A DNA stretch of 28,748 nt from Gemmatimonadota bacterium (lineage in GTDB: Bacteria; Gemmatimonadota; Gemmatimonadetes; Longimicrobiales; Gaopeijiaceae), in the NCBI GenBank assembly GCA_039589315.1, contig JBDHHQ010000058.1, positions 1 to 28,748 of the forward strand, written 5' to 3'. This document shows positions 1 through 28,748 of the stretch, piece by piece (the stretch's first letter is position 1; every line of letters starts with the position of its first letter). The position numbers were made by a program, and so were the translations under genes. A model generated the notes under the pieces. The model made no database searches. It saw only the letters and a program-made list of their open reading frames with translations, and was not told where the DNA came from.

Positions 1-507
1 CTCGTCCGTCAGGATCTGTACCGACATTTCGAAGAGGCGCGGCTCACCCTGCCACCGCTACGGGAGCGGGAGGGTGACGTGACGGGCCTGGCGAACCAGT
101 TCCTCAACCAGATCGCGACGCTGGAAGGCCTGCAATGCCGCGAGTTCTCCGACGCCGCCTGTTCCGCCCTCGAAGAGCGCCGATGGCCCGGAAACGTGCG
201 CGAGCTCAGGCGCATGATCCAACAGACGGCCCGAAGCGCGACCGGTCAGGTGGTCGAGGTGTTCGACCTGCCCTTCTATCAATCCCGGAACGGAGTGGGC
301 CCCGCCGACGCCGGCTCCGCGGCGATCTTGATTCCTCCCACGGGGCGCAGCCTCGACGAGATCGAAGCCGAGGCCATTTCACTGACGCTGGACCTGACGG
401 GCCACAACAAGAGCGCTACCGCTCGCATCCTGGGGATCTCCAGACCCACGCTCAGCCGGAAGATCCGTAAGTACGGTCTCGTTCGCGCGGAGGCGCGGTC
501 GAACTGA
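1..507 (+). CDS. Sigma-54-dependent (NtrC/Fis family) transcriptional regulator, 5'-truncated at the window edge
   Basis: Frame is open from base 1: LVRQDLYRHF...LTLPPLRERE..., then sensor-II WPGNVREL and a C-terminal Fis-type HTH (GHNKSATARILGISRPTLSRKIRKY). Confidence 0.88.
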   Translation, partial: LVRQDLYRHFEEARLTLPPLREREGDVTGLANQFLNQIATLEGLQCREFSDAACSALEERRWPGNVRELRRMIQQTARSATGQVVEVFDLPFYQSRNGVGPADAGSAAILIPPTGRSLDEIEAEAISLTLDLTGHNKSATARILGISRPTLSRKIRKYGLVRAEARSN

Positions 508-619
508 CATGAGGCTTCGGCGGCAAAGACGGAAGACTCCGCTGGCGCGCATGCTCACGTCGCTTCTGCCGAACGGATCGACGTAGTGAGGGGGCCTTCG
601 AGGGCAGGGGCGCCAGAGA

Positions 620-1432
620 TCAGTCCATATGCGTGAGCAGGAGCCGCTGTAGCTCCTCCGGATTGTCGGCGTTGAGCCAGTGGCCGCCCTCCACCCGGTG
701 AAGGTGTACCCGACCGGTCGCGTTTCCCGCCGCTTCGATCCGCAGGCACGCCTCCTCCGTGAGGATGCTGGAGGCCTCCGCCCGCATGACGTGTACGTGG
801 GTGCCGTCGGCCGGGTGCTCCACCGCGTCCCAGGCGTCCACGGAGAAGAAGCTCCTGAGCAGAGCCTCCATGTCATCGGCGTCGAGACGCCAGCGGAGTC
901 CGTCCGGCCCGTTTGCCAGATTCGTGGACATCCACTGTGCCACGGAGTTCGGGAACCCCTCCAGCTCGACCGCCGCCATGGCCGCGGCCCGGTCCGGGAA
1001 CGGACCGGTGTGGAGACGGAGCACCCGCAGCATCCGCCAGGCACTGCCGTCGGGCGACCGTGCGTCCGGCGTGGAGTCCGCCACCCACACGCGTCGGAGC
1101 GGCACCGCGGGCTCACGGGAGTAGACCAGGGCCACCTTGCCACCGAAGGAGTGGCCGAGAATTGCCTGGGCGTCGATCTGCTCGGCCTCCACCAGGCGGC
1201 TGAGATCCGCCGCGCTCGCTTCCAGGTCGTGGGGTGGGGGGAAGCCCTGGGAGCCTCCGTGCTCGCGCAGGTCCACCAGCAGTGCGCCCCAATCCGGGCG
1301 GGCCTCGACGAACCGACGGGCCACGGACGCCCAGTTTCGGCCGGCGCCGTAGATCCCGTGGACGATCATCATCCATCTGCTGGGTGCGCGGCCGCCCGAG
1401 GCCACGACGGGGCGATGGTGGAGGACGGGCAT
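620..1432 (-). CDS. Alpha/beta-fold hydrolase (YbfF/ABHD11-like esterase)
   Basis: HGIYG oxyanion motif, DLREHGGS, nucleophile elbow GHSFGG, C-terminal GHWLNADNP. I chose the ATG at 1432 (MPVLHH) over the longer ORF-track start at 1624. Confidence 0.88.
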   Translation of the reverse strand: MPVLHHRPVVASGGRAPSRWMMIVHGIYGAGRNWASVARRFVEARPDWGALLVDLREHGGSQGFPPPHDLEASAADLSRLVEAEQIDAQAILGHSFGGKVALVYSREPAVPLRRVWVADSTPDARSPDGSAWRMLRVLRLHTGPFPDRAAAMAAVELEGFPNSVAQWMSTNLANGPDGLRWRLDADDMEALLRSFFSVDAWDAVEHPADGTHVHVMRAEASSILTEEACLRIEAAGNATGRVHLHRVEGGHWLNADNPEELQRLLLTHMD

Positions 1433-1613
1433 GAGGGATCGGGGGTGATGGAGGGGGCCGGTGGGTGACGTGATAAAGGTAACCGCGACGTCACCGCCCG
1501 AGGACATCGTGTCCACTCGGTGGGATGCGATGAACGCACCGCTTCGTTCGAGTGATCTGCAGAATCCCGCGCAGAGAAGGCGAAATCCGGCCAGAGGTCC
1601 GCATCGGCGTCGG

Positions 1614-1629
1614 CGGCACGTCAATTGCT
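1614..1629 (+). promoter_or_regulatory. Sigma-54 (-24/-12) promoter
   Basis: cGGCACG-tcaa-TTGCT matches TGGCACG-N4-TTGCW with exact spacing; intergenic, about 95 bp upstream of the beta-barrel gene start. Confidence 0.75.
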
Positions 1630-1723
1630 ACCGGTGTTCGTGCGCAGTGGCATCGCAGCCCGACCTCCGCGTCACTCCGTTCGGTCGGGCACGCGCCCTC
1701 GACCCTCGTTCCGGGAGCTTACC

Positions 1724-2479
1724 GTGGTTCGGCTCTCACGGATCACGCGCCCAACGGCGATCATCGCACTCTGCTGCCTGGCGTTGCCGCCGGGGGCCCT
1801 GGCGCAGAGCGGAGGTGACGGCTTCCTGTTCAAGCCGCCGTCGGTCACGTTGGGGCTCAAGCTGGGCTATTCGATGCCCCGCGCCGGCAGCGACCTCTTC
1901 GACTTCACCACCGAGCAGATGACGCTCGAACGAGCGGACTTCAACACTCCGGTGATCGCCGGCGAGTTGGGCGTCCGGATCACGGACCGCGTCGACGGCA
2001 CGGCGTACTTCGGATACGCCGGCGGCACGACCCGGTCCGAGCTCAGGGACTGGGTGGACACCGACAATCGGCCCATCGAGCAGGTCACCGAGTTCGCGCG
2101 CACGTCGCTCACGGGCGGCGCGAAGGTCTACCTGACCGACCGGGGACGGAGCATCGGCCGCTTCGCCTGGGTGCCGTCCCGGTGGATGCCCTACGTGGGG
2201 GCGAGCGCCGGCTTCGTGTGGTATCGCTTCGAACAGCACGGTGACTTCGTCGACTTCGAGACCCTGGACATCTTCACGGAGCGGTTCCGTAGCTCCGGAT
2301 CGGCGTTCACGGCACACGCCGCTGCGGGCGTGGACCTTTCCCTGAACCCGCATCTCCTGATCTCGTCAGAGCTCCGGTACGCATGGGGGAAGGGGAGCCT
2401 GGACGTCGATTTCGTGGGTTTCGACCAGCTGGATCTCTCGGGGTTCCAGCTGACGTTCGGGGTGGGCGTCCGCCTGTGA
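1724..2479 (+). CDS. Outer-membrane beta-barrel protein (small, OmpW/OmpA-barrel-like)
   Basis: GGGAG RBS before GTG 1724; signal peptide ending ALA/QSGG; alternating hydrophobic strands with aromatic residues; C-terminal strand FQLTFGVGVRL. Confidence 0.8.
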   Translation: MVRLSRITRPTAIIALCCLALPPGALAQSGGDGFLFKPPSVTLGLKLGYSMPRAGSDLFDFTTEQMTLERADFNTPVIAGELGVRITDRVDGTAYFGYAGGTTRSELRDWVDTDNRPIEQVTEFARTSLTGGAKVYLTDRGRSIGRFAWVPSRWMPYVGASAGFVWYRFEQHGDFVDFETLDIFTERFRSSGSAFTAHAAAGVDLSLNPHLLISSELRYAWGKGSLDVDFVGFDQLDLSGFQLTFGVGVRL

Positions 2480-2496
2480 CGGACGGGAGGCTGACC

Positions 2497-3693
2497 ATGA
2501 GCGGTAGGCTCGCTCTCAGCGGCGAGGGAAGAGCGAAGTGGCGCGGCCTGGTTACGGCGCTGGCGATCGCCATGCTATCCGTCGTCCTCCCTGGCGGAGC
2601 TCAGGACAGAGAGCCGCAACTCCAGGCCTGGCTCGGCTGCTGGGTGCCCATCGGTCCACTCGGCGACGGCGCGGCGCTGTGCTTCCAGCCCGCCGCTGCC
2701 GGCGAAGGGGTAGAGATGCTCGTGGTGGCGGACGGGGGCGTGACGGCGCGGGAGATCATCAGGGGTGTGGGTGAGAGGCGGGCGACCGGACGGGAGGGGT
2801 GCGAGGGCTGGGAGGAAGCCCGGCTCTCCCCTGACGGAAAGAGGATGTACACCCGGTCGACCTTGACGTGCGCCGACGGCCACAGCCGGAGCGCGACCGG
2901 GATCATGTCGTTCGTCACGCCCACGCAGTGGATGGATGTGCGCTCCACGTACGTAGGGGCAGAGCGGGTCGCCTCGGCTCAGTATTTCCAGCGGGCGTCG
3001 ACCCAGGTGTTCGCCGAGGCGGGCGTGACCCCGCTTCCGGACGACGTCGCCGCCTCGGCCGCTGCGGCACGCCTGGCCGCGTCCGTTCCGCCCTCGCTCG
3101 ACCACGTGATGGAGGCCAGCCGGCAGGTGCACGGGAAAGCCGTCGAGGCGTGGATCGTGGAGACGGGCCAACCGTTCCGGCTGAACGGGCAGGCCCTCGT
3201 GGGCCTGGCCGACGCCGGCGTCCCCGAGTCCGTCATCGACGCGGTCGTCGCGGTTTCCTTTCCGCGGAAGTTCGCCATCGACCGGGGCGTTGCCCAAGAG
3301 GTGGCCCAGCCACCACCGGCGCCGAGCGCTGCGGTCGCCGCGGGCGTGCCGCTGCCCTTCTCTCCCCTCTATTTCGGATTCGGGTACAGCTACCTGTACC
3401 GCTACGGCTATCCGGGATACGGGTATGGATACAACCCCAACTTCTGGTACCCTGGCTATCGACCCATCTACGTGACCGTGACGCCCCGTCCTCCCCGCAC
3501 CGCCCGGGTGGTGAACGGCAGGGGATACACGAAAGGAAGCTCGCGGCTGCCCACCGGCACAACGTCGGGGCTGGGCCGGGGGAGTGTCCAGCGATCCGGC
3601 GGCTCGTACCAGCCCGCCGGCGGCTCTGGCTCGGGCTCGGGGTCAACCGGCCGGAAGGCCAAGCGTCGCCGGCCGGGCGGCGACGAGCCCTGA
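2497..3693 (+). CDS. Secreted hypothetical protein with 4 Cys and a Tyr/Gly-rich then Arg/Gly/Ser-rich C-terminal tail
   Basis: GGGAGG RBS at 2485-2490 and ATG 2497; hydrophobic signal segment; begins 17 bp after the barrel gene stop. Confidence 0.75.
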   Translation: MSGRLALSGEGRAKWRGLVTALAIAMLSVVLPGGAQDREPQLQAWLGCWVPIGPLGDGAALCFQPAAAGEGVEMLVVADGGVTAREIIRGVGERRATGREGCEGWEEARLSPDGKRMYTRSTLTCADGHSRSATGIMSFVTPTQWMDVRSTYVGAERVASAQYFQRASTQVFAEAGVTPLPDDVAASAAAARLAASVPPSLDHVMEASRQVHGKAVEAWIVETGQPFRLNGQALVGLADAGVPESVIDAVVAVSFPRKFAIDRGVAQEVAQPPPAPSAAVAAGVPLPFSPLYFGFGYSYLYRYGYPGYGYGYNPNFWYPGYRPIYVTVTPRPPRTARVVNGRGYTKGSSRLPTGTTSGLGRGSVQRSGGSYQPAGGSGSGSGSTGRKAKRRRPGGDEP

Positions 3694-4004
3694 CGTGATC
3701 GGCGGCAGGCTGCCACATCCGTGAGGGCTCGCGCGGGACCGACGGGTACACCCGCTGTGGCTCGCCCGACGCTGACCTCGACCTCACCGGCGCTCCGCCA
3801 ACGGCCGGCCTCGACATCATTCCACGCCCGCCAGCGGTCGGCCTCGTGCACGGGTCCCCACTGCCGAATCCTCCTTTTCCCGACAGACGCGACGGACCTT
3901 CCTCGCTAGGCTCAACATGGGAAGGTGTGTGGGATGGCTACCCTCGAGGCGGCTTGGTCGTCGCTGTCGTTCGGCTGGGCCTGCCGGTACCGGGAGGCGG
4001 GGGG

Positions 4005-4802
4005 ATGCAGCTGCAGGGAAAGGTGGCAGCGATCACGGGCGCGTCCAGGGGGATAGGCAAGGCCCTGGCGTTCGCCCTCGGGAAGCGGGGATGCCACCTC
4101 CTCCTCACCGGTTTGGAGAGGCGGGAGCTCGAGGACGTGGCCCGGACCCTGGAGACCGCGCATGGCCGGGCGGTGCCTTGGTTGGCCTTGGACCTGGTCG
4201 AGGCGGACGGGGCACCCGCCTTCATCGAGTGGGTCCGCAGCCGAGACCCGCCGCTGGACATCCTGGTCAACAACGCCGGCGCCGGCCAGTTCGCCTCGTT
4301 TGCCGGGTCGGCGTGGAGTGACGCCGAGCGTACGCTCCTGCTCGACGCTCTCGTGCCCACCCGCCTGATCCACGGACTGCTTCCCATCCTCCGACGTCGT
4401 CCGGAAGCCGCCATCGTCAACGTCAGCTCGGCCAGCGCCCGGGTCCCCTACTGCGGACTCGCCGTGTACGGCGCGAGCAAATCCTACCTCTCGAGTCTCA
4501 GTGACACATTGGCCGCCGAGCTCTCCGGAACCGGTGTCAGAGTGCTGTGCATCCACCCGGGGTTCACAAGGACCCAGTTCCTCACCTCCGCGGCCATGGA
4601 CATGAGCCGGATTCCGGACTGGTTCATGCACGAGCCGGAGGACGTGGCGGACCGCATCGTCGGCATGCTGGAGGGGGACAAGGCCTGGGCATATGGGGAT
4701 CTGGCGACCCAGGCTGGGCTGGCGGTGGCGGCCGCGCTTCCCCACAAGGCCAGGGCCCGGGTCTTCAAGAACCTGTTCTGGAGGCTCCCCGATGAGGCCT
4801 AA
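4005..4802 (+). CDS. Short-chain dehydrogenase/reductase (classical SDR)
   Basis: TGASRGIG, NNAG, NVSS, catalytic YGASK, HPGFTRT; GGGAGG upstream of ATG 4005. Confidence 0.92.
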   Translation: MQLQGKVAAITGASRGIGKALAFALGKRGCHLLLTGLERRELEDVARTLETAHGRAVPWLALDLVEADGAPAFIEWVRSRDPPLDILVNNAGAGQFASFAGSAWSDAERTLLLDALVPTRLIHGLLPILRRRPEAAIVNVSSASARVPYCGLAVYGASKSYLSSLSDTLAAELSGTGVRVLCIHPGFTRTQFLTSAAMDMSRIPDWFMHEPEDVADRIVGMLEGDKAWAYGDLATQAGLAVAAALPHKARARVFKNLFWRLPDEA

Positions 4803-5802
4803 GGGCGCGGTGTTGGCGGGTCTGGCCCTCGTCGCAGTCACCCTGGGGCTTGTCCATTGGTACATGCTCGAGTGCGAGGGGCAGTGGGACGGCCCGGTAC
4901 TGGAGGACTCGATGGGGGACCGTCTGACGGTCCTGGAAGAGCTGCTCCGTGCAGACGTGTCGTACCTGGCCGACACCCTCGGTCCAAGGAACCCTCCGCA
5001 TCACGAGGAGCTCGAGCAGGCCTCCCGATGGATACAGGAACGGTGGCGGAGCCACGGCTACCAGGTGGGGGAGCAGGGGTTCCTGGTCGATGGGGCGCCC
5101 TGCAGCAACCTGGAGATCGAGATTCCCGGCCGGGTTCGTCCGGACGAGATCGTCATCGTCACGGCCCAGTACGACACCTGGCTCGACTCGCCGGGCGCCA
5201 ACAACAACGGGAGCGGCATGGCTGTGCTCCTGCAATTGAGCGACCTGCTGAAGGACCAGGAGCTGGACCGGACACTGAGGTTGGTGGCGTTCACGACGCA
5301 GGAGCCGCCGTACAGCGGCACCGAGGCCCAGGGGAGTCGCGTGTACGCTCAGCGCTCGTTCGACCGGGGCGAAGACATCCGCGTGATGCTGTCCATGGAC
5401 GCCATCGGCATCTATAAGCACGGGCCGGGAAGCCAGCAGCTGCCCTTCCCGTTCTCGCTGTTCTATCCGGATCGGGGCGACTTCCTGGGCTTCATCGCCA
5501 ATCTGTCGTCCCGCCAGTACGTGGTGGATGCGACCCGCGGGTTCAAGAAGGGCACCTCATTCCCGATTCAAGCGGGCAGCGTCCCCTGGTGGGTGAAGGG
5601 CGCATCGTGGTCTGACCATGCGTCGTTCTGGCGCCTGGGCTATCCGGGGATCCAGGTCACGGATACGGGTGCATTTCGGTCCCCGGCCACCCACACGACC
5701 GACCTGGACACGATCGAGAACCTCGACTTCGAGGCCCTGGCCCGCATCACCATCGGGATGTACGCGTCGATCCTCGAGCTGACCACGGTCGCGGAGGGGT
5801 AG
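4792..5802 (+). CDS. M28 family peptidase homologue with N-terminal signal/anchor and altered active site
   Basis: M28 motif order is kept (TAQYDT, PGANNNGSG, FTTQEPP, LSMDAIG, WSDHASF, THT..D) but with H>Q, D>N and E>Q; start overlaps the end of the SDR gene. Confidence 0.85.
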   Translation: MRPKGAVLAGLALVAVTLGLVHWYMLECEGQWDGPVLEDSMGDRLTVLEELLRADVSYLADTLGPRNPPHHEELEQASRWIQERWRSHGYQVGEQGFLVDGAPCSNLEIEIPGRVRPDEIVIVTAQYDTWLDSPGANNNGSGMAVLLQLSDLLKDQELDRTLRLVAFTTQEPPYSGTEAQGSRVYAQRSFDRGEDIRVMLSMDAIGIYKHGPGSQQLPFPFSLFYPDRGDFLGFIANLSSRQYVVDATRGFKKGTSFPIQAGSVPWWVKGASWSDHASFWRLGYPGIQVTDTGAFRSPATHTTDLDTIENLDFEALARITIGMYASILELTTVAEG

Positions 5803-5804
5803 CC

Positions 5805-6221
5805 ATGCCCGCCGAGGTCGCGCGATTCCTGATGCTCCAGGGCGCGATCGTCGTGTTCCTCGGCGTCCTGGCCGGCTTCCCGTTCTGGCTGGCCATCATC
5901 CGGGACCGGGGACCCGATGCCATCCGGGCCTGGCGGGTGGCCCACACCACGCTGATCGCCGACGGTCTCCTGCTGCTGATCGTGTCCCTGATGCGTCCGC
6001 ACCTCGCCCTGAGTGGGAGCGTCGCCTGGCTGCTCGGCTGGGCGCTGGTGGCGTCGGCTTACGGGTTCGTGTTCGCCCTGGCGGTGGGGGCGTGGGTCGG
6101 GGAGCGGGGCCTCGCCCCGGTGCCTCTGGGACGCAACAGCCTGTTCTTCGCGGGACATGCGATCGGCGCCGGCGGCGCCGTGGTCGGGGCGGGTCTGGTT
6201 CTCGTCGGGCTCCTCGCGTGA
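5805..6221 (+). CDS. Four-helix membrane protein, StyC/styrene-oxide-isomerase-like (putative heme b)
   Basis: Four hydrophobic segments; AWRVAHTTLIADG and ERGL resemble StyC GWARAHSGPALNG and NRGL with the same spacing (StyC sequence recalled from memory); GGAGG RBS. Confidence 0.6.
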   Translation: MPAEVARFLMLQGAIVVFLGVLAGFPFWLAIIRDRGPDAIRAWRVAHTTLIADGLLLLIVSLMRPHLALSGSVAWLLGWALVASAYGFVFALAVGAWVGERGLAPVPLGRNSLFFAGHAIGAGGAVVGAGLVLVGLLA

Positions 6222-6245
6222 GAAGCCCGGGAAGGAGGCAGTGTC

Positions 6246-7643
6246 ATGCGTAAGCCCAAGCTGCAGATCATCGTCCTCTTTCAGAATCTGGGAGAACGAC
6301 AGGCCTACTACGCGCGCTCACCTGCTCCACCCCTGGCGGGAATCCTGCTCGCCGCAGAGACGCCGCCCATCGTCGAGGTCGAGGTCCTGCACGAGATGGT
6401 CCGGCCCATCGACTACGGCACTGACGCGGATTACATCGCGATCAGCTTCATGGACTTCTGCGCGCCGCATGCGTACGAGGTGGCCCGGCGCTTCCGAGAG
6501 TTGGGGAAACCGGTGATCGCAGGCGGCAAGTACCCGACCACGTTTCCGGACGAGGTCATCCCCCATTTCGACGCGACCGTGGTGGGCGAGGCCGAGGGCG
6601 TTTGGCCTCAGGTGGTGGAGGACCTGGTCGCCGGCAGGCTGCAGAAGGTCTACGAGGCGCCGCTGTCCATGAAGCTGGAGGGCATCCCGCCTCCGCGCTT
6701 CGACCTGGTCGAGCCGGAGTTCGCCGTGCCGATGGTCACGGAGGCGACCCGGGGGTGCATCTTTCGCTGCGACTTCTGCCAGCTGACCGTGAAGCCGACG
6801 CCGTTCCGCTGCCGTCCCGTGGAGGACGTCATCGCCGACCTGACAGCGACCGAGCGCTTGCCATTCCGGAAGCGGAAGATGGCAATGCTGATGGACAACA
6901 ACCTGGGTGGGAACCTGGACTACGCGAAGGAGCTCATGCGGGAGATCGCCAAGCTGGAACTCTGGGCCCTGGGCGTTCAGTTCAGCTTCAACTACCTCCA
7001 TGACGACGAGTTCATCGATCTGCTGGCAGAGGCCCGTACGGGCATGGTATTCGTCGGCCTGGAGTCGCTGAATGAGCCCAGCCTCCGGTCCGTGCACAAG
7101 CTGCACAACCGGGTGCAGGAATACGAGGAGTTGTTCCTGAAGCTCAAGCGCAAGGGTATCCTGACGTTCACGGGGATGATTCTGGCCCTGGACGAGGACA
7201 CGCCCGAGTACTACCGGAATCTCCCGAAGAACCTGGAGCGGGTGGATCCCAGCGCCATCCTCCTCTCCATCGCGATTCCGATTCCCGGCACGCCGCTTCA
7301 CGCCAGGGTCGAGGAGGAGGGGCGGATCTTCGATCACGATCTGGCACACTACGAGGGGGACCACCTGGTCTATCATCCGCGCGGCGTGACCTCGGAGCAG
7401 GTCTTCCAGACGTTCAATCTGCTGAACCGTAAGTTCTACTCCTGGCCGGCGGTGGCGAAGCGGTGGGGACGATTCATGCGGGCCTACCTGCCGAACCGGT
7501 CGGCCAAGCACCGAGCGTTCCACTCGCTGCTGATGACTTACGTGCTCTACAAGCTCTCTGCCTTCCAGCGGTACCACGCACGACAGCGGGTCTTTCCGAT
7601 GGCCGAGGAGTTCGCCCGGCTCGTGCCACCGGTGCAGGCTTGA
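6246..7643 (+). CDS. B12-binding-domain radical SAM protein
   Basis: N-terminal cobalamin-binding Rossmann-like motifs (PVIAGGKYPT, VVGEAE), CxxxCxxC in TRGCIFRCDFC, FVGLES, PIPGTPL; GGAGG RBS. Confidence 0.92.
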   Translation: MRKPKLQIIVLFQNLGERQAYYARSPAPPLAGILLAAETPPIVEVEVLHEMVRPIDYGTDADYIAISFMDFCAPHAYEVARRFRELGKPVIAGGKYPTTFPDEVIPHFDATVVGEAEGVWPQVVEDLVAGRLQKVYEAPLSMKLEGIPPPRFDLVEPEFAVPMVTEATRGCIFRCDFCQLTVKPTPFRCRPVEDVIADLTATERLPFRKRKMAMLMDNNLGGNLDYAKELMREIAKLELWALGVQFSFNYLHDDEFIDLLAEARTGMVFVGLESLNEPSLRSVHKLHNRVQEYEELFLKLKRKGILTFTGMILALDEDTPEYYRNLPKNLERVDPSAILLSIAIPIPGTPLHARVEEEGRIFDHDLAHYEGDHLVYHPRGVTSEQVFQTFNLLNRKFYSWPAVAKRWGRFMRAYLPNRSAKHRAFHSLLMTYVLYKLSAFQRYHARQRVFPMAEEFARLVPPVQA

Positions 7644-7699
7644 TCGTTCGCGCCGTCGTCGACACGTCATCCAAACCACGCCTCGAGAAGCTCTGACCC

Positions 7700-7728
7700 T
7701 TGCGATAGTAAACCAAATGGTTTAGCAT
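7700..7728 (+). promoter_or_regulatory. Sigma-70-type promoter overlapped by a palindromic ArsR-type operator
   Basis: TTGCGA (7700-7705), 17 bp spacer, TAGCAT (7723-7728); inverted repeat TAAACCA-aa-TGGTTTA at 7709-7724. Confidence 0.75.
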
Positions 7729-7735
7729 TGCGGCC

Positions 7736-8089
7736 ATGGTGACATTCGCTTCGGACGCAGCACTCGACCGGACCTTCGCCGCACTGGCGCATCCCACCCG
7801 GAGGGCCATCCTCACGCGCTTGGCCCGGGAGGGCCCAGGATCCGTGTCCGAGCTGGCCGAGCCGTTCGACGTGTCCCTCATGGCCGTGTCGAAGCACCTC
7901 AAGGTGATGGAGGAGGCGGGTCTGGTGGTGAGGAGGAAGGACGGGCGAGTGCACCGCATGCGCTTCGATCCCGCACCGATGGAGAAAGCGTCGGACTGGA
8001 TCGAGCAACACAGGGAGTTCTGGGAGGGGCAGCTCGATCGGCTGACTCGCTACCTGGAGGACACCAACAAGGGGGAGGAGAGGAAATGA
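7736..8089 (+). CDS. ArsR/SmtB family transcriptional repressor
   Basis: FAALAHPTRRAIL, SVSELA, AVSKHLKVMEEAGLV..RKDGR, W...LDRL..YL tail typical of SRPBCC-linked ArsR proteins. Confidence 0.93.
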   Translation: MVTFASDAALDRTFAALAHPTRRAILTRLAREGPGSVSELAEPFDVSLMAVSKHLKVMEEAGLVVRRKDGRVHRMRFDPAPMEKASDWIEQHREFWEGQLDRLTRYLEDTNKGEERK

Positions 8090-8529
8090 GCACGGAAACC
8101 AGCACGTCGCTCCGTCTGTCCCGGGTCATCGCGGCTTCCCGCGACCGGGTCTTCGAGGCGTGGACGCGCCCCGAGCACATGCGGCAGTGGGCGTGCCCCG
8201 AGCACGCGACGATGGAGGACGTCCAGGTGGACCTGACGGTGGGGGGCCGCTACCGCATCCAGATGAAGGGGGCGGAAGGCCAGAGCTACACGGCCTACGG
8301 CGTCTACCGGGAGATCGAGCCGCCCACACGGCTGGTCTACACGTGGGATTGGGAGGAGGAGGATCATCACATGGGCGAGGACACGGTCGTTACGGTGGAG
8401 TTCAACGATCTGGGCGGGTCCACCGAGGTCGTGCTCACCCATGAAGGCTTCCCCGCCAAGGAGGTCACGGACGCTCACACCGAGGGGTGGACTTCCTGCC
8501 TGAACCGACTGCTTGGGCTGTTCGAGTAA
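8086..8529 (+). CDS. SRPBCC/AHSA1-like ligand-binding protein
   Basis: RVFEAWT.PE, DLTVGGRY, GVYREIEPPTRLVYTW, H.EGW...L..L; ATGA overlap with the ArsR gene. Confidence 0.92.
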   Translation: MSTETSTSLRLSRVIAASRDRVFEAWTRPEHMRQWACPEHATMEDVQVDLTVGGRYRIQMKGAEGQSYTAYGVYREIEPPTRLVYTWDWEEEDHHMGEDTVVTVEFNDLGGSTEVVLTHEGFPAKEVTDAHTEGWTSCLNRLLGLFE

Positions 8530-8535
8530 CGTCGG

Positions 8536-8560
8536 AACGGCCCCGCGCCACGGGGCCGTT
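8536..8560 (+). terminator. Stem-loop after the SRPBCC gene (probable terminator)
   Basis: Perfect 10-bp inverted repeat AACGGCCCCG-cgcca-CGGGGCCGTT just after the stop codon; U-tract is weak. Confidence 0.5.
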
Positions 8561-8670
8561 GGCGATCCGCACGAGATGGGGTGGTGGCGGATGGGACGGG
8601 CCCGGACGGAGCTTCTCCGACCGGGCCCGGGTGCGTGGAGGGCCCCAGACCCGCAGAGGTACGCGCTGGG

Positions 8671-10217
8671 GGCACGAGAGCCTCGCCTGAGAGATCGAGG
8701 TCTCGAGATCGTTGCGCACTCCTCGGCGCTGGGCCGAGGTTATGGGAGACTCCCCCGCACACCCTGGGCGGTGGGTCCGGATTCGGGGGCCGATCCGGTC
8801 CCGCCCGGGGCCAACGCGATCGTGGCAATGGCGAGCCTGCTGCATCGACTGAAATCGACGAAGACATCAGCCCCGATCCCGCCGACGCGTTCTTCGCCGA
8901 CGGCATCCACGCAGAGATCATCACGCACCTCGCGCGGATCCCGGGCCTCGACGTCATCTCACGAACGTCGGTGTTGCCCTATGCCACGGACGCCAAGTCG
9001 ATCATGACGATCGCTGCGGAGCTCGGCGTGGACGTCGTCCTGGAAGGGAGCGCCCGCCGTGCGGGCGACGACATCCGCGTTACCGCGCAGTTGGTGGACG
9101 GTCGCAGTGACACGCACCTTTGGGCTGCGGAGTTCGACCGGACGTGGTCGGTAGACGAGCTCTTCGCCATGCAGACCGAGATCGCCCAACAGATCACGGC
9201 GGCCCTCGAGGTCGAGCTCACGGCCGAAGAGCGGGGACGGCTCGCGACCTTCCCGACCGACAACATCGCAGCATACGAGGCCTACCTGAGGGGTACGGCC
9301 GCGGGGATGCGGTGGACCGAAGCGGGCTTCGAGGAAAGCCTGCGTCACTTCAACCGAGCCATCGAGCTCGACCCGTCTTTCGCCGAGCCGCACGCTGGCT
9401 TGGCCAACGCCTATGGAGTCCTGGCATATTTCGGGGTCCTGAGTCCCCGGGACCTCAGCCCCTGTCGCGAGCAGAGGCGATGGGCGCTCTGGCCCTGGAC
9501 TCCATGCTTGCAGAGGGGCACCGGGCGCTCGGCATGCACCACCTGACCTTCGATCGCAACTGGTCCGAGGCCGGGAAGCGGCTCGAGAGAGCCGTAGCCC
9601 TGGCGCCGTCGGATCCGGTAAGCCTCTGGGCCTACTCTGTCTACTTGACCCACGACGGAGACTTCGCCGGCGGTCGAAGGGCGATCACCCGGGCCCTGCA
9701 GCTCGACCCGCACTCCATAAACGCGTGGAACGCCAAGGGATGGAACGCGGTGGCCGAGGGGCGGCTAGCGGAGGCCCTGGCTTCGGCGGAAACGATGCTC
9801 GAGATGGACGCGTCGTCCTGGTCCGGCCTTTGGCTCAAGGGAGCGGCGTTGCGTCAGCTCGGAGACGACGAGGCTGCAAGGCCTGAGCTCGAGGCCGCCG
9901 TCACGCTTTCCGGAGGGCTACCGGGCCCGAAGGCCTCACTGGCCCACGTCCTGGCCGCCCAGGGCGAGTCCGAAGCGGTGCGGGCGATCCTGGACGAGCT
10001 CCTCGGGGCCCGTGAGGTCGCCTACGTGCCGGCCTCCCAGGTTGCTCGGGTCTACGAGGCTCTGGGCGACGCCGACGAGGCCATCCGCTGGCTGGAGCTC
10101 GCCTACGAAGAGGCAGACGGGTTTCTGCACTTGGCGAATCGGTGGCCCCGGTACGATCTCCTGCGATCGGACCCTCGATTCCAGGAGATCCTGCGACGCC
10201 TCGCGCTTCCGGAGTGA
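8671..10217 (+). pseudogene. Frameshifted TolB-like/FlgO-domain + TPR protein, probably a decayed Ser/Thr kinase-TolB-TPR gene
   Basis: FFADGIHAEII..LARIPGLDVISRTS...VLEGS.RR....RVTAQLVD...HLWA in one frame; TPRs continue in another frame after about 9454 and end with DLLRSDPRFQEILRRL; the usual SIAVLPF lead-in and a clean start are missing. Confidence 0.75.
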
Positions 10218-10337
10218 GCGTTCCCGGCCCGATTGCGGGTGAGATTCCGCTGGTCGCCAGGGCGGCGCGCCATGCCACGACCACCAGTACCGCGTCGCTC
10301 CCTGCCTGTCGCGCCCACGCTCCGAAACGTTCCAGCG

Positions 10338-10360
10338 CGTTCCGTGAAACGCACGGAACG
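10338..10360. promoter_or_regulatory. Perfect inverted repeat, candidate regulator binding site or hairpin
   Basis: CGTTCCGTG-aaacg-CACGGAACG in the intergenic region upstream of the two-component system. Confidence 0.4.
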
Positions 10361-10536
10361 TCCGTCGCCCTCGGCGCTTCACGAACTCCAACTGACATGT
10401 GGGTAAAGCCTTGGGTGCTCGGCCTCACACGAGTCCCACCGCGGCCCACCCTGTGCAGGTGTCGCGGCGGTTGCCTGGTTTACGGTATCATTCATCTCTG
10501 GAGCCCGCGACGGCGCGGGCCTGAGCTTCGCACCCA

Positions 10537-12258
10537 ATGTCGCTGAGATCCGTTCTACTCCTGGTCGTAGCCCTCGTGCTGGTGCTGGCGGCGATTCCCG
10601 CTGGCCTGCTCATGAGCCGTCAGCTCGACCAGACGCTGGACGAGCGCGCCCGGGACGACCTTCATCGTGCCGGCATGGTGCTGCAAAACCGGTGGGAGGT
10701 GACGGCGGGCATGCGCATGATGCACGCGCAGGATTTCGCCAAGGCCCCTGAATTGGCTCAGGCACTCATGGACGGGGACTCCAGCCGGGCCCGCAGCGTG
10801 ATCACGCCGTTGGCCGAGAGCTTCGCCGAGATCCCGGTCCTGTTGGCCGGTGACGGATCCGCCATCGTGGGACCCACCGGCGCTCCCATGGAGCTGGTGC
10901 AGGCCACACAGCAGGGGGACATGCCCGTTCAGGTGGTCCTGGGGGACCAGGGCCTCCACCTGCTCGCGCTGGCGCCCGTCGAGATCGACGGGGCCTGGGT
11001 GGGGGCGGCCGGGGGAGCCACGGCGTTCGGGGAGCTGGAGGCCGGCACCCTGGCGGGCCTGACGAGGTCCGGGGTCATCATCCAGGGACCGGACGGAGGC
11101 GCCCACGCCTCGACCGAGGACCCGGAGACTTCAGACCCGATCGCCGCGGCGATGATGGGCGTCCCGGTGGACTCCGTCCAGGTCGTCACGGCCGGGACTC
11201 GACGATTCTTGGCGCTGATGAGTCCAGTCTCCGGTGACGCTCGCGTCATCTTCTTCCGGGACCTGGACGACGAGCTCGCAGTGGTTCCCCGTCTCCGCCG
11301 CACCGCTCTGGTCAGCGCCGCCGGGGCCATGGGGATCGGTCTCCTGCTGAGCGTGCTGTTCGCATCCATTGTCGCGCGGCCGGTGTCCACGTTGGCGGAG
11401 GCGGCAGATCGGCTGGCGGAAGGCGACGTGGAGGCGCCGATCGCCGGATCCTCGGTGCGAGAGGTGGACCGGTTGGCTGACGCATTCGACGCCATGCGGC
11501 GCACACTGGTGGCCCGACTCGAGGACCTGGAGGCCATGAATCGTGAGCTCGAAGACCGACAGGAGCGCCTGGCGGTGCTCCAGGGTGAGCTGATACAGCG
11601 GGAACGGCTCGCCGCTGCGGGACGACTCGTGACGCACCTCGCCCACGAGATCCGCAATCCCATCGCGAGCGTGCGCAACTGCCTCGAGCTCCTGAGGCGC
11701 CGCGTGGAGAACGACCCGGAGGCCGTCCACTACGCCGACATGGCCGTGGACGAGCTACTCCGGATGCACGAGTTGGCCGAGCAGATGCTGGAGGCGCGCC
11801 GGCCCGCCGAGCCCGGCTCGTCCTGCGATGCGACGGCGGTGGCCACCGAGGTGGCGTCACTCGTCGATGCCGGCCCGGACGGGGGGGACCAGCGGGTCAC
11901 GGTCGTGGGCGGCAACGTGCAGGCGGCCGTGGCGCCGGAGGCGCTCAAGCAGGTCCTTTTCAACCTGGTGCTCAATGCCCGCGAGGCGTCGAACGGCCAG
12001 GGTCCGGTGGAAATCCTGGTCACCGCCGCGGGCGAAAGGGTGCGCATCGAGGTGCTGGACCGGGGACAGGGCATCGACGCTGAGGCCTTGCCGAGGATCT
12101 TCGATCCCTTCTTCACGACCAAAGCCGAGGTACACGGCGTGGGGCTCGGCCTCTTCACCGCCGAGGCCACCGTGCGGACCTATGGAGGCCGAATCTCGGC
12201 CGAGAACCGTGGCGACGGGCCCGGCGCCCGCTTCACGGTGGATCTCCCGGCGGCGTGA
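10537..12258 (+). CDS. Membrane sensor histidine kinase (periplasmic sensor, HAMP, HisKA, HATPase)
   Basis: Two TM segments, HAMP (EVDRLADAFDAM), H-box LAHEIRNP, N-box NLVLNAREA, D.G.G, FDPFFTTK, GVGLGL. Confidence 0.95.
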   Translation: MSLRSVLLLVVALVLVLAAIPAGLLMSRQLDQTLDERARDDLHRAGMVLQNRWEVTAGMRMMHAQDFAKAPELAQALMDGDSSRARSVITPLAESFAEIPVLLAGDGSAIVGPTGAPMELVQATQQGDMPVQVVLGDQGLHLLALAPVEIDGAWVGAAGGATAFGELEAGTLAGLTRSGVIIQGPDGGAHASTEDPETSDPIAAAMMGVPVDSVQVVTAGTRRFLALMSPVSGDARVIFFRDLDDELAVVPRLRRTALVSAAGAMGIGLLLSVLFASIVARPVSTLAEAADRLAEGDVEAPIAGSSVREVDRLADAFDAMRRTLVARLEDLEAMNRELEDRQERLAVLQGELIQRERLAAAGRLVTHLAHEIRNPIASVRNCLELLRRRVENDPEAVHYADMAVDELLRMHELAEQMLEARRPAEPGSSCDATAVATEVASLVDAGPDGGDQRVTVVGGNVQAAVAPEALKQVLFNLVLNAREASNGQGPVEILVTAAGERVRIEVLDRGQGIDAEALPRIFDPFFTTKAEVHGVGLGLFTAEATVRTYGGRISAENRGDGPGARFTVDLPAA

Positions 12259-13586
12259 GAGGGCGACTGCTGATCGTCGACGACGATCGCGTCTTCCGCA
12301 TCACCACCGCGGCCCTGCTGGAGGCAGAGGGGCACGAGGTGACACAGGCGTCCGACGCCCAGGAAGCCGTCGACGCCCTGGCCCGTGACCGGTTCGATCT
12401 GGTGCTCCTGGACCTCCGCATGCCAGGGCTGGACGGAATCTCGCTGGTGGAGGTCCTCCGCACTCGCGGCGAAGGCGTGCCGATCCTCATGATCAGCGGC
12501 TTCGCCACGGTGGACGCGGCGGTCAAAGCGCTGCACACGGGGGCTGACGACTTCCTGACCAAGCCAGTGGAGCCGGACGTGTTGCTGGGCAGGGTGGACG
12601 GCCTGCTGACCGCGCGACCAACCGGGTCCGGTGGCCCCGGCCTGGGGGGAATCGTTACGCGATCCGCCTCCATGCTACTGGTGCTGGAGGAGGTGGAGCG
12701 CGTGGCTCCCACCGAGGCCACCGTGCTGGTCACCGGGGAGACAGGCACGGGGAAGGAGCTGGTGGCCAGGGCCATCCACGAGGCGTCGGACCGTGTGGAC
12801 GGACCGTTCCTGGCCATCAACTGCGGGGCGCTGTCCGAGGGCCTGCTGGAGTCCGAGCTGTTCGGGCACGTCCGGGGCGCGTTCACGGGTGCGGTGCGGG
12901 ACAAGCAGGGCCTGTTCCTGGCCGCGAACGGCGGCACCCTGTTCCTGGACGAGGTGGGCGACGTCACCCCGGCGACCCAGCAACGGCTGTTGCGGGCCCT
13001 GGAGGAGCGGGAGTTCCTGCCGGTCGGCAGCGTCCGGCCCGTCCGCACCGACGTGCGGGTGGTGACGGCCACCAACCGTGACCTCGCCGCAGCGGTGGAG
13101 CGAGGTGACTTCCGCGAGGACCTCTACTACCGCCTCAACGTCTTCCACATCCAGCTGCCCCCGCTCCGCGAGCGCAAGGGCGACATCCCTCTCCTGGTGG
13201 AGCACTTCTTCCGTTCGCGGTCGGAGAGCGGTGGAGCTCGCGCCGCCGGGCCCCACGTCTCGCCCCTCGCCATGCGGACGCTGTTGGCCTACGCGTGGCC
13301 CGGGAATGTGCGGCAGCTGTTCTCCGTTCTCGAAAGCGCCACGGTGCGGTCGGGTTGGTCCGCGATCCACGCGCAGCATCTCCCGCCGGAGGTGTTGCCC
13401 CAGGGGACCGACGGCCCGGACTCCGGCCGGGAGCGCTACCGGGCGGGGGGCGCGGGGATCGAGCGGGAGGCAATCGTCCAGGCTCTACGCCAGGCCGACG
13501 GCGTGCGGGCTCGCGCCGCCCAACTCCTCGGCATGGGCCGGACCACGCTGTGGCGCAAGATGAAGGAGCACGGCCTCGACGACTGA
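12255..13586 (+). CDS. Sigma-54-dependent response regulator (NtrC/AtoC/ZraR family)
   Basis: REC domain (VDDD, DLRMP, FLTKP), Walker A GETGTGKE, intact GAFTGA, FLDEV, FREDLYYRL, WPGNVR, Fis HTH; GTGA overlap with the kinase. Confidence 0.96.
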   Translation: MRGRLLIVDDDRVFRITTAALLEAEGHEVTQASDAQEAVDALARDRFDLVLLDLRMPGLDGISLVEVLRTRGEGVPILMISGFATVDAAVKALHTGADDFLTKPVEPDVLLGRVDGLLTARPTGSGGPGLGGIVTRSASMLLVLEEVERVAPTEATVLVTGETGTGKELVARAIHEASDRVDGPFLAINCGALSEGLLESELFGHVRGAFTGAVRDKQGLFLAANGGTLFLDEVGDVTPATQQRLLRALEEREFLPVGSVRPVRTDVRVVTATNRDLAAAVERGDFREDLYYRLNVFHIQLPPLRERKGDIPLLVEHFFRSRSESGGARAAGPHVSPLAMRTLLAYAWPGNVRQLFSVLESATVRSGWSAIHAQHLPPEVLPQGTDGPDSGRERYRAGGAGIEREAIVQALRQADGVRARAAQLLGMGRTTLWRKMKEHGLDD

Positions 13587-13590
13587 GTCG

Positions 13591-15000
13591 TCAGGGGAAG
13601 ATGCCCCGCTCCAGGTATGCCCGGGCGACCTTGTCGATGGAGTTCACGAAGGCGCCGGTCCGCAGATCCGTTTCGAGTCGCAGCGTCGTCTCGCGCATCT
13701 CGTCGTACGCGGAGATCATGGTGTCCTCCAACCCGGAGCGCACGAGGTCGGCCTCACCGCCGCGTTTCTGAATGCGGTCGTACAGATCATTGCCGAAGAC
13801 CTTTCCGACGAGCCCCTCGACTGCCGACAGCAGCTCGTGATCCGCGGACTGCTGGAAGCGCTTGTCCATTCTTCCGAAGCGCACGTGGGACAGGTTCTTG
13901 ATCCACTCGAAATACGAAACGGTCACGCCGCCGGCGTTGAGATAGAGGTCGGGCAGGATCAGAACGCCGCGGCCGAGCAGCTTCTCGGCCGCGTCCGCCG
14001 TAACCGGGCCGTTGGCGGCCTCGGCGACGAGCTTGGCCTGTATGCGGTCGACGTTCTCTCCCGTGATCTGGCTCTCGAGCGCAGCGGGAATGAGGATATC
14101 GCAGTCCAGCTCCAGGGCGTCCAGCGTATCGGTGATGTTGGTCGCCCCGGGAAAGCCCAGAATCGATCCGGTCTCGGAGCGGTGCTCCCGGACGGCCTTC
14201 ACGTCCAGGCCCTGGGGATCGTGGATCGCTCCCTCGCGCTCGGCGATGCCAGTGATCGCCGCGCCGGCGTCCTGCAAGTAGCGGCCGGCGTGGGAGCCGA
14301 CGTTACCGAGCCCCTGGATGACCACGCGCTTGCCCTCGAGTCCGGCGTCGAGACCGAGCTTCTTCATGTCGTCCACATGGCTGCACGCTTCGCGCACCCC
14401 GAAGAAGACTCCCTGTCCGGTGGCCTCGAGACGGCCGCGGATGCCCCCCTGCGTCAGAGGTTTCCCCGTCACGCACCCGGCTGCGTCCAGCTGGTTGGTG
14501 GCCATGGCCATGTAGGTGTCGGCGATCCACGCCATCTCCTGGGGGCCGGTGCCATAGTCGGGAGCCGGGACGTCGGAGCCGGGCCCGATGAAGTTCTTGC
14601 CCATGAGCTCGAAGGTGTAGCGTCGCGTAATGCGCTCGAGCTCCGCCTCCGAATAGCCCACCCGGTCGATCCTGATGCCGCCCTTCGCTCCGCCGAAGGG
14701 GACGTCCACGAGGGCACACTTGTATGTCATCAACGACGCCAGGGCGACGACCTCGTCCTCGTCCGCAGTCGGGGCGTACCGAATGCCACCCTTGACCGGA
14801 AGACGGTGACCGCTGTGCTCGGCGCGCCAGGCCTGGATGACCTCGATCGAACCGTCGTCGCGCCGCAGCGGAAACCGCATGTGGTAGACGCTGTTGCAGA
14901 TGCGGATCTGCTCCAATAGGCCCGTCGGGTAATCCATCAGCGCGCTGGCCTTGTGGAAGTAGCGGTCCACCTGGGCGGAGAAGCTGATATGATCGGGCAT
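13591..15000 (-). CDS. gdhA: Glutamate dehydrogenase (Glu/Leu/Phe/Val dehydrogenase family)
   Basis: KGGIRY, MTYKCA, PFGGAKGG, DVPAPD, VTGKP, QGLGNVG, EAANGP, NAGGVTVSYFEW; GAGG RBS before ATG 15000. Confidence 0.93.
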   Translation of the reverse strand: MPDHISFSAQVDRYFHKASALMDYPTGLLEQIRICNSVYHMRFPLRRDDGSIEVIQAWRAEHSGHRLPVKGGIRYAPTADEDEVVALASLMTYKCALVDVPFGGAKGGIRIDRVGYSEAELERITRRYTFELMGKNFIGPGSDVPAPDYGTGPQEMAWIADTYMAMATNQLDAAGCVTGKPLTQGGIRGRLEATGQGVFFGVREACSHVDDMKKLGLDAGLEGKRVVIQGLGNVGSHAGRYLQDAGAAITGIAEREGAIHDPQGLDVKAVREHRSETGSILGFPGATNITDTLDALELDCDILIPAALESQITGENVDRIQAKLVAEAANGPVTADAAEKLLGRGVLILPDLYLNAGGVTVSYFEWIKNLSHVRFGRMDKRFQQSADHELLSAVEGLVGKVFGNDLYDRIQKRGGEADLVRSGLEDTMISAYDEMRETTLRLETDLRTGAFVNSIDKVARAYLERGIFP

Positions 15001-15181
15001 CGGAAAGTCCTCGGGGTCGTGGGTCACGGACAGCGGTGGTCAGCCCACCGATTCACGAAAGTGATCCTCCGGGTCTGGTTGGGCACCTCCGGCGGTCGCC
15101 GGCGAGCCTGCGGCAAGGCCGGTGGGACGACGCAGCGGGCAATCTCCGAGCCAGGCTCGGTCCGCGGTAGCACAGATGGGC

Positions 15182-16243
15182 CTAGTCCACAGGAGTCCGG
15201 AAGGCCAGGACCCGCGTGGGTCCGCGGCCGACCGGGGCTACCCGGACGACCTCCCGGAGCCCTCGGTGGATAGCCGCGACCTCGCCGGACCTTTCCAGGC
15301 TCACGTACAGCGGCTCGCCGTCCGGGTGGAGCGTCAGCCAGTGGGGTCCGCCAGGCACGGGAATCGCGGCCAACTCCTGGCCTTCGGGCATGAGAAACGC
15401 GTACATCGTGTCCGTCCCGTACGCGGCGACCCACAGCTCCCGCTGGTCCGGCGTGAGAAGGACGCCGTGGGTGTACGTGTCCAAGACGGGCACCGGGACG
15501 TCTTCCGGAATGGCGTATTCGACCCGGTCCACGATCTCGTCGGCGGTCAGGTCCAGGGTGACGAAGCCGATGAGTCCGGAGAGCGCCACGTAGGCGAGCC
15601 GTCCGTCGTCGGTGAAGGCCACGGGCCTGGGTACGCCGCCCACCGGGATCTTGCGGGTGATCTCCAGGGTGGCGGGATCGATCACCGCGATGAGGTCGTC
15701 GCCCATGGAGGTGGAGTAGACGTCGCCGTCGGGAGCCAGGTAGGCATTGTGCCCGCCCGCACCAGTGGGCAGCGACCGCACCCGCTCCATGGACCCGGTG
15801 TCCACGACGTCGGTGCCCCCGGCTGCCCGGAGCGGCACGAACAGGTAGCGGCCGGCCGGGCCGAGGGCGGGCTCGTTGGGAACGTCGCCCACCGCCGCCC
15901 GACCCAGAATGCGGTGGGTCGCCACGTCGACCTTGATGACCTCGCTGCTGGCCTCGAGGGTGATGTACAGCGTCCGGCCGTCGGGTGACGCCACGATCCC
16001 GTGGGGGCGGGGACCCGTGTCGATGGAGTCGATCACCTCGAGGGTGCTCGGGTCCAGCCGGCGCACGCCCTCGTAGCGGTCGACCGCGTACAGGCGGACG
16101 TGGCCTTCCGTCGGGGCGGCAGCCACCGCTGCTGCGTCGGACGGCGGCCTCCCCTCTCCGTCGGGCCGCTGGCACCCGCCGATCCAGCCCAGGGCGAGGA
16201 CGACCGGGGCGAGCCGGAGGGCCGGGCGGGAGGTCGTCAGCAT
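15182..16243 (-). CDS. YncE/YVTN-type beta-propeller lipoprotein
   Basis: Lipobox-like LALGWIGGC; about seven repeats of the type G..P.G....PDG..LYV. An alternative start at 16267 overlaps the ligase stop (ATGA). Confidence 0.85.
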   Translation of the reverse strand: MLTTSRPALRLAPVVLALGWIGGCQRPDGEGRPPSDAAAVAAAPTEGHVRLYAVDRYEGVRRLDPSTLEVIDSIDTGPRPHGIVASPDGRTLYITLEASSEVIKVDVATHRILGRAAVGDVPNEPALGPAGRYLFVPLRAAGGTDVVDTGSMERVRSLPTGAGGHNAYLAPDGDVYSTSMGDDLIAVIDPATLEITRKIPVGGVPRPVAFTDDGRLAYVALSGLIGFVTLDLTADEIVDRVEYAIPEDVPVPVLDTYTHGVLLTPDQRELWVAAYGTDTMYAFLMPEGQELAAIPVPGGPHWLTLHPDGEPLYVSLERSGEVAAIHRGLREVVRVAPVGRGPTRVLAFRTPVD

Positions 16244-16263
16244 AGGCCCATCGCCCTTTCCCG

Positions 16264-17829
16264 TCATCGCAATCGGAAACGCTGGATCTTGCCGGTAGCG
16301 GTCTTGGGCAGCTCCTCCACGAACTCGATCCAGCGGGGCCGCTTGTACGCAGCCATGCTGTGGACGCAGTGGTCGACGAGCGTCGCGGCCAATTGGTCCG
16401 AGGGGGTCGCGCCCGGGGCCGTTACCACGTAGGCCTTCGGCTTCACGAGGCCCGCGGAGTCTCTGGCACCGACCACGGCGCACTCCAACACGGATTCATG
16501 GCCGATCAGGACGCTTTCCACCTCCACGGGAGACACCCAGATGCCGCCGACCTTGAGCATGTCGTCCGACCGTCCGGCGTGCCAGTAGTATCCGTCCGCG
16601 TCGCGGTAGTACTTGTCACCGGTGTTGAGCCACTCGCCCAGGAAGGTGTGCCGGCTTCGGTCGGCGTCGTGGAGGTAGAAGTGGGCGGCAGTCTCGCCCT
16701 TCACATGCAGATTCCCGACTTCACCGTCGTGCACCGCACCACCGGTTTCGTCCACGATGCGGACCTCGTATCCCTCGACGGCCTTCCCGCTGCTGCCGGG
16801 GCGTATGTCGCCGGGCCGATTGGACACGAAGATGTGGAAATTCTCGGTCGAGCCGATGCCGTCGAGGATGTCCAGGCCGGTGCGCTCCTTCCACGCCTTC
16901 CAGAGCGGGGCCGGGAGCGCTTCGCCGGCGGACACGCAAAGACGCAGGGAGCCCAGGTCGTACCGCTCCGCCAGGCCCTCCACGGCCAGGGCCGAGGCGT
17001 ATCCGGTCGGAGCGTTGAAGAGGATCGTGGGCTGCATGCGCTGGGCCGCGTCCAGGACATCGGCCGCATGTCTCGGGCTGCCCGCGAAGAGCGCGGCCGA
17101 AGCGCCCACGTACCACGGGAAGATCAGGTTCCCCCCCAGACCGTACACGAAGAACAGCTTGGCGACCGAGAACGTGCGGTCCGATTCCTCGAGGCCGAGC
17201 GTCCGCACACCCCAGAGCTCGGCGGTCAGGGGGAGGTCCTTGTGGGCGTGGAAGATCCCCTTGGGCTCGCCGGTGGTTCCGCTGGAGTAGTTCAGCGTGG
17301 CGAAGTCGTCGCGATGCGTCGCCGCCGTCTCGACGGTGGTTGAAGCGCCGTCGATCCACTCGGCGTAGGTGATCCCGCCGTTGGGAGCTCGGTCTCCCAC
17401 GACGATGAGGTGCTCGAGGAACGGCAGGCGGTCGGTGACCTCGAGAACGGCGTCCAACAACGAGGCGTGCGCCACCAACACCCTCGCCCGGCAGTCGTTC
17501 AGCACGTACGCGTACCCGTTGGGCACGAGCAGCGTGTTCATGCCCACGGCCACCCCGCCGACCTTCAGGGTGCCGAAGAACGTCGTGACCCACTCCGCCG
17601 TGTCGGGGCAGAGGATCGCGACGGGGTCACCGACGCGGACCCCCACGGCACGCAGCGCGCTCCCCACGCGATTCGCCTCGCGGGAGACTTCGCTGAAGGT
17701 GAGGGTCCCTTCGTCGGTCAACAGCGCCGGCTTGTCCGGACGCGACGCCAGGTTGGCCTCGAGGATCTCCACGGCGTTGTAGTGGAGCGGTAGGTCCGCG
17801 GTGCCGGTGATCCCCCGTGAGCCCGTCAC
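16264..17829 (-). CDS. Benzoate-CoA ligase family aryl-CoA ligase
   Basis: YSSGTTGEPKG, KLFFVYGLG, SAGEALP, DGIGSTE..HIF, TGDKY, GRSDDMLKVGG, LPKTATGKIQR. Start (GTG 17829) is approximate. Confidence 0.9.
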   Translation of the reverse strand: MTGSRGITGTADLPLHYNAVEILEANLASRPDKPALLTDEGTLTFSEVSREANRVGSALRAVGVRVGDPVAILCPDTAEWVTTFFGTLKVGGVAVGMNTLLVPNGYAYVLNDCRARVLVAHASLLDAVLEVTDRLPFLEHLIVVGDRAPNGGITYAEWIDGASTTVETAATHRDDFATLNYSSGTTGEPKGIFHAHKDLPLTAELWGVRTLGLEESDRTFSVAKLFFVYGLGGNLIFPWYVGASAALFAGSPRHAADVLDAAQRMQPTILFNAPTGYASALAVEGLAERYDLGSLRLCVSAGEALPAPLWKAWKERTGLDILDGIGSTENFHIFVSNRPGDIRPGSSGKAVEGYEVRIVDETGGAVHDGEVGNLHVKGETAAHFYLHDADRSRHTFLGEWLNTGDKYYRDADGYYWHAGRSDDMLKVGGIWVSPVEVESVLIGHESVLECAVVGARDSAGLVKPKAYVVTAPGATPSDQLAATLVDHCVHSMAAYKRPRWIEFVEELPKTATGKIQRFRLR

Positions 17830-18070
17830 CTCGCGCCGAGTCCACCCGCCGGGTGCGCCAGGCTGCCTGAGATCCGTCGAATCCGCCTTCGACCCATTTC
17901 GCTCCCGCCCGAGGCTGGGGTGGTCGCCCGTGAAGGCAGCGGGCCCCGAGTCCCCGCCGCATCGGGGCAAAGGTGGCGCACGCGGACCGGGCGTTCAACC
18001 TTAACGGACCAGCCCTACACGAGGCGGGCCCACGGAATGCCCCCGGCAGGACCGGCTCACCGAGGCACAG

Positions 18071-21000
18071 ATGACGCGTCGCCCCATCTTTTGGACAATC
18101 TTTGCCGTGGTGGCCGTTCTCGGCGCCGCCGTCGGCGTGCGCTACTTCACCGTCGCGCTCCCGATCGTCGCGCTGGACATCAGCATGGACCGTGCTACGG
18201 CGGAGGCCGAGGCGGGCCAGGTCTCAGAGCGGTTCGGGTGGGGTCCGGAAGACGCCCAGTCGGCCATCTCCTTCGGCCAGGTGGACTCGCTGGCCCAACC
18301 CTATGTGGAGCTCGAGAGCGGCGGACGGGACGAGTTCTTCGGCCTGGCGGAGCGAGGGGTGTACCACTCGTTCGTCTGGACCGTTCGGCGGTTCGCGGAG
18401 GCCGACCCCGAGGAGAGTCGCGTCTGGTTCACGCCGTCCGGAACCCCGTATGGCTTTCGCCTGACGCTCCCTGAGGAAGATCCGGGGACCGGGAACCTGT
18501 CCGGAGACAGGGCCCGCGCCGTGGCCGAAGACGCGGCATCCGACTGGAGCGTCGTCCTCGAGTCGTTCGAGCTGCTGGAGTCCTCGGTGGAGACGACGCC
18601 GTCCGGCCGCGTCGATCACACGTTCGTCTATGCGCGAGAGGACGTGAGCCTGGGCGAGGCCGAGGTGCGCCTTCAGCTCGGGGTGGCCGGGAGTCGGCCG
18701 TCCGAGGTTCGCCACTTCGTCCACGTGCCGGAGTCGTTTGCCCGGCGGTACGGCGAGATGCGGTCCGCGAACGACGCCATCGCCCTGGGTGCGAACGCGG
18801 TCTTCATCCTCGTGTTCATGCTCCTGGGTGCCGGTGTCGGCACGGCATTCCTCCTGAGGAAGCGATGGGTGCTCTGGCGCATTCCGCTGATCTGGGGGGC
18901 GCTTGTAGCGACCCTCTTCGGGCTCAACCTCCTCAACGCGCTCCCCCTCTCGTGGATGCAATACGACACCGCGGTGCCGCGCAGCGTGTACCTGGGACAG
19001 CAGCTCCTCGCCGCAGGCGGGATCGCTCTATTGGGGACACCGCTGCTCGCCTTCTTCTTCATGGCGGGGGAGTCGCTGGGTCGAAAGGCCTTCCCGGGCC
19101 ATCTGCAGCAGTGGCGCTTCTGGTCACGAGACGTCGCGGCCTCCACCCCCGCCCTGGGACGGACGCTGGCCGCGTACCTGCTCCTCGGCCTGGAGCTGGG
19201 CTACATCGTCCTCTTCTATCTGGGGACGTCGCGCCTGACCGGGTGGTGGACCCCGGCCAGCCCACAGGTCCAGCCGGATTTGCTCGCCACCTACCAGCCC
19301 TGGCTCGGGGCCGTCTCCGTGTCGCTGTTCGCGGCTTTGTGGGAAGAGAGCGTCTTCCGTGCCGTCCCCATCGCGGCGGCGGCGCTCCTGGGCTCCAGAT
19401 TCGGCAGACGTAATGCCTGGATCTGGGGTGCGATCGCCCTGCAGGCTGTCGTGTTCGCCGCCGGCCACGCGAACTATCCGCAGCAACCGCCGTACGCCCG
19501 GGTGGCGGAGCTCACGCTGCCGGCGTTCGGCTGGGGCGTAATCTACCTGTATTTCGGCCTGGTCCCCACGATCCTTACGCACTTCCTCTACGACCTCTCG
19601 CTCTTCTCCTCGTTGCTGTTCACCTCCGAGGGGCCGGGGATACTTCTGGATCGTGGCATGATCATCCTCGCGGGCCTGGTGCCCCTGGTCATCGTCTTGC
19701 GGGCGCGGTCCAGGGGTCGGGCCCGCTCCGCGGCGCCGGAATCGGCGTACAACCGGGCCTGGTCGCCACCTGCAGCGGCTGAAGTCGCCGCCGAGCCCGC
19801 GTCGGCCCCGGGAGTCACGCCCCAGGCCGAGGGTTCGCGGGCGCTGCCGATTCCCGCCGGCGTGATCTACGGCGCTGGAGCGGTCGGCGCGCTCCTCTGG
19901 GTGATCTCGACGGCCGCGGCCGATCGCCCAGCCGGCTTGACGGTGACCAGGGGAGAGGTGGTGGAGGCCGCCGAGGAGCGGCTCGCCGCGCAGGGGGCCT
20001 CCGTCGAGAGCTGGACCGCCCTCGTACGAACCCGCAACGGCCGCCGCCCGGCGAGCAACGGCGGCGAGTCGCCGGCGGATCCCCATCGCTACGTCTTCAA
20101 CGAGGCCGGTCCCGACGCGCACCGGGCGCTGTTGGGCGAATACCTCCCGCCGCCCCATTGGCTGGTGCGGTTCGTGGACTTCGGCGCCGAGCCGGAAGAG
20201 CGGGTGGAGGAGCACCGTGTCTATTTCGGGGGTGGAGGAGACGTCCTTCGAGCCGCCCATCTGCTGCCCGAGGGACGTGCGGGCGCGAGCCCGACTCGCG
20301 ACGAAGCGCGGAGCCTGGCGCTGGCGACGATCCGGGAGTGGTTCGCCCTGTCCGAGGAAGCCCTCGCGGAGGTGGGCGCGGAAGAGACGGGGCAGCCCGC
20401 CCGCCGAGACTGGGCATTCACGTTCATCGACCCCGCCGTGCTCGCGGACGTCGAAGGGGAGGCCCGGATCGCGGTGGAGATGACGGGCGACGCCGTGGCA
20501 GACGCGTATCGTTACGTGCACGTTCCGGAGGCGTGGGTGCGGGCCGAGCGGGAAGCGTCGAGCCGCAGAACTCTCATCAGCGGGGTGGGCGGGGTCCTCC
20601 TGTTCCTCGCCTATGGCACGGCGGTCATAGCGGCGATCGTGGTCTGGGGCCGCCAGCAGCTCCTGGGCGGGCTCGTGATACCGGTGGCGGCCGTTGTCTT
20701 CGTGGCCACGGCGGCCGCTCGCGTCAACGGCTGGCCCATGACCGTCGCAGCGTTCTCGGCCACCCAGCCGTATGGTCTCCAGGCGGGCACCGCCCTCTTC
20801 GGTTTGACGTTGCTGGCGGTGGTGGCGGCCGGCGCCGTCGGGCTGGCGGTCGCGCTGGGCCACTCGTGGTTGGACCCCAGGACCCTCCGCGGCCCGCCCC
20901 CCTTCGTGGCGGCTTCGCTCGGCCTCGCGCTGGCAGGCCTGGCGAGCTGGGCGGCATCCCTGGCCGGCGGGCTACCCCGGCCGCCCGACTACGCGCCGGC

Positions 21001-21442
21001 AGCGTCGATCCTGCCATTCGCATCGGCGTCGCTGGAGGCCGTGACCCCCTTCCTGTTCGCCACCTCCGCCCTGCTGTTGCTGGTGGCGGCGTACCAGCGC
21101 TTCGGCAAGCGCCCTGTCCCCATGGCGCTCATCGTGCTCGCGTTCCTGTCGATCGGCGTCCTGCAGGTGCCTCGGGAGTTCCAGGAGTCCCTCGGTCTCT
21201 GGGCGTCCGGCGGCGCGCTGGGTGGTGCGGTGGTCTGGGGGGTCGTCCGTCTCGCCGCTGCGCACCCGGCGCTGGTGCCCGGTATCGTAGGGACCACGGC
21301 GGTCATGGGCCTGCTGGAGGTCGTGATCGACGCGCCCTACCCCGGCGCCCGCTTGGGCGCGGCCCTCGGCGTGGCCGTGATCGGAATCGTGGCGCGAATA
21401 TGGATGCGAACCCTCGCACGACAAGGTGAGGTGACTCGATGA
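18071..21442 (+). CDS. Large CPBP (CAAX protease/Abi) family intramembrane metalloprotease with internal duplication
   Basis: WEESVFR (EExxxR), FAAGH (FxxxH), HFLYD (HxxxD) motifs; many TM helices; two similar soluble domains each ending (F/Y)VHVPE. Confidence 0.88.
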   Translation: MTRRPIFWTIFAVVAVLGAAVGVRYFTVALPIVALDISMDRATAEAEAGQVSERFGWGPEDAQSAISFGQVDSLAQPYVELESGGRDEFFGLAERGVYHSFVWTVRRFAEADPEESRVWFTPSGTPYGFRLTLPEEDPGTGNLSGDRARAVAEDAASDWSVVLESFELLESSVETTPSGRVDHTFVYAREDVSLGEAEVRLQLGVAGSRPSEVRHFVHVPESFARRYGEMRSANDAIALGANAVFILVFMLLGAGVGTAFLLRKRWVLWRIPLIWGALVATLFGLNLLNALPLSWMQYDTAVPRSVYLGQQLLAAGGIALLGTPLLAFFFMAGESLGRKAFPGHLQQWRFWSRDVAASTPALGRTLAAYLLLGLELGYIVLFYLGTSRLTGWWTPASPQVQPDLLATYQPWLGAVSVSLFAALWEESVFRAVPIAAAALLGSRFGRRNAWIWGAIALQAVVFAAGHANYPQQPPYARVAELTLPAFGWGVIYLYFGLVPTILTHFLYDLSLFSSLLFTSEGPGILLDRGMIILAGLVPLVIVLRARSRGRARSAAPESAYNRAWSPPAAAEVAAEPASAPGVTPQAEGSRALPIPAGVIYGAGAVGALLWVISTAAADRPAGLTVTRGEVVEAAEERLAAQGASVESWTALVRTRNGRRPASNGGESPADPHRYVFNEAGPDAHRALLGEYLPPPHWLVRFVDFGAEPEERVEEHRVYFGGGGDVLRAAHLLPEGRAGASPTRDEARSLALATIREWFALSEEALAEVGAEETGQPARRDWAFTFIDPAVLADVEGEARIAVEMTGDAVADAYRYVHVPEAWVRAEREASSRRTLISGVGGVLLFLAYGTAVIAAIVVWGRQQLLGGLVIPVAAVVFVATAAARVNGWPMTVAAFSATQPYGLQAGTALFGLTLLAVVAAGAVGLAVALGHSWLDPRTLRGPPPFVAASLGLALAGLASWAASLAGGLPRPPDYAPAASILPFASASLEAVTPFLFATSALLLLVAAYQRFGKRPVPMALIVLAFLSIGVLQVPREFQESLGLWASGGALGGAVVWGVVRLAAAHPALVPGIVGTTAVMGLLEVVIDAPYPGARLGAALGVAVIGIVARIWMRTLARQGEVTR

Positions 21443-21789
21443 CGGACTTCGTGGCAATGAAATGCGTGGCCTGCCGAGTGGGGGCACCACCCGCCACCGA
21501 GGAGGAGCTCGATTCGTTCCTGGAGGATCATCCCGAATGGCAGCGGACGGATGTGGACGGCGTGCCGCAGCTTCGTCGGGTCTTCGCCTTCGACGATTTC
21601 GTGACCGCGTTGGACTTCACGATTCGAGTGGGCCGGCTGGCGGAGGAAGAGGACCACCACCCCGCGATCCTGATCGAGTGGGGCAGGGTCGAGGTCCGGT
21701 GGTGGACCCACAAGATCAAGAGCCTGCACCGGAACGACTTGATCATGGGAGCCAAGACCGACCGACTCTACGGGGAGGCCAGCGAGTAG
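21439..21789 (+). CDS. phhB: Pterin-4-alpha-carbinolamine dehydratase
   Basis: AEEEDHHP catalytic motif, WTHKI..L..ND.IM.AK.D, N-terminal CxxC; ATGA overlap with the upstream gene. Confidence 0.92.
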   Translation: MTDFVAMKCVACRVGAPPATEEELDSFLEDHPEWQRTDVDGVPQLRRVFAFDDFVTALDFTIRVGRLAEEEDHHPAILIEWGRVEVRWWTHKIKSLHRNDLIMGAKTDRLYGEASE

Positions 21790-22069
21790 CCGACACTCGC
21801 CGCGATCGTGTCCGGATAGCGCCCGAGCGGTCCGACAGCGACATCATCCATCTCCCCACAGACACCCGGACGGCTCTTGGGCATCGTCATGGTAGTGGCG
21901 TCCGGGCGGGACGCCACCTCCTGCGCGGCCGGATTCCCGCTGGAGCAACCCGAAGCGACGTCGGGGCGGCACCGAGATGGTCGCTCGAGGATGTCAAAGG
22001 CCGGAGCGTCGGGATCCGCGATGCGGACGACCGAGACCACCCGGTGACGCGGGGCGGCTCGGCCGGGCC

Positions 22070-25000
22070 GTGCGGCTGTTGGTGGCTGCGTTGGCGACTT
22101 TGCTCGTCCCCGTCGCAGGCCTCGCCCAGCAACGCTGGCAGCAGGAGGTGAGCTACCGCGTCCGGGCCTCTCTGGACGAGCCGAACCGGATCCTGGAAGG
22201 CAACCAGTCCGTCCTCTACCGGAATCGCTCGCCGGATACGCTGCGGTCCATCGCCCTCCACCTCGATCTCAACGCGTTCCGCCCCGGCTCCCAGTGGCTG
22301 GCCGCCGACTCAGCGGCGGGTCTGCACCGCTACGACACGCTGGGGGATTCGGCCTCCGGCTTCCATCGCGTCCGGGGCGCCGAGGCGGGAGGCGAGGTCC
22401 TCGCGCCTCAGTGGCCGTTCGCACCCGACAGCACCGTCGTCGCGTACGAGTTGCCGGAAGCGCTGGCGCCTGGGGACTCCGTCCGGGTCACGTTGAGCTG
22501 GGTGGCGAGACCCCCGGCCCGTTCCGTGACCGCGCACGACCCTCGCAGTTTCGACCTCAGCCACGCGCTTCCGCGTGTCGCCGCGTACGACCGTCACGGA
22601 TGGAGCGTGCGACCCCTCCTGCCACCGGGAAGGACCGCCGGCGACTTCGGCACGTTCCTGGTGGAGCTCGACGTCCCGGACGACCAAGTCCTAGCGGCCA
22701 CGGGCGTGCCGCTGTGCGGCGACCCGGGCTGGACGGACGCCCGCCGGAACCCGTCCACGTCCGTGACGCACGCCACGGACGCGTATCCCGCGCCCCGCGA
22801 CCCGAAGGCTGCCCGCCTCCGGACCTGGTCGGACGGCTGCGCCGGCCCGGCCCCCGGCCGGAAGACCGTGATCTGGTACGCCGAAGACGTGACCCACTTC
22901 GGTCTGCTGATGGATCCACGCTACCGATACGAAGAGGGCGACATCTTCGAGCTGCCCGTACGGGCCCTGTACATGCCGGAGGACGATCGAACGTGGGGGG
23001 CGGGCCTGGTCACCGGTCGCGTGGAGACAGCCCTGGCATGGTTGGCGGAGCTGCTGGGTCCCTACCCCTGGCCCCAGCTCACGAGTACGCATTCGACGCT
23101 GGAGAGCGCCACGGACCATCCCATGTTGGTGCAGAGTGTCGAGCCGAGCGTCGTCACGATCATCCACGACGTGGGGCGCAGCTACTTCGGGGGCCTGCTC
23201 GCCAACGACCCCTGGCGGGACGCGTGGCTCGGCGAAGGCCCGACGCACTTCCAGCGGACGTGGTTCTTCGAGGCCCAGGGCGTCCGAGGCGAATACGAGG
23301 CCCTCGAAAAGCGGGTGCTCGAATGGGAGCTGGACGGACTAGCGGAGCCCGTGAGCCAGCCCGCGGATCGGTTCCGTGACCCCGACACCTATCGCGCCAT
23401 GAGCCGGGAGCGGGGCGAGCTGTTCTTCCACCAGATGAGGGAGCTCGTCGGCGAGGGGGCCATGCGCCGGCTCCTACGGGCGTACTACCAGGCGGGCCTG
23501 GGGCGACGTGTGGACGAGTCCCTCTTGCTCGAGGTGGCCGAGACGTCCACCGGCCGGTCGCTGAGCGGGTTCTTCGATCAATGGCTGGGCTCCACCACCC
23601 TCTACGACTATGCCGTGGGGGGTGCAGAGCGCGTGATGCTCCCGGACGGACGGTGGCGGACGTCGGTACAGGTCGAACGCAGGACCGCGGCCGATTACCC
23701 CGTCGAGGTCTGGGTCCTGGCCGAGGGAGACACGGCCATCAGCCGGACGAGCGGGTCGGGCGAACGCGAGCTGGTGGACATCGAAACCGAGACCCGGCCC
23801 CGCAGCGTCCTCATCGACCCCCGCGGCCGCAGTCACGACTGGAACACCCTCAACAACCGGAAGACCTTCGGGTTCCGCAAGTCTCTGCTGCTGCTCCGGC
23901 CGGACCGGCCGCAGGACCACTACCTGGACACCTATTTCACCCGCAGGACTCGTCGGGACCGACTGACCGTGGGTTGGGCGCCCCTCGCCTGGTACAACGA
24001 TGCCGGGGGATGGACGCTGGGCTTGCGCAACCGTGACGATTACCTGGGTCGCTATGAGCTCCACAGCGTGGCTCTGACCCAGAGCACGGGGCTGGGGACG
24101 ACCGACGGGCGCACCGATTTCGACGTGCGTCTCACACTACGGAATCCCGTGGCGCTGCGGTCGCCACAGCTCGCACAGCGCCTGGATCTTGCCTGGTCCG
24201 AAGGCCGCGTTGCAGCAGCGGTCCGCGTGGAGAGGGGGCTCCGCAGGAGCCTCGGCGACCCGCATGACCGCAGCGTGGGCCTGTCGCTGGCCTGGCTCTC
24301 GACCCGCGTGCCCGCCTACCTCGACCCTGGCTTCTACGACGACGCCGGGACCGTCGAGCTCACCGGCACCTTCGGTCTCCGCAGCCGGGGCGGATCCTGG
24401 GACCTGACCCTCGACGGGGGCTTGGGGGGAGGGTGGATGTACCGGGACTCGACAGCTGCCGACCCGGACCTGCGACGGGAGCAGCCCTACGCGCGGGTCA
24501 TCGTGAGCGCGACCGCGCGGCGATCGCTGGGCGGGCCCATGACCCTCGCCGCCCGCGTCTACGGCGGGGCCACGATCGCACCGGACGATCTGGTCCGACA
24601 ACGCCTGATCTACCTGGCCGGCGCAGACCCCTACGAGCGCTATGCCAATCCCTTCCTCCGGTCACGCGGTTCGATCCTCGCCCGGGACGGCGTGCTCTAC
24701 CATCAGCCGGGCGGCGCCGGCGTCCGAGGGCTGGATCCGCGCACGGCCGGCCGGCAGGCGTACGGGCTGAGCCTCGAGTTCGAGAACCGTCTTTGGTGGG
24801 GCGGCGCGGGACTGTTCGGCCGTGGAGCTCTGGCCCTGTTCCTGGATGTGGCGCTGGCCGACGGCGACCTGGACGACTCAGGTGGCCGCGTCCGTGGCGT
24901 TGGGGACGCGGGTCTGGGCTTCCGCATCGATCACCGGATCGGCCAGACGCCGTTCCAGACCCGCTTCGACTTCCCCTTCTGGGTCAGTCGGCCGGCCCTG

Positions 25001-25072
25001 GCGCAGGACGACGGGCCCGGTGACCAGGAGTTCGGGGTGCGTTGGAGCTTCAGCTTCGTGCCGGCGTTCTAG
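22070..25072 (+). CDS. Secreted M1 (gluzincin) aminopeptidase homologue with degenerate active site, fused to a C-terminal probable outer-membrane beta-barrel
   Basis: Signal peptide ..AGLA/QQRWQQ; M1-type WQQ.V.Y, YRN.SPDTL, GPYPWPQL; HDVGR-x18-E; beta-strand-rich C-terminal ~350 aa ending WSFSFVPAF. Start uncertain (GTG 22070 or ATG 21977). Confidence 0.85.
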   Translation: MRLLVAALATLLVPVAGLAQQRWQQEVSYRVRASLDEPNRILEGNQSVLYRNRSPDTLRSIALHLDLNAFRPGSQWLAADSAAGLHRYDTLGDSASGFHRVRGAEAGGEVLAPQWPFAPDSTVVAYELPEALAPGDSVRVTLSWVARPPARSVTAHDPRSFDLSHALPRVAAYDRHGWSVRPLLPPGRTAGDFGTFLVELDVPDDQVLAATGVPLCGDPGWTDARRNPSTSVTHATDAYPAPRDPKAARLRTWSDGCAGPAPGRKTVIWYAEDVTHFGLLMDPRYRYEEGDIFELPVRALYMPEDDRTWGAGLVTGRVETALAWLAELLGPYPWPQLTSTHSTLESATDHPMLVQSVEPSVVTIIHDVGRSYFGGLLANDPWRDAWLGEGPTHFQRTWFFEAQGVRGEYEALEKRVLEWELDGLAEPVSQPADRFRDPDTYRAMSRERGELFFHQMRELVGEGAMRRLLRAYYQAGLGRRVDESLLLEVAETSTGRSLSGFFDQWLGSTTLYDYAVGGAERVMLPDGRWRTSVQVERRTAADYPVEVWVLAEGDTAISRTSGSGERELVDIETETRPRSVLIDPRGRSHDWNTLNNRKTFGFRKSLLLLRPDRPQDHYLDTYFTRRTRRDRLTVGWAPLAWYNDAGGWTLGLRNRDDYLGRYELHSVALTQSTGLGTTDGRTDFDVRLTLRNPVALRSPQLAQRLDLAWSEGRVAAAVRVERGLRRSLGDPHDRSVGLSLAWLSTRVPAYLDPGFYDDAGTVELTGTFGLRSRGGSWDLTLDGGLGGGWMYRDSTAADPDLRREQPYARVIVSATARRSLGGPMTLAARVYGGATIAPDDLVRQRLIYLAGADPYERYANPFLRSRGSILARDGVLYHQPGGAGVRGLDPRTAGRQAYGLSLEFENRLWWGGAGLFGRGALALFLDVALADGDLDDSGGRVRGVGDAGLGFRIDHRIGQTPFQTRFDFPFWVSRPALAQDDGPGDQEFGVRWSFSFVPAF

Positions 25073-25150
25073 TGTGGTGCTTCGGCAGCACCGCACCAGC
25101 GTGGTGCCTCAGCGCTGGAATGGCACAGGACTCCTGATGCACCACGCTGG
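25072..25150. repeat. Two adjacent inverted repeats between convergent genes (probable terminator region)
   Basis: GTGTGGTGCT..AGCACCGCAC (25072-25096) and perfect 12-bp CCAGCGTGGTGC (25096-25107) / GCACCACGCTGG (25139-25150). Confidence 0.55.
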
Positions 25151-25191
25151 CGTTGACCATGGCGCGGCCGCAGGACCGCCGAGACGATGCG

Positions 25192-28100
25192 CTAGAGCGC
25201 CGGTCGGATGGTCCGCGCGATGGAGCGCCGGAATCCACTCGGGGGCGGTAGCAGCGCGTCCAGGAGCGCCAGATCATCGACCCAGACGCTCAGGTTGATG
25301 AGCAGACCGAAATCGATCAGTCCCACGATTCCCGACCAGCCCGAGAGGAGGACCGAGGCCTCGCCGTCCATGAACATGGAGCGGTAGTCCTGGTTGGCCG
25401 ACCCCACGAGGAGGTAGTAGACCATTCGCTTCCGAGCCTCCTCGTCCAGCCGTGCCCTCGTCTCCGCCACGAGCTGCCAGCCGGCTCCGGCCAGCGCATC
25501 GGCGACGGCCCGCGCATCGGGCCCACCCTCCAGCCCGTATCGCACCAGCTGCATGTAGTAGGCCCTGAGCAGACCCTCGATGGTGGGGCTCGCTACGAGC
25601 AGGTCCCAGCCCTCCCGCGAGGCGAAGAAGTTCGCCTTCAGGTGCAACTGCGGGACCACGCTGTCCGGAGGTGTGACGAGGTCCGCGCCCGACGCAGGGG
25701 GCGCCGCCGTTGAGCCGATCTGGACCAGCAGGGAGTCGACCGTGGGATCCAACGGCAGGAGTCTCCGGAGGAAGGGGGTGCGTCGACCGTTCCGGTACGC
25801 AGCGTCGAATCGTGCCGCGAAGTCCTGCACGCCGACTCCCGGGTTGTAGATCCCGGTCTTGAGGAGCCCTCCCGCCGCTTCGAGCTCAGGCCCCAGCGCC
25901 TGCTGGAGGACGATCAGCCGACTGAACAGGTCGTGGGCCAGGCCCATTGCGGGCCAGCCGGAGCTGGGCGCGGAATCAAGGGACGGCGCGATGAAGAGCA
26001 CGCGGGCGCCCCGGAGCGCGCTCCCCGCGAGCATGGATGCGAATACGCTGCTCCCCCAGAGCGAGTCGGGGACCTTTATCACGGAACCAGGGGGCATGAG
26101 CGTGTAGAGCAGCGCCTTGGCTACGTTCACGCGCTTGTCCCCGAAGCCGGTCTCGTTGTGGAGCTCCATGGCGCGCTGGTCGGACCGGCCGGCGGCCTCC
26201 TGCCGAGCGATCTCGGCCGCCACCTTCGCGGCGTAGTCCTCGGCCAGGGGTCGAGCCCGGAGCGCATAGGGCGTCTCCTCAGGCCGAAGGCCGTGAGCCA
26301 GGAAGAGTTGGCGCACCGCATGCTTGAGGGTGAGCACGGCGGGCCCCTGGGCCATGATGGACCGATCCTCCCACGTCGGTCCGCTGTAATGCTCCCCGAT
26401 GCCCATCCCAGTGTAGATGGCCATGCCGCGGTAGGGATCGTCCTCGGTGATGTCGTAGAAGACGATCTTCCGGTGGTCGCGCATGACGTTGTCCGGGATT
26501 CCGATGAGCGGCACGATGTCCCGGCTCCAGAACGACGGATCGGCCGGGTTCGTGATGCTGACGTGGATCTTGATCTGGTTCCGGAACCAGCGGTCGCCGT
26601 ATTCCCGGGCCTCCGAGGCCAGCAGCCTGGAACCTGCCACGGCCTCCCTGAGTGTGTCCTGCGCCGCGCGCAGCCTCGTCTCGAACTCTTCGAAGCCGCC
26701 GGGCAGCGGTGGGAGGTCGCCCAGGGGATTCTCTAGAAAGTCGAGCCACAGCCGCCCTCGGTTGACCTCGTAATAGTGCTGGTCCAGGAGGATCATGTAG
26801 ACGGGGAGGCGGCCCACCGTGTCGTAGCGCCTCACCCGTTCCGTGAGCGCTCTCAGGTATGCATCCACGACGTAGCGGAGCGACATCCGGTCGGGCTCGC
26901 CTCGAGAGTTCCTGCCCCTGAAGTCGTGGATCCACAACACGTGGTAGTCCTCCGCCACCCTGATGGAGCGGCTGACCTCTTCCTGGAACTGCTCGTTGAT
27001 CACGTACCAGACCCGGTTGCCGTCACTGAAGGGCTGACCCACCGCCCGCTCGATCAGGGCGTCGAGCTGAGCCTGGGTCACGTGGTCCTCGGGCAAAAGC
27101 GCCAGTTGCAGGGGGATCCACAGCACTCGGCTGTCACCCCAGTCCCGAACCGCCTCGCGCTGGATGGCGACGATGGCCTCGACCGTCTGCTGGAAGACGT
27201 AGAGGGCAGCCCGTTCCCTCTCCTCGGGCAAAACGGCGGCAAACACGAGGCCCCGGGCGAAGTTGCCGAGAGCCTGCCGCCCGAACGCATCGAGTAGATC
27301 GGGGGACTTCCAGCGCCCGAGCAAGCGGTCGAAGGGGATGATCACGTGATCCAGCAACGTCTCCCGGGCCATGTCCGCCAGGCGGCGCCCCACCGCCGTC
27401 GGCTCGCCCAGCTCCACGGGCCTCCCGGTAGCGGCCACGGAGAAGGCCTGCTCCAGGTGGGCGTGATAGGCCCGGATGATGCCCTCGGTGTTGAGGCCCG
27501 GCCCGGCCGTCACGCCCGGCAGGGCAGGCGGATCGAGCAGCTCCGCGACCAGCGGCTCGAGAGCGTCGTAGGGGTCGGCGGTGGGCGCGTCGATGTCCGG
27601 AACCAGCAATGACTGCAGCCGACGCATGCCCACGACCAGGTTGGTGAGCGTGATCGCGAGGCCGGGGGAGTCGTCGGGCAGCGCGATGAGGCGGAGCCTG
27701 GGCGCCTGCGGCTCGGCGGCCACGCTGCTTTCCCGTTGCCGCGTACGGCCGGCCAGGGGTTGGCCGACGGGAACCAGGACGCTGGCGCGGACGGCGTCGC
27801 TCGGCCCCGGAGACCACTCGAGGCGGAGCAGGGTGCCGCTCCCGAAGATCCCGGCTCGCCGCACGGGCATGGTCAGCCCGAGGAGCGGCCGGAACTGCAG
27901 ATCCCGGAGGTTGAAATCGACACCGCCGGTGAGCCGAAAGGTGGTGCTGCTCAGGAGGGCTCGGACTCCGCCGTCCGCCAGGTCTCCCCGAAAACCCGCG
28001 TAGCCCTCCAGGGAGGCGGACAGGATTCCGGTCACCGGATTGGTGAGGCTCTTCTCCACACCGAAAAGCCCGTAGCCCAGCGGTCTGGCTTTGCCGTCGG

Positions 28101-28260
28101 CGACGACTCCGCCGAACGATGCGCCCGAGTGCCAACGGGCCCGAGGCGGCTGACTGAGGGAGCGGGTGACCCCACCCTCCCAGGGCGGCACGTCATCCTG
28201 CGCTGCGCCAGGGAGGGCCACCGCGAAGCTCAACAACAGCACGAGGAGAATGCCTGTCAC
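25192..28260 (-). CDS. Large exported phospholipase D superfamily protein with N-terminal beta-strand-rich domain
   Basis: HRKIVFYD (HxKxxxxD) followed by YTGMG; second HLK with a displaced GSANQDYRS; signal peptide ..LPGAA/QDD. Start uncertain (GTG at 28260, 28341 or 28416). Confidence 0.8.
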   Translation of the reverse strand: MTGILLVLLLSFAVALPGAAQDDVPPWEGGVTRSLSQPPRARWHSGASFGGVVADGKARPLGYGLFGVEKSLTNPVTGILSASLEGYAGFRGDLADGGVRALLSSTTFRLTGGVDFNLRDLQFRPLLGLTMPVRRAGIFGSGTLLRLEWSPGPSDAVRASVLVPVGQPLAGRTRQRESSVAAEPQAPRLRLIALPDDSPGLAITLTNLVVGMRRLQSLLVPDIDAPTADPYDALEPLVAELLDPPALPGVTAGPGLNTEGIIRAYHAHLEQAFSVAATGRPVELGEPTAVGRRLADMARETLLDHVIIPFDRLLGRWKSPDLLDAFGRQALGNFARGLVFAAVLPEERERAALYVFQQTVEAIVAIQREAVRDWGDSRVLWIPLQLALLPEDHVTQAQLDALIERAVGQPFSDGNRVWYVINEQFQEEVSRSIRVAEDYHVLWIHDFRGRNSRGEPDRMSLRYVVDAYLRALTERVRRYDTVGRLPVYMILLDQHYYEVNRGRLWLDFLENPLGDLPPLPGGFEEFETRLRAAQDTLREAVAGSRLLASEAREYGDRWFRNQIKIHVSITNPADPSFWSRDIVPLIGIPDNVMRDHRKIVFYDITEDDPYRGMAIYTGMGIGEHYSGPTWEDRSIMAQGPAVLTLKHAVRQLFLAHGLRPEETPYALRARPLAEDYAAKVAAEIARQEAAGRSDQRAMELHNETGFGDKRVNVAKALLYTLMPPGSVIKVPDSLWGSSVFASMLAGSALRGARVLFIAPSLDSAPSSGWPAMGLAHDLFSRLIVLQQALGPELEAAGGLLKTGIYNPGVGVQDFAARFDAAYRNGRRTPFLRRLLPLDPTVDSLLVQIGSTAAPPASGADLVTPPDSVVPQLHLKANFFASREGWDLLVASPTIEGLLRAYYMQLVRYGLEGGPDARAVADALAGAGWQLVAETRARLDEEARKRMVYYLLVGSANQDYRSMFMDGEASVLLSGWSGIVGLIDFGLLINLSVWVDDLALLDALLPPPSGFRRSIARTIRPAL

Positions 28261-28661
28261 GAGCCATCCTCCGGGTCCCGAGGACCGATTCGGGCGCGGT
28301 GCGCACCGCGGCGGAGGGGTCCGGTCGGGGCGCAACCGCACACCTGAAGCATAGGCTCGCCGGCGGTGGTCGTCTGTGGGGAGAAGGAGGATTCGGCGGT
28401 CCGTGGCTTTCCCCACGGGCGATTCACGATCCGGGCCGGAGCCCGGATCCCTGGGTCGACTCGGACCTGACGGAAGGCCGGCCCACCCGGTCGCCTTCCA
28501 GTACGAAGGGGGCGCACCGGAAGCTCGTGATCGCGCCGGATTCGTAGGAGCTCGGTAGGGCCTCCCCTCCGACGAAGCGGGCCGTCCGGCTCATTCTCGC
28601 CCCGGACGGCCCCAATCACCGGGAGGGCCACTCACTGCGCCGACCTCCGCCGGCCGCACGG

Positions 28662-28748
28662 CTATTCCGGCAGCGCCAACGCCACCAACGAGCCCGGGTG
28701 GCCACCCCCGCCCACTGCCATCACGATGTACTGCCGACCCTCGTGGAG
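28662..28748 (-). CDS. 3' end of a PQQ-dependent dehydrogenase (quinoprotein), truncated by the window edge
   Basis: My translation of the minus strand gives LHEGRQYIVMAVGGGGHPGSLVALALPE*, matching the GRQY(I/V)...ALP C-terminus of PQQ dehydrogenases. Not in the ORF track. Confidence 0.8.
   Translation of the reverse strand, partial: LHEGRQYIVMAVGGGGHPGSLVALALPE

Follow-up and report, generated by a model that had tools for sequence, protein, structure and literature searches.

The window, by which we mean the whole stretch of 28,748 nucleotides that was analysed, carries a run of genes for a classical SDR, a protein of the M28 peptidase fold and a four-helix membrane protein resembling styrene oxide isomerase (SOI), with a radical SAM gene behind them. 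These genes, and the sites within the M28-fold gene on which the argument turns (numbered as in the Aeromonas aminopeptidase, AAP), are as follows.

4005–4802, forward strand: classical SDR of 265 aa (Pfam adh_short, 133 bits), with TGxxxGIG, Ser and YxxxK intact
4792–5802, forward strand: M28-fold protein of 336 aa with a remodelled metal site (PF04389, 68 bits; model pLDDT 94.4, Z 29.9)
4801–4866, forward strand: N-terminal transmembrane anchor of the M28-fold protein, predicted N-in/domain-out (hydropathy peak; helix 2–25 in the model)
4873–4875, forward strand: family-specific Cys just outside the anchor, in a CxGxWxG motif (94% in the family)
5167–5169, forward strand: CAG, the Gln of TAQYDT, replacing the Zn2 ligand His97 (119/119 best homologues)
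5203–5205, forward strand: AAC, the middle Asn of GANNNGSG, replacing the bridging Asp117 (119/119 best homologues)
5299–5304, forward strand: CAG and GAG of TTQE, a Gln replacing the general base Glu151 (in one subclade only) and then the retained Glu152
5398–5400, forward strand: GAC, the retained equivalent of Asp179 (the Asp of SMD), invariant across the family with Gln97 and Asn117 (the Q/N family)
5611–5619, forward strand: retained S-D-H motif, with Asp and His invariant
5692–5694, forward strand: CAC preceded by Thr, the retained and invariant equivalent of the Zn1 ligand His256, aligned with the His of 3b35
5805–6221, forward strand: SOI-like four-helix membrane protein of 138 aa (PF26512, the SOI family; StyC profile below cut-off)
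6246–7643, forward strand: B12-binding radical SAM protein with CxxxCxxC (PF04055 above and PF02310 below cut-off), accessory and not part of the core

The M28-fold reading frame is intact in the sequence from the ATG at 4792 to the TAG at 5802, and its product belongs to the family by its PF04389 Peptidase_M28 score of 68.4 bits against a gathering cut-off of 21.3. The preliminary description of this DNA had named the three amide codons together with a retained second Glu, SMD Asp and C-terminal His, all of which can be read directly from the sequence, and profile alignment with 3b3t and 3b35 upheld the mapping of these residues to His97, Asp117, Glu151/Glu152, Asp179 and His256. The third Asn of GANNNGSG aligns with Asn118 of the D118N mutant entry, which makes the middle Asn the equivalent of Asp117; the loop bearing the His256 equivalent is shifted in register by one residue in most members of the family. 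The Thr found where a Tyr had been expected before the last His carries no weight, as this position is variable (S 70, Y 23, T 6, F 6, A 5, W 5 and H 5 in the 120 rows from the best 120 of 504 homologues) and is Ile in the Aeromonas/Vibrio aminopeptidase itself. An AlphaFold2 model built from a 96-sequence alignment (mean pLDDT 94.4) matched 1amp with a Foldseek E of 1.6e-17 and with Z 29.9 and rmsd 3.0 over 270 aligned residues. Its best structural matches were M28 aminopeptidases, with glutaminyl cyclases at Z ~28 and transferrin receptor at Z ~27; the predicted M28 fold is intact.

In M28 enzymes Zn2 is held by H97, D117 and D179 and Zn1 by D117, E152 and H256 (PMC11312887, in part), and all known M28 peptidases are described as binding two zinc ions with these residues conserved (PMC4000134, in part). 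At the five ligand positions the window's protein has Q, N, E, D and H, which departs from the di-zinc aminopeptidase set, and at the general base Glu151 it has the Gln of 5299–5301. From known M28 chemistry, the Zn2 site would be gone through loss of two ligands, and the Zn1 site, left with Asn117, Glu152 and His256, would lack its carboxylate bridge and hold at most one weakly bound divalent ion; proteins of the subclade with all three amides (QNQ) would furthermore be without a general base for water activation. We therefore consider it very probable, on this analysis of the ligand set, that the protein binds at most one ion, and that weakly, and does not perform standard peptide hydrolysis. 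The single-zinc glutaminyl cyclase uses the Zn1 set yet conserves all five residues (PMC11312887, in part), and the window's protein departs from that enzyme also, with Asn at the equivalent of its Asp159 and Gln at that of its His140. It falls within the broad class of non-peptidase M28 homologues, in which the fold is kept, metal ligands or catalytic residues are replaced and selection is maintained.

A homologue search returned 504 proteins at E<=1e-10, and the best 120 of the 504, the query being one, were analysed (median pairwise identity 58%, minimum 45%). H97>Q and D117>N were present in 119/119 closest homologues (best 120 of 504, query excluded), and both sites are among the 44 of 335 columns that are invariant over the 120 sequences. 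Asp99, Asp179, the Asp and His of S-D-H, His256 and Arg65 are likewise invariant in the Q/N family; the Asp179 position is 80% Glu in the sister proteins. Site 151 is divided between Gln (53/119) and Glu (66/119), and Glu152 is kept in 116 of the 120 rows, with Q or S in the other 4 (best 120 of 504 in each case). Among the 150 best 50%-cluster representatives, which are more distant, 146 have His at the first site, the remaining four being two family members with Gln, one aberrant protein with Arg and one fragment. The amides are written with both synonymous codons over the 47 Q/N loci among the matches listed (Gln97, CAG 22 and CAA 21; Asn117, AAC 38 and AAT 5; 4 gaps at each). The M28 sequence recurs in a cluster of 9 members on several contigs, and dN/dS was 0.13 in the comparison with a 90%-identical relative; over 119 pairs with dS of 0.05–1.2 its median was 0.124 and its maximum 0.53. 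The amides are thus conserved, neither private to this sequence nor an assembly error, and the low dN/dS, a quantity that the preliminary description had put forward as a check, indicates purifying selection on the M28 gene.

In a tree computed from 162 sequences after the diagnostic columns had been taken out, the 121 Q/N proteins formed a single clade (support 1.0, stem 0.63), the sisters of which mostly keep H/D/E, and 54/54 QNQ proteins fell in one subclade (support 1.0; a second analysis was similar). One Q/N clade with a QNQ subclade nested inside it implies that the metal site was remodelled stepwise: on the sequence tree H>Q and D>N map to the family stem and E>Q maps later, to the nested subclade only. 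The three substitutions, which had been presented as one signature, consequently arose in separate steps, and conservation of the Q/N/Q pattern, which the preliminary description had put forward for testing, holds for the Gln and the Asn (119/119) and fails for the Gln at site 151 (53/119). One protein inside the Q/N clade, P0123, has the canonical H/D/E/E/D with S-D-H changed to G-D-Y; it sits on a tip branch of 0.77 with weak placement, may be either a reversion or an early branch, and counts against our preferred reading. Ten further degenerate M28 proteins (P0145, P0163, P0196, P0228, P0241, P0247, P0253, P0255, P0260 and P0264) lie in the canonical sister group, each differing in its losses of D117, E151 or H256, and from these sequences that subfamily appears to lose catalysis repeatedly.

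The mean net charge before the anchor helix of the M28-fold protein is +2.4 over 97 homologues, in keeping with its predicted orientation. The Cys of the CxGxWxG motif is present in 94% of the Q/N family, versus Met in 49% of the sister group at the same position; a lipoprotein reading of this Cys was rejected, as no lipobox was seen by eye in the aligned N-termini. The 138-aa downstream protein was assigned to the SOI family by its precomputed family PF26512, named SOI, by a 30-sequence profile that detects 8pnu, styrene oxide isomerase, at E 2.6e-4, and by a model of pLDDT 97 for which 8pnu was the best match among 48,161 chains (Z 14.2, rmsd 2.8, 136 aligned; Foldseek E 2.5e-3). The next structural matches were helix bundles of haem-copper oxidase (Z 12.6) and NO-reductase (Z 11.1). 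Against the NCBIfam StyC model NF045734 the protein reached 25 bits (1.3e-5) versus a cut-off of 150, well short of an equivalog. SOI binds haem b through His58 at its trimer interfaces and needs N64, D95, N99 and Y103 (PMC11374702, in part). The partner shares with the SOI family the four-helix fold and the axial His58 equivalent (5943–5945), which is present in 120/120 sequences, as is a second His in helix 4 (6156–6158); N64 has become D/E (108/120), N99 is Phe and Y103 is F/L. Since His58 is kept and N64, N99 and Y103 are changed, the partner, judged from its sequence, likely binds haem and is likely not a styrene oxide isomerase.

Charge bias predicts loops 1-2 and 3-4 of the SOI-like protein inside (mean K+R 4.4 and 2.7, versus 0.15 for loop 2-3), which would put both invariant His on the same, inner side and the N-terminus outside, where the M28 domain would end. 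The predicted topologies of the two proteins are compatible, and the N-terminus is placed as the fusions described below would have it. This orientation is opposite to that in the SOI structure paper, where loops 1-2 and 3-4 are periplasmic (PMC11374702, in part), and the discrepancy counts against our preferred reading. The accessible part of PMC12502698 yielded no topology data, and the ESM Atlas gave generic M28 and SOI clusters only.

In 8 metagenome loci the SOI-like gene carries an in-frame TGA at codon 90 (L109:1389-1391, L112:2517-2519, L113:2473-2475, L114:1511-1513, L116:1638-1640, L117:7700-7702, L130:1050-1052 and L131:997-999), a position at which TGG (Trp) stands in 4 close relatives. 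The frame past the TGA is equally constrained (pN/pS 0.22 downstream versus 0.23 upstream, six loci), TGA is a true stop elsewhere on two of the TGA-bearing contigs, and a hairpin with a GG-led loop lies ~11–16 nt downstream. These sequence features suggest recoding, by Sec or read-through. Counting against it, L128, which has TGG, has the same hairpin; Cys is absent from the five commonest residues at the TGA position in 120 homologues, no Rfam SECIS match was found near the TGA in 6 loci, and the hairpin showed no compensatory pairs.

To place the module in its genomic context, loci were gathered from GTDB genomes, metagenomes (best 80) and relatives with search patterns that returned both Q/N and canonical genes, and tblastn gave a tally of 47 Q/N loci, the window included, versus 71 canonical loci, leaving out L051, a fragment that does not cover the sites. 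The counts are descriptive, because the loci share ancestry and cannot be treated as independent: L029 and L030 are almost the same sequence, and a single group of close relatives supplies many of the metagenome loci. Among the matches listed, a close SDR gene was present in 34/47 Q/N loci, or 32/36 of those with at least 300 nt upstream, versus 0/71 canonical loci (0/63 with at least 300 nt upstream). A SOI-like gene was present in 42/47 Q/N loci, or 40/42 of those with at least 300 nt downstream, versus 0/71 canonical loci, again among the matches listed. The SDR has the TGxxxGxG, catalytic Ser and YxxxK of classical SDRs; its Ser, Tyr and Lys are intact in 29/29 orthologues covering the sites, and its 3' end shares 11 nt with the beginning of the M28 gene, a length found exactly in 28/36 loci (both among the matches listed). 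Moreover, the M28 and SOI-like genes are fused, independently, at three separate tree positions (P0036/P0038, P0082 and P0122; also in locus L035). A search for longer fusions among proteins of 621–2000 aa gave one match at 40% identity, which is weak evidence.

The preliminary description had proposed testing whether the amide signature tracks with a radical SAM cassette. It does not: among the matches listed, a close orthologue of the radical SAM gene was found in 5/47 Q/N loci and a distant one in 2 more, those beside a DedA/VTT gene, compared with 42/47 for the SOI-like gene and 34/47 for the SDR, and the radical SAM protein was rejected as a core partner. Other accessory genes recur, again among the matches listed: DUF3419/BtaA-like and/or GNAT genes in 11/47 Q/N loci and a MacB-type ABC permease in 5/47. 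In two genomes (L036, and L039 together with L194) BtaA-like/GNAT genes separate the M28 gene from the SOI-like gene; L039 itself has no SOI-like gene locally, and a second contig of that genome, L194, has BtaA-like, GNAT and SOI-like genes. No BtaA-like or GNAT homologue was found by tblastn in the window's own genome, and the SDR, GNAT and radical SAM proteins had no characterised equivalog in PDB and NCBIfam searches. Several loci count against our preferred reading: L107 lacks both the SDR and the SOI-like partner, the SDR is missing from L031, another SDR lies upstream in L033 and L108, and 14 distant SOI-like matches (8 + 6) have no M28 neighbour in the stretches read. By record title the module occurs in Gemmatimonadota, Caldithrix, Zixibacteria, Myxococcota, Verrucomicrobia, Nitrospirota and deltaproteobacteria, and its distribution is patchy: in each of two 401-genome phylum samples, the centre genome was the only one in which a close SOI-like gene was found.

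Around the operon, the window has an ArsR-family regulator and an AHSA1/SRPBCC gene after the radical SAM gene (7736–8529), genes that recur among the other Q/N loci only in L025, the 90% relative, and a stretch at 8640–10300 that is missing from L025 and holds a TolB-like/TPR gene with its start missing and a frameshift near 9460. Broken copies occur in relatives, with the M28 gene split by a frameshift at L041:5520-6540 and the SDR truncated at L028:7694-7960 and L036:7552-7746. One group of relatives has a lipoprotein-like gene of 210–219 aa after the SOI-like gene (L116:1823-2479, with equivalents in L109, L112, L113, L114, L117, L128 and L131) that has no Pfam/NCBIfam match. In two distant genomes the operon has as its neighbour a DUF4386 membrane protein encoded on the other strand (L026:6207-6914 and L034:5288-5977), and two CRISPR-DR2-like repeats lie at a contig end (L127:4724-4819). 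A c-di-GMP-I class riboswitch (RF03167) was detected in 3/24 loci scanned (L112:272-354, L113:227-305 and L120:869-947; 56.5–65.9 bits, gathering 59), ~60 nt before the SDR start and followed by a terminator-like hairpin; its candidate ligand is c-di-GMP or c-AMP-GMP (specificity, PMC6140456, in part). The window has no riboswitch of this type and no Rfam match at E<=1, and no promoter or terminator consensus was found in 3600–8600.

We hypothesize, with a probability of roughly 0.45, that the M28 protein is a non-peptidase substrate-binding subunit of an SDR/SOI-like membrane module that tailors an envelope lipid or an exported amino-metabolite; a non-proteolytic role, which the preliminary description had favoured, is our best reading of this protein as well. 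In view of the 11-nt overlap and the fusions, we regard the M28 protein as the component that does the binding on the outer side in a stoichiometric SDR/M28/haem-protein module. In this module, a predicted membrane-anchored, periplasm-facing M28 subunit would be joined by an intact SDR and a predicted haem-binding SOI-like protein. By the positive-inside rule the M28 domain would lie outside, with the SDR and the face of the four-helix protein that bears the haem His inside. Such a module would cross the membrane: redox or isomerase chemistry would take place on the inner side, and binding or hand-over on the outer side. The old metal pocket would then hold an amino or carboxyl group with no cleavage. 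The substrate may be lipid-like with an amino group, which is the weakest step and is drawn from the accessory genes: BtaA is a betaine-lipid enzyme that makes the homoserine lipid precursor (PMC10685587, in part), and SAM-dependent and lipid-associated accessory genes together point to an amino-lipid or an exported lipophilic metabolite. As tblastn found neither a BtaA-like nor a GNAT gene in the window's own genome, it is the relatives that carry this argument for a lipid. A precedent exists in M28 proteins of biosynthetic clusters that are not peptidases (PMC4000134, in part). A bolder form of the proposal, which we regard as speculative and unlikely, is a new three-subunit membrane-spanning enzyme, composed of a single-metal M28 protein, an inverted SOI-type haem protein and an SDR, that builds or installs a new amino-lipid or envelope modification across Gemmatimonadota, Zixibacteria, Myxococcota, Nitrospirota, Verrucomicrobia and deltaproteobacterial lineages; if true, it would give uncharacterised SOI-like proteins a natural function.

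It is possible, if somewhat unlikely, that the M28 protein is instead an active one-metal enzyme with new, glutaminyl cyclase-like chemistry, in which an ion on N117/E152/H256 would serve as the Lewis acid in hydrolysis, acyl transfer or deacylation (the last acting, for example, on an exported intermediate that the GNAT had acylated), and Gln97, Asp179 and S-D-H would form a hydrogen-bond network. Exact and invariant amides, rather than variable residues, would suit such an enzyme, as would the invariance of His256, Asp179 and S-D-H and the near-invariance of Glu152, the glutaminyl cyclases among the structural matches (Z ~28) and the GNAT and MacB neighbours in relatives; both glutamates are kept in 66/119 homologues (best 120 of 504), which fits a one-metal catalyst equally well. 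However, glutaminyl cyclase keeps as a zinc ligand the Asp159 (PMC11312887, in part) that is Asn in the Q/N family, the general base is Gln throughout one subclade that includes the window's gene, and where Glu152 is Q or S (4/120 rows) the operon is nevertheless unchanged (L032, L126 and L127). The continued loss of Glu151, and sometimes of Glu152, alongside invariant polar residues suggests that the pocket is kept for binding, and an ongoing degeneration of this kind in the alignment (E151Q in 53/119, E152 replaced in 4/120) suggests a better fit to binding than to catalysis. That the protein is still a peptidase, with another metal pair or an unusual mechanism, we consider very improbable: the M28 fold is intact, database names say peptidase and the nested P0123 has all canonical residues, but two of the five ligands and the general base are amides, the known M28 peptidases all bind two zinc ions with these residues (PMC4000134, in part) and the neighbouring genes are not proteolysis genes.

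An improbable alternative is that the module, instead of being a biosynthetic enzyme, acts across the membrane as a sensor or redox relay, in which the outer M28 domain would sense a ligand or accept electrons through the conserved membrane-adjacent Cys, the four-helix protein would carry a bis-His haem and the SDR would couple it to NAD(P)H. Such a relay would account for the second invariant His in helix 4 and the loss of SOI's N99 and Y103, for the oxidase and NO-reductase bundles as next structural matches, for the family-specific Cys (94%) and for the c-di-GMP-I class riboswitch that leads the operon in 3 loci. Classical YxxxK SDRs, however, transfer hydride to small carbonyls and do not pass electrons to haem, both His are predicted on the same, inner side, no recurring linked regulator or quinone enzyme was found in the loci read, and Z values near 12 for helical bundles may arise by chance. 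Random decay or assembly error finds no support beyond the isolated broken copies in relatives (L041, L028 and L036) and has a negligible probability; we exclude it because the amides are conserved (119/119) and under purifying selection (dN/dS ~0.12), in a sequence present on several contigs (the cluster of 9).

Non-peptidase M28 homologues are already known as a class, with over 550 in MEROPS and few of them characterised (PMC4000134, in part). A search of the open-access literature found no description of the Q/N clade or of an SDR–M28–SOI operon. The database label 'M28 peptidase' is likely wrong for the Q/N proteins, in which a di-zinc hydrolase site has been converted step by step (first H>Q and D>N, later E>Q), a course that can be tested directly. 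The operon also ties SOI-like proteins, which are related to a haem enzyme, to a constant genomic setting, and its core of three small genes, ~2.2 kb and expressible in a laboratory strain, makes a SOI-like role outside styrene degradation testable.

Compared with the M28 di-zinc aminopeptidases (1amp AAP, Streptomyces griseus SGAP and Bacillus YwaD 6hc6), the M28 protein shares the fold (Z 29–31, rmsd 2.1–3.0), the motif order and the retained E152, D179, S-D-H and H256, and differs in the family-wide Q/N, the E151>Q of a subclade, the N-terminal anchor and the fixed SDR and SOI-like partners. The canonical sister subfamily, 30–45% identical and similar in size, anchor and GxRN, QxxP, YPxxGxF, WSDH and DT..R motifs, keeps H/D/E/E/(E or D)/YH, its other degenerate members being sporadic, and has a SOI-like gene or close SDR in 0/71 loci among the matches listed; it is presumably E. 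coli YfbL-like. YfbL is itself only a predicted peptidase (bioRxiv 2025.09.29.679331, in part). Glutaminyl cyclase resembles the Q/N proteins in its non-peptidase use of the fold and in that the retained ligands are those of its Zn1 site, E202 and H330, but its Asp159 and His140 are conserved and both are amides in the Q/N family.

CA_C2195/DUF4910, transferrin receptor and GPAA1 have likewise lost catalytic residues and have binding or biosynthetic-cluster roles, and the eukaryotic non-peptidase M28-like proteins, among which we presumably may count nicastrin and nicalin, are membrane-anchored subunits of complexes. CA_C2195 binds one zinc and occurs in polysaccharide clusters (PMC4000134, in part; for GPAA1, PMC4111754 and PMC7522609, in part). 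These proteins have other substitutions and other partners, and the accessible parts of the papers report none with an SDR and a SOI-like protein. The SOI fold, which the partner shares, was reported in 2024 to be unique. The partner is like StyC in its four-helix fold (Z 14.2) and its equivalent of the haem-ligand His58; unlike StyC, it stands in loci where styAB/D genes are absent from what was read, has N64>D/E, N99>F, Y103>F/L and an extra invariant His in helix 4, and is predicted to lie in the opposite orientation.
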